Shown in pieces: positions 1-64,000 of a stretch of DNA of 64,000 nucleotides. Made by a program: the position numbers and the translations under genes. The DNA lies in the IMG/VR virus record IMGVR_UViG_3300044796_000222, positions 29,014 through 93,013 of that record; one strand, 5' to 3'. The notes below the pieces were generated by a model. The model searched no databases, was not told the origin of the DNA, and saw only the letters and a program-made list of their open reading frames with translations. The DNA is from a virus. Position 1 is the stretch's first letter; each line of letters opens with the position of its first letter.

Positions 1-500
1 GCGTACTGGCCGGCCGCAAGAGAGCCGCCGCCGAGCAGGATCGTTTCGATCGATGCGATCGGAGTTAGACGTTGCTGCACTTGTGGAGTTGTGCCGGCAA
101 CGACGTGGGCGAACGGATCATTCAACGCGGCTCGCAGGACCGCATTCAGAACATCACGCCATGGAACGCCGGAGGCTTGCGCCTTCGCGAAGATGACCGC
201 ACGCCGCTGCGGGATCGTGGCGCCCGATGGCGGAGCGATCCCAAGGTGCTGCTCCCAAAGCGGGATCGACCAAGTTGCCAGTTGTGGGAGCGCGTTGTTC
301 ACCGCTGCCGCGTTCTGCGCCTGAGCGCGTGAGATGGCGCAAGCGATGACCTGATTCTCAATATTGAGAAGCGTCCCATCATCGTTGTTGATGAAGCCCT
401 GCCCAGCGCCATCCTTCAATGACTGATAGATCGAATTCTCTTTCGACGGACCGCCGCCCATCGCCATGGGCATCCGGCAGAGGCCGCCCATGCGAGACAT
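1..500 (-). CDS. Baseplate wedge protein, Mu gp48/YmfQ (DUF2313)-like; runs off the window edge
   Basis: Not in the ORF track; read manually from ATG at 500: MSRMGGLCRMPMAMGGG...WSIPLWEQHLGIAPPSGATIPQRRAVIFAK. WExxLG...RRxxIxAK motif, downstream of baseplate J. Confidence 0.7.
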   Translation of the reverse strand, partial: MSRMGGLCRMPMAMGGGPSKENSIYQSLKDGAGQGFINNDDGTLLNIENQVIACAISRAQAQNAAAVNNALPQLATWSIPLWEQHLGIAPPSGATIPQRRAVIFAKAQASGVPWRDVLNAVLRAALNDPFAHVVAGTTPQVQQRLTPIASIETILLGGGSLAAGQY

Positions 501-970
501 CAGTTGTTGACGATCAGCACGAACGAGGCGTCCGCGCTCAAGTGGACCGTGATGGCCGTTGGGGATGCGCCGCCGACGTTCAGGACCGTTCGTTGAACAG
601 TCGCGGCGATGTCTGCGACACCAGGCGGCGTACATACCTGAGCGATCGCCATGACCGGGATGACGCTGTAACCGGTATTCAATGTAACGACTGGAGCGCC
701 AGCCGTCCCAAGAATGCTGACGAGCGATGACGGGATGCCGCGGCAATTCGTGATCGTGTATGTGCCGAAGGCATATTGAACCTGAATTGTGCAGGCCCAC
801 GCCGACGCTTCGATCGCCTGGATCTCAGCTCGTGCTTGGTTCCAAGCGGCTGCGTCCATCTCCACTTGCGGATTCGTGAGCGCGCGATCGTTCGCGAGGT
901 CAGGACCCATGTTGGTCGTGACCGACCTGATTTGCGGGAAGTTCGGCGTCGGCGCGACAGGTGTTGCCAT
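500..970 (-). CDS. Hypothetical baseplate/tail-associated protein
   Basis: 156-aa ORF tightly packed between the baseplate J and gp48-like genes. Confidence 0.6.
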   Translation of the reverse strand: MATPVAPTPNFPQIRSVTTNMGPDLANDRALTNPQVEMDAAAWNQARAEIQAIEASAWACTIQVQYAFGTYTITNCRGIPSSLVSILGTAGAPVVTLNTGYSVIPVMAIAQVCTPPGVADIAATVQRTVLNVGGASPTAITVHLSADASFVLIVNN

Positions 971-974
971 TTGG

Positions 975-2618
975 TTAGGTGCTCGAAGGGCAGACGATCA
1001 CTGTGCTCAACGTCAACAACCAAGGTGCCTGCCCTAGCACTGGCCCGGACGGGACGGTAGGGGTGAAATACGATCCGGTAAACGGAGCGATCGAGGCGTC
1101 GTTCGCGTCCGTGGCGTCGAGGATGGCGCCGGTGAGTCGCCCGGTAACATCGGTGGGCCACGAAACCGTTCCTGTCGCTGGATCGATGTCGGTTGGGCGT
1201 GGGAAGCGTCGACGGCGAACGACGTCATCGGCCGTCAGTGCAGTCATCTCGCCCGGCCCGAGCCCGGCGAAGTAGGTCGGAATTGCGCCGGTGAGAGCGA
1301 GCGATGGCGAAAGCGGGGCGCCGGCCAATGCGTACAGTTGTGAACACCACGGAGCAACCGTTGCGCCGCCAGCCGCGATCGCGGCGGCGGGCGTTGCGTA
1401 CGTGGCTGACGGGGGGAAAGGAACTGCGGCTTCAGTCGGCGCACTACCGTCTGACGCGGACCACGCGCCGACCGTGATGGCCCAAGTCGACATGCCGCTA
1501 AATGTCGCAGTGGCCGTGTATAGGATCTGCGCGTAGCAGAAACCTTTGCTCTGGAAAAATACGCCGATTGTATTCCCGGCGACAGGAGCCGTGGGCGATC
1601 CGCCGACCGGAACGAGCACGTAGAATTGGCTCAGGCCGGTTGAGCCGACCACAGCGTACCACGTTAGCGGGTCCGATCCGCTGATCGTCGCCGGCCAAAC
1701 GTCGAACGGGTTATTGACGCTCGCCTCATAAGAGAGGACGATCGTTGTCGGCTGCGGGTTGACGGCGTTGACCGACGTGTTCTCAAACACATCGTCTGGA
1801 ATTCCTGGGATCATGACGCCAGACGATCCTTGGATGCCGGACTGAATTGCTCCCACCACGCGCGAGAGGAGCGTGGTTCCGGCTACGCGCGTTGCAGAAG
1901 ATGCGCTTGTGGTCACAACGACATCCAGCGTGCCTGGGCCACGAAGCGCTGGGTACGGGAATGATTTCTCCACGCCAACGCATGAATCGCAGAGCGCCTG
2001 GATCTGTGAGATGTTCCCGGCGGCTGGACGTGAACGGCGGACTTGCAGAATTGACTGCGCCCACTGAGCCGGCGTTTGCGGGTCAGCCCCGCCGCCAAGC
2101 GAGATTACGATCGCGTTGACGTTTACGCCGGGCGGGGGGTTCGACAGCGTAAGCGTCGTCCCGTCGTCGACATCGTAGCCGGCCCCGCTCGCCGAAGCGA
2201 CGACGTTGATCGTGGCGGTCAATGAGGGGAGCGTGATGCTGACGGCGCCAGCGGTCAGGTATGTGTTGCCCGTCGTCGGGTTCACAAGGATCGCCCCGCT
2301 CCCGATCGTCTGCGGATAGGATGCGGTAACAGTCGCTTGACCAGACGAGAACTCAGCGCCCCCCTGCGCGACGCCATCGATTGCGGCGTGGAGCGGCAAG
2401 TAGACGTTCGGATCGCAGGTGTCAGGGAAGATTTGTTTCGATAGATACGTCGCGTTCGAATACGCTGGCGCAAGCGTGTTGGCGATCACCGAATAGCGAA
2501 TCCATGCGTCCTTGCCGGCCGTAGTGTCAACGGACGGCGCCATGACTCGCTGATCGCGCAGCATCATGTCGCGGAGTTGGTCAGTTGTGAAGACAGTGAG
2601 CGAAGGTGTAGCTGCCAT
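975..2618 (-). CDS. Baseplate J / Mu gp47-like protein
   Basis: QIFPDTCD..YLPLHA, GGADPQT, RPAAGN, RGPGTLDVVV motifs; synteny. Confidence 0.9.
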   Translation of the reverse strand: MAATPSLTVFTTDQLRDMMLRDQRVMAPSVDTTAGKDAWIRYSVIANTLAPAYSNATYLSKQIFPDTCDPNVYLPLHAAIDGVAQGGAEFSSGQATVTASYPQTIGSGAILVNPTTGNTYLTAGAVSITLPSLTATINVVASASGAGYDVDDGTTLTLSNPPPGVNVNAIVISLGGGADPQTPAQWAQSILQVRRSRPAAGNISQIQALCDSCVGVEKSFPYPALRGPGTLDVVVTTSASSATRVAGTTLLSRVVGAIQSGIQGSSGVMIPGIPDDVFENTSVNAVNPQPTTIVLSYEASVNNPFDVWPATISGSDPLTWYAVVGSTGLSQFYVLVPVGGSPTAPVAGNTIGVFFQSKGFCYAQILYTATATFSGMSTWAITVGAWSASDGSAPTEAAVPFPPSATYATPAAAIAAGGATVAPWCSQLYALAGAPLSPSLALTGAIPTYFAGLGPGEMTALTADDVVRRRRFPRPTDIDPATGTVSWPTDVTGRLTGAILDATDANDASIAPFTGSYFTPTVPSGPVLGQAPWLLTLSTVIVCPSST

Positions 2619-3077
2619 TTATTCGCTCGGGATCTGAACGACGCCGGTGGGATTGAATTGGATCGCATTCAACGAAGCGACCGTGCCGTTGATGTTGGCG
2701 AACGTCGATTGAACGGCCAGGTTCGCGATCGTGCCAGCGTCCAACATCGGTTGCAGCGCGGCCTGAATGTCGTTCTGCGCATTCGTGGCGCTGGCGGCCG
2801 TTCGGATCGTGATCGTAGTCAGGAGGTTGCCAACGGTTGCGTCGACGAAGGTGCCTTGAACCGTGGCGACACGGAAGAGCGCTTCTTCAATGATCGGATC
2901 GCCGCCCAGGTAGTCTCCGCTTGAATCAAGCGCGTAGTCTCCGTCGATGATGGCTCGGCACGTCGCAACCCCGTTCGTCGGCGCATACGTCGGCGGCCAC
3001 AGGACTTCGCCAATGCCGCCGCATGCTCCGAATCCGCACGGGAAGAAGCCGAGCGTGGAAATGGCGGGAGGGCTCAT
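2619..3077 (-). CDS. Baseplate wedge/sheath initiator, Mu gp46/gp25-like
   Basis: GDYALD...T.QGTFVD.TVGN.L...AL.PM.DAG pattern; position before baseplate J. Confidence 0.7.
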   Translation of the reverse strand: MSPPAISTLGFFPCGFGACGGIGEVLWPPTYAPTNGVATCRAIIDGDYALDSSGDYLGGDPIIEEALFRVATVQGTFVDATVGNLLTTITIRTAASATNAQNDIQAALQPMLDAGTIANLAVQSTFANINGTVASLNAIQFNPTGVVQIPSE

Positions 3078-3469
3078 GGCGTGGCTCCGGTTGCGTTGGT
3101 CGCGTCAGGGCACGGCGGGGTCGCTGGTAGCGTCGGAATCGTCGGGATGACCGGGATGTTCAGCGGGAACGGCGGCTGCGGCAGAGGGGCGACAGGGACA
3201 GCGAATGGGAGCGCGCCAGCGAAGGGTACGGGCGGCGACGGTGGGAGCGCGGGGATCGCCGGCAGCGGAGGAGCGCCAAGCGCCTGAGCAAGACCCGCTG
3301 GCGTCAGCGCGGGGATGGCTGGAACCGCGAAGGGTAGCGCGCCGGAATATGGAACCGGCGGTAGCGCTGGCAGCGTTGGGATGACGGGGAGCGGTGGGGC
3401 GCCCAAGGCTTCGGCGATTCCGGCCGGCGTGAGAAGCGGGAGCGTCGGAACCGCGAAGCCGCAACTCAT
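3074..3469 (-). CDS. Proline-rich protein with two 42-aa repeats
   Basis: ATG at 3469 overlaps the spike stop and its own stop overlaps the next start; 39 of 131 residues are Pro. Confidence 0.65.
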   Translation of the reverse strand: MSCGFAVPTLPLLTPAGIAEALGAPPLPVIPTLPALPPVPYSGALPFAVPAIPALTPAGLAQALGAPPLPAIPALPPSPPVPFAGALPFAVPVAPLPQPPFPLNIPVIPTIPTLPATPPCPDATNATGATP

Positions 3470-4254
3470 GGCGTTGCCTTGATCGTTGAGCTGCCAGCGG
3501 GCGTGAGTGCGAGCGGAATCGTTGGGGGAGTCGTAGGCGAACCTGCGGCGGCCGACGTATGGAAATGCAGATTGAACTGCTGCGTCAACGAGGCAACAAG
3601 CGCCGCCAGATACGACAGTGTGATCACCGGATCGGACGCGTTCGCTCCGATATTGACGGCCTGCGCGTTCAACTGGACCATCGAGCCAGTGATCGTCGCC
3701 GTGCCGCCTTCGAAGTTCGCCGAGCATCCGCCGGTCGAGGATGACCAACCGATTCCGGTCGGCGTCATGGTCAGCCACGGGGCCGCGGCACCAGCGCTCG
3801 CTGGAATCCCGGTGAGCGAAAGCGTCGGCGTCGATGCGGACGTGTCGAAGAGAAACGAGCCGCCGAACGCCGCGATCCCGACCTGCTTTTGCTTGAAGAA
3901 GGCGCGCGAACCGAACGCGTTGAAAAGCGCGGACTCGCCAGCAAGAAGGTCGGCCGCGTATTTCGCGAACCGCGTGTCGCGCATCGCAACGGAAATATTC
4001 TCGTCACCCATCTGCGCGACAAGCGCTTCAGCGGATGCTTGGATATTCCCCTGCGCGTCGGTGGTGGGGACGGCAGGGACCGCAACCAGGCACCAAGGCC
4101 CAAGAGCATCATCCATCGGCGACTCGGAAGTCCCTGGGATGCCAGGAATTGTGTCAGCCGTAGCCTGGATTTGGAGCGTCTTCGTCGTCGGTGTGAATTG
4201 AGACCCGACAACGGTTGCCCATCGCATAATCCCGGCGTCGTCAGACTTGCGCAT
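3466..4254 (-). CDS. Baseplate central spike (Mu gp45/gpV-like)
   Basis: GESALFN motif, beta-rich body, C-terminal HFH...TTPP metal-binding apex. Confidence 0.85.
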   Translation of the reverse strand: MRKSDDAGIMRWATVVGSQFTPTTKTLQIQATADTIPGIPGTSESPMDDALGPWCLVAVPAVPTTDAQGNIQASAEALVAQMGDENISVAMRDTRFAKYAADLLAGESALFNAFGSRAFFKQKQVGIAAFGGSFLFDTSASTPTLSLTGIPASAGAAAPWLTMTPTGIGWSSSTGGCSANFEGGTATITGSMVQLNAQAVNIGANASDPVITLSYLAALVASLTQQFNLHFHTSAAAGSPTTPPTIPLALTPAGSSTIKATP

Positions 4255-4256
4255 CG

Positions 4257-5864
4257 CTACGCCTCATTGACGGACGCGTCGGTTGGGGGGCCAAGCACGA
4301 TGGAGTTCAGCGGGATCAGGTCGAGAATCGTGTGTGTGCCGCTTTCTTTCGATCGCGTGAACGTGCGGCTGATGATATACATCGGCCCCTCAATTTCGCC
4401 AGCGGGCCACACGACGTTCGCGGTGGTGTCGATCGCGTAGACGTATCCGTTCTGTGCGTGACCGCTCACCATCACGCGAACCACGTCCGCCGTCTGCCTT
4501 CGGATGCAGAGTTCGTAGTTGGCGCGCTGATCGGCGTCCGCCTTCGTTTTGCATGAGTTGTCATGTATCGTGATCGGACGATAGAGGCCCATCGATTGAA
4601 TGAACGGGTCGAACACGACGGAATGGATCGGCGACCTCGCGAAGTCGCCGCCGACGCTGTGCCCATAGACGTGGATCTCTGACGGCCTATGCTCGATATT
4701 CTGAACCCTGCCGATCGACTCGCAGTTGTTGCCGTATGCCGCATCGCCCTGCTGGCAGATGAAACTGAACAGTGGGTCTTGCGTGAAGTTCGGCTTGCCG
4801 AACACGATCTTGCCGTCGGCGGTGCCCCAGATGAGCAGGTTGTAGCGGATCGCATGCCGGTGCAGGAAATCGTAGACCGATTCACCAGCGTGCGGCTTGG
4901 CCTTCTTGACGTCGATCGTGTTCAGCGCAGTAGTGGAAATGTATCGAGGTTTCTCTGCCGGGATGCGCGTAAAGCCAACCGGGACGTCAACGCCAGCTTG
5001 TGAAGCTGGAATGTATGCTCCGCTCGTCACATCGAGTATGTAGCTTGATTCTACGTCGACTACGATTTCGCCGCTGACGGCATCGAAATGCGTAGCGCTC
5101 GCTTTCGTGCCAGCGTGGCCTGGTGTGGCCGGCGTGTCCGTCGACTGAAGCACGCCGGCCGCAAATGGCGTCACCTGATAGCCTGGAAACGCTAGCGGCG
5201 TCGGGATGTCGGCCCCAAGCATGCGAAGCCGAGCCTTCGCTTGCGCATTCTTGAGGAGGTCTGGTCCAACGATCGGGATCGCGGCGATCGGGGCCGTAAC
5301 GGACGCATCACCATCGATCAGCGCTTGTGCCCGCGCTTGGGACGGGTCACGCACCGTTGTCGTTGTCGACCCGCGCCCAAGTAGGAAGTTCCGGTTTGCC
5401 GCGTTATCGATCAAGATGTCGGATTCAGCGAATCCGAATGGCGCAAGAACCTTCAGGATGACGTCACGGAATGTGACGTTGTTGAAGACGAGTCCCGGCA
5501 TCACGTCAGAATCGACCAACGGGCGCATGTGGTCGTAGCCGACGATGTGATATTCTGTGCCGTGATCCTTGCTTGACTCGATGGAACTTCGGTAGATACG
5601 CCCGCGCAACTGCAACGCTTGTCCATTTTGCGTTTCTACCTGCAAATAGATCGGCATCGCCATCGTAAGACTGCGATGCGAAATCGTGTCGCGCAGGCCG
5701 CCCGCTGCGCTTGGTGCCGGCTTCCTGAACTCGAACGAATCGGACGGATCGAGAAGATCGGACTTGATTGTATATGTTTCGTAGTCGGTAAACGTGTCGT
5801 CAGGGTCTTTCGACCGCAGGACGGCAATGCAGTCGTTCGGGCCGAACTGCCAGTTGTCGCTCAT
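4257..5864 (-). CDS. Baseplate hub protein (Mu gp44/GpD-like)
   Basis: SDLLDPSDSFEF, GESVYDFL.RHA, IWGTADGKIVF, FTRSKESGTHT motifs; ATG at 5864 overlaps the upstream stop. Confidence 0.85.
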   Translation of the reverse strand: MSDNWQFGPNDCIAVLRSKDPDDTFTDYETYTIKSDLLDPSDSFEFRKPAPSAAGGLRDTISHRSLTMAMPIYLQVETQNGQALQLRGRIYRSSIESSKDHGTEYHIVGYDHMRPLVDSDVMPGLVFNNVTFRDVILKVLAPFGFAESDILIDNAANRNFLLGRGSTTTTVRDPSQARAQALIDGDASVTAPIAAIPIVGPDLLKNAQAKARLRMLGADIPTPLAFPGYQVTPFAAGVLQSTDTPATPGHAGTKASATHFDAVSGEIVVDVESSYILDVTSGAYIPASQAGVDVPVGFTRIPAEKPRYISTTALNTIDVKKAKPHAGESVYDFLHRHAIRYNLLIWGTADGKIVFGKPNFTQDPLFSFICQQGDAAYGNNCESIGRVQNIEHRPSEIHVYGHSVGGDFARSPIHSVVFDPFIQSMGLYRPITIHDNSCKTKADADQRANYELCIRRQTADVVRVMVSGHAQNGYVYAIDTTANVVWPAGEIEGPMYIISRTFTRSKESGTHTILDLIPLNSIVLGPPTDASVNEA

Positions 5865-6850
5865 GACGGCAAGTAGTAGTTGATGTCCGAACCCTGCGGA
5901 ACTACGTTCCAGTCTGGGACATTGTTTAGTTTGATCAGGTCTGCCGGCGAGCACTTGGTCGCGGTGGCGATGGCGACGATGTTGGTGTCAACCTTTGTCG
6001 AATAAATGCCGATCTGGCGCGCGTTCAGTATCTGGAAGATCGCGTTCGACAGATTGTCGTGGACGATAACCAACTGCTGATAGATCGGCCATTCCGAAGT
6101 TGACTTCAATGAGCCGGGCTGCTGCAATATCGTCGAGATCGCGCCGAGCGTCAGGTTGGCTTGCTGGACCGGCAGCGATAGGTTGTCTTCGATGACTTGC
6201 AGGTTCGCCAGGATCGTATTGATCGCCCCGAACCAACTCGCGATCACGTTGCCGCCGGAGTCCGTGAACAGTTGCGGCGTTGGGATTGGCGCAAGCTTGA
6301 ACATGTTGTCCAACGTCTGCGCTTGCTGAGGCAGCGAACCGACGGCGCTTGGCAGCGGGAGAACCGACAGCGCTGTTGAGTTGTCTTCCCAGAACTGAAT
6401 TGTGACCATCGCGCCATCACGCGCCGTCGCGATATAACTTTCATTGACCTTGATGACGGCCTTCGGGATGGTGCCGAGCCCAGCCGGCAGAACAAGCGCT
6501 TGGCTCTTCTGCGTCTGGGCGGCATCCCTCAACTTCGCAACGTTGCCAGGCCAGAGTACGTTTTGCGACTGAACGCCGTGCGTGATCATTCCTACATAGA
6601 ACGGTGCGACGATTTGTCCGGTCGTCTGCTCGCGGCCAGTGTATTCAGCGTCGGCGCCGGGTCGATACGGGTACTTGTGCCATGCGACCTGAGAACCGCT
6701 GTAAATCTGGAACGAATGAACCGGGATTGTGATCCCGGCGTACGAACAGATCGCCGCATTCGAGAACAGGTCATTCTGCTTGCCGCTGGACGCTTTTGCT
6801 GTACCGGCGCCGCCGCTGCCGTTGGACAGCCCAGACGAAGTGTCTGCCAT
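5861..6850 (-). CDS. DNA circularization / tube initiator protein (Mu gp43-like) with C-terminal LysM-like domain
   Basis: HKYPYRPGADAEYTGR N-terminal motif; IAT...DLIKLNNVPDWNVVPQG C-terminus. Confidence 0.85.
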   Translation of the reverse strand: MADTSSGLSNGSGGAGTAKASSGKQNDLFSNAAICSYAGITIPVHSFQIYSGSQVAWHKYPYRPGADAEYTGREQTTGQIVAPFYVGMITHGVQSQNVLWPGNVAKLRDAAQTQKSQALVLPAGLGTIPKAVIKVNESYIATARDGAMVTIQFWEDNSTALSVLPLPSAVGSLPQQAQTLDNMFKLAPIPTPQLFTDSGGNVIASWFGAINTILANLQVIEDNLSLPVQQANLTLGAISTILQQPGSLKSTSEWPIYQQLVIVHDNLSNAIFQILNARQIGIYSTKVDTNIVAIATATKCSPADLIKLNNVPDWNVVPQGSDINYYLPS

Positions 6851-6852
6851 GG

Positions 6853-8067
6853 CTACGATCCCAGCGGAGCCGAATAAATGTTCGCCGAATAATGGCCGTC
6901 TGGTTCAAGTTGCGCGAAGCCTTGCCAGATGAGCCCTTCGCCGACCAACTCTGGCGCAAGCGGTTGAGGATAGGCTTGCGACTGCGCGATCGACGTGACA
7001 GGAGCGATTGACGCGAACCCGTTGACGGATGGGCTTACGATGATGTTTTGACCGGCACCGAAGCCTGCCGGGTTGCCGTAAAACGTCGCGATGAAAGGGA
7101 CTGTGAGCGACCCAGTATCATCGGACGTGAGCGATTCCGTTGTTGTGAATGTGTAAGATGGGAATCCGTTCCAATACAGCGCAGTGCCGATCGGCAGTGC
7201 GGTGCGATTGAGCGCGGCAACGGTTACGGTAGGAGCGATGGCGTTCGTCGACGGGCTCGTGCTTATGACATTCAACGTTTTTCCGACCGAAATCGAAGAC
7301 GCGTTGTCGCTAGTGACCCACACGATCGGCACCGTATCGGTGACGGCTCCTGTCACGCCGACCACCGTGCCATCGATGATGAAGTTGGCGACAGTGTATT
7401 GTGCGCCTGTGGCCGGGTCTTCGAGCAACGCGGTAGTGACGCCGCTTGTGCCAACAAGTTGTTGCACTGTTGCTGTCGTCGATAGGCCCGACACGGGCGA
7501 AGTGAACGTCAATTTCGAACCAAGCGTCACGTTGCCGGCGACGCTGGAGGAAGCCTCGCCGACGGCGACGGTTTGAAGGCCAGCCGTCGTGAGCGACGCT
7601 GTTGCCGTCGTGAGATACGCCTTCCCGCTGAACGGGTCCTCCAACTGTGTCCCGATCGGCAGGTTGCCGCCTGGCGCGACATATATTTGGAACTGCACCG
7701 TCTTCGCGAGTCGGCCGGTGAATGTCACGGTTGGCTGCGCGCCGCCAGCGGAAGCCGCCAGTTGGAAGAAGCCGGACAACTTCGGCAGCGGCGGCACGTC
7801 CGTCGCGGCAACCTGCATCTGCGTGATGCCTTGGCGACCGTCAGGCGCCTGCGAAAGCACGCGCGCCTTCACCATGCCGTTCGCAGCAGCGCTGACGCTC
7901 AGCACTTTGATGTTCGTTGTTGGGGCGCCTGTGGCGATCGCGTTCGCGTCAGTCGGGAGCGCCGCCGCTGCTGCTGCAAGATACGTTGCCTGGATCGAGG
8001 CCACGCCGGTCGCTACCGCCGCGCTCGCATCATCGTACGTTGCGTAGAACGATCGATAGAACGGCAT
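6853..8067 (-). CDS. Beta-rich virion protein with repeated baseplate-J-like beta domains
   Basis: 404-aa Thr/Ala/Val-rich ORF between the tape measure and gp43-like genes. Confidence 0.6.
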   Translation of the reverse strand: MPFYRSFYATYDDASAAVATGVASIQATYLAAAAAALPTDANAIATGAPTTNIKVLSVSAAANGMVKARVLSQAPDGRQGITQMQVAATDVPPLPKLSGFFQLAASAGGAQPTVTFTGRLAKTVQFQIYVAPGGNLPIGTQLEDPFSGKAYLTTATASLTTAGLQTVAVGEASSSVAGNVTLGSKLTFTSPVSGLSTTATVQQLVGTSGVTTALLEDPATGAQYTVANFIIDGTVVGVTGAVTDTVPIVWVTSDNASSISVGKTLNVISTSPSTNAIAPTVTVAALNRTALPIGTALYWNGFPSYTFTTTESLTSDDTGSLTVPFIATFYGNPAGFGAGQNIIVSPSVNGFASIAPVTSIAQSQAYPQPLAPELVGEGLIWQGFAQLEPDGHYSANIYSAPLGS

Positions 8068-8068
8068 C

Positions 8069-10612
8069 TTACCTACTGAATCCAGGCTTTAGGAATGTCG
8101 CAGAACTTGCGGCATCTTTCGCTGCGGCCGTGAAGATCGCAAGGGCGTCAGATGCCTTTTTGAGCGCGACGACCTGATCGGCGATCCCTTTCTTCAAGGC
8201 CGCCTCGTCCTCGCCTTTGCCTGACGTGTCAACAAGATGAGGGCGCGCGATGCCGTCAGCGGGCGCAGAATCTCCGAGCAGCGTCTTCTGAATGTCGGAA
8301 AGAGGCTTACCTTTGCCACTGTTGATTTCGCCCATCACGCTATCGCGTAGCCACTCGTCTTTTTTCGCGCGCTGTTCTGGCGTGGACGAATCCAGAACAT
8401 CCAGCATGCCGCTTTCTCGGCTGCTGCGATCGTTTGCAAGGAATCCAAGATTCGCAGTGTCACGACTGTCGGCATCGCGACCGTGTACGCCGCTATCGAC
8501 ATAGGAGCGGAACTCCTTGTTGTGCGTCATGGCGTAATAGAACGCGCCGATGCCGCCAACCGCAAGAGCGCCGCCAGCCAAAGTGAGCGCCCCAGCACCA
8601 GCACCACCGACCGCACCAGCCAACCCAGCACCACCAAGCGCTCCGCCCCCACCGCCGCCAAGGCCGAGCGCTGCGCCCACGGCGCTCCCTGCGCTCCCGC
8701 CAAGACCGAGGGTCGCGATGCCGCGGATTGTTCCGCCGACGATTGCTGGCAACGCCGACATGAAGCCTGAGAACGCAAGCCCAGCCGCGATGAACGCCCT
8801 CGGCGATTCGGCGAAGTCTTTCACGAGGTCCGTCAACGAATTGGCGAGTTTGTCCCAATCAACACTGTTGATGAGTTTTTCGAATGCCGCTTCCAGTTTC
8901 GGGAGATTGTCGGCCAACTTGTCGATGAGCGGGCCGGCGACATCCTCGATCGAGTTCTGGAACTTCGCGATCGCTTGGTGATATTGCTGCTTCTTGCTTT
9001 TCGCGAGTTCGGTATCTTGGGTGTTGATATCAGCGATGCCGCCTTCGGTTGTTGATATTTGGTTGCCGAAGTATTGCTGGATCGCCTGCATGCGTGCGGC
9101 GCGATCCGTCTTGGACGCGCGATCGGCGACGTCTTCAAGAGATAGCGCGACCTTGCCTCCGCGCGATGGCGAGTAGACAGTATGTAGTTCTCTGCGTTTG
9201 CTTGGATCTGTTGCTGCGGCAACTGACTCCATCATCACACTGATTGCGTTGCTGCCTTCTGTTTCGACGCCAAGGTGAGCGAAGTGCTTTGCGTTTGCGG
9301 CGCCGCCAGGACCAGACATCGCGGCCATCATTGCCGTAATGGTCTGTGGGCCGCCACCGGACGTCGTCTTCGCCATCTGCAAAATGGCTTGGTATGCTCG
9401 CGCGCCAGCAAGCGGATCGATGCCGCCACGAAGTTGGCCGGCGAAGATCAGTTCTGATCTGCGAGCCATGTCTGACACTTCAAATGCGCCGCTTTGGCCA
9501 GCGAGCGTGTATGTCGACATCAACTGGTCTAGGTCTGCGCTGGAATACTCTTTCCCGCTTGAGCGGCCGGCTTGACGTGCGGCTGCGCGCATTTTCGCGA
9601 TGTCAGACATCGAGGCGCCGGAGACGCGCGAGAACTTTGCGATCGTGTCAAGATCGTTCGCCGTCTCCATGCCCTGACCCATCGTGCGGCCAGTTTTGAT
9701 GGCCGCGCCAACGTCGCCCATGTCAAGGCCGTACTTGGTCGCTGTCGCGCGGGCGCTCTTGTAGACTTGCCCTTCATCGAATCGCTGCCCGAGCCGACGA
9801 GCTTCAATGGCTGCGCGCGTGATCTCCTCTTGCGCATCAAGTCGCTGGGAGATGACTGAACCGATATCCATCGCGCGATCGAGGCCGGTGCCGGCCATCA
9901 TGCCGCCAGCAGCACCGCCGAGAACCCCGCGAACGACACGCTCGCCAGATCGAATGACTCCGCGAGCAAACGATGACCCGATAGGGCTGACGATCCTGGC
10001 CATGCTCATGCGACGACGGATGCCGGCAGCCTCAGCGCGATCGTTCGCGCGCTGCTGGGCCGTATCAAGATCCTTTTGCTTCTTGTCGGCAGCGCGCTGG
10101 TCGGCTTTATCCTTGCGATCGGCAATGGCGGCAGACTTGTCGGCCGCACGCTGCTCATTCTTGATCTTTTCGTCGGAAAGGCGCTTGTTCATCTCAAGCA
10201 GTTTTTCGTAGTGCGCCTTCGCCTTGTCGAACGTCTTTTGCTCTGCGTGAGCCTTCTTGTCTTCCGCCTTCACGGCATCGTCTGCCGCCTTTTTCTGCGC
10301 GTTGCTGGCCTTCTCGGCAGACTTTTCCGCTGCCCGGTCGGCGCGCTCCTTCGCCTTTGCGGCACGCTCTGCTGCGCGCTCGGCATCTTTCGCGATCTTC
10401 TCTGGGGAAGGCCCGCGTGGTGGGCGTGGAGTGAAGGAAGGCGGCGCACCAGGGGTGCCAGGCGTCGGCTGAGCGCCAGCGCGCAACGTCGCCATCATCT
10501 CGCGGATCTTCGCGGCCGTTCCCTCGATCTGCCCCCGCACCCAATCCATGTCAGTAGCGAATGATCCGCGATCGACGCGAATCTTGAACGCCGCTTCACG
10601 ATCGGGCACCAT
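8069..10612 (-). CDS. Tail tape measure protein
   Basis: 847 aa, helical Ala/Lys-rich, AGQSGAFEVSDMAR core motif, Gly-rich hydrophobic segment; follows the chaperone. Confidence 0.9.
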   Translation of the reverse strand: MVPDREAAFKIRVDRGSFATDMDWVRGQIEGTAAKIREMMATLRAGAQPTPGTPGAPPSFTPRPPRGPSPEKIAKDAERAAERAAKAKERADRAAEKSAEKASNAQKKAADDAVKAEDKKAHAEQKTFDKAKAHYEKLLEMNKRLSDEKIKNEQRAADKSAAIADRKDKADQRAADKKQKDLDTAQQRANDRAEAAGIRRRMSMARIVSPIGSSFARGVIRSGERVVRGVLGGAAGGMMAGTGLDRAMDIGSVISQRLDAQEEITRAAIEARRLGQRFDEGQVYKSARATATKYGLDMGDVGAAIKTGRTMGQGMETANDLDTIAKFSRVSGASMSDIAKMRAAARQAGRSSGKEYSSADLDQLMSTYTLAGQSGAFEVSDMARRSELIFAGQLRGGIDPLAGARAYQAILQMAKTTSGGGPQTITAMMAAMSGPGGAANAKHFAHLGVETEGSNAISVMMESVAAATDPSKRRELHTVYSPSRGGKVALSLEDVADRASKTDRAARMQAIQQYFGNQISTTEGGIADINTQDTELAKSKKQQYHQAIAKFQNSIEDVAGPLIDKLADNLPKLEAAFEKLINSVDWDKLANSLTDLVKDFAESPRAFIAAGLAFSGFMSALPAIVGGTIRGIATLGLGGSAGSAVGAALGLGGGGGGALGGAGLAGAVGGAGAGALTLAGGALAVGGIGAFYYAMTHNKEFRSYVDSGVHGRDADSRDTANLGFLANDRSSRESGMLDVLDSSTPEQRAKKDEWLRDSVMGEINSGKGKPLSDIQKTLLGDSAPADGIARPHLVDTSGKGEDEAALKKGIADQVVALKKASDALAIFTAAAKDAASSATFLKPGFSR

Positions 10613-10626
10613 TGGCTACTTGCTCG

Positions 10627-11286
10627 CTATTCCGAAACGGGCTCGGAGGGCGGCGTCACCGGCGCTTCCGCCGCCAGATCGCTTTTCGAGAACCCTTCGA
10701 CGAGCCATGTGGGCAATGACTTGCCCATCGCTGCATCGACAAGCAGGTTTGCCAAAGTATGTTGAAAGGTCACTCGAAAACTTCTGGCGGTATAGACTAA
10801 AGGGTCGCTGTTGGCCTCCTCTGCCAACTTCTTGAGGAGGTCGTTGAACGAACCTGGGTCTTGAATGCCGTATGTGATCGGCGACATCTCGCGCTCGAAG
10901 TCGTCGTATGCGCGCCAAAGCCAACTCATGTCCTCGGCAGGGAGACTGCGCAACTTCGCGCTGCCGGCGAACGGGGCCGGATCGCCGTTCGGCAACTTCG
11001 CCCTCGGGTCGGCGTCCTTCAGCGCACGAACGAGCAGTTCCACCTGCGTTGCGCTTTCGAGCATCTCGCTGCGCGCCTCTCGCAGCGGAGACTCCTTCTC
11101 GCGACGGTCGACGTGGGCGATTGCGCTCATGCGCGCATCCTCGATCTGCTGCTGGCTGAGAAGCGACAGCATGACCTGATCGCCGCGAATGGTGAACTGG
11201 CCTGTCTTCGGGTCTTTGACGCGCCTCGGCCAAAGCACGATTTTCGTCGCGTCTGTCCCCTCGGAGAGTTGGTCTAGTGTCGCCAT
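10627..11286 (-). CDS. Tail assembly chaperone (gpG-like; -1 frameshift product ends at 10616)
   Basis: Located between the tube and tape measure genes; in-frame slippery heptamer C CCT TTA. Confidence 0.8.
   Translation of the reverse strand: MATLDQLSEGTDATKIVLWPRRVKDPKTGQFTIRGDQVMLSLLSQQQIEDARMSAIAHVDRREKESPLREARSEMLESATQVELLVRALKDADPRAKLPNGDPAPFAGSAKLRSLPAEDMSWLWRAYDDFEREMSPITYGIQDPGSFNDLLKKLAEEANSDPLVYTARSFRVTFQHTLANLLVDAAMGKSLPTWLVEGFSKSDLAAEAPVTPPSEPVSE
10798..10804 (-). promoter_or_regulatory. Putative -1 programmed ribosomal frameshift site CCCTTTA
   Basis: X XXY YYZ heptamer in the correct phase (GAC CCT TTA); the -1 frame is open to 10616. Confidence 0.7.
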
Positions 11287-11290
11287 CGGA

Positions 11291-11686
11291 TCAACTGAAC
11301 GTGGTCGGTGTCGCGTCGATCGCGCCAGAGACGGTGATCGGCTCGTCTGCGGTCTTCGCTTCGCCGAACGAACGGGAGAGCGTCTTGGCGATGCCTGTGA
11401 CGGTGAAAGTCCAAGCGCCGCAGATTGCGACGATTTGAATCGGAGTCGTGTTGGTCACAGCGTCGACAAGATCCTGGCCGAACGAAGCGAAACCGATCTT
11501 CGGCACCGACCGCGTGACGGTGATGTCGCCCATCAGCGCGCCCTTACTGAAGCCAGCCCACCCGGCATCGATCGTGAGCACGTCGCGCGCGTTGTTGTGG
11601 ATAGCGACAGAGCCTTCCGTGACTTCTCGGCTGGGACTGCCGTTGATCCAGATGTCTCCGCGATCGAATTCGAGAATGATGGCCAT
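11291..11686 (-). CDS. Tail tube protein
   Basis: 131-aa beta-rich ORF directly after the sheath; GWAGFSKG motif. Confidence 0.8.
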   Translation of the reverse strand: MAIILEFDRGDIWINGSPSREVTEGSVAIHNNARDVLTIDAGWAGFSKGALMGDITVTRSVPKIGFASFGQDLVDAVTNTTPIQIVAICGAWTFTVTGIAKTLSRSFGEAKTADEPITVSGAIDATPTTFS

Positions 11687-11715
11687 GCTGCGCTCCGTCT
11701 GCGTGAAAATGGAAA

Positions 11716-11754
11716 GCGGCGCGACCGTCGGCTATTACGCCAACTGCCGCGCCG
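11716..11754 (-). terminator. Stem-loop between sheath and tube genes (weak terminator or processing site)
   Basis: - strand CGGCGCGGCAGTTGGC-gtaata-GCCGACGGTCGCGCCG followed by CTTTCCATTTT. Confidence 0.4.
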
Positions 11755-11772
11755 ATTCCGTGTGCTGAGTTG

Positions 11773-13356
11773 TTAGAGCAGGGTGAGTTGCTGGATCGCC
11801 GCGCTGAACTGCACCACCCACTGAACCGGCGTGATCGGCATCGTGGCATCCACGCGGCCTGGAACGGTCGGATCGAGGTTGAATACCCAGTTCGCGTAGT
11901 CCGCGTCCACGTTCGTGATCCACGGCCGCGCCTGCTTCGCGAGACCATTCGCTATGACGTGATAGTGGACCTGGATGAACTGCGGGTAGACGGTGCCGGG
12001 CGGCAATTTGTCTGCGCCGGGAGCCGGGTTGTCAACCAGCGTCGATTTGCCGAACGACTGCGGGAAGTCGGACTGGATCAACTTCGCGAAAGCGAACGGC
12101 ACCGACACTTGGATCGTGTCAAGCGTGCGCGCATCTGGGTTGCTGCTCGCGTCTTGATAGTGCGACGTGATCGAGCGGACAATGAGGTTGTCGCCAGCGC
12201 TCGTCGTCATGATCGGCGTGAGGCCGGTATTCAAGCAGGTGATGATCTGCGTGGTTGTCAAGTAGAGCGACGATGCCGACGGAGCCGCCGAAATCGCAGA
12301 CAGATCGGTCGCGGCCGGGTTGAACAGCGTCTCCACCGTCGTCGGGTCGGCGCCTTCGAGAACGGAGCGTTGCGCGGCCCAGCCAGCGCCGAGCGTGAAT
12401 GCGGTCGTCGGTAGGTTGCTGAAGACCACCTGAACGACCGGATCGTTGATCGCTGACATGAGCGCGACAGCAGACGAAAGGTTCGTCGCCGTATTCGATG
12501 CGGCCGATCCGTTGAAGCAAACGATGCCTTGGCCTGGCAATCCGACGGTCGCAGTGTATTGCGTGTCGAGATACGTTTTGAGCAAGCCAAGGTTCGTTGA
12601 ATCCTGCGAGCACGCGAACACGATGTCGTATTCAGATGCGGCGGCCACACCAAGGATGGCGCTCAGGCTTTCAACGCCAGAGCCGCCCGTAAGGGCTGCC
12701 GTGCCGGAAAGTGCGATCGTGAGGCCGAGCGTTGTCGCGGCGACCACGGAGACTGGCACTTGGTTGCCAAGCGAGCCGTTGTGGTTGAACGTGATGGTGA
12801 CGATCGGTTGCGTGCTCGACAAGCCGGCGGCTGCGGTGACGCAGAGGTTGTTGACCGACGAGTTGATCGCGTTGGCGATCGCGGTCGCAATCGACGGGTT
12901 GCCTGCGACTGCGGTGCCGGCCTGTTGGCCTGACGCGATGCCGACAGTAACAGGAACGCCACCGATCGTGACGGTGACATTGCCGCTTGCGGTTGCAGGC
13001 GTTGATGCGACCGTTCCGACGTTGATGATGCAGGTGGCCTTGGCGCCGCTCAGAATCGGCTCAGCCGGGAAGCCGAGATAGAGATCGACGGCCGGCGCCA
13101 TCGTATAGGCCGCTTGGGCCATCAGGTACGCCATCGAGTCGAGGCCGGCGAACGTCTGCGCGTCGGACAGGCCATTGACGCAGTGATAGATCGTTGTATC
13201 GGCGATGCCGCTGCCCGTGCTCATCTTGAAGCCGAGCAGGAGACATTTGAGCGGTCCGCCGCCAGCGCCATTCTGGCTCGCGCCGAATGCGATGGAGAGG
13301 AAGACTGCCGGGATACGATTGTTGGCGGCGACGCCGGTTGCTCCGCTGCTTGCCAT
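11773..13356 (-). CDS. Contractile tail sheath protein (Mu gpL-like)
   Basis: RIPAVFLSI, GLTPI, IVRSITSHY, PGRVDATMP motifs; 527 aa. Confidence 0.92.
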   Translation of the reverse strand: MASSGATGVAANNRIPAVFLSIAFGASQNGAGGGPLKCLLLGFKMSTGSGIADTTIYHCVNGLSDAQTFAGLDSMAYLMAQAAYTMAPAVDLYLGFPAEPILSGAKATCIINVGTVASTPATASGNVTVTIGGVPVTVGIASGQQAGTAVAGNPSIATAIANAINSSVNNLCVTAAAGLSSTQPIVTITFNHNGSLGNQVPVSVVAATTLGLTIALSGTAALTGGSGVESLSAILGVAAASEYDIVFACSQDSTNLGLLKTYLDTQYTATVGLPGQGIVCFNGSAASNTATNLSSAVALMSAINDPVVQVVFSNLPTTAFTLGAGWAAQRSVLEGADPTTVETLFNPAATDLSAISAAPSASSLYLTTTQIITCLNTGLTPIMTTSAGDNLIVRSITSHYQDASSNPDARTLDTIQVSVPFAFAKLIQSDFPQSFGKSTLVDNPAPGADKLPPGTVYPQFIQVHYHVIANGLAKQARPWITNVDADYANWVFNLDPTVPGRVDATMPITPVQWVVQFSAAIQQLTLL

Positions 13357-13358
13357 GA

Positions 13359-13907
13359 TCAGCCTTCCGAGGTGGAATCAGCCACCGGAATCGAGGGGTC
13401 GGCTTCGGGAGCCGGTGGGACGACAGGGATCGGAGCGGGAGCCGGAGCCCCAGACATTGCAGCGATCGCTGCTTCGGCCTTCGTGCGGTCGGCGTCAGCA
13501 GCGGCAAGACGAGCCTTGTCGGAGGCGTCCAGCGCGGCGGCGGAAGCGGCGTGCGCAGCGGCGGCCTTGGCGCGCTTCAACATGTTCGCTGTCGTGGCTG
13601 CAACAAGCGCAGGATCGCGATGCGTCTTTGCATTGGCGCCGGTACCGACGACCGTTTCGACATAATCGAGTGCGCCGCCAAGAATGTTCTCGCGGATGTG
13701 AGCGTCGCGCGTTTCGGCAACGAGGTCGGCTTCCGGCGAAACCGTAAACGAATAGACCGGCTGCTTGTCTTTCTTTCCGAAGACCTGCGTCTCGCCAGTT
13801 TTGGTCTTGGTGTGGCCGACAATGCGATGAGTGACGTTCAGATTGACGGCATCGACGACGTGATAGCCAGCGACGGCCTTCACTCGGAAGAAAACGGGGT
13901 TTGCCAT
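13359..13907 (-). CDS. Hypothetical protein (Mu gp38 position), Ala/Pro-rich C-terminus
   Basis: Tightly packed ORF immediately before the sheath. Confidence 0.6.
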   Translation of the reverse strand: MANPVFFRVKAVAGYHVVDAVNLNVTHRIVGHTKTKTGETQVFGKKDKQPVYSFTVSPEADLVAETRDAHIRENILGGALDYVETVVGTGANAKTHRDPALVAATTANMLKRAKAAAAHAASAAALDASDKARLAAADADRTKAEAAIAAMSGAPAPAPIPVVPPAPEADPSIPVADSTSEG

Positions 13908-13911
13908 TCTG

Positions 13912-14772
13912 TTATGCCTTCGCGTCGATGGGGACCTGGAAGGACGGCGTTTGCGTTCCGTCGCCAGGCAGGAGGATGGTTGCGTACAGGTCTTCCAACG
14001 CTTGATTCGGGCCGATGGCCGCGATCGTTGGGATTCGGCCGGGCGTCCACGTGATCGTCGAGAACTTGATCTCGTGGCACCACGCCTGAATTTTCGTCTG
14101 CACTTCGCGAGACGATTCTGGATAGATGATGTCTGACATCACCGACGCATCGAACATGTAGGAGGTGCATGCATCGACAGTGTTTCCGAGGTCGATCGGT
14201 CGCGTGCGCTGCCCTTGGTTGTTCGACATCCACAGACGCAGCGCCCATTGATACTTCAACTTGTTGCTGCGAATGCCGCCGCCCGGCGCCCATTGATAGC
14301 CAAGGAAGTGGAGCGTTGCGACAATCGTCCCCTGCGTCAGCATCTCTTTGAGTGAGGCTTCCGTGTTCGGAAGCGACGTACCCCAAGCGGCGGTGCTGAT
14401 GAGATTGCCTGGGCCAGCCGCGAACATGGTTGCGACTGTGCCCGTTGCGGCCATGCCGGTCGGCGGCGACTGCCACGTCACAATCATTCCTGGCGTGACG
14501 GGAGCGAAGTTGTTGACGCCGAACGTGGCGCCAAGCAAGTCGAGGCGAGCGAGGGACGGCGCGGAACTGGACCCGGTACTATAAACCCAGTTCGGCTTGC
14601 GAACTCGAATCACGCGACCGTCAGGCAATGTCCCGAGAAGACCCTTGGGAACTGCGAGGGGCGCCGATTGCGTGCTGACGATAGTGACGGTGCCCTGCGT
14701 GGGCGTGTTCATCGCGTCCGAGAGGTTGTCGAGGATTTGCCCCGCGCACTCGGAGATGAAACTGGTCGACAT
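13912..14772 (-). CDS. Putative tail terminator/neck protein with inserted beta domain
   Basis: Synteny (Mu gp37 position); tight gene packing. Confidence 0.55.
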   Translation of the reverse strand: MSTSFISECAGQILDNLSDAMNTPTQGTVTIVSTQSAPLAVPKGLLGTLPDGRVIRVRKPNWVYSTGSSSAPSLARLDLLGATFGVNNFAPVTPGMIVTWQSPPTGMAATGTVATMFAAGPGNLISTAAWGTSLPNTEASLKEMLTQGTIVATLHFLGYQWAPGGGIRSNKLKYQWALRLWMSNNQGQRTRPIDLGNTVDACTSYMFDASVMSDIIYPESSREVQTKIQAWCHEIKFSTITWTPGRIPTIAAIGPNQALEDLYATILLPGDGTQTPSFQVPIDAKA

Positions 14773-14774
14773 CG

Positions 14775-15233
14775 CTAAACGCCTTCGATGTAATCGATGA
14801 TGTCTTTCTCGATATCGTCGAGAATGTCGTCGCCAACATCGATGAACGTGCGCGCTGGAAGCGTTCGGTTGTTGTATGAATAGCCGCGATCCAGCGCGTT
14901 CGCTGACGGGTGGCCGTCAGGCGCACCGACTTGGGCGCTCTCGTTGTCGTGTTCACGAAGCGATGTCGCCGCACGCCGTAGGGCGCCATCGCGTTCTAGG
15001 ATCGGATTGGTCGCGCCGTATCCTAGCCGGGCGCGATCTCTCATCGTTGAGTCGGCCAGCGCTTGCCAGCCGCCGCCGCGCGCGTCAGATTCCGAAGCGA
15101 AGTTGCCGTCGATTGCGCTGGCAATCTTCTCTTCCGCGCGCTCCATGACAGGCGTCAAGTCTTCGGCGCGATCGGCCATCGCTTTGAATTCAGAGACAGG
15201 GCCAGTGACGTCCAATTCGAACTCGAACGACAC
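14775..15233 (-). CDS. Virion morphogenesis protein (Mu gpG-like)
   Basis: NFASE...WQALADST...IL.RDGALR...LPARTFI motifs. Confidence 0.88.
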   Translation of the reverse strand: MSFEFELDVTGPVSEFKAMADRAEDLTPVMERAEEKIASAIDGNFASESDARGGGWQALADSTMRDRARLGYGATNPILERDGALRRAATSLREHDNESAQVGAPDGHPSANALDRGYSYNNRTLPARTFIDVGDDILDDIEKDIIDYIEGV

Positions 15234-15235
15234 GC

Positions 15236-15760
15236 CTAGAAACTCCCGCGATTGAAGCCGCCATCACCAGCGCTCGTCGACGAGAAGTACATGCCCGAAT
15301 CGTCTTGAATGCGATCTGGCGCGCTGTTGGTAAACTGGCCGCCAACGTTTGCTGGCGTGATCTGAACCTGGTTTTGGAGGCGGCGCTTGTCGAGGCGGAT
15401 CTCTTCACACCGCTTCAACGCGCGCGTGTACGCGACTTCGTAGAGCCCAGGCGCGTCCTTCGCGGACGGTTGGTACTCCACGCGCCGAATGGCAGCGCGA
15501 TACATCGTGAAGACGCTGGCGATCTCCACGATTGCGCCATCGTAACCACCGCTCGGAAGCGGCAGGAACGGCGTGACATACACAACGCCGAGGAGTTCGT
15601 CGAGTTCCGCACACCCGTCTGCGATGCCAGCGGCCACCGCGGTCGGGTCTGCGGAACTGCTATACGAACCGCCTGGCTGAATGACGGAGAAAACCTGCGC
15701 CACGCGCTCCACGCCGAAGCGAGCTTCGAGGTCGGATTGCGCAATGTAGGCGGTCGCCAT
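15236..15760 (-). CDS. Head-tail connector (Mu gp36/DUF1320-like)
   Basis: YIAQSDLEARFG start, ELDELL...Y.TP, Y..AL..CEEI. Confidence 0.85.
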   Translation of the reverse strand: MATAYIAQSDLEARFGVERVAQVFSVIQPGGSYSSSADPTAVAAGIADGCAELDELLGVVYVTPFLPLPSGGYDGAIVEIASVFTMYRAAIRRVEYQPSAKDAPGLYEVAYTRALKRCEEIRLDKRRLQNQVQITPANVGGQFTNSAPDRIQDDSGMYFSSTSAGDGGFNRGSF

Positions 15761-15767
15761 CGCTTAC

Positions 15768-16415
15768 TCAGGCGTAATGCGAGCCGTACTGAAGTTCTTT
15801 CAGAACTCGCGCCGGCAACTTGTCGCCGACCTTGAATTCCAACCGCTTCGGCCGCCTGTTGCTGTCGAGGACAACGTTGCCTTCCTCGTCGCGCTCGGTC
15901 GTTGAGATGAGAGTCAACGCAACGCCCTTCGCGCCCGGAGGCGTGACGCCGTGCTTGACGCCCTTCCCGTCGATTGCAGCAATCGCTCGCGGCCCGCGTC
16001 GGTAGTGAACGCTGGCGGTAAGGCCGACGAGGTCGGCTTCATCGACGACCTCCTCGATCTTGTACTCGTGGCGCACACGCTGGCCGGAGGCATCCGCCTT
16101 CATCCCCATGATGCGGGTGAGCGCGTACGCCTTGGTGTCGACGCCTTCGGCCGCAGGCGCCGTCGGTGCGACAGGGATGCCATCGGCGCCGATGACGGGC
16201 GCCAGATTCGTTTCCGGCTCCGTCTGCTTGGCAGCGTAGATGACGTTCTTGGCCGCATCGGGCGCGATGTGCTGGAATCCGGCGTCCGTCGCGTCCCTGT
16301 CGAGCGCGCTTCGCCCATCCGAGACGATGGGCGCCGTGCGCGCGGCGAGATCACTGCGATCTCGCTGCGTGTTCGGATTCGCCATCGGGGGCGGTTGTTT
16401 TTGAGGGTTCGCCAT
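15768..16415 (-). CDS. Hypothetical head-associated protein with a duplicated short domain
   Basis: ATG at 16415 preceded by GAGAGG; follows the major capsid gene. Confidence 0.65.
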   Translation of the reverse strand: MANPQKQPPPMANPNTQRDRSDLAARTAPIVSDGRSALDRDATDAGFQHIAPDAAKNVIYAAKQTEPETNLAPVIGADGIPVAPTAPAAEGVDTKAYALTRIMGMKADASGQRVRHEYKIEEVVDEADLVGLTASVHYRRGPRAIAAIDGKGVKHGVTPPGAKGVALTLISTTERDEEGNVVLDSNRRPKRLEFKVGDKLPARVLKELQYGSHYA

Positions 16416-16423
16416 CTTGCCTC

Positions 16424-17593
16424 TCAGGTGATCGTGGTCGACACGCACTGGTCGATGAGCGCGCCGGCATCGTTCGCCGTAACCTGCTCGATGTCCGAGT
16501 GCGCGACCTTGAGGTGCGTCGCGCCGCTCATCCCGACGCGCGGATCGAAGACGCTGCTGAACGTGAGCGGGTAGTGGCGGAACGTCTTGCCGTACGCCAA
16601 CTCGTTCACCGAAGCGCCGGGGCGCTGCTTCCAGAGGCCGAAGCCCTTGCCCCAGACGTAGTCGTAACTCGCCGTCGAAGCGTTCGGCGTCGTGTCGTAC
16701 TTCGCTTCGCCGACGTGGATGGCGCCGATTTCGAGCAACGCAGCGAGTTGCGCCGGGCGAACGATGCGCTGGTCGGTGAACATCGTCGGCGAAACCGCCG
16801 CGACCGAGCTGACCACGTTGCGGTTCTTGCTGAGCGCGTCGAAGACGGGCCGCGAGCAACCCGCCATGTCCGGCTGCATCGCCATGAAGCGCTTCGCGCG
16901 GAGGATGTCGTTGATCGGGTCCGACGAGCCGCCGCCAGCCGCGTCCCACTGGTTGAGGCCAGTGAGCGTGATGGTGTTGCCTGACGCGTAGTTGCCCGTG
17001 CCCATGAGCACGGCGGCCACGCGGTACTCGCGTGACAACTCGATGTTCATGCGGAGCACGTTCGAAGCGCGCTGAAGGACGTTCAGGACGGCGTCTTCGT
17101 TGATGAGGACGTCCTGCGGGATCGGCATGCGCAGCGCATACGGCTTGACCGTGTATTGCGTGTCGCTGAAGTCCTGCGGGACTTCCGCCGGCATCGCGAG
17201 AGGCGAGACGCCTGCATCGACGACGCGGTTGATGTCACGACGCGACCAGACCACGAAGAGGTCTTGCGCATGCTGGACCTTGACCCACGGCAGTACCTTG
17301 TCGGCGATGAGATACTTCGAGAGGTCGGCCTCGAAGTAGTCGACGCTGAACGTATCCATGAGATACGGGACGTGGACGTCAGACGGCGACAGCGCCATCT
17401 TGTGAACGGCCGCCGGGTCTGCGCCGCGAAGGCGCATGAACTCGGAGACCTTGAGATCGCCGCCGTGGACGGACGAAAGCGCGTCGATCGGGTCCGAGAT
17501 GATCTCGACGCCGGAGGCGCGAGCGTTCTTGTCGAGCACCATGCTGGGGGCTGCCATGTTCGTGTTCCTTTGATTGGGTTGCGCCGCGATCAC
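16424..17593 (-). CDS. Major capsid protein (HK97 fold, gpE-like family)
   Basis: IADKVLPWVKV, REYRVAA, W....SSDPINDI, YVWGK, YGKTFR motifs; synteny. Confidence 0.9.
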   Translation of the reverse strand: MIAAQPNQRNTNMAAPSMVLDKNARASGVEIISDPIDALSSVHGGDLKVSEFMRLRGADPAAVHKMALSPSDVHVPYLMDTFSVDYFEADLSKYLIADKVLPWVKVQHAQDLFVVWSRRDINRVVDAGVSPLAMPAEVPQDFSDTQYTVKPYALRMPIPQDVLINEDAVLNVLQRASNVLRMNIELSREYRVAAVLMGTGNYASGNTITLTGLNQWDAAGGGSSDPINDILRAKRFMAMQPDMAGCSRPVFDALSKNRNVVSSVAAVSPTMFTDQRIVRPAQLAALLEIGAIHVGEAKYDTTPNASTASYDYVWGKGFGLWKQRPGASVNELAYGKTFRHYPLTFSSVFDPRVGMSGATHLKVAHSDIEQVTANDAGALIDQCVSTTIT

Positions 17594-18036
17594 GGCAGGC
17601 TGTTGGTGATGGAGAGGCGGACGACCATCGTCTGACTGTCGACGCCTGCGGTCATCGCGTAACCGACGAGCACGAGGCCGGCCGAAGCGCCAAGTGCAGT
17701 GGCCCAGCCGAGTTTGCCAGAGGCGACGCTGACGGTAACGGGGCCGTCGATCGCGATCGTGCCGTTCGACATCACGACGACGGTATCGCCATCGCTGTTG
17801 AGCGTATCGAAGACGTCGCCGGGATTTGCGTCAGTGTACGAGAAACCGGCGTACGTCTTCAACGCGGTGTCAGCCGTCGTCGGAGCGCGAACCGCCGGCT
17901 GCGAGCGCTGGAGGCCGGTCGTCGAATCGTAGACGAGGAAGATGCCCGCCGGGATGACGAGCGTCGACGTGTTGCACGCACTGATCTTGTGCGTGTTGGT
18001 CATCGGGGTGAGCAGAGCTGCGCTGGGAGCGGCCAT
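17590..18036 (-). CDS. Head decoration/capsid cement protein (DUF2190-like)
   Basis: 148-aa beta-rich ORF, IAIDGPVT..ASGK...VGYAMTAG; lies between protease and capsid genes. Confidence 0.75.
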   Translation of the reverse strand: MAAPSAALLTPMTNTHKISACNTSTLVIPAGIFLVYDSTTGLQRSQPAVRAPTTADTALKTYAGFSYTDANPGDVFDTLNSDGDTVVVMSNGTIAIDGPVTVSVASGKLGWATALGASAGLVLVGYAMTAGVDSQTMVVRLSITNSLP

Positions 18037-18072
18037 GGTGTTGTTCTCGCTTTGAAGTGGTGGTGAGTGGGA

Positions 18073-19800
18073 TCAGGCCCGCGCGGCGGAACCGTTCATG
18101 ACGGCGAAGAGCGCCTGAGACCGCGAAACCGTCTGGTTCTTCGCCGACATCTTCGCGATGTACGCGTTGATCTTCTGGTCGACGGTCGCTTCCTTGCCGC
18201 CTTCGCCACCAAGCGTGGTCTCGCGGATGCTCGTCGGGTCCGGCGCGACCTGCGTGAAGTCGGTCGGGCGATCGCCGGCTGCTACGCCGTCAAAGATGGC
18301 TTTGAAATTCGCATCGAACGCCTTCGGCGCGTGCTTCAGCATCGTCAAGAGGCCCTCGCGAGACTCCGGCGTGTCGCTGAACTTGAAGCCGTAGGTCTCG
18401 CCGCACTTGATCACGACGTTGACCTTCGCGTTGAGGGCGATGTCGTCGCGCTTGGTGATCTCTGCCTTCGCGGCATCGAGATCCGTGCGGAGAGTCGTGA
18501 TCTGCGACTCCGCAGCTTTCAACTCGACGACCTTTGCAATGACGTCCTCATCGGTCGCGGTGGCAGGCAAGCCCATCGCCGACTTCGCGGTGAGGAGCGC
18601 CTTCTGAGCCGCAGCGCCAACGGCAGCGGTAGCAGCGGACGCCTTGAGCGCCGTGACGGCAGCCACAGCAGCGGTTTCGTTGGCAGACTCGTTGAGTTCG
18701 AGTGCGGTCAAAAGCAGTTTCATCTCAGCACCACCTTCCATGGGCACGTAGTCACGTTCGACTTGTGTAGCCGTCGCATCCAATTCAACGTCGCCACCAT
18801 CGACGACCTTGAATCCGATCTTGAACAGCCGATCCTTGTGGTTGACGATCGCGTAGTCATCGAAGATTTCGACGACCCGCGCGTTCCAACCGAGCGCGTC
18901 ATAGACGTGCTCACAAACTTCTTGGCAGATGTCACTGAGCGAGATATCGCGCAGTTTGATGAGCGCGCGCTTATCTGAGCACGCGAGGCTCTTCTTCACG
19001 GCGTCATCGACGAACACGCGGCGCATCGCGACGTTTCGCGCGCTCATCATCCCGGCTTGCTCGTCGCCACCCTCATCGTCGCCGAGGTCGCCGTCGCACT
19101 TGACGCACTTGGTAGCGTCCTTCGTGTTGACGGTGCCGCACATCTTGCACATCTTGTAGACGTTGCTGGCCGCAACCGGCGCGACGTCATCCGTCGCGGC
19201 CACAGCCGCAGCATCGTTCTTTTTCGCCATCGCGATCGCCGCCTCCGCTTGCTTCGCTGTCACCCGATCCATTCCATCGAGGAACGGTCGGTTGGTGAGG
19301 GCGACGCTGGTGAGCATCGCTCCAATCTTTTTGCCAGTCACTCGATCGCGCGCAGCGAACTGGACGGCCGGCGAGATGTAGCGATACTCGCCGCCGCGCA
19401 CGTATTGGCAGCCTTCGCTGTTCTGGTTCCACTCGACCAGAGCCTCCATGCGAAACTCGTCGTATCGGAGTTCGATGATGAAGCCGCTGGCGGGCGCACC
19501 GTGCTGATAGACGCCACCGTCAATCGCTTCGCTCGCGTGCTCGAAGTCGAGCGGTGGTTTGCTTTGCTGAGAGGCGAAGTTGTCCGCCATCTCTTTGTAT
19601 TGCTTGAGGCCGAACTCAAACTCGCCAGCCGGGTGCCCCTTGTAGACGCCCGTCTTCGCGACCTGAATCCACGTCTTCGGCTTGCCGACGAGCGCCTTGT
19701 CCGCGCACTGCACGATCAAGTCGTCGCGGACGCTATCGCCGATCTCTTGATTCAGTTCCGGCGCCAGATGCCCGGTGATGAATTGCGCCTTAGCTGCCAT
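18073..19800 (-). CDS. Prohead protease/scaffold (Mu gpI-like)
   Basis: WIQVAKTG, LDFEHAS, APASGFI, EYRYISP, SVALTNRPFLDGM motifs; coiled-coil C-terminus. Start may be 19821. Confidence 0.92.
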   Translation of the reverse strand: MAAKAQFITGHLAPELNQEIGDSVRDDLIVQCADKALVGKPKTWIQVAKTGVYKGHPAGEFEFGLKQYKEMADNFASQQSKPPLDFEHASEAIDGGVYQHGAPASGFIIELRYDEFRMEALVEWNQNSEGCQYVRGGEYRYISPAVQFAARDRVTGKKIGAMLTSVALTNRPFLDGMDRVTAKQAEAAIAMAKKNDAAAVAATDDVAPVAASNVYKMCKMCGTVNTKDATKCVKCDGDLGDDEGGDEQAGMMSARNVAMRRVFVDDAVKKSLACSDKRALIKLRDISLSDICQEVCEHVYDALGWNARVVEIFDDYAIVNHKDRLFKIGFKVVDGGDVELDATATQVERDYVPMEGGAEMKLLLTALELNESANETAAVAAVTALKASAATAAVGAAAQKALLTAKSAMGLPATATDEDVIAKVVELKAAESQITTLRTDLDAAKAEITKRDDIALNAKVNVVIKCGETYGFKFSDTPESREGLLTMLKHAPKAFDANFKAIFDGVAAGDRPTDFTQVAPDPTSIRETTLGGEGGKEATVDQKINAYIAKMSAKNQTVSRSQALFAVMNGSAARA

Positions 19801-21370
19801 CGTCGATATCCCCAGCGCCATCGCGGTTGTCGTCCTTGCCGTTGTCGCTACCTTCGCCGCCCTCAGCCGGACTCTTCGGGCGCGTTTCGCCTTCGGCCAG
19901 CGCAGGCGGCCCGCCGTTCGTGCCCTGAGCCATTGGATACAAGTAGAGTTGCGTCTGCTTGCCAGCGGGGCGCGGCGCCATCGTGAAGTGGCTTCGCATC
20001 CAATCGCACTCGATCTGAAGCCCGCGATCGATTAGACCAACAGTGCGCGTGTACTCGCCCTGAAGGTCGTCGCTCGACGCCGGATACAACTCGAACGTCG
20101 GGCAGTAGAGGTCGCAGAGTTCCTTGCCGAACTGCTTGCGAATGAGCGGCTGAAGGATGTAGCGGTGGAACGTCTCCGACATCGCAACGCGGTCGTCGCG
20201 CGCAATGTCGTCACGAACCCTGTCCTGCACCTTGCCGAGCGCGTGCGTGCCGTGACCAGGCGCTTCAGTCGTGAGCGTCTGCCCCAAGACCGCCTTCGAC
20301 ATCGCGGCGTCGAGATAGGTTGTGAGCGTGTGGTGGACGGTGTTGTGGCCGTCAGGCTGCACCAACTCGAACTTCGCCGTCGCCGGGAGTACCGCCGTCG
20401 TCATCGACGACATACGGTCCAACATCTTCTTCGCGAGTTGAATGTCCGCCGCGTCCGCGTTCTTTTCGAAGTACGCAATGCGCCACGGCTGGCCGAACAA
20501 CTCGCTGAACTTCATCCAGTCGCGGACGGTCCAGATGCTAAACATCGAATAGAACGTCAGCACACGACCAAGACCCTGACGCGTCGGGATCTCAGGACCC
20601 ATCGGCTTCGGGGTATGCACCGCGAAACGGTCAGGCCACGTGGCGAAGATGTCTACGCCGGGGAAGATGCCGAGCTGCGGATCGTACTCGTTACCTTGCT
20701 CGTCCCAGAGGTGAACGCGCCAACTGACGGTATAGGAGAGGCGCTTCGGCTGAATGCCGTACAACTCCTCGACGCCGATACCGAAACGGTCGCGCTTCCA
20801 CTTGATTTCGACAGCGCTGGCCGGGTAGTAAATACCGCCGGCAAGATGTCGAAGCGCCATGCCGAGTTGCGGGATCTCCGCAATTCGCATCTGCGCATAC
20901 TCGTTGATCTTGTTCGCGACCTTGACCGAACGCTTCGAGCCGCCCGGATACTTCGGGATCGTGCGCCACTTGCATCCGCTGATCGCAAGCTCGCGCGTCG
21001 AGAGAACCGCGTGGAGGTGAGGGACCTTCTCGCGCTGCTCAGTGAGCAAGTCGCAGAACTGAGCCATGTAGCCCAGGTTCGCGCGGTAGAGCGCCTGCGA
21101 TACGCTTGCAGGGTCCATCGACGGACCCTGGATGTACGGCATCCGGGCGATGTACGGCGAGTCCGCCGCAACGGTGCCAGGCGTCGACCGAATCGGCTCA
21201 CTCGGCCACTGCGGTCCAATCGTGCGGGACAACGCAACGATCGTGTCGTGGATTTCCTGCTTCGTCAGGACCGGGCGATCGGCCGCCTCTACTTCGGCTC
21301 GGCCGCTCTCACGCCACGCTTGCGCGACCGCATTGAAGGTTGCGGACGCACGCTCGCGGAACGACGCCAC
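19790..21370 (-). CDS. Portal protein (Mu gp29/DUF935-like)
   Basis: HLHAVLSTR, DWMKFSELFGQPWR, SKAVLGQTLTT, THALGKVQDRVRDDI motifs. Confidence 0.93.
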   Translation of the reverse strand: MASFRERASATFNAVAQAWRESGRAEVEAADRPVLTKQEIHDTIVALSRTIGPQWPSEPIRSTPGTVAADSPYIARMPYIQGPSMDPASVSQALYRANLGYMAQFCDLLTEQREKVPHLHAVLSTRELAISGCKWRTIPKYPGGSKRSVKVANKINEYAQMRIAEIPQLGMALRHLAGGIYYPASAVEIKWKRDRFGIGVEELYGIQPKRLSYTVSWRVHLWDEQGNEYDPQLGIFPGVDIFATWPDRFAVHTPKPMGPEIPTRQGLGRVLTFYSMFSIWTVRDWMKFSELFGQPWRIAYFEKNADAADIQLAKKMLDRMSSMTTAVLPATAKFELVQPDGHNTVHHTLTTYLDAAMSKAVLGQTLTTEAPGHGTHALGKVQDRVRDDIARDDRVAMSETFHRYILQPLIRKQFGKELCDLYCPTFELYPASSDDLQGEYTRTVGLIDRGLQIECDWMRSHFTMAPRPAGKQTQLYLYPMAQGTNGGPPALAEGETRPKSPAEGGEGSDNGKDDNRDGAGDIDDGS

Positions 21371-23047
21371 TTAGAATCCGCGACCCTTGCGCTCGTACAT
21401 GGAGAGAACACCTTCGGGAGCCCAGCCATCCGGCGCGGTCGGCTTGAACGCTTCTGGAACTTCGTCGCCCACACGCTCGACGCCACCCTTGGTCATCGAT
21501 CCTGCGGCGTACTGGTCGTAACTGGTGCGGGCGCCGGAGACCTCGATCGTGAAGTCGGCGCCGCCGAGCGCGTCGTAGGCCCAAGCCATCGCGTCGACTT
21601 GATCATCGTGAGGATCGCTAACGCCAGTGAAGGCGAGAACCTCGGATTGGAACTTGTCGATCCACTCGTACTGCGCAGACGCTGACTCATCCTCGATCCC
21701 ATACCGATCGCCTTCTGGCGACACGCACGGGTTGGGAAGCAGAATCAGCCCAGCATTCCAGGCCGCCGCAACCGGCTGGGCGCGGACGAACTTATCAGAG
21801 CGCGTGATGTCGATCTGAAAGTTCAGCGATGGACCGGAGTATGACTTGGCTTCGCCGCGACCGCGATTGCCGTCGACGCCACCGAACTCAGAGTCGTCGT
21901 CCTTCGCGTTCATCAGGTCGAGCGAGCCGGCCTCGACGCTGGCGACGTAGCCGCCGATGCGAGCGCTGGGATACTCTCGACGAAGGCCGCGAAGCACGGC
22001 CCTGAACTGCGGAGTCGCCGCGTGCATCCTGATAACCTTCAGGACGTAGTAGATGCCTTTGTGGAGCATCATCACGACTGCGGCGGCGTAGTCGGATGAC
22101 GTCTTCGCCGAGTAGGCCAGGTCGCACCCGATGGCGATCCTGAAACTGTCTACAGGTAATTCGTTGGCGGCGTATAGAGCGACGCCGTTGAAAACGGAAC
22201 CACCCTTTCGACGCGGGCGACAGTCGTATAAGCACGCCCACTCGTATTCTCCGATTTTAGATCGGATTGTGGTAAGCGCTTTGACTGGCCATCGTTCGGG
22301 CCAGAGCGATGTCCCTGCCTCTCGCCCTGTCGGGTCGTCCTCGCCAGCGATTGCTGGCAAGCAGATCGTTTCCCAATCTCCGTCGCCGCTCTTTATCTGC
22401 CTTCCCTGGAGATCGTCGTCATGCCATCTCGTGTGGCACACTATAACGGAGCCGTTTGGCTCTCGACGCGTCAAAGCCGTCGACTGGAACCATTCGCTAA
22501 CTGCTTCGCGCTTGATCGCGGACTCTGCGGCGGCTCTGTCTTTGTGGGGGTCGTCGACAAATATGCATTGTGCGCCGAAGCCTGTCAGGCTCCCACCTAC
22601 ACCCACAGCAATCACCCCCCCACGATTCGAGGTGCGCCACTCGCTTTTGGAGTTCGTCTCTTTCGAGAATTCGACCCCGGCGAGCCTGGCGTACTCCCGC
22701 GCCTTCGATGACTGGAATAGCGCGAGTTTCGATGAGTAGGACGCGTATGCGATCGTCCAGTCCGAATGGCTGACGAGCAGCCACGCGATTGAATGAAGCA
22801 ACGTCTCGGATTTTGAAAAACGAGGCGGCACGCTGAGCAGGGCGAATACTTGCTCGCCGGATCGAATGCGCTCCAACACGGAAAGTAGCGGGGCCAGGTG
22901 GAGTGGTTTGCTAAACTTCGGCGAAATCCTAGGAATGAAGTCCGCCAGCGACTCCGAAGATCCACGCGTCGTCTGAAGTTGCGTCTCGATCTGCCTCTTG
23001 TGAGGTTCGAGAACCTCATCGAGAATGCTGCGCTTGCCACCAGCCAT
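21371..23047 (-). CDS. terL: Terminase large subunit
   Basis: Walker A PPRFSKS, Walker B IFVDDPHKD, TRWHDDDL; nuclease motifs GCDLA, DKFVRA, HDDQVDA. Confidence 0.95.
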   Translation of the reverse strand: MAGGKRSILDEVLEPHKRQIETQLQTTRGSSESLADFIPRISPKFSKPLHLAPLLSVLERIRSGEQVFALLSVPPRFSKSETLLHSIAWLLVSHSDWTIAYASYSSKLALFQSSKAREYARLAGVEFSKETNSKSEWRTSNRGGVIAVGVGGSLTGFGAQCIFVDDPHKDRAAAESAIKREAVSEWFQSTALTRREPNGSVIVCHTRWHDDDLQGRQIKSGDGDWETICLPAIAGEDDPTGREAGTSLWPERWPVKALTTIRSKIGEYEWACLYDCRPRRKGGSVFNGVALYAANELPVDSFRIAIGCDLAYSAKTSSDYAAAVVMMLHKGIYYVLKVIRMHAATPQFRAVLRGLRREYPSARIGGYVASVEAGSLDLMNAKDDDSEFGGVDGNRGRGEAKSYSGPSLNFQIDITRSDKFVRAQPVAAAWNAGLILLPNPCVSPEGDRYGIEDESASAQYEWIDKFQSEVLAFTGVSDPHDDQVDAMAWAYDALGGADFTIEVSGARTSYDQYAAGSMTKGGVERVGDEVPEAFKPTAPDGWAPEGVLSMYERKGRGF

Positions 23048-23580
23048 CAGTGCGTAGTGGCCGCGTCGATGTCCGCGAGAACGCTGTCCTGCGTGATCGT
23101 CTCGGACTCGTCGGCGTCAATCTCTTGCGCGCGGGTCATCGCGGTCATGATCCGCTGCATCAACTGCGGCTCGTTGGCGAACTCACTGCGGAGTGCCACG
23201 ACAAGCCCGTTGAGCGTGGCCTTCAGGACGGCGCGCGTGTTCGGGTGGAACTCTTGCGGCATCTGCCGTTCGATGACCCAGCACGCCAACTTCGTGTCGA
23301 GCCCCGCCGGGTTGTCAACGTCGAGGCCCGCTTCGATCACATCGAGCGCCTTGTCAACGAGAATTGACTCGGCCCTCTGCGCCCTCTCGAAGAACTGCGC
23401 GAACGGGCTATCGCCTTGGTCGGCGAGTCGGCGCCACGTCACCCATCGAGCGGGCGTGACGCCGAGTGACCGAGCGGCGCGAGCAAGCGGGACGCCCTTG
23501 GATGACTTCTCGATGATCTGGCGCGCAAGCTCCTGCGTCAGACCGCATCGAGTCACCCACTGAGCATCGCCGCCGGCCAT
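23047..23580 (-). CDS. terS: Terminase small subunit
   Basis: N-terminal HTH, FFERAQRAE, ACWVIER..P.EF; stop overlaps the terL start. Confidence 0.8.
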   Translation of the reverse strand: MAGGDAQWVTRCGLTQELARQIIEKSSKGVPLARAARSLGVTPARWVTWRRLADQGDSPFAQFFERAQRAESILVDKALDVIEAGLDVDNPAGLDTKLACWVIERQMPQEFHPNTRAVLKATLNGLVVALRSEFANEPQLMQRIMTAMTRAQEIDADESETITQDSVLADIDAATTH

Positions 23581-23583
23581 CGC

Positions 23584-24666
23584 TTACCAGTTCGCGAGAA
23601 CGTACGAGAGCGTCGAGGTTTCCGTCGCCGACGAGTCAGCGAAGACGAGCGAGCCCGTGCCGGCGCCAGTCGTCACCGTGCAAGACAGGTTGCCCATCGT
23701 TCCAACCGCCGCGAGACGCCCGTAGCCAAGGCCGTCGCCAGTGCGAACGAAGAGGTTCGCGACGGTAACCGCGCCGCTCGACAGCGCCGCCGTGGTGCCC
23801 TTCTCGACACGCGGGTACCAAGCCGTCGACGTCGTGTCGATCACCACCGCGCCGGTCGTGGTCATCTTCCATTCGGACGACGAGTAGCGCGTGCCTTCGC
23901 TGACCTGGACGAGCATGCCGTTCAGGGCCGTGGCGCCAGTAGCATAGCCGGCAGGACGCGTGAGAGGCGCTGTGCCGGTCGTCACTGTGCCGACGACGTA
24001 GAGGCCGTTCTGAGACGCCGTCGTCTGCATCGGCAGAAGGACGATGTCGCCAGCCACGTTCGTAACGTCGTCGTTTCCGGCGACCGTAAAGGAACTCAGG
24101 GACGCGACGTTCGCGGGGACGATGTTGCGAGCCTGGTTCGTGAGGGAGACGGCTGCGGGGCTCGCGCCAGTGGCGGCTGGGATTGAGAACTCGACCCAGA
24201 CGCCGAACGTCGTGTCGACGCTTTTGATCTTGCCGGCGATGGGGCGCGTGCCGCCGGCACTTGTGAGAGCCACGGTTTGGTCATCAACCACGTAGCAGTA
24301 GGCGCCGATGTTAGCGCTTGTAATCGCGTCGGCCCCGGCACTGTTGGCCATGGGGAAGGCAGAGGCGCCCCCTACGACGGGGCACTGGATTGCGCCTGCG
24401 CCACCCGCCGTGTTGTCGGCAGTGATTGCGGCGCAACCGATGATGGTTAGCGTGTTGAGCGCGGTTGCCCGGTTGAGGTTGCCGCTCGCGTCCAAGCCAA
24501 CCATTCCGGTGGCGATGATTTTTGTGCTCGCAGCGACGGGGAAGCCCTTCACCTGAGACGCCGATCCGCTAACCACGACCGTGGTTGGGTTGACGTACTG
24601 TGCAGCCTGAAACGGCGGCCAAGCGTAGAAGGTCGTTGAACTACGGGGCGATACGATTGCGCTCAT
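23584..24666 (-). CDS. Capsid cement-domain / head-fibre fusion protein
   Basis: N-terminal PVAASTKI...ADNTAG...CYVVDDQTV...AGKI..VD..GVWVEF; C-terminal AGDIVLL..QTTASQNGLYVV...LTR domain. Confidence 0.7.
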   Translation of the reverse strand: MSAIVSPRSSTTFYAWPPFQAAQYVNPTTVVVSGSASQVKGFPVAASTKIIATGMVGLDASGNLNRATALNTLTIIGCAAITADNTAGGAGAIQCPVVGGASAFPMANSAGADAITSANIGAYCYVVDDQTVALTSAGGTRPIAGKIKSVDTTFGVWVEFSIPAATGASPAAVSLTNQARNIVPANVASLSSFTVAGNDDVTNVAGDIVLLPMQTTASQNGLYVVGTVTTGTAPLTRPAGYATGATALNGMLVQVSEGTRYSSSEWKMTTTGAVVIDTTSTAWYPRVEKGTTAALSSGAVTVANLFVRTGDGLGYGRLAAVGTMGNLSCTVTTGAGTGSLVFADSSATETSTLSYVLANW

Positions 24667-24898
24667 GGTCGTGCCTCTCGTTCATGGAGAACGCGGTCTG
24701 GTGAGACGTGGTGCGGATAGACCCGCGAGATGTTGGCGAGCGCCTGCGGTCCTGGACGCGCGGAGCTGCGAGCGTACCTATCTTGAACGTTCTACCTCGC
24801 GAGGCAATCAAGATGTCTCAAGAGAAATCCATTGAAATTCTTCTGATTCAAGTTTTCTCACTTGCGATCTACGCTGTGGCCGTCTAAAACCGCGCTTC
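24667..24898. promoter_or_regulatory. Divergent intergenic region, probably containing the late promoter
   Basis: Strand switch; AT-rich tract at about 24805-24865; palindrome CCTCGCGAGG at 24795-24804. Confidence 0.5.
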
Positions 24899-25144
24899 AT
24901 GGAGCGACTGCCAGATCCGAAGGGGCCATACGTCGAACGCGTGAAGGAGAAGTTGCGAAAGGGGGAGCGACCTGACGTTGTGCGGTGGAAGGGCGTCGCC
25001 GCAGCGCTGAACATGTCGGAAGACGCACTGCTGCGGATGCGCCGGTCCGGTCGCGCGAAAGAGATTCCAGTATTCCGCCAGCGCAACGGGGTGCTTGTCT
25101 CCTTCGTGGAGATCATCCTCGTTTGGGCCTCAGAGGAGCCATGA
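24899..25144 (+). CDS. Small HTH DNA-binding protein (excisionase/Cro-like)
   Basis: WKGVAAALNMSEDALLRM helix-turn-helix pattern. Confidence 0.6.
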   Translation: MERLPDPKGPYVERVKEKLRKGERPDVVRWKGVAAALNMSEDALLRMRRSGRAKEIPVFRQRNGVLVSFVEIILVWASEEP

Positions 25145-25413
25145 TCTACTTCATCCAGGCTGGGCACGTGCCGCTCAGAAGGCTCAGCCGTCGTTCGCTG
25201 AGAGCGACGTGGAGGGCGCCCGTGCCGCCGAGCGCCTGAAGGCCGCTGGCGAGCGCGACAAGTTGCGCGCCAAGCACTACGAAGAAACACGGAATCACTC
25301 GAACGTCTTGTGGGAAGAACGAGAAGTGCTGCGCGAAGCGAAGGCTGAGATCGAGCGCCTCCGCGCTTCCCTCGCGCTCTTGACGCCGCCGAAGTCGTTC
25401 TTACCATCCGAGC

Positions 25414-25779
25414 ATGACCGTCGCTGAATCCAACGTCGTCTGGTGCTACTCCGATCAGAAGAACCCCGACTCGTGGCCGAACCACGCCGACACGCGCGAG
25501 CAGGCTATCGAGATGGGTCGAGAGACCTACGGGCACGACGTCACGTTCTGGATCGCGATGGGGCATCGGCAGGGCGCTTCCGGTATCGCGCTCGACGCTG
25601 ACGGCTACATCGAAAACATGCGCGACCACGCCGCCGAGGAGTGCGAGGACGGCGCGGAGTTCGTCGAAGTGAAGCCGGGCGGCAAGGAAGCGCTCGACGC
25701 TCTACTCGCGACGTGGCTCGCTCAATACGTCGAGGTGACCTACTGGATCGTCGACGGCGAGCAGGTGCAAATTGACTGA
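25414..25779 (+). CDS. Hypothetical protein
   Basis: Acidic 121-aa ORF in an overlapping gene array. Confidence 0.7.
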   Translation: MTVAESNVVWCYSDQKNPDSWPNHADTREQAIEMGRETYGHDVTFWIAMGHRQGASGIALDADGYIENMRDHAAEECEDGAEFVEVKPGGKEALDALLATWLAQYVEVTYWIVDGEQVQID

Positions 25780-26134
25780 CCGCCGCCTCACCATCGTCGT
25801 GGACGCCGACCAGAATCCTCCCATCGATCCGATCGCATGCGCCCTCATCGCGCTCTGGCGATCGAATGGCGCCGTGACCGCCGACGGTGCCGAGTGGTTG
25901 CTGAAGTCCAGCACTGGCATGCGCCATGAGTGGCTCGCTCGTGATGCCGAGCATGTTGCCCCGCTGGTTGCGTGGATCGAAACGGTCGTCCGCGCGAAAA
26001 TCGAGGCGGAGAACGCTGCCCGTGTCGCCTCCGACAAGGCCGCACTTCGCGCCGTATTCCACGAACATCGCATGGCGTCACCGGCTGTCGGCGGCATGCT
26101 CGGTACCGCTTCCGAAGTGCGAGGGCCGCGATGA
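25772..26134 (+). CDS. Hypothetical protein
   Basis: Overlaps neighbours at both ends. Confidence 0.6.
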   Translation: MTDRRLTIVVDADQNPPIDPIACALIALWRSNGAVTADGAEWLLKSSTGMRHEWLARDAEHVAPLVAWIETVVRAKIEAENAARVASDKAALRAVFHEHRMASPAVGGMLGTASEVRGPR

Positions 26135-27144
26135 GGGTCGGCCTGAGCCCAGAACTCGATGAGGCCGCATTGGCCTACTGGCGAGCCAACAGGCGGCCAG
26201 GACGCGTTACCGTCGCACCGAAACTCGACCTAAGAAGTCAGATGATGGCGATTGGGCCAACATTGGCCAAGGGCGTGTCTGGAGATGATCTGGAAACGTT
26301 CGTTGCCGGTGTATGGTCTGTCGACAAAATTAAAGACCCTATCGTCGGGCCGATGCTCTCGATGCCTGGCTTCAGGTCGTTCGCTGGATTCGCTGCGAGG
26401 TGGGCAATGTGTGGATTCCCAGCAGTGTCCGTTGGCCACAGGCTGACTGCGTCGCTGATGTCTACAACCGTGTCACCTGACATCATCGGCGAGATCGTGT
26501 TCCCATGGCCAGCGTTCTCCGTGAACATCCCTCATGGGCTGATCTCGACCATCAGCCCGCAAAGCGGGTTGGCTGAAAGCATCAGCAACGCCTGCATTCA
26601 CAGGTACGTCGACGCTGCCGGCGATGTTTGGTTCGACCTGATCTGTGCCGCCGACACGTGTGAACTTCAGAGCGTGAACGTAAGAGCGGACGTGTTTTTT
26701 CGAGATGATTCGCGAGAGTCGCTGGCCGACGGAGAGTTCTGTGTTGGAGTGGACGAATCAGACGAGCGCGCGCTACTGCTCGTGCGTAGACTGCTTGTCG
26801 GTGTGTGTATCGAAATGAGCGACCGTGCGAATTCGAAGCCTCAAAACAAGAAGGCGCGCATGGGATGCCATGGCGTCATCGATAGAAATGCGCCGGGCAT
26901 GTCGCTCTGGCTTCTGACGCGAGACGTGAAGATCGATGCTCGTGAGGCATGCCGAGAATTCGTGAGCCATGGAGGAAGGTCGCCGGCCGTTCAATCGATG
27001 GTGCGTGGACACCACAAGCGTCAAGCGCATGGTCGGAACGGTTCACTTCGGAAGTGGATTCACGTTGAACCTTACTGGCGCGGACCAGAGGATGCGCCGA
27101 TCGCGGTGCGCTCTCACCGACTGGACGACGGTGCTGCGTCATGA
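26131..27144 (+). CDS. Hypothetical phage protein with C-terminal VRGHxR...WIxxYWRG motif
   Basis: ATGA overlap at 26131; C-terminal motif recurrent in phage proteins. Confidence 0.7.
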   Translation: MRVGLSPELDEAALAYWRANRRPGRVTVAPKLDLRSQMMAIGPTLAKGVSGDDLETFVAGVWSVDKIKDPIVGPMLSMPGFRSFAGFAARWAMCGFPAVSVGHRLTASLMSTTVSPDIIGEIVFPWPAFSVNIPHGLISTISPQSGLAESISNACIHRYVDAAGDVWFDLICAADTCELQSVNVRADVFFRDDSRESLADGEFCVGVDESDERALLLVRRLLVGVCIEMSDRANSKPQNKKARMGCHGVIDRNAPGMSLWLLTRDVKIDAREACREFVSHGGRSPAVQSMVRGHHKRQAHGRNGSLRKWIHVEPYWRGPEDAPIAVRSHRLDDGAAS

Positions 27145-28919
27145 CCGCCAACCCCACCAGAGGCGCCTGGCTAGTCCGCCGCGCCACCCTAGACGAAGAG
27201 ATCGCGCGCCTGACGAAGCGCCTCGCGGAGCCGTCGGATCGCAGTAGCCCGCACAATCGCCTCCTAGACTTCGAATCGCGCCGACGTGCCCAAGAGCGCC
27301 TCACAGTCGCGCTGGCTGAACGCCTCGCCCACGGCAGCGATCCCGGCCCCAACGCCGTCGAGTTCGGCTTCGACTGGCTCGCTGGGCACACGCGAAGGAT
27401 CGCGAAAGAGCGTGATGTCGCGCTGGCGAAGTTGAAACGAATGGGGGCGGCCTGATGTTCATTTGCGACGACTGCCGAAAGAAGAACTGCGCCAACGAAC
27501 GCGAATTTATGACGTCGTGGGGCACGTGCGAGTTCTGCAAGGCGCAGGCGTCGTGCTCTGACATCCATCACTCGCGGCTGCGTCTGAGGCTACCCGCGAT
27601 CGACCCGATCATGCGCGAGTTGCTGGCCATCGTGGCGACGATGGAGGACGCGTGCGCCGACAGCCACCTGAACGCCAACACGCTCGCAGCCGGCGCGCGA
27701 CGCGTTGATACGCACCGCGATCGCTACGTCGGCGACATCGCGGCACTGGAGTCCGTAGCCGCGCATATCGAAACGATCGTTCGTGAGAAGGTCTTTCGCG
27801 AAATGCTTGCCCGCAAACTGAAAGAACTGGCGCCAGCGTTCGAGGCGGACTTGGCTGAAGCGAAGAAGGGTGGAAGCGATGTCTGACACAACGATCAAGA
27901 TCGAACCATCGACAGCGGACTTGCGCGAAGCCGTCTCCGAGTGGGCGACCAAGCGCTTCGGCGCGACGTTCGGCCAGGACAGTGGCGGCGCTTGCCGAGC
28001 ACTTCCCAAGTCGGCTCGCGGCTTCTTCGACGCCATCAAGAAACTCGTTTCGCACCTTCCGACTATGACGCTCGACGTGACGCACACGCTGCCCGCTCGT
28101 TGGGTCGCCGTCGCTTACGTCCATCAAGGTCGCGTCAAGCGCTACCAACTGAGGCATGAACGGAACCGCAAGGTCCGCACGCGAGTCCATGACGTCACGT
28201 TTCGGCGAGACGGGCAGTCGATCGTCGGCGACGGGTGGGCGTGATGACTTGCGCCACCATATGTCGAGCATGCCACCAAATGACGCCGGCCGTTTCGCCG
28301 GTCATCCTGGCATTCGCGCCCGTCTACACCAAAACGTGCGCCAAGTGCCAGGGCATCAACGCGACGAATCGGATGCCGGAAGGCTCAGTCGTCGATTGGG
28401 GATACGAGGCAGAGGCTAAGCCGACGCCCGGAACCGTCAATCACACGACCGTCGACGGCAAAGGCGCTGTCGCGAGGCTGCGGAGGAAGCGATGACCGAC
28501 ATCGAGAAACTCATCGAACTCATCATGGCGCGCACAACCACCGTCGCGTGGGTCGGTTTCGCGCGAGACTTCAACTACTTCGTCATCCTCTACGGGCGAG
28601 CCGTCAGCGACGACGACGTTGCCGTAGCGAAGCGCTGCGTCTGCGACGTCTATCCGAAAGCCATCAACCTGGACGTGATTCGCGCTCGCGTGAGGTTGGA
28701 GGACCTGTCATGACCGACGAAGAAATCAAGACGCACAACGACGCAGTAGAAGCCGAATACGCAACGATGCTCACAACGCTGCCTGCCGAGGAGCGGCGCT
28801 TTGCGTTCGATCTTGCGCGCGAACTCTTACTCAAGAGCGAATACGCCTCGCCGGTTGACTCGTTGCGCAAAGCGACGTGGTTCCACTCCGAGGCGAAAAG
28901 GCGCGGGCTACTGATATGA
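27141..28919 (+). other. Array of six small hypothetical genes (27141-27455, 27455-27886, 27879-28244, 28244-28495, 28492-28713, 28710-28919)
   Basis: Consecutive start/stop overlaps; two carry CxxC pairs. Confidence 0.65.
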
Positions 28920-29026
28920 TCGCCGTCGTATGCGGCTCCCGCGACTCCCGAGATCGCGACGGCGTCTTCGCTGTGCTCGATCGCATCCACGCCGAGACGC
29001 CGATTACGCCTTGCCTATCCGGTTGA
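28916..29026 (+). pseudogene. Truncated SLOG/DUF2493 (YspA-like) gene
   Basis: MIAVVCGSRDSRDRDGVFAVLDRIHAETPIT matches the family N-terminus; similarity ends at the element's left repeat. Confidence 0.7.
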
Positions 29027-29072
29027 CTCCCTCCCCTTGACACCTTCCCTACTTCTGGTGTACGCATTCAAC

Positions 29073-30434
29073 ATGTCCGCTGAGAAGACCCACCAGCGAA
29101 TTGTTCGGGAATTAGACCCAAACAACGAGGTGCTGACGTCTTTTCGCAAATACGCGGGAACCAAAAGGCTTGTCTACAACTTGTACTTGGAGGCCGCCCA
29201 GACGCTCTTTCACTCGTGCCAAGACAAGGTACGCTTCCTCAAGAAGAACGACTTCAAGCGGGAGTTCACTGCGCGTAGGCACTCAGACTTCCCTTGGATG
29301 GACGAAATCCCATCCAATCTCATCGAACTTGCTATCGATGACGCCGATCGTGCCTATCAAAACTTCTACGCCGCTCGCAAGAAGGCTAGGAAGGTGGGAC
29401 TCCCTCGTCGAAAGAAGAAAGGCAACGCACGAGACTCCTTCCGCTTCCGAAACGAGCTAGTCAAACTTCTAGACCGTCGGCATATACACGTCTCCAAGAT
29501 CGGCCGGGTCAGACTCAAAGAGCCCCTTCGCTTCATCAAAGACCAACGGGTCGTAAGCCTCACAGTCTATCGCGAAGCCGATCGCTGGTTCGGATCGTTT
29601 CTGGTCGAAGAACCCTTGGCCACACCTGTTCCGCCTACTAATCCGATCGTGGGAGTAGACCTCGGGGTCCTCACGTTCGCGACCGTTTCGGACGGTTTCA
29701 GCTACCAAAGAGTCGCTCACACCAACGCTCTCAAGTCCTCATTGAAGCGTCTCCAACGTCTTAGTCGTCAACAGTCACGAAAGGAAAGGGGCTCAAACAG
29801 CAAGAAGAAAGCCACCATGAAGCTCGCCCGACAGCATAGGCGAGTGAAGAATATCCGAGAGACGCAGATCCACAAGCTCACCACGAAGCTGGCGAAAACC
29901 AAGTCAGTCGTCGTGATCGAGGACCTCAACGTCTCTGGGATGGTGAAGAACAAGAACCTAGCGCGATCCGTCATGGATCAAGGGTTCGGGATGGTCCGAC
30001 GCCAGTTGGAGTACAAGACCAAGAAGTTCGGGTCTCGCCTCCTCGTGGTCGATCGGTTTTTCCCGTCCTCGAAGCTGTGCTCTGTGTGCGGGTTCAAGTG
30101 CGAGAAGATGCCTCTTAGTGTGAGGCGTTGGAGTTGCGTCAAGTGCGGCGCAACCCACGATAGGGACGAGAACGCCTCGGAGAACCTGAGGCAAGAAGGC
30201 CAACGCATGTTGGCTAACGATTTAGTACCCCAAATGCTGGGGGAATTTACGCCTGAGGAGATCCCTCTGGGGGTGGACGGCACGATGATGGGGTGCACTG
30301 GAAGCACCCCAGAGGCGTCTACTGCCCATGGGTCGTTGAACCAGGAAGCGGGCTCAACGTGTGGGAAGTCCTCACGTACGGTAAGTCCCGTCAATGCCGG
30401 AGGCTCCCCACTCGTGGGGGAGCCTACCGGATAG
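29073..30434 (+). CDS. tnpB: RNA-guided endonuclease TnpB (IS607/IS605-type)
   Basis: RuvC-I GVDLG, RuvC-II VIEDL, Zn finger CSVC/CVKC, RuvC-III HDRDENA; the catalytic D-E-D triad is intact. Confidence 0.95.
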   Translation: MSAEKTHQRIVRELDPNNEVLTSFRKYAGTKRLVYNLYLEAAQTLFHSCQDKVRFLKKNDFKREFTARRHSDFPWMDEIPSNLIELAIDDADRAYQNFYAARKKARKVGLPRRKKKGNARDSFRFRNELVKLLDRRHIHVSKIGRVRLKEPLRFIKDQRVVSLTVYREADRWFGSFLVEEPLATPVPPTNPIVGVDLGVLTFATVSDGFSYQRVAHTNALKSSLKRLQRLSRQQSRKERGSNSKKKATMKLARQHRRVKNIRETQIHKLTTKLAKTKSVVVIEDLNVSGMVKNKNLARSVMDQGFGMVRRQLEYKTKKFGSRLLVVDRFFPSSKLCSVCGFKCEKMPLSVRRWSCVKCGATHDRDENASENLRQEGQRMLANDLVPQMLGEFTPEEIPLGVDGTMMGCTGSTPEASTAHGSLNQEAGSTCGKSSRTVSPVNAGGSPLVGEPTG

Positions 30435-30440
30435 GCATGG
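30225..30440 (+). ncRNA. Putative TnpB omegaRNA/reRNA scaffold overlapping the tnpB 3' end; boundaries approximate
   Basis: GGGAATTTACGCCTGAGGAG and GTCGTTGAACCAGGAAG blocks typical of tnpB 3' ends; hairpin at 30401-30425. Confidence 0.55.
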
Positions 30441-30570
30441 AAGACGCGTGCCGCTACATCGTCGCCTGTCGTCGAGACGGCGCCGCCCAGCAGGCCGAGT
30501 GCGTCCACGGCCGCTCCGACGGCGCGCTCGCTCTCGTCGCGAAGGCGCTGGCGGCGCTGGGTATTAGGGC

Positions 30571-30598
30571 TTGACGGGCGCCGCATCATGCTCATGTT
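30571..30598 (+). promoter_or_regulatory. Sigma70-like promoter of the RNA ligase operon
   Basis: TTGACG-N16-CATGTT, followed by an AAGGAG ribosome-binding site. Confidence 0.55.
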
Positions 30599-30628
30599 GA
30601 CGCCTTCCATCGAAGGAGAGCCGAGAAG

Positions 30629-31753
30629 ATGATCGACAGGCTGTGCATCCAAAAGTTGCTCGACGAGCGCGGTTTCGACGAAGCGTTCCTCGTCTCCAAC
30701 TACGGCATCAAGGCGCGCGTCGATCGCACGCACCCGAACCTCGTCCTGTTCAAATACGACCAGATCGCGTCGCCGATGGGCGAGAGAATCGTACAGGAGT
30801 GTCGCGGTGTCATCCTCGACAAGTCCGACGGTTGGTCGGTCGTCTCGCGCGCCTTCGACAAATTTTTCAATCACGGTGAAGGCCATGCCGCACCGATCGA
30901 TTGGTCCACGGCGGCGGTGCAAGAGAAGCTCGACGGGTCGCTCTGCGTGCTCTACGCCTACGACGGCAAGTGGCGCGTCGCGACCACTGGCACGCCTGAC
31001 GGCTTCGGCGACGTGAACGGATTCGGCATCACGTTCGCCGACTACTTTTGGAAGACGTTCAACGCGTGCGGAGGCCGTCTTCCGACGATCGACTCGACCG
31101 GACGTCATCCATCGCAGTTCTTCTTCGAACTGTGCGGCAAGTTCAACCGCGTCGTCGTGAGGCATGAAACGGATCGCGTCGTCGCTCTCGGCGCCCGTCA
31201 CGAAGGCAAAGAAGTCGGACCGCACTTCGCCGCTGACGCCACCGGCATCGCGCCCGTCCAATGCTTCTCACTCCAGTCGTTCGACGACATCGCCGCGACC
31301 TTCGGCGCGCTCAGTCCGCTCGCACAAGAGGGCTACGTGGTCGTTGACGCCGACTTCCGACGCGTGAAGGTCAAGCATCCCGGTTACGTCGCGCTTCATC
31401 ACGCGAAGGACGGACTTGGTCCGAAGGCGTTTCTTCAGATCGCCCGCTCCGGCGAGACATCCGAAGTCCTGTCCGCCTTCCCAGAGTTCCGAGAGCACAT
31501 GGAGCAGGTGAAGGCGAAACTCGACGCACTCATCGCCGAGACGGATGCCACCTACGCGGCGCATCGCCACCACGAAGTTCAGAAAGACTTCGCGATCGCG
31601 ATCAAGGATTCGCCTGGACGTGCAGCGATGTTCTCGATCCGATCTGGACGGCATCGCGACGCTCGGCACTACTACGCCGAGACGCAGATCGATCCGTTGA
31701 TGCGACTGCTTGGCCTGAAGGCCGAACAGCAGGCCGAAGGAGACGCGACATGA
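30629..31753 (+). CDS. RNA ligase, T4 Rnl1-like
   Basis: ECRGVIL, FDKFFN, motif I EKLDGS, FEL...NRVVV, EGYVV, RVKVK. Confidence 0.9.
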   Translation: MIDRLCIQKLLDERGFDEAFLVSNYGIKARVDRTHPNLVLFKYDQIASPMGERIVQECRGVILDKSDGWSVVSRAFDKFFNHGEGHAAPIDWSTAAVQEKLDGSLCVLYAYDGKWRVATTGTPDGFGDVNGFGITFADYFWKTFNACGGRLPTIDSTGRHPSQFFFELCGKFNRVVVRHETDRVVALGARHEGKEVGPHFAADATGIAPVQCFSLQSFDDIAATFGALSPLAQEGYVVVDADFRRVKVKHPGYVALHHAKDGLGPKAFLQIARSGETSEVLSAFPEFREHMEQVKAKLDALIAETDATYAAHRHHEVQKDFAIAIKDSPGRAAMFSIRSGRHRDARHYYAETQIDPLMRLLGLKAEQQAEGDAT

Positions 31754-32712
31754 GCGAGTTCCACGTTGAGGTCGTGCGCCTCGGACCAATCACTAAACAT
31801 CCGAACGCGGACACGCTGTCGATTACGATGGTCCATGGGGGCTATCCGGCGATCGTGCGAACGGGCGACTTCAAAGAGGGCGATCTCGCCGTCTACGTTC
31901 CGGTCGACGCGATCGTGCCAGAGACGCCGCGCTTCTCGTTTCTTGGCGTCCACCGTCGAATCAAGGCGAAGCGTCTGCGCGACGTCTTCTCGATGGGCCT
32001 TCTCATCGCCGCCGATCCCGGCATGGTCGAAGGCCAAAATGTCGCGGAAGCGCTCGGCATCACGAAATGGGAACCCGACAACCCGACGGAGGGAAGCGCT
32101 GACGAGCCTGATCGCGGCGCGATGCCTTGCTACACCGACATCGAAGGTCTGCGCCGTTGGAAATACGCGCTCATCGAAGGTGAGGAGGTCGTCATCACCG
32201 AGAAGATCCACGGCGAGAACTTCCGCGCCGTCCATGACGGTGAGCGCCTCTGGGTTGGCTCACGAACACGCTTGAAGTTGCCAGTTGAGAACGACGGCAA
32301 GTGGTGGTCGGCGGCACGGCGCGCTGGCGTTCCAGAGGCGTTGGCGAAGATGCCAAACGTCATCATCTTCGGCGAGTCTCACGGCTACACCGGAGGCTTC
32401 CCGTACGGTACCGGGCGGCAACCGACGCTGCGTCTATTCGACGCGATGGACGCGAAGACGCGGAAGTACCTCGATTGGGACGACTTCGTTCGCGTGACAG
32501 ACGAACTGTCGTTGCCGCGCGTTCCGGTCCTCTATCGCGGTCCGTGGAATGCAGAGCTGGTCGCGTTGGCGGAAGGATCGTCGACCATTGACTCCTCGCA
32601 TGTCCGCGAGGGCATCGTTGTGAAGCCCACGCGCGAACGATCCGGCGAGCAGATCGGGCGCACGATCCTGAAGATCCACGGCGAAGGATTTCTCACCAGA
32701 AAAGGCGCGTAA
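31750..32712 (+). CDS. RNA ligase, DRB0094/Rnl2-like with N-terminal OB fold
   Basis: KHPNADTL, RLRDVFSMGLL, motif I TEKIHGEN, FGE, REGIVVKP, ILK. Confidence 0.9.
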   Translation: MSEFHVEVVRLGPITKHPNADTLSITMVHGGYPAIVRTGDFKEGDLAVYVPVDAIVPETPRFSFLGVHRRIKAKRLRDVFSMGLLIAADPGMVEGQNVAEALGITKWEPDNPTEGSADEPDRGAMPCYTDIEGLRRWKYALIEGEEVVITEKIHGENFRAVHDGERLWVGSRTRLKLPVENDGKWWSAARRAGVPEALAKMPNVIIFGESHGYTGGFPYGTGRQPTLRLFDAMDAKTRKYLDWDDFVRVTDELSLPRVPVLYRGPWNAELVALAEGSSTIDSSHVREGIVVKPTRERSGEQIGRTILKIHGEGFLTRKGA

Positions 32713-32729
32713 GCGAACGGGAACCACAA

Positions 32730-33275
32730 ATGCCAAGACGATGGGCGCAAGAGTTGACGGCGGAGATGATCGGTCTGAATCCGACGATCGTGAAGCGTTT
32801 CTGGGCGCAGGTCGCGGAGCCAAATGAGCGCGGGTGCCGGCTGTGGACCGGAGCGCTACGAGGCAAGACCGGCTACGGCTGCATGAAGGTCAACAAGAAG
32901 GTCTACGACACGCACCGCCTCGGCTTCGTAATCCGATTCGGAACAGTCAGCGCCGGCAGAGTGGTGCGCCACTCGTGCGACATCCGCCGCTGCGTAGAAC
33001 ATCTTCTGATCGGCTCTTCGGCCGACAACCATCGCGATATGGTAGTCCGTGGGCGCGCCGTAACGCCAGCGCAGATGAGCGCGAAAATGAAGGCGCTTGG
33101 CCATCGTCCGCCACCGCCGAAGCGAACACTCAACCCAGAGCAGGTTCGGCTGGTTCGGATGCGGGTCAAGGCTGGCGATACGCACCAATCGATTGCTGAC
33201 GATTTCGGCATTTGTCGGCAATCGATCACGATGATTGTCGGCGGGAGAACCTATACGGATATCGCGAGCGCGTGA
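32730..33275 (+). CDS. HNH homing endonuclease with C-terminal HTH
   Basis: CRLWTG...GYG...HR...VRHSCDIRRCVEHL..GS.ADN. Confidence 0.88.
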   Translation: MPRRWAQELTAEMIGLNPTIVKRFWAQVAEPNERGCRLWTGALRGKTGYGCMKVNKKVYDTHRLGFVIRFGTVSAGRVVRHSCDIRRCVEHLLIGSSADNHRDMVVRGRAVTPAQMSAKMKALGHRPPPPKRTLNPEQVRLVRMRVKAGDTHQSIADDFGICRQSITMIVGGRTYTDIASA

Positions 33276-33287
33276 ATCAACTAACCG

Positions 33288-34475
33288 TCACGCAACCTTC
33301 GGACACTTGCAGTACCCGCACAAGGCCGTAGCGCTCGGGATTCGCCCCTGTCGAATCTCGCAAGCGCCGCGCAGCCCTCGATCTACGACCGCGCCATAGC
33401 AGACGTCACCGATCTCGTCGCCCTTCCCGCCCTGCACTTGGTCATCCTTGAAGCGCGAGATGAGGTAGCGCGGCTTGATGAATAGGTCGGCGTCGGGCCT
33501 ATCGCCGTCAGGCTTCTTCTTCGCGAGCCGCGAGTCGTCTGGATTCAGGTCGACCGCCATCAACAGGTCGCGCAACTTCCGCCGAGCCGCCGCAACTTCC
33601 TTCGCGACTTCGCCGGCCACGAAGCGGAGGTGAGCGTGGAGTGCCTTCTTCCGCCATTCCTGCTTGACAGCGTCGTCCTCTTTCACCTGCTCTTCGATCT
33701 CGTCGCGCTCGTCGAGCGTGAGCGCCGATGCGCGGAGTTGATCGCGTAGATCATCTCGCACGCGCCCATCGGCGTTCGACACGATTTCAGGCCACTTCAC
33801 GGCGTCGACGTCGGCTACCACCATTCCTGTTGGCAGGTCAATCCTCACGTCAGCGTCGCCCCTGACGCCACGCGCGAGCGTCTGCGCGCTCATCAACGTC
33901 TTGCCTGCGAGCGTGCCCGTGTAGTCGACGTAACACAAAATGAGCACACGAATCTCGACGTCTGTCAAGCGCTTCAGCACTCGTGCAAGCGCTGTGAGGT
34001 GCGGGTCGGGTGTCGGCAATCGGTGGACGCCTTCGCCACGCGTTGTGCGCTCGCCGACCATGTGAGGTACGCGCGGGACGAGCTTGTCGCAGTCGGGTCG
34101 CCATGCTCGGAGTGCCTCGATCTCATCGCGCCATCGCGAGTCTGGGTCGCGAGCTGCGCGCTTGGCCCATCGCTGGCGCATTCGGACGAGCGGCGACGTC
34201 TCGTCTTCATCCTTCCCCTTGCGATCGTTGGCGCGGACGGCGTCGGCCTCGACCGCCATCGAGAGGAGCGGGACTGCGATGCCTTCGACTAGGAACGAGT
34301 CGAGTTCTGCGACGGCGCCAGCGATCTTGTGGACCTTCGCCATCGCCTCGGTGTCGGCCTTCGCACGGGCGGCAAGCGCGTCGAACGCCTCCTCATTCGC
34401 CTTGGCGAGCGAGTGTGGGCGCCCCTCGATCTGAGCGCGCTCGATCGTCTCGGCGGATGTCTTGCGGCGGCCCAT
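33288..34475 (-). CDS. Hypothetical protein with a split sigma region-4-like signature (possible transcription regulator)
   Basis: LKRLTDVEIRVLILCY ... VAAARRKLRDLL; Cys-rich C-terminus; ATG at 34475 overlaps the upstream stop. Confidence 0.5.
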   Translation of the reverse strand: MGRRKTSAETIERAQIEGRPHSLAKANEEAFDALAARAKADTEAMAKVHKIAGAVAELDSFLVEGIAVPLLSMAVEADAVRANDRKGKDEDETSPLVRMRQRWAKRAARDPDSRWRDEIEALRAWRPDCDKLVPRVPHMVGERTTRGEGVHRLPTPDPHLTALARVLKRLTDVEIRVLILCYVDYTGTLAGKTLMSAQTLARGVRGDADVRIDLPTGMVVADVDAVKWPEIVSNADGRVRDDLRDQLRASALTLDERDEIEEQVKEDDAVKQEWRKKALHAHLRFVAGEVAKEVAAARRKLRDLLMAVDLNPDDSRLAKKKPDGDRPDADLFIKPRYLISRFKDDQVQGGKGDEIGDVCYGAVVDRGLRGACEIRQGRIPSATALCGYCKCPKVA

Positions 34476-34991
34476 CACGCGCTCCGCTTCTGCTTCACGT
34501 CGGCGTGCCGCTTCATCGCTTCGAGGCAGCCGATGCACGCGTCCATGCGATTCGCAACGATCGTCGCAGGCCCGTGGACCGTCACCGACGCCAGCGCGCG
34601 ACCGCAGTAGGTCCGGTTCAACATGCTCGGTTCGACGGCGTGGACAACGTGATACTTGCTCACAAACGAGAGCCCTTGACAGACAGCATCGTCCGAGACG
34701 GCGTCCCGATGGCGATGATTGCCCGCATCTGGTGGCAGCCATCGCAGATCGAAACGAGTCCGTCAGCGCTCGCGACACCACCTAGTTTGTGAGACGCGTT
34801 CGGCAGGCAGTCAGCGCACAGTTGGACCTGAGTTTTCGGTTCGTTCATCGCATTCGCTCCCGGCCCTTATAGGACATCCACTGCCACCCGAGCATCGAGC
34901 AGACGCCGGCCATCGCGATTGCCTGCCTCACGCCGTCGGGCAGAAAGTAGCAGACGATTGATGCGACGAGGCACCCAATTCCAGCTTGCAT
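34475..34991 (-). other. Three small genes (34475-34663 and 34660-34848 Cys-rich; 34845-34991 hydrophobic)
   Basis: Start/stop overlaps. Confidence 0.55.
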
Positions 34992-34995
34992 GACT

Positions 34996-35439
34996 TCAAC
35001 CAGCTTTCTCTCGCCCCCGCGCCAACACCTCTCGCATGAACGCGAGTTGCGCAGGACGCATCGGTAGGCGAGCCACGAATCGTGACAACTTTTCCCTGTT
35101 CGTTCCGATCAGTTTTGCATATTCCGACAGGCGACCAGTTCCGATCTGCGCCCTGAACCACGCAGCCTCTTGGGCAGTTGCCGCTTTGCTCGCATCCAAA
35201 ACCATAGCGGGATAGCGCTGGTCTTGATTCTCGGCGGCGATCGAGCGGTAGAGGTCGACGGTGTTCTTTCGTTGCGGGATGCGCGCGATGAAGGTAAGGA
35301 GCGCGTGAACGCCGACGCCGAATCTGGACGCTACATCGCGCACCGAGGCGTGGAGCGCGGCGTTGCGAAACCAGGCCACCTCTTCAGGTGTCCCGACGTC
35401 GGTAGGGCCAACGGAGTCCTTACGTGTTCGGTTCGGCAT
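34996..35439 (-). CDS. Tandem double-HTH protein
   Basis: Repeated T.(E/Q)E.AWFR...HTH...F.AR.P.R unit. Confidence 0.6.
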   Translation of the reverse strand: MPNRTRKDSVGPTDVGTPEEVAWFRNAALHASVRDVASRFGVGVHALLTFIARIPQRKNTVDLYRSIAAENQDQRYPAMVLDASKAATAQEAAWFRAQIGTGRLSEYAKLIGTNREKLSRFVARLPMRPAQLAFMREVLARGREKAG

Positions 35440-35647
35440 CCGGCGCTCCTTCGGCCGCGAGCAGACGCGCCTTCTCCCTTCGGAACGCTTTGATCGTGGC
35501 GAGTTGAACGTTGCGGCCCACCTCAATATCTCTAAGCACGGACTGCGACACGTGCATGACGTTCGACGCCTGCTTCCGCGAGCCGCACTTCTTCGAGAGC
35601 CTGAGCGCGAATGCGACGTCATCTTCGTTGGGCTTGACGAGGCTCAT
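35420..35647 (-). CDS. Small XRE-like HTH protein
   Basis: SRKQASNVMHVSQSVLRDIEVGR. Confidence 0.6.
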   Translation of the reverse strand: MSLVKPNEDDVAFALRLSKKCGSRKQASNVMHVSQSVLRDIEVGRNVQLATIKAFRREKARLLAAEGAPDAEPNT

Positions 35648-35967
35648 TCGTCGGACTCCACGACCGCCATGACGGCGTCCTCTTGCACGATGGCAAGTCG
35701 GTCGCTGTCGCCGGACGCTTCGTGCAGCCGCTTGTCCATGCAGACGACGCGATCGCCGACAGCGAGCGGGATAGGCAGGCGCGAGCCGTCTTCAAGCATC
35801 TTGCCGGGACCGAGCGCCTTCACCCGCCCGACCGAATATCGGAAGTCCGCCGACGCGGTGCGCGGGATGAAGATGAGGCCGCTCTTTTCAGCCGCCGGCT
35901 CGTATTCGACGAGTACGCGATCGCGAAGGAGGCGCGTGGCGAGGACGGTTTCGTCGGTGGCGGTCAT
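35644..35967 (-). CDS. groES: Co-chaperonin GroES-like
   Basis: LRDRVLVE, SGLIFIP, GRVKALGPGK, LAVGDRV, IVQEDAVMAVVE. Confidence 0.9.
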   Translation of the reverse strand: MTATDETVLATRLLRDRVLVEYEPAAEKSGLIFIPRTASADFRYSVGRVKALGPGKMLEDGSRLPIPLAVGDRVVCMDKRLHEASGDSDRLAIVQEDAVMAVVESDE

Positions 35968-37212
35968 GCTGCACTCGCTTCGATGGGTTTTCGCCTCAAG
36001 GTGAAAGTGCCGTCCGTGTGTTCCCACACCGGAATGACACGCAGGCGAAGGCCGCGCTTGCGCGCCCACTCGCGCATCCGATCTGCGTGATGCTGCGCCT
36101 GTTCCTGGTCGATTTGTGCGACCAATTCCTTCGCGCTCCACTCGGTCATGTCGCAAGCCTCATCGCCGCCGTGGCCGTCATCGGTCAACCAGTAGGTATG
36201 GCCGTTGCCCTTCGCTCGAATAGCGAAGCGACGCCACGGCGGATCGAGGAAGCGCGGCATTTTAGGCGTCCGCCGCGCTCGGCGCCGCATGAGCGTCGGG
36301 CTTCGGCGCTTGCGCGGCGTCCCACTTGTCGACGTACTTCTGGCCGTCGCTCACGTCATCGGCGCCGCCGTGCGTGAACGTCGCCGACGTGATCGTGTGC
36401 CCCGCGTCGCGGAGTTTTTGCACGAACTCGGCGGCCATCTTGTTGGCGTCGTAAGCGAGGCTCGGGTTGTGGTGGCAGCCCGTGCCTTGAACCGTGATGT
36501 TCCAGTTGCCCATGGTCGTTCTCCTCGTTGGTTCAACAGCGGTAGAGAGTCTGCTCGTCGGGGCTCACGCCGCCGATGATCGGTTGGCTCGCCTTCGAGC
36601 CCTTCAGCGTTTCGATGGGATGCTTCTTCTTCGTCGGCTTCGCCTCTTCTGGCGACGTCGGCAGCGGCGGCGCATGCGCCTCGCTCAACGCCTCTTGCTG
36701 CGCGGCTGGAAACGACGGGTCGATCTCGTGGATGAAGACAAGCGCAAGGTGACGTCGAATCATGTCGGCTTGCGCAGACGAGATGGGGCCGCCCTCGCGC
36801 AGTTCCATGAAGCCCTGCAACCAGTAGCAAAAGTCGCGCGACGTCATCACGACTTCGCCTTCATCCGCTTTTCGACAACGAGAAGCGCGCGAACGACGGC
36901 GCGATTGCGAGCGCCGCCAGCAACGGTGCGCTCTGCGGCACGAGCCGCGCGCTTGACGCTGCGACGCTGGTCGGCCTTCGCGTAAGCGATGGCGCGCACG
37001 GCGTTGTAGGCTGACATCGGCTTGTAGTTGACGTGAGTGCCGGTCGCTTCACCGCCGCACTTCTCGCCGCGACCGAGGCCGCCCTTGGAGCCGCCGCCAC
37101 GGAACTCGCCGCGCACCTTGCGCTCCTGTTCCTTCATGCCAGGCATCGCGGACATCGCCGCGACGGAGGCCATGATGCCGAGCAATGCCGACCGATTCAT
37201 TCCCTTACTCAT
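35964..37212 (-). other. Four small hypothetical genes (35964-36260, 36262-36513, 36533-36850, 36847-37212)
   Basis: Tight packing; GGAG-type RBS before several starts. Confidence 0.6.
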
Positions 37213-37222
37213 CTCGTCTCCT

Positions 37223-37912
37223 TCACGGCTCCTGCATGTACATCGTTGCCCAATCATACGGATCGATCTTGCGGCGGATGCCTTCGAGTGCGAACGTTGG
37301 CCATCGCGACGGCCACACCGATTCGCCACTGCTATCAAGCGCCGGAATCTTGATCTGCTCCCACGGCACTCCACGCGCCTTCGCCTTGTAGAGTTCTCCG
37401 AGCACGTCATCCTCCATCCAACGATTGTCGCAGACCACGATCGAGCAGTCCGGCATCGCGCGGGTGAAGAGTGTCTGGTCGATCCATTCCAAAATCGCCC
37501 CACGCTTCACCCGGTTGTCGGCGACCACTCGATCTTTGATCGGCGAATCGAGCACGATCAGATCGGCTCCGACGCCGGTCAACGAACCGCCAACGCCGCA
37601 CGGAACGATTCCGTGTTTCCACGCTCCGACGCCGACGCTCGAATCGCCGGCCTGGAGTTGCGAGACCTTGGCGCCGGCCAACTTGTCCGAATAGGTGGCG
37701 TAGATGAACGAGCCCGACTTCCGCGCCTCCGACATCCACGCAAGCGCGTGCAGCAAGGTCGACGATCTCGCGAATCGTGGAGGTGCAGCGATGGTCGCGA
37801 AGACGCGTTCACCGGAACGGATGCGCTCGAAAGCATCGAACACTGGCGCCATGTGCATCGGCGCCTCAAGCGCTGGCGACCTGTGCGTGATGTAGTCGGC
37901 GAGAGAGGTCAC
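37223..37912 (-). CDS. Stand-alone terminase ATPase-domain paralog with degenerate Walker motifs
   Basis: Colinear with the TerL N-terminal domain (SLAD.I, ERIRSGE, PPRF, GVGGSLTG, WP.RWP); ends YMQEP with no nuclease domain. Confidence 0.88.
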   Translation of the reverse strand: MTSLADYITHRSPALEAPMHMAPVFDAFERIRSGERVFATIAAPPRFARSSTLLHALAWMSEARKSGSFIYATYSDKLAGAKVSQLQAGDSSVGVGAWKHGIVPCGVGGSLTGVGADLIVLDSPIKDRVVADNRVKRGAILEWIDQTLFTRAMPDCSIVVCDNRWMEDDVLGELYKAKARGVPWEQIKIPALDSSGESVWPSRWPTFALEGIRRKIDPYDWATMYMQEP

Positions 37913-38410
37913 GCTTGCCCCGCAACCATCTCGACACGCCCGCGCAAGATGTGGCCGAGCAAGAAGATCGCGTCGTAAAACGGGTCCAGTTGCGCCGCCG
38001 TGCCGTCCCAGATCGAAGGGAAGCCTTTCGATTTCGATCGTGTAGCCGGGATCTCTGTCTGCGTTTCGTTGGTCATGTTCCGTGCCTCTTCCGTGAAGAT
38101 TCTGCCACCGACGACGCTGATTCGCGTATCGGACCGTCAGAACCTAGCGATCGCGCTCAGTCTGTCAACTGGCGCTGGCAGCGATGCGTCCGTAGCTCAC
38201 GCGCCGTCGTGGCGCCTCGTCGTCTTCGCTGTCGACAGCCAGGAACGAATCGAAGCCGTTTCTGCTCTCGCCGAAAAGGTCGACGCGAGTTTGCTCTTCG
38301 CACGGTCGACAGACGGCGAACGGCATCGATGTGGCGATGGTGACTGTCGCTGGAGCCTTGCAGCAACGGAGGCAGATGCGGTTGGGCGGACCCGTGTTGT
38401 GCTTTTCCAT
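37909..38410 (-). other. Two small hypothetical genes (37909-38076, 38165-38410)
   Basis: Manual reading; the first overlaps the start of the terminase paralog. Confidence 0.45.
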
Positions 38411-38462
38411 GGGCCGAAGCATAATGTCGTTCTGCGATTCACGCAAGTGGTCGATTTGCCAG

Positions 38463-38491
38463 TTGACAGGATTCTTTGGGGTGACCATGTT
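38463..38491 (+). promoter_or_regulatory. Sigma70-like promoter
   Basis: TTGACA-N17-CATGTT upstream of 38536. Confidence 0.6.
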
Positions 38492-38535
38492 GGCGAAGTC
38501 TCTCGATACGGAACCAAGGAACAAGAGGAACGAAC

Positions 38536-39084
38536 ATGAATCTCGCTCAGATCCGCACGCAAATCGCAAACGTCGTTCAGTCGTCGAAGGACGCACTCGC
38601 GAGTTTCGATGCGATTTTCAGCGGCGTCGGCAACGCGCCCAAGACGTCCGCCACGGTCACGCCGGCAAAGAAGCGCGGTCGCCCCGAGAAGGCGAAGGCC
38701 GTCGCGAAGACCAGCGCCAAGGCGTCGAAGGCTCCCAAGGCGAAGGCAAAGAAGGTCGCGAAGGCGAAGTCGGCGACTCCGCATCCCGCGTCGCGCGCGC
38801 TCGGCAACGCGTCCGAGATTGACGCCGCGCTCGTCGGCGCGCTTCGAAACGCAGGCGAGCCGCTCGGAAAGGCCGCTTTGCTCGTCGCCGCCGGCCTCGC
38901 AAAGACGCACGAGGCTCGCGCCTCGGTCGCCCTGGCTCGCCTGAAGAACGACGGCGCGATCTCGATGAACGGCTCGCGACGCGGCGCGACTTATGAGTTG
39001 TCGACCCGCTCGAAGTCGAACGGCGCCTCCACGCATCCGGTCGTCGAGACCACCGCCAACACGAGCGCTTCCGCCGAAGCGTGA
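38536..39084 (+). CDS. Histone H1-like / AT-hook plus winged-helix DNA-binding protein
   Basis: KKRGRPEK, Lys/Ala-rich tract, C-terminal ALARLKNDGAI..NGSRRGATY. Confidence 0.75.
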   Translation: MNLAQIRTQIANVVQSSKDALASFDAIFSGVGNAPKTSATVTPAKKRGRPEKAKAVAKTSAKASKAPKAKAKKVAKAKSATPHPASRALGNASEIDAALVGALRNAGEPLGKAALLVAAGLAKTHEARASVALARLKNDGAISMNGSRRGATYELSTRSKSNGASTHPVVETTANTSASAEA

Positions 39085-39097
39085 GCCTGATACGACG

Positions 39098-39135
39098 ACG
39101 GCGACCGGGTTGAGCCTGGTCGCCGTTTTCGTTTT
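39098..39135 (+). terminator. Rho-independent terminator
   Basis: ACGGCGACCGGG/CCTGGTCGCCGT stem followed by TTTCGTTTT. Confidence 0.8.
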
Positions 39136-39136
39136 G

Positions 39137-40350
39137 TCAGACCACCTCCACCGTCAAGTCGTTGCCGGCCACCAGTCGCAGAACATCAACGAGCCGCTTC
39201 CTCTCTCCGATCAGCGCCCCGGCGGCGACACGGATCGCGCGCCAGTAGTGAACGCCGCACGCGCCACTCTCGCTCTGCCAGGTCTTCGACGCTTCGATCA
39301 TGTAGCGCCCGCAGGTCGTGAAGTAGACCCATGCGCCCTTCGCAGCGCGCTTCACTTTGGCGCGACCGACGTTAGGCAGAGGGAAGAGCGGCTCGGTCAT
39401 GACGATTCCCGTGGATCATACCCCAACGCCTCGCGACAGAACTCAGCGATCGCCACCCACAGATCGCCGAACACGTACGGCGGGTAGTCGGCGTCGAAAT
39501 CGAAGCGTGCGATGCGTGCGGCGTCGATGTAGGCGGTCGACCAGTCATCGCAGCCGACGCATACCTTATAAACGGCCATCCTGCCGTCGTACGATCCAGC
39601 GTGTCTCGCATACGCCTCGCCAACCGAGATCACGCATTGGCATTCCCAGCATCGGTGCGACTTACGCGCCTTCAGGCGAGCAACTGTCGAGAAGTCGGTC
39701 ATCGCCTCTCCATCTCGTAATTGGCAATCCAGCACACGCGGGGGTCCGGAGGCGCCAACTCCGCCTCCCGCATCGCCGCCCGTCTCAGCACGCGCAGATA
39801 CGTCACGATCTCCACGAACGCCTGCGCCGCATCGTTCCCGCGCGCCGCATCCGATTCGAGCATCGCTACGTTCGCAGCATCGGCCGCCAGCGCGTTCATG
39901 TCCTCGAACCTCTCCCGCGACGTCTCCCGGTTCAACGCGTTGTGGATCTTGTGGCTCCACACGATCATCGCGGCACCGGCGCGATTGGCGAAGGCGAGCG
40001 GCAGTCGATGCGCAGGCACCCGTTGCAGCCCGGTGGCGCGAAGATGCCGACGAGCGCGAACGTCGACAGCATGACGATGAACACGACGTCGGACCAGCGC
40101 TGGTAGAGTTGCTCGCGGAAGGTCATTCATGGCCTCCGATACAACAACACCAGCCCTTTTCGTCCGGCGTAGAGCAGACCGGCAGCACACTGTAGCCTTT
40201 CAGCCGCGCGTTGTGGCAGGCGATCTTCACTTCCTCAACGGTCATCGGCACTCCGTTTTTCAGAAGGAACGGCGCGATGTGGCGCCGAATATAAGCATCG
40301 CCGAAGCGGTCGCAGGTCGCGTCCATTTGCATGCCGTTCGGGGTCGTCAT
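39137..40350 (-). other. Five small hypothetical genes (39137-39400, 39397-39702, 39699-39968, 39965-40126, 40123-40350)
   Basis: Chain of ATGA overlaps; 39397-39702 has KARKxHxCxEC; 39965-40126 has a hydrophobic segment. Confidence 0.6.
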
Positions 40351-41765
40351 GCCGCCTGCCACTTCTCGAATTGAGAGAGCAGAGGCTTCGTGTCGTAGCC
40401 GACACGCATCGGGATCATCTCGACGCTGGATACGTATGACGAGCGCGCCACACGACCTGACACCGCGTCGATATACATCGAGAACGTGCCGTCATCGGTG
40501 TGGAAGCACCACGCTGGGATACCGGCGTCAACGATCTGCTTCTGGTATTGCGCAGCCAGCGCCGTGTCGATTCCGATCTTCGGGCACGCGTGCTTGTTGC
40601 CCAGCGCTTTGACGATATCGAGCCAGCCGGAGTAGTCGTGCGGCGTAACATCGCATCCACGCCCCGTCGTCTTGTAGCCAAGCAGCGTGAGCCGCAGGGA
40701 CGCCTTATGCGCCGCTGCCAGAACGCCCTCGAAATCACTCATTGGGCGACAACCCATCACGAACTGCACTGCGGCTCGGCGAGAACCGTGACACATATCG
40801 TTCGTCTCCACCTTCTTCGCTTTCAATGCTGCGGCGAACCTCCGAACATCGTCGCCAGTTTCAACCGAGAACGCGAAGGAGCCGATGACTGCGTTCAATC
40901 GACGAAACGTGTCGGCATCCTTGATCCACGCCAGCGAACGCGTCGTGAAGTTCGGCACGACGCCTTCCCTTCTGAGCAACTCGCAGAACTCGACGAACTT
41001 CGGGTGCAGCGTTGGCTCTCCACCGCCAATCGCCGCCTCGAACACCCGTAGATCACCAAGCGCATACGCGATCGAACTCATCGCGTCCCACTCCGCGTGA
41101 GCGCCAGTCGGCGTCGACCCCTGGTAGCAGTACGTGCAGCCGAAGTGGCACTGATCGGTGATTTTGATGTCGATCAGTTCAGGCGCGAATGCCTTTGTCG
41201 GAGCGGGCGCCTTCTCGTCGAACGACATGCGGATCTTGGCGCCGCTCCCACGAGAGAAAAGCGACCAGTAGTTCCCCTTGGCATCGAATCGCGCCACCGG
41301 GCTTTCCGTCTCTCGACCGAGACCGAGCCCAGCGTTGGCGCCGCTGCCGGCCATCGGGTGTCCATCGCTGTTGTCGTTGCCGCCGAGTACTACGACATCG
41401 TCGCGCAGCACGTGATCGCGCCACGACTGCGCGAAGTCGATATCCAATTCCGCGCCATCCCACGCGCGAGGCAACGCGATGTGGCTCTGGTGATCGACGC
41501 CGATTTCGTCGCTCCCCACGACGCCACTTATCGCCTCCGCAATCAGTTTCGCATTGCCTGCGTCGCACCCGATATTGCGGAGCGCCGTCGACATCTGCGC
41601 GTTGATGTAGAGCCGCTTAGACTCGGCCGACGAGAGCGTGAAGTCCTCCCATCCGAACATGTCGTCGTCGAAGTTGTCCCTCGGACGCGACTTGTTGACG
41701 AAAATCATCGAGTGAGACGACGACGAATTGGTTGCGTGCCCAAGCCTAACGTTATGGATCTTCAT
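40347..41765 (-). CDS. Radical SAM protein with N-terminal TNSSS domain
   Basis: CHFGCTYC (CxxxCxxC), AIGGGEPTLHP, VPNFTT; N-terminal RLGHATNSSSSHS. Confidence 0.9.
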   Translation of the reverse strand: MKIHNVRLGHATNSSSSHSMIFVNKSRPRDNFDDDMFGWEDFTLSSAESKRLYINAQMSTALRNIGCDAGNAKLIAEAISGVVGSDEIGVDHQSHIALPRAWDGAELDIDFAQSWRDHVLRDDVVVLGGNDNSDGHPMAGSGANAGLGLGRETESPVARFDAKGNYWSLFSRGSGAKIRMSFDEKAPAPTKAFAPELIDIKITDQCHFGCTYCYQGSTPTGAHAEWDAMSSIAYALGDLRVFEAAIGGGEPTLHPKFVEFCELLRREGVVPNFTTRSLAWIKDADTFRRLNAVIGSFAFSVETGDDVRRFAAALKAKKVETNDMCHGSRRAAVQFVMGCRPMSDFEGVLAAAHKASLRLTLLGYKTTGRGCDVTPHDYSGWLDIVKALGNKHACPKIGIDTALAAQYQKQIVDAGIPAWCFHTDDGTFSMYIDAVSGRVARSSYVSSVEMIPMRVGYDTKPLLSQFEKWQAA

Positions 41766-42052
41766 GTCGCTCTCCTTGGCGGCGGACTCATCGGCATGCC
41801 GCCTGAAATCTTCATCGGCCCCAGCTCGGCCGCACGCTTCACTTGCGCTGGCGTCAGCGGTGTCGGCTCGTCGAAGTCCGCGCCGAGCCCGAAGCGTTCG
41901 ATCATCTCGTTGACGACGCCACGCTGCCGTTCGGTCAGGCATGGGTACCGGTCAAGGCTCTGGCGCATGTCCTCCAGCATCACCGTCTGCGCGTCGGAGA
42001 GATTCTGGTCGAGTAGCGCATTCAACACGCGGACGTCGCGAGCGCGGTTCAC
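41762..42052 (-). CDS. Hypothetical protein (probable paralog of 52454-52756)
   Basis: Start/stop overlaps; shared QRG...GPM..PPP pattern. Confidence 0.55.
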   Translation of the reverse strand: MNRARDVRVLNALLDQNLSDAQTVMLEDMRQSLDRYPCLTERQRGVVNEMIERFGLGADFDEPTPLTPAQVKRAAELGPMKISGGMPMSPPPRRAT

Positions 42053-42230
42053 TTGGCCCTCTTCATGGAGCGCATGCAAGCAAAACAGCGTCTCGGCGAC
42101 GAGTCAAAAATGTTCCGCTCGCTCGTCGACTCCGCATTCGGCGCGCGCGTTCCGCAGATGCGCAGGTATACGCCGCTCTTCAGGACGCTGAAGTGCAGGA
42201 CGCCGTAGTGGAGTTTCTTCGCTGCCACTC

Positions 42231-42773
42231 TCACACCCTCTGCTGGCCAAGCGGGAGTTGCGTCGGGCGCGTCCACGCCTTTGCGGTAAGCATCGCGCGG
42301 GTGAGCAGGATGCGCGCGACCTCGGAGACACCAGCATCGCGCCCCGGCTCGGCCGCGTTCATCCGGTCAGCCTCCGAGGAAAGCCAGTCGCGCAACTCGT
42401 TCGGCAGTCGGATCGCCAACGCGGTCGTCTTCGTCTTGGAATCCAACTCGGCGACGTAGGCGTCCGCCTCTGGCTCGACAGTTACTTCGATCACTGGCTG
42501 GCGGACCTTCAGTTCGTAGTCCTTGATGAGCGACTCGACAAGGACAGATCCTCGGATCACGCGTTTGCCGTGCGTGATCGAGCGCACGCGTGGACGACCA
42601 TCGCTCAACACGTCATCCGCGCATTCAACGATTGTCGTGCGCGTGGTCGGCGGTTCTCCGTCCCTGGCCCTGCCGTGGATCGGCTCGCCGTAGGTGACTT
42701 CATAAATCACAGATCCAACGTTGGCGCTGAATCCGGTCGCTGACCAGTCCACGCTCAGTGATCCCCTTGACAT
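42231..42773 (-). CDS. Ribbon-helix-helix (Arc/CopG-like) domain protein
   Basis: C-terminal LAIRLPNELRDWL...VSEVARILL; AAGGAG RBS. Confidence 0.65.
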   Translation of the reverse strand: MSRGSLSVDWSATGFSANVGSVIYEVTYGEPIHGRARDGEPPTTRTTIVECADDVLSDGRPRVRSITHGKRVIRGSVLVESLIKDYELKVRQPVIEVTVEPEADAYVAELDSKTKTTALAIRLPNELRDWLSSEADRMNAAEPGRDAGVSEVARILLTRAMLTAKAWTRPTQLPLGQQRV

Positions 42774-42867
42774 CGTGGCTCCTTTTCGTTCACGAACTAC
42801 GCAGCAGTCACACCGTAAGCATCGTCGCCGCTCCGTCAAGTCCAGCGAGAAGGTCGGCAGCGCGCGC

Positions 42868-42895
42868 TTGACGACCGGCGCGACGTGCTTAGGTT
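42868..42895 (+). promoter_or_regulatory. Sigma70-like early promoter at a strand switch
   Basis: TTGACG-N16-TAGGTT, then GGAGG and ATG at 42913. Confidence 0.6.
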
Positions 42896-42912
42896 CTCGC
42901 TCGGAGGCAACG

Positions 42913-43209
42913 ATGGTCACGCAAGACAAGGACGGCAACGCTCACTGGATCTGCGACGCCTGCGAAGGCGCCGGAGAGGTGACGGCCGAGATCGACCACT
43001 GGTCGTACAAGTACGACTGCCACTATCAGACGACGCGCGCCGGCGAGTGCGACGCCTGCAATGGTCGCGGCGAGACCGACGATACGATGGCGCACGACTG
43101 GTCGGAGCTGGAAGCCGTATGCAACTGCCTCAAGTGCGTTCAAGCGGCTGAAGAGGACGACGGCGCATTCGATGGGTTGCCGGTTTTCGCACCGATGATG
43201 GAGGCATGA
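42913..43209 (+). CDS. CxxCxGxG zinc-finger protein
   Basis: CDACEGAG and CDACNGRG repeats. Confidence 0.7.
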   Translation: MVTQDKDGNAHWICDACEGAGEVTAEIDHWSYKYDCHYQTTRAGECDACNGRGETDDTMAHDWSELEAVCNCLKCVQAAEEDDGAFDGLPVFAPMMEA

Positions 43210-46200
43210 ATGGACCCCGCAGAACGAGAGATCGCGCTACTCGAAGAGCAACTGGACGACGCGACGCCTTCGCAACGCATCGAGATCCACCGCGCCATTC
43301 GCGACATCGAGCGCGAGTGCGCAGAGCAAGAGCGCTGGCGCGAGCAAGGTCGCGATAGGGGTTGGCGATGAGCGCCCATCCTTACACACCGGCTGTCGAC
43401 CTGATCGAGAAGGCGCTAGCCGCCGCTCGTGAGGCGTCGCGCGAGGCCGACTCGCTCCGAGAGAAGGCTGCGAAGTGGGACAAACTCTCGCCGACCGCTC
43501 GCCGACTGATCGAAGACGTCCAAGATATGCTGGTCGATCGTGAGACCAACACGACCACGCTCGAAGAGGACGTCATCAAAACGATCAACACGATCGAAGC
43601 GGTTTTTCTGGCCGAACTGCACGCGAATACGAGGAAGCGATGAAGAAGCAAGACGACGACGAGATGCCGGAAGATGAAATGCCTGGATTCCTTTTGGGCG
43701 AACTCGACGAGATGGAAAGTCAAATGAACGACTTGGCGAAGTACGCCGCGAACTTCGAGGCGCTCTCCGCCGACTCGAAAGCGGCGATCGACAAGATCGT
43801 GAGTTGCACCGCAGCGGGCGACCAGGACGGCTTCTATGACGCGCTCAACACGTTCAAGGCCAGCGCGCGCAGTTCGTACTTCGACGCGCGGAGTCGGCGA
43901 TGAGGCAGGCAGGCGACATGAAGCGATGCTCGACGTCGGGATGCAACGACTACCCGGTGCGCAACGGCGTCTGCCTCGAACATCTCATCGGCGCCGCGCG
44001 ACTCAATGCGCGCACGGGCGTCGCCGCGATGGAGGCCGGCGTCATGTCGGCGATGGTGACGATCAACGCACTTGCCGGTCAACTTCACCTCGAAGAGATC
44101 GAGCATGAACGCACCCAGGCCGCGCTCGTTGAGGCGCAGGACGAGGTTGAGGCGTTGAAGGCGAGGCTGGCCGGGTATGAAGAACTGGACCGGATCGCTC
44201 GTGAGTGTGACAACAATCCCATGCGCGAGCCGGGTGAGCCATGACCCCCGAAACCGAACTTGCCGTCCTGAAGGAGCGGCAGCGCTGTGCGGCGATTCTA
44301 CGGCGATACGCGGTTCTTATCGTTGGGCGCGCGAATCGCAGAGACAAGATGGAGATGGCGGTCGCCAACGGAATGGCTGACGCGTTCAACAATCTGGCGA
44401 CGAAGGTGATCGATGACGGCGACGTTACTGCGGAGATGCTGAAGCCGTGACCGACGCCGAAGATACGCTCGACGACGAAGACGTCTGTGGCCTCTGCGGA
44501 GAGCCGGGCGCCGACAAGTTTCCGCATCAGAATTACTGGCCTACGGAGCGCCGTCCCGACGCTCGATTCGTTCACGCCGACTGCGAGCAAGAGGAGTGCG
44601 GGCGAGCGTTCGTGGAGTACCGCCAGCGCGTCGGCGAGGAGGGCGTCAGCGCTTTTCTGAGGAGCATCCGATGACCGACCTCACCGTCTCCGAAGCGCTA
44701 GACTTCTTCGGTGTCGTCTTTCGAGGCAAGCATCACATCGACGCGGCGCTCAATAGCGAAGGTGGCGTCCACTGGATCAACCGCTACACCGGCGACATGG
44801 GTCTCTGCACGTTCGACGGCAACGAGTTGACGCGCTTGGTCTTGCTGGCGCATGAGCGCTGCATCCGCGTCTCCGTCGGACCGAGCGGCCCGCGCATGAT
44901 CAAGATCACGATCACCGGACGCGATCCGTCGAGCGAAACGATCATGTGCGGCCATCCGACGATCGAGCAAGCGATTGGCTCGTTCAGGGAGAACCGCTTC
45001 GGGCAACTCAGTCACGTACTTGGGAGGAAACGATGAGCGAAGGGTGGCGACGGTTCACGACGGTGGGGCAACTGCGGAAGGATCTCGAAGGCGTCGAGGA
45101 CGGCCTGATCGTGAGAGTCCGCGTTCTCAACCAAGCAACGCAGGAAGAGGCGTTCGGTCCCGTTCGGATGGCGGAACGAGTCGCCGTGGACGACGAGGAC
45201 GAGCAGTTCTCCGACGGGCCGGTCTTTCTCATCACGGCTGAAGACGAGTCGTATGGCGATGAGGACGAACTGTGACCGGCGAAGAGCGCAACACGCACTC
45301 CGTCATCGAGGTGGCGACGATACTCCACGGCACGTCGACCGGCTCCTACGGCAACGTCATGCGCGACGAGTTGGACGCTAAGGCTGCGTGGCTGAAGTCA
45401 CGAATCGAAGAAGGCTGGAACGAGCCGTCGACTCACTACGATCATGCTGTGCGTTGGATGGCGCGCGAATCACTCGCCGCCCATCAGAGAGCGTCGGATG
45501 TCGAGAACGGGCAGCCGACGCGTGATTGGCTCGTGCTCGCCGTAAAGAGCAGTCTTCAGCACTTCATGCTGTGCTGGTGGCGCGAAAAATCGCAGGGCTA
45601 CACCTACAACTTCGACGAAGCAGGCCGCTACTCGTTCAAGGAAGCGGTCGACTGCACGCGCGGCTCACGCGGCGAACATGTCATCGTCGCGCTCGCTGAC
45701 ATTCCGACGGACCGTGTGATCCGCATCGTTCACGACGGCGCCCTTCGTCGGCTTCAGAAACTTGCCATCGACCGTGGAGATCCGACATGACGATCCACTA
45801 CATGACGAGATGGGCGCTGACGGAAGGTGTCTACGAGATATATTTCGACCCCGACACTGCCGAGAAGGATGGTCGTGTGATGCTGGTCGATACGGTCGAC
45901 TATGATGGCGAAAGCAGCAGTGGATATTCGCAGCCGTTCTACCTGTATCCGCACGACTATCGAACTACCGAAGAAGCGGCGATGGCTGACGCTCGTGCGC
46001 GCGCCGCCAAACGCATCGCGTTGTTGGAGAACCGGATCAAGCGGTTGCGTCCCATCGCGAATGGCGAGAAGAAGCCGAAGATCAAGCCTTGGTCCAAGCG
46101 ACGCAACTGGCTCGGAAAATATTTTGATGACCTGGAGGCAGAGTGATTCCGACAGAAGAAATCGAAGCGGCGAGCGCGTGGGCGAAGAAGGCGCGCGCTT

Positions 46201-47815
46201 TCACCGTTAAGGCGTGCGGCGGAACGGGGAAGGCGAAGTGACCGCCCGCTCCGAAGTCGTGCAAGCGCTGAATTGGGCAGCCGATGAGAAAACGTCAGCG
46301 TGGACGATTACGCGCTGTCTGCTTATTGCCCTCGCGACCGGCAAGTTGAAGTCGCGTCGCCAACTCTGGCTCGGCAACGACGCGCGTATCGCACTGAAGC
46401 GGGACGCGATCCTCACCATCGAGCAAGAGGAGATCATGGTCGTCGCGTGGAAGGTGTCGAGAGAGGAAGGACGGAAGCGATGAGTTACGCTCGATTTTCG
46501 TACGCGTCCGTCTACGTGTTTCACAACAGCAACAACCAGTTGGAGTGCTGTTCGTGCAGCATCGAGCCGACGCGGCTGTTCCTGACGACGTTCCGATCGC
46601 AGATGATCGCTCACCTTCGGAAGCACGAGGAAGAAGGCGGCGACGTGGCGGGCGTGCCGGAGCGACTCGAAGACGAAATCGCTGGAATCGGCGACGATGT
46701 CACTGACGAAATCGGGAGGCACGCGGTTCGATGAGTCTCGGACCGTGGACGCTACTCGTCGGCACCGGCGGACGCATGGAGCGGCGCAATCGAAGCCGGA
46801 TGGTTATGCGCGTCTGGTGGGATAAGGCCGATACGACGTGGCGGTGGCTGGTCGACGTTACGATGCGCCACTCGATTAGCGGGAGCACGGGGACGCAGCA
46901 GCGAGCTTGTGAAGCGGCGGACGCCGCGTGGGAGAAGCGATGAGCTACGACATATATCTGCGCGGCGAGAAATGCGACAAGTGCGGGCATGCGCCAGAAG
47001 AGCCGGACTTGCCCAATCCGACGTACAACCTGACGCCCATCTTCGACCTCGCGCTCACCGGCGAGCCGCTGCCGAATGCGGACGTCCCAGAGGGCCATGT
47101 TGTTCTCCTCGGCGCCAAGACGGACCGGCCGCGCGGACTGCGACTGCTGTCAGGCCGCAAGGCGTCTGACACGAAGGCGATGTTGGCGAATGCGCTGGCG
47201 CGACTACGCGACCCGGCGTGGCACGACCGTTTCGTAGCTTTGGAGCCGTCGAACAAGTGGGGCGACTTGAAAGGCGCGGTGCGGGTTCTCGAAAAACTCG
47301 CCATCGCGGCTGACGAGTATCCGGGCAACGTGTGGGAGATTCATTGAGATGAGCGGCTGCGCCATCTGCACGTTCCCGCTCTTCAGGACGGAGCACTACG
47401 TCTGCCGGCCGTGCGTGAAGCGCGTGGGGTGGGAGCATATCGATGAATCGTCTGCGCCCATCGACCGCGAGACCGCCGTGAAGGTCGCCAAGCGCATGCG
47501 GCGCGACGGGCGGACCATGAGAGACATCTCCAACGTGCTCGCGGCGCTGAGGTATTTCAGGCCGTCTGGGTTCAGGCTGACGACGCTGGACGTGATGAAG
47601 TTGTTGGACTCATGAACGGCATGCGGCTGCACCTCATTTCGCAAACCGCCACGACGGCCGGCAATTTGTGTCATGCCGTGCTCGGTGATGATAGGTACAC
47701 GCTCTGCGGCAAGCCGTGTACGAAATGGTGCCGATGGGGTGCCGGAGTCGGCACAATGGCCAACGTCAACTGTAAGCGATGCCGGAAGATGATGGCGAAA
47801 AGCGGTGAACTGTAG
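43210..47815 (+). other. Array of about 17 small early hypothetical genes
   Basis: Near-continuous ATGA/GTGA overlaps, e.g. 43368-43643, 43640-43903, 43900-44244, 44241-44450, 44447-44674, 44671-45036, 45033-45275, 45272-45790, 45787-46146, 46480-46734, 46940-47347, 47349-47615, 47612-47815. Confidence 0.7.
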
Positions 47816-47842
47816 TTGACATCCGCGCAGGATGGTTATGTT
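47816..47842 (+). promoter_or_regulatory. Sigma70-like promoter of the recombination module
   Basis: TTGACA-N15-TATGTT (short spacer). Confidence 0.45.
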
Positions 47843-47848
47843 GCGGAG

Positions 47849-49600
47849 ATGGCGACACGAAAGAAGACGGATGCGATGGGGCAGGCGGAGTTGGGCGGCG
47901 GGGAGGGCTCATCGCATGGACTCATCCTGTCGACGCTCGAAATTCAGAACGTCAGGTCGATCACGAGGGCATCATTCGAGTTCGGTCCGATGGGCGCTGT
48001 TTTTTCGGGGGCCAGCGGGGCTGGGAAGAGTTCCGTGTTGAAAGCGGTTCTCGCGGTCCTTGGTCGCGCCGGTTTGGACGGGAAAATCGTGCGCAATGGC
48101 GAAGACGAGGCTCGCATCGAGATCGGCTTCAGCAACGGCGCGACCGTCGTCCAGAAGCAGAAGAAGGGCGGCGGCGCGGAGCCACCGAAGTTACTGCGCG
48201 ATGGCGTCAAAGGCGGCGTGAGCGATCTGCAATCGATGCTCGGCATCGGAGCGCCGGTCTTCGACGTTATATCGTACGCGAGCCTCGACAAAAAAGGCAT
48301 TCGCGCGCACGTCTTGGGGTGCATGCCTATGGCGCTCACGCCGGCATTCGCGGCGAAGTTTGCGCCTGACCTGCCGACGCACTTCACCTTCGAGGGTCAC
48401 GGGTTGGAGGCGTTGGCTCGTCTCGAAAAGGTCTACTACGACCGCCGATACGACGCGAACCGTGAAGCGGACAGGGCGAAGTCGGACGCCACGCGCGCCA
48501 TCGACGCTGCCGAGTTGGCATCACGCGGAGTCGCGGATGATGCGCCTTCGGTCGCCGACGCCGACGCGAAAGAGCGTGAGGCCGTCACCGCGCTCGCCGT
48601 GCTCCGCGCCGAAGCGTCGTCCGCCGACAAGGCGCGCGTCCAGCGTGATGTCACGTGGTCATCGATTCAGCGCAAACGTTCTGACGCAGAGAAGGCGATC
48701 GACGGCATCGAGCCTGTCGACCCGTCGCGATTCGCTGACGGTGAAGCGGCGCTCTCCGCCGCGAAGAAGAAGTTGGTCGAGTCAGAAGCGCTCGTCGTCG
48801 CCACGACCGCTCGCCAGAAGACCGTCATCGATCGCCACGCCGAAGAGCGTGCGGAGATGGAGCGACGCCACGCCGTCGAACGCAACGAGCAAGATGGCGA
48901 TGTCGACGAGGCGCGACTGCTCGACGCCGCGAATCGACAGGCGGAGCACAAGATCCTCGCCGGCATCGCGACGCTTCGTGAACGAGACGAGGCGTACAAG
49001 CGCGCCATCGCCCGCGCTGCGGAGTTGACCGCAGATGCCGACGAGGCGGAGCGCGCACTTGGAGCCACCGATGCGGCCAGCGTGTCACCGGAAGCAATCT
49101 CCGACGCGGAGGCGCGCATCGAGGCCGCACGAGTGGCGTGCGCCGCAGCTCGTCGTGCGGAGGCGGCGATGCTGGCGAAGAAGACGGCGGCCGACGCTCG
49201 CGCGAAAGCCAAGGCGTCGGTCGAGGCAGCCGAAGCACTCGACAAGATCGTGGTCGCGCTTCAGAAAGACGCGCCGGCCGCGCTCGCGATGGAAGCCGGC
49301 GGTATCCCCGGCATCCGCGTCACCGCCGACGACATCACCCTCGACGGCGTGAGCCTTATGGAGCGTAGTAGCGGAGAGCAGTTGCGAGATGGCGTCACTT
49401 TCGCGAAGCGTCTCGGCGCGCAGTCCAACTGGCGCGTGCTGTTCATAAATGACCTTAACAGGTTGGGGCCATCGGCCCAGCTTGATCTGCTCCGCGATGT
49501 CTGCGGCGACGGCTGGCAGGTGCTCGCCACGATCACCACTGACGACAAGACGCTGACGGTTCACGCGATCGATGAGAAGTATCTGTCAAAGCAGGAGTAA
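47849..49600 (+). CDS. SMC/RecN/SbcC-like ATPase
   Basis: LEIQNVRSI, Walker A GASGAGKSS, long coiled coil, signature SSGEQ, Walker B-like VLFIND. Confidence 0.85.
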   Translation: MATRKKTDAMGQAELGGGEGSSHGLILSTLEIQNVRSITRASFEFGPMGAVFSGASGAGKSSVLKAVLAVLGRAGLDGKIVRNGEDEARIEIGFSNGATVVQKQKKGGGAEPPKLLRDGVKGGVSDLQSMLGIGAPVFDVISYASLDKKGIRAHVLGCMPMALTPAFAAKFAPDLPTHFTFEGHGLEALARLEKVYYDRRYDANREADRAKSDATRAIDAAELASRGVADDAPSVADADAKEREAVTALAVLRAEASSADKARVQRDVTWSSIQRKRSDAEKAIDGIEPVDPSRFADGEAALSAAKKKLVESEALVVATTARQKTVIDRHAEERAEMERRHAVERNEQDGDVDEARLLDAANRQAEHKILAGIATLRERDEAYKRAIARAAELTADADEAERALGATDAASVSPEAISDAEARIEAARVACAAARRAEAAMLAKKTAADARAKAKASVEAAEALDKIVVALQKDAPAALAMEAGGIPGIRVTADDITLDGVSLMERSSGEQLRDGVTFAKRLGAQSNWRVLFINDLNRLGPSAQLDLLRDVCGDGWQVLATITTDDKTLTVHAIDEKYLSKQE

Positions 49601-49603
49601 GCC

Positions 49604-50278
49604 TTGAGGACTGGCCGCCCAAGAATTGACGTGTCTGGTAAAAAGTTTGGGATGCTGACGATCTTGTCGCCTGACGGCAACATCGGGAAGTCCCCAGCGT
49701 GGTCATGTATATGCGATTGCGGGAATGTTGTCACCAGGTCAATCTGGTCGATCCAATCCCTCAGCGCTTATTCTTGTGGATGTACAAGGCGTCCGAGAAA
49801 AACGGACGCGATGCCTCAGTTGGGCATGTCCGGCACGCTCAGGGAGAGCAACGAATACTATATCTGGCACGACATGAAACGCAGATGCGAAGACCGGCGC
49901 CGCAAGGAGTATCACCGGTACGGCGGAAGGGGCGTACGTGTTTGCGATAGGTGGCGACTGTCTTTCAGGGACTTTCTGCAAGACGTTGGGCCTAGGCCGA
50001 CGCCCGGCCATAGTCTAGACAGGTTCCCAAACCAGAACGGAGATTACGAACCGGGGAACGTTCGTTGGGCGACGCAGAAGGAGCAAACAAGGAACAGAAA
50101 AAGCAACACGTACCTGACGTGTGGCGGCGAGACGATGTTGATGATGGACTGGACCAAGAGAACAAGTTTCGGCCACGGGATGATCAGAACCAGACTGCGT
50201 CTTGGATGGACTGAGGAGGAAACTCTTTCGATCCCTCGTGGCGTATCCAGAAAGGCGTACTACCGTGGCACTCACTGA
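49604..50278 (+). CDS. HNH-type homing endonuclease
   Basis: WSCICDCGN, IWHDMKRRC, YGGRGVRVCDRW, SLDR...NGDYEPGNVRWAT. Confidence 0.88.
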   Translation: MRTGRPRIDVSGKKFGMLTILSPDGNIGKSPAWSCICDCGNVVTRSIWSIQSLSAYSCGCTRRPRKTDAMPQLGMSGTLRESNEYYIWHDMKRRCEDRRRKEYHRYGGRGVRVCDRWRLSFRDFLQDVGPRPTPGHSLDRFPNQNGDYEPGNVRWATQKEQTRNRKSNTYLTCGGETMLMMDWTKRTSFGHGMIRTRLRLGWTEEETLSIPRGVSRKAYYRGTH

Positions 50279-51179
50279 AGAAGACAAGGCTCTCCGCAGG
50301 ACCGGAATCGGCGGAACGGACGCGAGGGCGCTAATTTGCCCGTCTCGCTACGAATCTCCGATGACGGTATATTTGAGCAAAGTCCACCCGGAACGCCTCG
50401 TTGACGATGCTGGTTGGCCGGCGGAACTCGGCAACGCGATGGAGGAGCCGATCGCGCGCTTCTACGCCAAGATGACGAGATCGAAGGTGGAGCGCGTGCC
50501 GATCGTGCGCGGAGCCGAGCCGTGGATGCTCGGCTCGATCGATCGAGTCGCGACCGATGAGTACGGCGCCAAGCGCATCGTCGAAATCAAGAAACCAACG
50601 AGCCGTACTCGCCACGAGTGGAACAACGGCATTCCGGTTCGCTACTGCGTACAGACGACGTTCTATATGGGCGTCACCGGCATCCACGACGCGGATGTAG
50701 TCGCTGCCATCGGGGACGATGAGCCGCAAATTTACCCGCTACCGTTTGACGCTGACCTGTTTGCGCAAATGGTAGCCATATGCCGCCACTTCTGGTACGA
50801 AAACGTGCTCGGCAAGATGCCGCCGGCAGTCGACGGCTCGAACGCCACGGTCGATGCCCTTCGTGCGCTATTCCCGCGCGTCGGCCACGCAAAACTGATC
50901 GCCCCGTCGGAAGAGGACCTTGCGCTCGGCCGAAGGATGGCTAACGTGAAGCGGCAGTTGAAAGCGCTCGAAGAAGAGCACGACGCGATGAAGGCCGAAC
51001 TGTGCGCGCGCATCGGCGATGCGAAAGGCATCGAAGGCGTCGCAACGTGGTCTGAGCGTAAAGGCAGCGTCGCGTGGGGTCAGGCCGCGAAAGCGCATGG
51101 CATCACCGAAGCGATGGCTGAAGCGTTTCGCGGTGAGACAACCAGGACTTTTTCTCTGTTGATGAAGGACGAGGAGTGA
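50265..51179 (+). CDS. YqaJ-like (lambda exonuclease family) viral recombinase nuclease
   Basis: RRTGIGGTD, LGNAME, GSIDR, VEIK, Y.VQ..FYM.VTG. Confidence 0.92.
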   Translation: MALTEEDKALRRTGIGGTDARALICPSRYESPMTVYLSKVHPERLVDDAGWPAELGNAMEEPIARFYAKMTRSKVERVPIVRGAEPWMLGSIDRVATDEYGAKRIVEIKKPTSRTRHEWNNGIPVRYCVQTTFYMGVTGIHDADVVAAIGDDEPQIYPLPFDADLFAQMVAICRHFWYENVLGKMPPAVDGSNATVDALRALFPRVGHAKLIAPSEEDLALGRRMANVKRQLKALEEEHDAMKAELCARIGDAKGIEGVATWSERKGSVAWGQAAKAHGITEAMAEAFRGETTRTFSLLMKDEE

Positions 51180-52279
51180 ACATGGCGAACGGATCAAACG
51201 ACAGCGAGTACGGTATGTCGCGCGTGGAGCCGCAGGCTGCTGGCACGATGAGCCGGCAAGACGGTAGCGGCGGCAGTGCGATCACGCGCATCGCCGAGAC
51301 GTCGGCTTCGGTGCTCGCAGAGCAGGCCCGCGCTACCATCGAAGTCCGCACGATGATGGCTTTGCGCAGGCCGCGAGATTTTGACTCAGTTCGCGCCGCT
51401 CTTTTGAAGGAATGCAAGCGCCCAGGCTTCGCTGCGGCGTCGCGATACGCAAAGCCGGTCGGCGGCGGCGAGAAAGTGCGCGGTTTCACCATTCGCTTCG
51501 CAGAAGCGGCCATTCGCTGCGCGACGAATATTGACGTGCAGACCACGGTCGTATTTGATGACGACACTAAACGAATCGTGCGCGTCGTCGTCTGCGACCT
51601 CGAATCGAACGTGCCGTACACGAGCGAGTTGAGTATCGAGAAGACCGTCGAGCGCGCCAATGGCGCGGGGCGCACGGTGCTGTTTCAGCGTCGCAACTCA
51701 AAGGGTGGCCTGACCTACGTTGTCGTCGCAACTGAAGACGAGATGGCGCAGAAGCAGGCGTCTCTCGTGTCGAAGGCGATCCGAAACTCAGCGCTGCGCC
51801 TGCTCCCCGGCGACATCCTCGACGACTGCCTGGACGTGATCGGGGAGACGCTCGACAAGGAAGACAAGACTGACCCGGAGGCGGCAAAGAAGAAGCTTCT
51901 CGATGCGTTTGCGTCGATTGGCGTTCCGCCGAGTGAGGTCAAGACATACCTCGGCACCGACGGCTCTTACTTGAGCCCAGGCGAGATGAAGGAGTTGCGC
52001 GAAATCTACGCGTCGATTCGTGATGGTGAAGCGCACTGGTCGGAGATTCTTGCTTCGCGGAAGCAAGAGCGCGCACCGATCGACGAACCCAAGTCGTCGC
52101 CGGTCGACAAGGCGCGTGAGGCCGCTGCCGCCGCCGCTGCCAAGACGAAGCAGGCGAAAGCCGATCGCCCCGCCGCGAGCGCGCAGCCAGCGAAGGGCAC
52201 GAAGGATGACCCGGCGACCGCCGACCCGGAGCCGCCGGCAGATTGGAAGCCCGCGCGGGAGCCTGGCTCCGATGGCTGA
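51176..52279 (+). CDS. Putative ssDNA-annealing protein (recombinase partner of YqaJ)
   Basis: Directly after YqaJ; RRPRD, GFTIRFAE, SKAIRN..L.LLPGD motifs. Confidence 0.7.
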   Translation: MNMANGSNDSEYGMSRVEPQAAGTMSRQDGSGGSAITRIAETSASVLAEQARATIEVRTMMALRRPRDFDSVRAALLKECKRPGFAAASRYAKPVGGGEKVRGFTIRFAEAAIRCATNIDVQTTVVFDDDTKRIVRVVVCDLESNVPYTSELSIEKTVERANGAGRTVLFQRRNSKGGLTYVVVATEDEMAQKQASLVSKAIRNSALRLLPGDILDDCLDVIGETLDKEDKTDPEAAKKKLLDAFASIGVPPSEVKTYLGTDGSYLSPGEMKELREIYASIRDGEAHWSEILASRKQERAPIDEPKSSPVDKAREAAAAAAAKTKQAKADRPAASAQPAKGTKDDPATADPEPPADWKPAREPGSDG

Positions 52280-54107
52280 CATCGACTTCCACTGCGAGAT
52301 GGCAATCCTCCGCATCGAAGACTACCGCGACCTAAAGAAACTCGACGCCTACTGGACGGAACTGGCGGTCCCGATCCTCGCCGACTCCACACCCGAAGAC
52401 CGCGCCACGGTCGAGAACGTTTACGCTGCGCGTCGCGCGGCGTTGGGGGCCAAATGAAACCGACTTCCACCATCCCCTCCATCACGCTCCTGAAGCGCCT
52501 GGACTGCCTGTCTTTGAACCAAGCCGACCGCCAGTTCGTGACTGGCTGCCTTCTGCTCACGGACGACGCTCGTGGCTTCTCGCGCGTGCAACGCGGAATT
52601 ATCGAGAAGATCGCGAAGGCTTATGGCATCGACATGAGCGAGAGCGCGTCGCCCCTTGGAGTCATCGACTTCGGCCCGATGGTGAAAATACCTCCGCCTC
52701 ACAAGCCTGCGTTCGTGGCGCGCGCAGAGGCGGCGGAACTGCGAGGCGGAGCGTGAATGACAACGATTCCGACATGGTGCGCGTGGTGCGCGGGCTGTCG
52801 AATCTTCTCGTCGCAGAGGCGATGGGGCGCGGCAAGCAAACTCAGCGCGCCGACAACGCGCAGTATGAACTTGACGAGTTGCGCGAGCGGATCAAAGAGT
52901 CGGATGACGCCAACGACTACATGTGGCATGAGGTGAACGAGCTGCGCTCCATGCGCTCCCATGCCATAGAACTGCTAGACGCCTGCTCGAAATCGAAGCA
53001 CACAACGCCTCGCATGGCCGCAGCAATCGACTCGCTGAAGAAGGCGTTGGGGCGGACTGAGGAGACGCCGTTTTAGCCATGGGCGCCCTCGCCTGCCACT
53101 TCTGCGGTGTCGCTGGCGTGCCCGGCAAGACCATCTTCTGCGTCCATCGCGGAGTGCCGAAGGGGAAGTGGGCGCATGGCGAGCCGGAGGATTGCATCGC
53201 CGCCCTGAAGGCGATTATCTGGAAACACAAGGATCGCGCCATGTCGCTCGGTCAACGGGAACGACGACTGAGAGAGCGCATTGAGCGGTACCAGCCATGA
53301 CCACGAAGACACGCCTCTCGATGGAAGCGATGCGCGACATCGATCGCGTTGTCGGCGCCATCGGCCGAATCTCGATGTCGAAGGCGCGTGAGCTGACTGA
53401 GCGGATTGTTTTTGATGACCTACGCTTGGAGGAACTCGACCCAGCCGAACTCGGCCAGTCGGACACGGCGAGGATCGATTGGCTCGTCAACGCTTCGCCA
53501 TCGCCGATGACGGGGCCACAAGTCGCCGCAGCGGTTGGACGCGAAGAGACGACCGTCGCCCCTCTCCTCTGTCGTCTGGTGAAGCAACGCAGGATCGCGA
53601 AGGTGCGTGGTGGATACGCTCGGAGGTTGCTGTGAAGCCTCTCCTCGACTGGCTTCTGCTCATCTGGCACGTCCTACGTGGAAAGCCTGACGAGCCATGA
53701 AACCTCCCGAGTCCCCCGAAGAGTGGACCGCCCTGTTCGCGCTCAACCACCCGCCGCTTGTCGAACCGTTCCGCGAGCCGCGCGTCGTGCGTGGTGACGA
53801 TAAGTCGAAGCGTGGGCGCCCTATCTGCATTCATCACGCGATCCTGGTCGATTCGCAGACGCGGTCGCTGGCCTGTCGTAAGTGCGACGCGAACATCGAC
53901 CCGATCGATTACCTGGCGAAGTTGGCGAACGAAGGATCATGGATCGTCCACCTCCACGAGCAGAAGTTGGCGCTCGGTGAAGAGGTGGAGCGGCTCAAGC
54001 ATGAAGTCACGCTGCTGAAAGCGCAGAAGAAGCGTGCGAGCGATGACGCTGTGGGCATCCTGAAGCGCGTTGTGAAAGAACCGAAAGGCGGCGGTATAGT
54101 CGGTTGA
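52272..54107 (+). other. Small hypothetical genes (52272-52457, 52454-52756, 52753-53076, 53079-53300, 53297-53635 wHTH-like, 53697-54107 CxxC plus coiled coil)
   Basis: Start/stop overlaps. Confidence 0.65.
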
Positions 54108-54131
54108 CATTCTCCGAAGCGTGGTGATGTT
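54104..54131 (+). promoter_or_regulatory. Sigma70-like promoter
   Basis: TTGACA-N16-GATGTT just before ATG 54138 (near-leaderless). Confidence 0.55.
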
Positions 54132-54137
54132 GCCTCC

Positions 54138-56291
54138 ATGAACGTCACCAGCCCGCAGAACGCACCCGCCCCACGTACGCAGAAGTTCGGCCTTCCCGAA
54201 GATGCCAGCGCGCGACCCGTCGTCGTCGACGAGTTCCCGTCGTTCGCACGCATCGTCGCAGCGTCGTTCCAAGACATGGCGAAGGGCACGAACGTCTTCG
54301 TTGCTGACGTGGATGGCGACGAATTGTATGCGAGGTACCTCGCCGCATTCCCGCCTGGCACCGATCCGTTCTTCAGGAAGACGACCGAGCACGACTGCTC
54401 ATGCTGCAAGCACTTCATCCGTCGCGCGGGCGCTGTCATCTCCGTCGTCGACGGGAAGATCCGAACCGTGTGGGACGAGGCCGCTGAGAGCGCTCCCGAC
54501 TTCTACACCGACGTCGCGAAGGCGCTCCGAGATGCCGTTCGTGCGGCTGGCATCCGCGACCTCTTCCGCGTGGGGAAGAACGAGACGCAGTTCGGATCTC
54601 AGCAGACGCGATCGCTCGACGCAGAGACGCAGAAGACGGTCGCGTGGAGCCACTTCTTCACTGGCGAGATCCCGAGTCGCTTCCGCGCGGACTTGCCCGA
54701 CACCGATCGCGGGAACTACCGCACCACCGTCCAAGTCTTCGAGCGTGGCCTCACCGAGTTGTCGCCGAGCGCCGTGGAGACCGTTGTGTCGCTCATCGAG
54801 GCGAACAGCCTGTACCGTGGTGAGGAGCACAAGCGCGCCGTCACCGAGTTCCAGAAGATGCAGCGCGAGTTCCTGGCGAAGAGCGCATCGGAGCGGCTCG
54901 TCTACGCGTGGGCGAACGCCAGCAGTCCGGCGGCGCGCTTCCGAAACACGGTCATCGGCACGCTCGTGCAAGAGCTGTCGGAAGGCAAGGACTTGGAGCA
55001 AGCGGTCAAGGGCTTCGAGACGAAGGTCGCGCCGCAGAACTACAAACGGACGACGGCGCTCATCACGCCTGGCATGGTCAAGAAAGCGATGGAGACCATC
55101 GAGGAGCTTGGCCTCGAACCCGCGCTCGAACGCCGCTTCGCTGTCATCGGCGACGTCTCGGTCAACGACGTGAAGTGGGTCGACGGCGCGGCCCGACCCT
55201 TGATGAAGGGCGGCATCGGCGACGTGCTGATGAAGCACGCGTCCGCAGCGACCGATGCTGGCAAGGATGAGGAGCGCGCCGAAGACATCTCCATCGACGA
55301 CTTCATGTCCAAGATCCTTCCCGACGTCACCGGCATGGATGTCTTCTTCAAGGGCGCACACTCCGGCAACCTGATGTCGCTCACTGCGCCGGTCCATCCA
55401 GAGCCGAAGCAACTGTTCCGCTGGACGAACGACTTCGCGTGGTCCTACGGCGGGAACGTTGCCGACAGCATCAAGGAGCGCGTGAAGAAGGCTGGCGGTA
55501 GCGTTGTCGGCACGCTTCGCGTTTCGCTCTCGTGGTTCAACTACGACGACCTCGACCTGCACGTTCACGAGCCTCAAGGTCGCGGCATCGGCGGCGCGAT
55601 GAATGAGATTTTCTTCCGCAACAAGCGCGGCTGGACTGGCGGCACGCTCGACGTGGACATGAACGCTGGCACCGGCCAGACGCGGGAAGCCGTCGAGAAC
55701 GTCATCTGGCCGAACAAGGCGCCCGACGGCGCCTACCGGATCGTAGTCAACAACTACACATTTCGCGAGTCCGCCGACCCTGGATTCACCATCGAGATCG
55801 AGTGCGCTGGAAAGGTCTCTCACTTCTCACACAACAAGGCCGTTCGTCATGCTCAGGACATCACCGTCTGCACGATCCACATGAAGAACGGCGTCGTCGA
55901 GCGCTTCGAGCCGGGCGATGCGGGCATCACTTCGTCAGTCATCTCGCAAGACAAGTGGGGCCTGAAGACCGAGCAATACGTCAAGGTCAACGCCGTCATG
56001 CTCAGCCCGAACTTCTGGGGTGACAATGCCGTCGGGAACAAGCACACGTTCTTCGTCCTCGACGGCGCGAAGAGCGACGAGGACACGCGAGGCTTCTACA
56101 ACGAGTTCCTGCACCCGCGCCTCGAACCGCACCGGAAGGTCTTCGAGATCATCGGCGACAAGACGAAGTGCCGACCGACCGAAGGGCAACTGTCGGGGCT
56201 CGGTTTCTCGTCGACCAAGAAAGACGCGTTCCTCGTCCGGGCCAAGTTCGGCAAGAAGACCCGCCTGTTCAACATCCACGTCGGCGCGTGA
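54138..56291 (+). CDS. Large conserved phage protein with a YfaP/DUF2135-like domain
   Basis: 717 aa; HDCSCCKHFI; LRVSLSW...DLDLHV.EP...LDVDMN...VENV.W. Confidence 0.8.
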   Translation: MNVTSPQNAPAPRTQKFGLPEDASARPVVVDEFPSFARIVAASFQDMAKGTNVFVADVDGDELYARYLAAFPPGTDPFFRKTTEHDCSCCKHFIRRAGAVISVVDGKIRTVWDEAAESAPDFYTDVAKALRDAVRAAGIRDLFRVGKNETQFGSQQTRSLDAETQKTVAWSHFFTGEIPSRFRADLPDTDRGNYRTTVQVFERGLTELSPSAVETVVSLIEANSLYRGEEHKRAVTEFQKMQREFLAKSASERLVYAWANASSPAARFRNTVIGTLVQELSEGKDLEQAVKGFETKVAPQNYKRTTALITPGMVKKAMETIEELGLEPALERRFAVIGDVSVNDVKWVDGAARPLMKGGIGDVLMKHASAATDAGKDEERAEDISIDDFMSKILPDVTGMDVFFKGAHSGNLMSLTAPVHPEPKQLFRWTNDFAWSYGGNVADSIKERVKKAGGSVVGTLRVSLSWFNYDDLDLHVHEPQGRGIGGAMNEIFFRNKRGWTGGTLDVDMNAGTGQTREAVENVIWPNKAPDGAYRIVVNNYTFRESADPGFTIEIECAGKVSHFSHNKAVRHAQDITVCTIHMKNGVVERFEPGDAGITSSVISQDKWGLKTEQYVKVNAVMLSPNFWGDNAVGNKHTFFVLDGAKSDEDTRGFYNEFLHPRLEPHRKVFEIIGDKTKCRPTEGQLSGLGFSSTKKDAFLVRAKFGKKTRLFNIHVGA

Positions 56292-56319
56292 GCCGACCAA
56301 CGCTACGGAGACCAAGACC

Positions 56320-56721
56320 ATGAACGAGAACATCTTCGCATTCGCGACCCGCAACAAGATCCGCTTCGACTCCGTGAAGGGGCAGATCACCGTCGAGCAG
56401 CTCTGGGACGTCCCGCTCCGCTCCACCGACGGCTTCAATCTCGACGCGGTTGCCAAGGCGGCCAACAAGACGCTCAAGGACGCGACCGAGGAGAGTTTCG
56501 TTGCGACGACCCGAACGGCAGCGCACGACCGCCTGGAGGTCACGCTGGACGTTGTGAAGCACGTCATCGAAGCCAAGCTCGCCGACGAGGCGGCGGCGAA
56601 GAAGCGCGCCGACAACAAGATCGAGAAGGAGAAACTCCTGAAGATCCTCGCCGAGAAGCAGGACGGGAAACTGTCGGACCTCTCGGAACGAGAGCTTCAG
56701 CGGCGCATCGCTGCGCTGTAG
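56320..56721 (+). CDS. Hypothetical helical protein, partner of 54138-56291
   Basis: RFDSVKG.ITVEQLWD.PL motif; same transcription unit. Confidence 0.8.
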   Translation: MNENIFAFATRNKIRFDSVKGQITVEQLWDVPLRSTDGFNLDAVAKAANKTLKDATEESFVATTRTAAHDRLEVTLDVVKHVIEAKLADEAAAKKRADNKIEKEKLLKILAEKQDGKLSDLSERELQRRIAAL

Positions 56722-56739
56722 GAGCGATCAGGTACACTC

Positions 56740-56775
56740 AGGCGTCGCGGGGAGACTCGCGGCGCCTTTGTTTTT
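56740..56775 (+). terminator. Rho-independent terminator
   Basis: AGGCGTCGCGGG-GAGA-CTCGCGGCGCCT followed by TTGTTTTT. Confidence 0.85.
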
Positions 56776-56788
56776 GAAGGAGACCGAC

Positions 56789-57070
56789 GTGACCGACCAC
56801 CTACCGCCGCAGCGCTACGCCCTCTGGCACCTCGCGACCGAGTGGCCGAACGAGGACGGCGAGTTCGTCGGAGCGCGCCTGGTCCCGCTGTCCTGCGGGC
56901 ACAGCATCGTGGTCGGAGCAGCGTTCGTCAAGAATCGGAAGCGGGAGTGGAAGTGCCTCACCTGCCGGAACAAGGCGAGAGATGCGATCAGGGCGGAGAG
57001 TCGAGCGGCGGTGGACATGACGCCGGTGGACGTGGAAGTCGTGGTGACCAGGAAGGGCGGTCCGCCGTGA
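56789..57070 (+). CDS. Hypothetical Cys-containing protein
   Basis: AAGGAG RBS; LSCGH...CLTC. Confidence 0.6.
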   Translation: MTDHLPPQRYALWHLATEWPNEDGEFVGARLVPLSCGHSIVVGAAFVKNRKREWKCLTCRNKARDAIRAESRAAVDMTPVDVEVVVTRKGGPP

Positions 57071-57072
57071 CG

Positions 57073-57603
57073 CTACGGGAGGTGAGTCCAGGTATGACGC
57101 ATTATGACGCGCGATACGCTGCGTCTGGACATTCCAATATCTGATGCGATAACGCGCGCAATATCACCGCCCGCTGCGCGCTGTCGTATGATCGCGACCA
57201 TACTATCAGTGAGGCGAGCACGCGGATTTAGTTCACCCTTCACTGGACGACTATACGTTCGCCCCTTCCGGGCGCAGTCTTTGTTGTTGTCCGCTGCCGT
57301 ACCAGCGAACAGGTGCGCCGGATTAGCGCATGGCGGGTTATCACAGCGATGGCAGACGAACAGCCCGTCGATCGCGACGCCAGAGAGGGCCATCGCAACT
57401 CGGTGAGCGCTCAGCGCTTTGCCTGCGCACACAAATTGGCCGTACCCACATGTATCCAAATGCCCTGTCCACGGCCAACAGGCGTCGTGACCACCACTGT
57501 TGTCCACGCGCGACCAAAGCACGCACGCCATTGAGCAGTAGAATCTACTGATGGACATATCGTGGGTTGCGCCACAACACTTGCATGCATATACTTTCGA
57601 CAT
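57073..57603 (-). CDS. HNH homing endonuclease
   Basis: CWPWTG...GYG...AHR...VCHRCDNPPCANPAHLFAGT.ADN; C-terminal HTH. Confidence 0.92.
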   Translation of the reverse strand: MSKVYACKCCGATHDMSISRFYCSMACVLWSRVDNSGGHDACWPWTGHLDTCGYGQFVCAGKALSAHRVAMALSGVAIDGLFVCHRCDNPPCANPAHLFAGTAADNNKDCARKGRTYSRPVKGELNPRARLTDSMVAIIRQRAAGGDIARVIASDIGMSRRSVSRVIMRHTWTHLP

Positions 57604-58020
57604 CGGCGGTCCTTTCGCTGGTCGGGTCCCGGACGTTGACGCGTCGCGGGGCCGCTTTCGTTTGTGTGGATGGTAGCAGAGCGAAAGATCGGATCAAGTG
57701 AACCCGATGCGCTACGTCTTCTGAGGCGTGGCCGATCCTAGCCTCTCCGTCCGACCGCTTCGTCTGCTCTCGACCATCGGGAGAGTCTCGTTCTGCGGTT
57801 GGTTCTCGCCAAGGGGGCACCTGGCGTCGCCGAGACTCCCGAAGGGTCCCCCGGAAGGGCCACCGGAGGTGCGATCTCGCGCACTCAGGCTTCTTCGGGC
57901 GGAGTGGCTTTGAGAAGCGGCCACCTCTCTGCGAGGTAAGACGATTCGGTCGCCTACCGGCGGTCTTTCTACGCGCGCGATCCGGACACACCGCAGAGTT
58001 TGCGTCAAGCCGGATCAATT
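57604..58020. other. Highly structured non-coding region (candidate ncRNA or origin)
   Basis: Nested stems GATGGT/ACCATC, AGCAGA/TCTGCT, GATCGG/CCGATC, GAGTCTCG/CGAGACTC, GATCCGG/CCGGATC; no convincing ORF. Confidence 0.55.
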
Positions 58021-58025
58021 TCGTA

Positions 58026-58200
58026 GCACAAATGCGCCGCAGAGTGGCAGTTCAGCCTATCCCGGTTGGGATATATCCCGTTCGGGATAGTAGGTTTTCT
58101 ATCTCGGTTGGGATAACCGCAACGCTATCTCTGTCGGGATAGCTGAGGCCCATCGATCTGGCTCGCGAACGAAATCGTTGACAGAGAGGCGCATTTGTGC
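58026..58200. repeat. Four TATCYC-N4-GGGATA palindromes enclosed by a 13-bp perfect inverted repeat
   Basis: Units at 58058, 58074, 58100 and 58126; GCACAAATGCGCC 58026-58038 / GGCGCATTTGTGC 58188-58200. Confidence 0.9.
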
Positions 58201-58207
58201 ATCGCCC

Positions 58208-58963
58208 CTACCTAACCGCTCCAGCCACGCCCCTCGCCGCCATTTTTCCAAGCGCGAACGCGTTCCCGTCCACGATCTCCGCCCCCGGCGGCGGCGTCCC
58301 CTCCTGTGGGCCGTCGAACTTCGGCTGCTCCTGCCTCTGCGCCGCCTCCTGAGCGCTCTTCGTCTCAGTGAGTCCCTCGGTCGCAGCGACCATCTCGTCG
58401 GCTCTCGCAGGTCGCGCTGGCGCCACGTACACCTCGACGGGGCGAAGGATCATCGCCCCCGGCTTCGGGCGATCGCGAGCCGTCATCTTCGCCCGCACGA
58501 TCTCCGCGATGCCAACTCCGACACCCAAAAAGAAACTGTCGCGCCAGTTCGCGTTCTCGCCGCCGCCGCTCCACACCGAGAACGACACGGGCACGCGCAG
58601 CCCGTCCACCACTTTCGCAAGTCGAGCGTACAGCGCCGTCGCCGCGTCCCGCTGGCTCTCGGTTCCTCGGAAGAAACAGTGGAGTTTGCCGTGTCGATGC
58701 TGGACCATCAGGTCGGCGCCGCAGAACATGGCGCTGGCCTCTGCGATCATCCCCTGCCAACGTTTTGGGCTCACCAGCACCGGCTCGCGGTCAACCTCGA
58801 CGTCTTGCTTGGCGGCGTTGGTGACGTCGGCGTCGTCCAGCGCGAACTCCGCCATGATGCGCTCAGCCGCCTTCGCAGCCGCCTTCGCCTCGTGGGCGCC
58901 GGCACGCTTGGCGAGACGCTTCAGATGCAGAACCTTGCGAGCCGCAGCGGACCTCGACTTCAC
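58208..58963 (-). CDS. DUF2786-domain protein
   Basis: KVLHLKRLA....HEAKAAAKAAERIMAEF; F.G...SF..G pattern. Confidence 0.75.
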   Translation of the reverse strand: MKSRSAAARKVLHLKRLAKRAGAHEAKAAAKAAERIMAEFALDDADVTNAAKQDVEVDREPVLVSPKRWQGMIAEASAMFCGADLMVQHRHGKLHCFFRGTESQRDAATALYARLAKVVDGLRVPVSFSVWSGGGENANWRDSFFLGVGVGIAEIVRAKMTARDRPKPGAMILRPVEVYVAPARPARADEMVAATEGLTETKSAQEAAQRQEQPKFDGPQEGTPPPGAEIVDGNAFALGKMAARGVAGAVR

Positions 58964-59154
58964 TGGTGCTCGCACTTGTGGCAGCGCCGATGCGCGCGCC
59001 TGAACGTGCCCAGCGACATCGTATAGGTGCCAACAACGTCCAGCGTCCCTTTCGCTATGGGCCGTCCGCACACCGTCAGGAACTCACCAGGCTTCGAGTG
59101 GTCGAGCAGGTGGACGACTGGATCGCTACTATCGTCGTGAACGCTGGCGCCCAT
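58960..59154 (-). CDS. Small Cys/His protein
   Basis: VHLL...TVCG...CHKC; overlaps neighbours. Confidence 0.55.
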   Translation of the reverse strand: MGASVHDDSSDPVVHLLDHSKPGEFLTVCGRPIAKGTLDVVGTYTMSLGTFRRAHRRCHKCEHQ

Positions 59155-59702
59155 TACCTTCGCCTCACAATCTCAATCTTCACGCCGTACTTCGGCAAGC
59201 GCACTTGCTCCACTTCGTAGTGAACCAGATGGTCGTGCCTGTCGTCCACGCCGAGCCAGCGCGCCACGCCGTCGATGACGTGTTTCGCTGCGTCGAAGCG
59301 GTTCGTCGGGTCCACCGGCATCGGAGCGTAGCGTGTGATCATCACGTCGAGCGCCGGCTTGACCGCGTGCTTTCGCGCCGCCGCCGCTTTCGCTGCGATG
59401 AGCAGTTCGCGCGGGAAGTCTTTCAGGATCTTCGTCGGCCACCCGAACTTCTGCCCGAGTGCGCGGACGATCGTGATGACCTGGCCCTTCCCTTCCTTGG
59501 CGGTATTCGTCCACGAACGATGGTCGTTGCTGACCGTGCGGAGGTAGAGACCGAACGTTGCGACAATCGGAAGCGCATCGGTTCCACGGATGGACTCTGG
59601 AAGGAACTCCTTCGGCGTCTCGGCCTTCTTCTCGGCTTTCTGCTTCTTCGGTTTCCGGCGCACCTTGACGCCGAGGGAGAGGACTTCGTCGATGCTAGGC
59701 AT
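59154..59702 (-). CDS. RusA-like Holliday junction resolvase
   Basis: VMITR...DPTN....KHVIDG....GVDDR; GVKIEI end. Confidence 0.75.
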   Translation of the reverse strand: MPSIDEVLSLGVKVRRKPKKQKAEKKAETPKEFLPESIRGTDALPIVATFGLYLRTVSNDHRSWTNTAKEGKGQVITIVRALGQKFGWPTKILKDFPRELLIAAKAAAARKHAVKPALDVMITRYAPMPVDPTNRFDAAKHVIDGVARWLGVDDRHDHLVHYEVEQVRLPKYGVKIEIVRRR

Positions 59703-61562
59703 CTGAAGCCTTGTGCATGTCGATCGCCTCGATGAGACCTTCCGTGTACCCCTGCCATCCACGACACCACTTCGACCGGCACGAGCAAAGGTCGCCGCGT
59801 GCGATGCCCCACCACGGACAGAGGCGCGTCCGTCGATGAGAGAGTGCGTAGGTGACACTGTGCGGCCGCGCGGCCTTGAGAGCGCGACGGGCCGGCCTCT
59901 TCCCATGCGCGTACGGCGGATAGGGCGACGAGCCGCCAGCTCGGCCCATCCCGCGCACCAACACCTCATCGCGGCGCCACCAGCGACGATCGCGCGCGTC
60001 GTGTCGAGCCTCGATGCGCTCGCGTTTGCTGCGTCTCACGCCTTCACCTTACACCTTGCGCAGAAGTCCTGCCTCATGCCTGACGGACTGTCCTTTTCGT
60101 GGACCTTACGCCATCCAGGCACGGCCTTCCCGTCCAGAAACCATGACGGCGGCGGACCGTTCCGGCCGATGATGCGAGCGGTGCCGCAGTTGTCGCAAAT
60201 GATTCGCGGATCGCCATCGGCGATGCCGAGTCCACCAAGGGCAGCCGTACCAGTTCTGTACGTCACGACTTCGCCTCGCCTTCGGTTGCTGCGTTGGTCG
60301 GGGCGGGAGGATAGGGTGCTAGCATCGTAGACGTGCCGTTAGCCAGTTCTTGTATCCGCTCAAAATCGAGAGCGCTGTATGGCAATTCGTCCGATCGTTT
60401 GATGGCGCCAGCGCAGTACGATTCGATGCACGAGAGCAGATGATCCGACCTCGATGCTTGCTCTACCGCCGCGTCCCTGTCTGCCGCGAGTTGCGCGCTG
60501 ACCTTCTCGGCGACGACGAGTAGCGCCTCCGAAATGGATCGCAGACGCTCCGCCGCGCCCCTGTCGCGCTCGGCGGCGGCGAGCCTCGATTCAATCTCGC
60601 GCAGCTCGCGAACGCGTTGCAGATAGTTGATCGTCGACGTCGGTTGACCCTCGACGGTGCCGCCAGCCTCGTGAACGACGGCGACCTCGATAGCGTGCGC
60701 GGCTGCCGTGAACTCGGCGATCTGGCTGGTGAGGGCGTCGACCATTTCCATAATGAAACGGAGCGTCGGCACCCGAATCATGATGCCGGTGGCGCGGATA
60801 TCTAGTCCTTCGGCCAGCGTCTCGCGCACATCGTCCATAAGTTTGGCATCCGCATCCACCCCCTTCACCTCGCTCGTCATCGGGGCTCCTTTGCGGCGTT
60901 CACCTTCGCGTCGATCGCGTCGAGGATTGGTCCGATGCTGTCGATGTAGTCGACGGTGCCGACGTAGGACGCGATCTGGTCAAGCCGTCGCAGAGACAAG
61001 TCGAGCGCCTGGTCGCGCCCTATGGCATCGCGCTTCAGCGTGGCCAGTTCCTCCGCCTGCGCGTCGACGAGGGCGAGTTTTTCGGTGAGGGCATCGATGG
61101 TCGCGAGCAGTCTCCGCGCGTCTCCGACGCAGCTTCCGGGCGTAACGTAGTGGTCCGTCTCGTACCACGGGCGGAGCGTTGCAACCTCGCTCGCGGTCAG
61201 CGGCCTCGTCTCGCCTGTCATTGGCCCCTCGCTTTGAAGTCTGTCTTTGCCAGGAACGCGCGAGCCGCCTCGGCCGTCGCGCATGCCTCAGCGGTGCTGT
61301 AGTAATTACTGCCGCTCAATCCACCGAGGAGCGCTGAACGCAGGATCGCGCGGGCCTCGTCGGTCTCGGCAGCCGCGTTGATTTCGTGCTGCTCTGCACG
61401 TTGCAGCGCGACCCGAAGATGATTGTTCGCAGCCGCCTGCGCGTCGAGCGCATCAAGCAGCGCGATTGCTGTCGTGCCGCTCATGGTGACGTCGTGCCAT
61501 CCGGCGCCGCGTCGGTCGTTGATGCTTTTTCTCAGCGCGGCGATGTCTAGGGGCGGGGTCAT
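59695..61562 (-). other. Small hypothetical genes (including 60036-60266, 60263-60880, 60877-61221, 61218-61562)
   Basis: Chain of overlaps; Ead/Ea22-like coiled-coil character. Confidence 0.6.
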
Positions 61563-62065
61563 GGCGACACCGCGGCTTGCTCGATCTCTTCACCGTCATC
61601 GTCATCGTCATCGTCATCGTCATAGACGGGACACTTCCGACCGTAGACGCGCAGATATCGATCGTTGGATTCCGGCACCTCCGCGAATCGAGTCTCGACG
61701 CCACCCTCGTAGGTCGCCTCGTACTCCCAGCCGCCCTCGTCGATCGACTCTACGTCGAACCGTGCGAGCGGATACATCGCGGCGAGCTTGGCGAAGATCG
61801 GACGCGGCACACCGTTCGCCGTTTGAAACGTGAACATGAACCGACGCGAATCAACGCCGCGATCGATGCGTTCCTTACGATCGTCGGGCATCAATTCGTC
61901 GAGCGATACGCGGCTCCATTCGTAGTTCCACGTTCCTCCGCGTTGAACGACGAGCATTTGGCCGTTACTATGGCGCGGACGCTCGATGACCAATAATTCT
62001 TCGCGATCGGATTTCCTAAGCACAACCATCGCTTCGACAGGCGGCCAGATGTTCGGTTGTGTCAT
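61559..62065 (-). CDS. Hypothetical protein with DUF1281/YubB-like C-terminal domain and poly-Asp tail
   Basis: FTFQTANGVP.PIF.KLA..YP...F.VES.DEG; (GATGAC)n repeat. Confidence 0.55.
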   Translation of the reverse strand: MTQPNIWPPVEAMVVLRKSDREELLVIERPRHSNGQMLVVQRGGTWNYEWSRVSLDELMPDDRKERIDRGVDSRRFMFTFQTANGVPRPIFAKLAAMYPLARFDVESIDEGGWEYEATYEGGVETRFAEVPESNDRYLRVYGRKCPVYDDDDDDDDDGEEIEQAAVSP

Positions 62066-62249
62066 CTCTTCCTCGGTTCAACAGGCACGACGCGGGCGAA
62101 CTTTCGGTCCTGCGGAGCATAGTTGCCGTCGATTGCGTCCTGCGCAAGTTCACGCGTCAGGAAAGTCTCGCCGACGCCTGGGAACCAGACGCGTTGCCAG
62201 CCGCCTTCGCAGCCGCGCGGGGAGACGCGGAGCTCGACTGCGAAGGATG

Positions 62250-62253
<4 letters not shown>
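62062..62253 (-). CDS. Hypothetical protein
   Basis: Overlaps neighbours at both ends. Confidence 0.55.

Positions 62254-64000
<1,747 letters not shown>

Follow-up and report, generated by a model that had tools for sequence, protein, structure and literature searches.

The minus-strand reading frame at 37223..37912 of the viral DNA analysed here encodes a 229-aa, nuclease-less paralogue of the ATPase domain of the phage's own large terminase subunit (TerL), and BLASTP, PHROG, AlphaFold2 and a phylogenetic tree together characterise its product, P0001, as a probable pseudo-ATPase. The protein is a TerL paralogue yet it is not a TerL: it lacks four defining features, namely the Walker A lysine, the acidic pair of Walker B, the nuclease domain and a location in the packaging module, and it possesses a fifth, the N-terminal ASCE/RecA-like ATPase fold with its lid. 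We consider that the gene is probably maintained in a non-catalytic role, and that it represents an independent variant within a group with little characterisation so far, the nuclease-less TerL copies. The fuller proposal, in which a selected pseudo-ATPase gene of the TerL lineage also tunes packaging, is, when taken jointly, a serious candidate whose chances we place a little under even. Positions given below are those of the window (the whole 64,000-nucleotide stretch that was analysed) unless record positions are named; the window comprises bases 29014-93013 of a 93,013-bp IMG/VR virus record with a CheckV completeness of ~87% and a G+C content of 62%.

Homology to TerL extends over the full ATPase domain and ends at its border. 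The closest relative is the full-length TerL of the same genome (P0002, 558 aa, 21371..23047, minus strand), with which BLASTP aligns the paralogue colinearly over TerL residues 33-278 (40% identity, E 6e-55), as the original prediction had proposed from short shared motifs; identity to this segment measured end to end is 40-45%. Profile searches matched phrog_38 'terminase large subunit' (1.7e-26) and phrog_4758 (9.7e-20), and a search of Pfam gave no match. The first 32 residues of TerL have no counterpart in the paralogue. At the other end the homology stops at P229, which corresponds to TerL P278, a family-invariant proline that closes the ATPase domain, and the frame thus does terminate at the ATPase-nuclease boundary, as had been suggested. 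The first nuclease aspartate of TerL lies ~30 residues past this proline; 3' of the P0001 stop codon, resemblance to TerL is limited to two arginine codons, and nuclease-like sequence was found neither downstream of the gene nor elsewhere in the record, except in terL itself. The frame consists of 229 open codons between a GTG start and a TGA end, with no stops or frameshifts, and the 18 residues that precede its first ATG are as TerL-like as the remainder of the protein. AlphaFold2 returned a confident model (pLDDT 93.5, pTM 0.90), as did a separate Atlas model (pLDDT 0.86), and the best Foldseek matches are TerL ATPase domains, with the best solved match (8dgc_E, TMq 0.78) being the TerL of PhiV-1 in complex with Avs3. 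Divergence is greatest in residues 81-100, a segment that carries deletions, shares 10% identity with TerL and is modelled with low confidence.

The gene lies well away from the packaging genes. These form part of a late module on the minus strand, which consists of terS (the small terminase subunit gene, 23047..23580), terL, and then the portal, protease and major capsid protein genes, while the paralogue sits among small accessory genes outside the packaging module, 14.2 kb from terL (the 14 kb first noted for an intact 229-aa frame). A six-frame self-comparison of the entire 93-kb record, in which a second packaging module around the paralogue was sought, revealed only two TerL-like places, P0001 and TerL, and no other structural gene that is duplicated. 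The codon-position GC values of the gene (0.60/0.49/0.76) are typical for genes of this phage, and the regional G+C around it is uniform.

Several repeats and paralogues occur elsewhere in the record. Two diverged paralogue pairs were found, one with 38% identity (49604-50278, plus strand, and record 17647-18324, plus strand) and one with 28% identity (32730-33275, plus strand, and 57073-57603, minus strand), together with a transposase-family ORF at 29037-30434 (plus strand; phrog_506, 8e-98). A 400-bp inverted repeat, 91% identical, has one copy at 61852-62249 and the other at record positions 1752-2146, outside the window, so that each end of the 93-kb record has a copy ~1.75 kb away; inverted terminal regions, an invertible segment or an effect of assembly could account for the symmetrical arrangement. 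A perfect 67-bp direct repeat with 49 bp spacing (record 4699-4765 and 4815-4881) is likewise outside the window.

The case against catalysis rests on a comparison with 128 TerLs of the same family, in which all of the motifs quoted in the original prediction, including the alterations in Walker A, Walker B and motif III, were found as described. Walker A reads PPRFARS (37763..37783, minus strand) where TerL has PPRFSKS, the lysine K79 (AAA) having been replaced by R49 (AGA); this lysine is present in 128 of 128 family members, and arginine occurs at the position in the paralogue alone. The Walker B motif, which takes the form hhhhDD in this family, reads LDSP (37541..37552, minus strand) in place of VDDP, through the replacement of D166 (GAC) by S123 (TCG) at three base differences; the second aspartate is found in 99% of TerLs and serine only in the paralogue, and the first aspartate (D122) is kept. 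A further change had previously been missed: the serine of the 'AES' motif, conserved in 100% of the family TerLs, is an asparagine here and here alone (S176, TCC, to N133, AAC; 37514..37516, minus strand). In the motif III region, DNRW (37418..37429, minus strand) replaces HTRW, with T206 changed to N163 and the Arg-Trp kept, and a conserved histidine has become M166. Other parts of the site are preserved, including the Pro-Pro-Arg and the serine of the P-loop, the first Walker B aspartate, R128, R137, R151, the motif III Arg-Trp, the invariant D169, and the lid motifs WPxRWP and W...P. Compared with a canonical TerL, the paralogue therefore has in common the fold, domain limits, P-loop Arg/Ser, first Walker B aspartate, motif III Arg-Trp and lid motifs, and is set apart by the absence of the Walker A lysine, the second Walker B acid, the invariant serine, the nuclease and TerL residues 1-32.

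On this pattern ATP hydrolysis by the protein is very unlikely, while nucleotide binding may survive, since the P-loop backbone, its Arg/Ser and the first Walker B aspartate are kept. Several of the invariant residues that have been lost lie two to three bases from the TerL codon (GAC to TCG, TCC to AAC, CAT to ATG), and such multi-base changes point to a long time spent without catalytic constraint. Across the positions that are conserved in at least 98% of the family, three of ten are changed in the paralogue; a uniform loss of ~20% would give about the same proportion, and specific targeting of the catalytic residues is therefore not statistically supported.

Whether such a gene is maintained or is simply decaying was examined through several measures of constraint. 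The paralogue has evolved 3-4 times faster than TerL (branch 1.60 versus 0.39), with Tajima relative-rate comparisons counting 37-51 changes unique to the paralogue and 10-15 unique to TerL (p about 1e-5); with the proteins 45% identical, the two genes are saturated at synonymous sites. If divergence had been neutral, the chance of a frame free of stops at the observed divergence would be about 0.003, from substitutions alone and before indels are considered. On a family HMM built without P0001 and TerL, the paralogue scores 220.7 bits and the TerL N-terminal domain 328.9 bits, whereas sequences evolved neutrally in simulation from terL, and still free of stops, reach 72+-16 bits when 45% identical, 141+-15 when 60% and 189+-14 when 70% identical. 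Furthermore, at the sites where TerL carries the family-majority residue, retention of that residue by the paralogue falls from 79% in the quartile of highest conservation to 35% in that of greatest variability (rho -0.33, p 8e-5). Constraint is nonetheless weaker than in real TerLs, as seen both in the HMM score, ~100 bits under that of TerL, and in retention across the conserved half of sites, which at 0.69 falls below all 96 control TerLs (minimum 0.71). Taken together, these indirect tests argue against a long neutral decay, and the pattern, as read from substitutions, appears far from full neutrality, although a brief neutral phase in the recent past would also fit.

This last qualification matters for the main alternative, that the gene is a non-functional remnant, i.e. 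a piece of terL encoding the ATPase domain that was duplicated, or captured from a related phage, and is now slowly decaying, its frame having stayed open by chance or through the polar effect that a stop would have on downstream genes. A two-phase history, in which a normal TerL evolved in an unsampled sister phage, was captured and then underwent ~18% neutral change, fits the data about as well as continuous maintenance, and would also explain why three of the ten most invariant positions are altered: TerL-like divergence followed by uniform change of this size reproduces both the identities and the three-in-ten loss, and the chance of remaining free of stops over ~18% change is about 0.06-0.13. 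The accelerated rate, the retention of fewer conserved sites than in any control TerL and the status of the gene as a singleton, with an orthologue in no collection searched, all speak for decay. Set against these are the end of homology within a few residues of the 3' domain boundary, the clean ORF coupled to both of its neighbours, the absence of any frameshift together with N-terminal residues (the 18 before the first ATG) that are conserved like the rest, the two confident fold models, and the changes of two to three bases per codon at invariant sites, which are unlikely in a short neutral phase. Junk is also usually deleted quickly from phage genomes. On balance we hold a remnant to be unlikely, but still to be reckoned with, and continue with the reading that the gene is maintained.

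Searches for relatives place the origin of the gene close to the phage's own terminase. Among 1.84 billion representative proteins, the best non-self match by phmmer is the phage's own TerL (46%, 1e-48), followed by ordinary full-length TerLs at ~37%; neither this search nor a word-index search at near and longer lengths yielded anything nearer than the own TerL, and scanning IMG/VR, the genomes of GTDB and the metagenomes of JGI by pattern gave no orthologue. Among cultured phages, tblastn identified more than one place matching the paralogue in only 1 of 1047 matching records. The closest relative of the phage's TerL is P0157, the TerL of a related phage on a 21.5-kb ENA contig, 76% identical to P0002, and a maximum-likelihood tree recovers the topology (P0001,(P0002,P0157)), in which the trio is supported at 100/85 and the two TerLs group at 99/80. 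From this topology it follows that the split of the paralogue from the TerL lineage of this phage group predates the divergence of the two phages; judged from the sequences, either terL was duplicated in this genome or the copy was captured from a sister phage that has not been sampled. The P0157 protein bears an intein-like insert of ~130 aa directly after the Walker A lysine, and P0075, a metagenomic fragment of the TerL of the other of the two closest relatives, has an intein-like insert at the same site, of which only the end is seen; the terL of the present phage, unlike both, is without an insert at this position.

Another member of this TerL family, the metagenomic protein P0097 (291 aa, drawn from the representative library), resembles the paralogue in that it comprises the ATPase domain only, without a nuclease, and has a degenerate Walker B (ND) and no 'AES' serine; it differs in keeping the Walker A GKS and in possessing an unrelated 72-aa tail. 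The possibility that the two form a family was considered and rejected: they are joined at 96/92, but as two long branches meeting, P0097 groups elsewhere once P0001 is omitted, and the rare residues that they share are no more numerous than those shared with other TerLs. Their grouping is a probable case of long-branch attraction, and P0097 is probably an independent case of a nuclease-less TerL ATPase derivative.

In its immediate surroundings the gene is tightly fitted into a string of minus-strand ORFs. The TGA stop of a 55-aa ORF directly upstream (37909..38076) overlaps the GTG start of the paralogue (GTGA), and the AAGGAG ribosome-binding site of a 121-aa ORF downstream (36847..37212) starts on the final base of the stop codon of the paralogue. 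A promoter-like site, TTGACA-N16-TAGGTT (38141..38168, minus strand), recognised by consensus match only, precedes the 55-aa ORF by about 65 nt; the consensus has 2 matches in the window against 0.31 expected. The stop of a 107-aa ORF with two CxxC pairs and the look of a zinc ribbon (38165-38488, minus strand) overlaps the TTGACA of this site. Farther upstream, between convergent genes, is a G+C-rich hairpin (39097-39127) with a 14-bp stem and a T-rich tail, likely, from its sequence, to act as a terminator in both directions and to delimit the operon on the upstream side of the string. The same string includes a gene for a GroES/Cpn10-like co-chaperonin (35644..36156, minus strand; PF00166, 3.8e-13), the product of which bears an N-terminal extension of ~75 aa. 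Informative matches among the neighbours in Pfam, PHROG and PADLOC were limited to this protein and a radical-SAM protein of 531 aa (40347-41942, minus strand); the latter has a weak match to the PADLOC prokaryotic viperin models (1.1e-8) and an N-terminal region of ~250 aa without any match.

This setting raises a second alternative, that the ATPase fold has been co-opted outside packaging and now serves as an adaptor or a regulator of some other process, such as DNA metabolism, or morphogenesis together with the GroES-like gene. The distance from the packaging module and the string shared with the Cpn10-like gene are consistent with such a role, as are the retained P-loop backbone, P-loop Arg/Ser and first Walker B aspartate, with which nucleotide binding may survive, and the deletions in residues 81-100, which suggest a remodelled surface. 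The idea is, however, purely inferential, the protein having gained no new domain and the gene having no informative neighbour that would indicate such a function, and we judge co-option of this kind distinctly unlikely.

We instead favour a role tied to the terminase. The protein retains its ATPase fold complete with the lid, as well as most of the P-loop, while the Walker A lysine, the second Walker B carboxylate, other invariant residues and the nuclease domain are all gone. Having lost its catalytic residues and lacking a nuclease, the protein would be unable to package or cut DNA, and without a working active site it would act by binding only. We suggest that it may be expressed from the non-structural operon and bind something with which the terminase ATPase domain normally interacts. 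The phage's own TerL, contacted through the ring interface, is the likeliest candidate and the one that best suits the ancestry of the protein, with TerS or DNA as alternatives; by entering or capping the TerL assembly it could then tune when or how the packaging motor assembles. This specific mechanism, acting through a terminase partner, is offered tentatively, as a possibility whose chances fall clearly short of even. The same binding could be directed outward, such that related phages that co-infect or superinfect the cell have their terminase rings entered or capped by the protein, and their packaging stalls. Inactive subunits generally impair ring ATPases, and the location of the gene in an accessory, non-structural operon would suit a weapon against competitors; yet no TerL is closer to it than that of the phage itself (45%), so self-poisoning would be expected first. 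We regard this use as quite improbable. A broader conception is also a long shot: a mimic that may still bind nucleotide without hydrolysing it would cap or poison terminase rings, whether to time packaging or as a weapon against related phages, or else would occupy the immune sensors Avs2, Avs3 or Upx unproductively.

The immune branch of these ideas had figured in the original prediction, which saw the gene as a selected terminase mimic that might titrate terminase-sensing immunity. Much of that view stands: the protein is a paralogue, its hydrolysis of ATP is very improbable and the gene looks maintained. The decoy role finds no such support. As formulated, a dead ATPase domain would bind Avs1-3 or Upx without activating them and would thereby shield the real TerL, and two observations make this attractive, namely that the closest solved structure is the PhiV-1 TerL bound to Avs3 (8dgc_E) and that the features altered in the paralogue are those which Avs2 and Avs3 read, SeAvs3 and EcAvs2 being known to read the TerL active site and bound ATP (PMC13601566). 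In co-expression assays, however, EcAvs2 responds more than 1000-fold to the isolated TerL ATPase domain, which is also sufficient for activating all Upx homologues tested, and T4 vs.8, a stand-alone TerL-like protein, activates EcAvs2 as well; Upx is, moreover, mostly still activated by terminases with alanine at the Walker B and nuclease aspartates (PMC13601566). A free TerL N-terminal domain would thus be a trigger by default rather than a sponge, and binding by the paralogue would be expected to activate these sensors and not to block them. A stoichiometric sponge would also need high early expression, and anti-defence and PADLOC searches of the gene's neighbourhood gave no matches. We consequently regard the decoy as highly improbable; if anything, by analogy with the published sensors, the changes in the active site are easier to reconcile with evading recognition than with titrating a sensor.

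Returning to the favoured reading, of a maintained and non-catalytic paralogue, the nearest parallels among known systems differ from it in instructive ways. Truncated TerL-like genes adjoin terL in Rak2-like phages (CBB_274), phiM12 and phiN3 (PMC5259590), and these resemble the present case in that a second, incomplete TerL-like gene accompanies a full TerL in the genome. They derive, however, from T4-type gp17 and lie next to terL, whereas the paralogue described here belongs to its own TerL lineage and is found 14.2 kb off, in a distant operon of a phage that is not a jumbo phage. The T4 protein vs.8 is a stand-alone ATPase-like protein homologous to the ATPase domain of gp17 (PMC13601566), and so, like the paralogue, is related to the TerL ATPase domain, stands alone and has its gene at a distance from those of the terminase; the paralogue differs in having lost key residues. 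Its placement as sister to its own TerL lineage (100/85) suggests that it arose independently of the CBB_274 and vs.8 types. A third comparison is with split terminase genes, which phrog_4758 and phrog_5573 appear to represent as separate halves, judging from profile lengths and match positions. The match to phrog_4758 (9.7e-20) reflects the shared property of an ORF that holds the ATPase half only, but here the record has no nuclease half, an intact TerL is present, and the catalytic residues are lost.

Together, T4 vs.8, the Rak2-like and phiM12-like genes and P0097 demonstrate that nuclease-less copies of the terminase ATPase recur in unrelated phages. As a singleton, the paralogue described here contributes a single data point on such copies. 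Were it true that the protein occupies Avs2, Avs3 or Upx unproductively, it would be without precedent among phages as an encoded mimic of a conserved viral pattern. More generally, if proteins of this kind regulate or sabotage packaging motors, or alter terminase-sensing immunity, they would constitute a new class of phage pseudo-enzymes.
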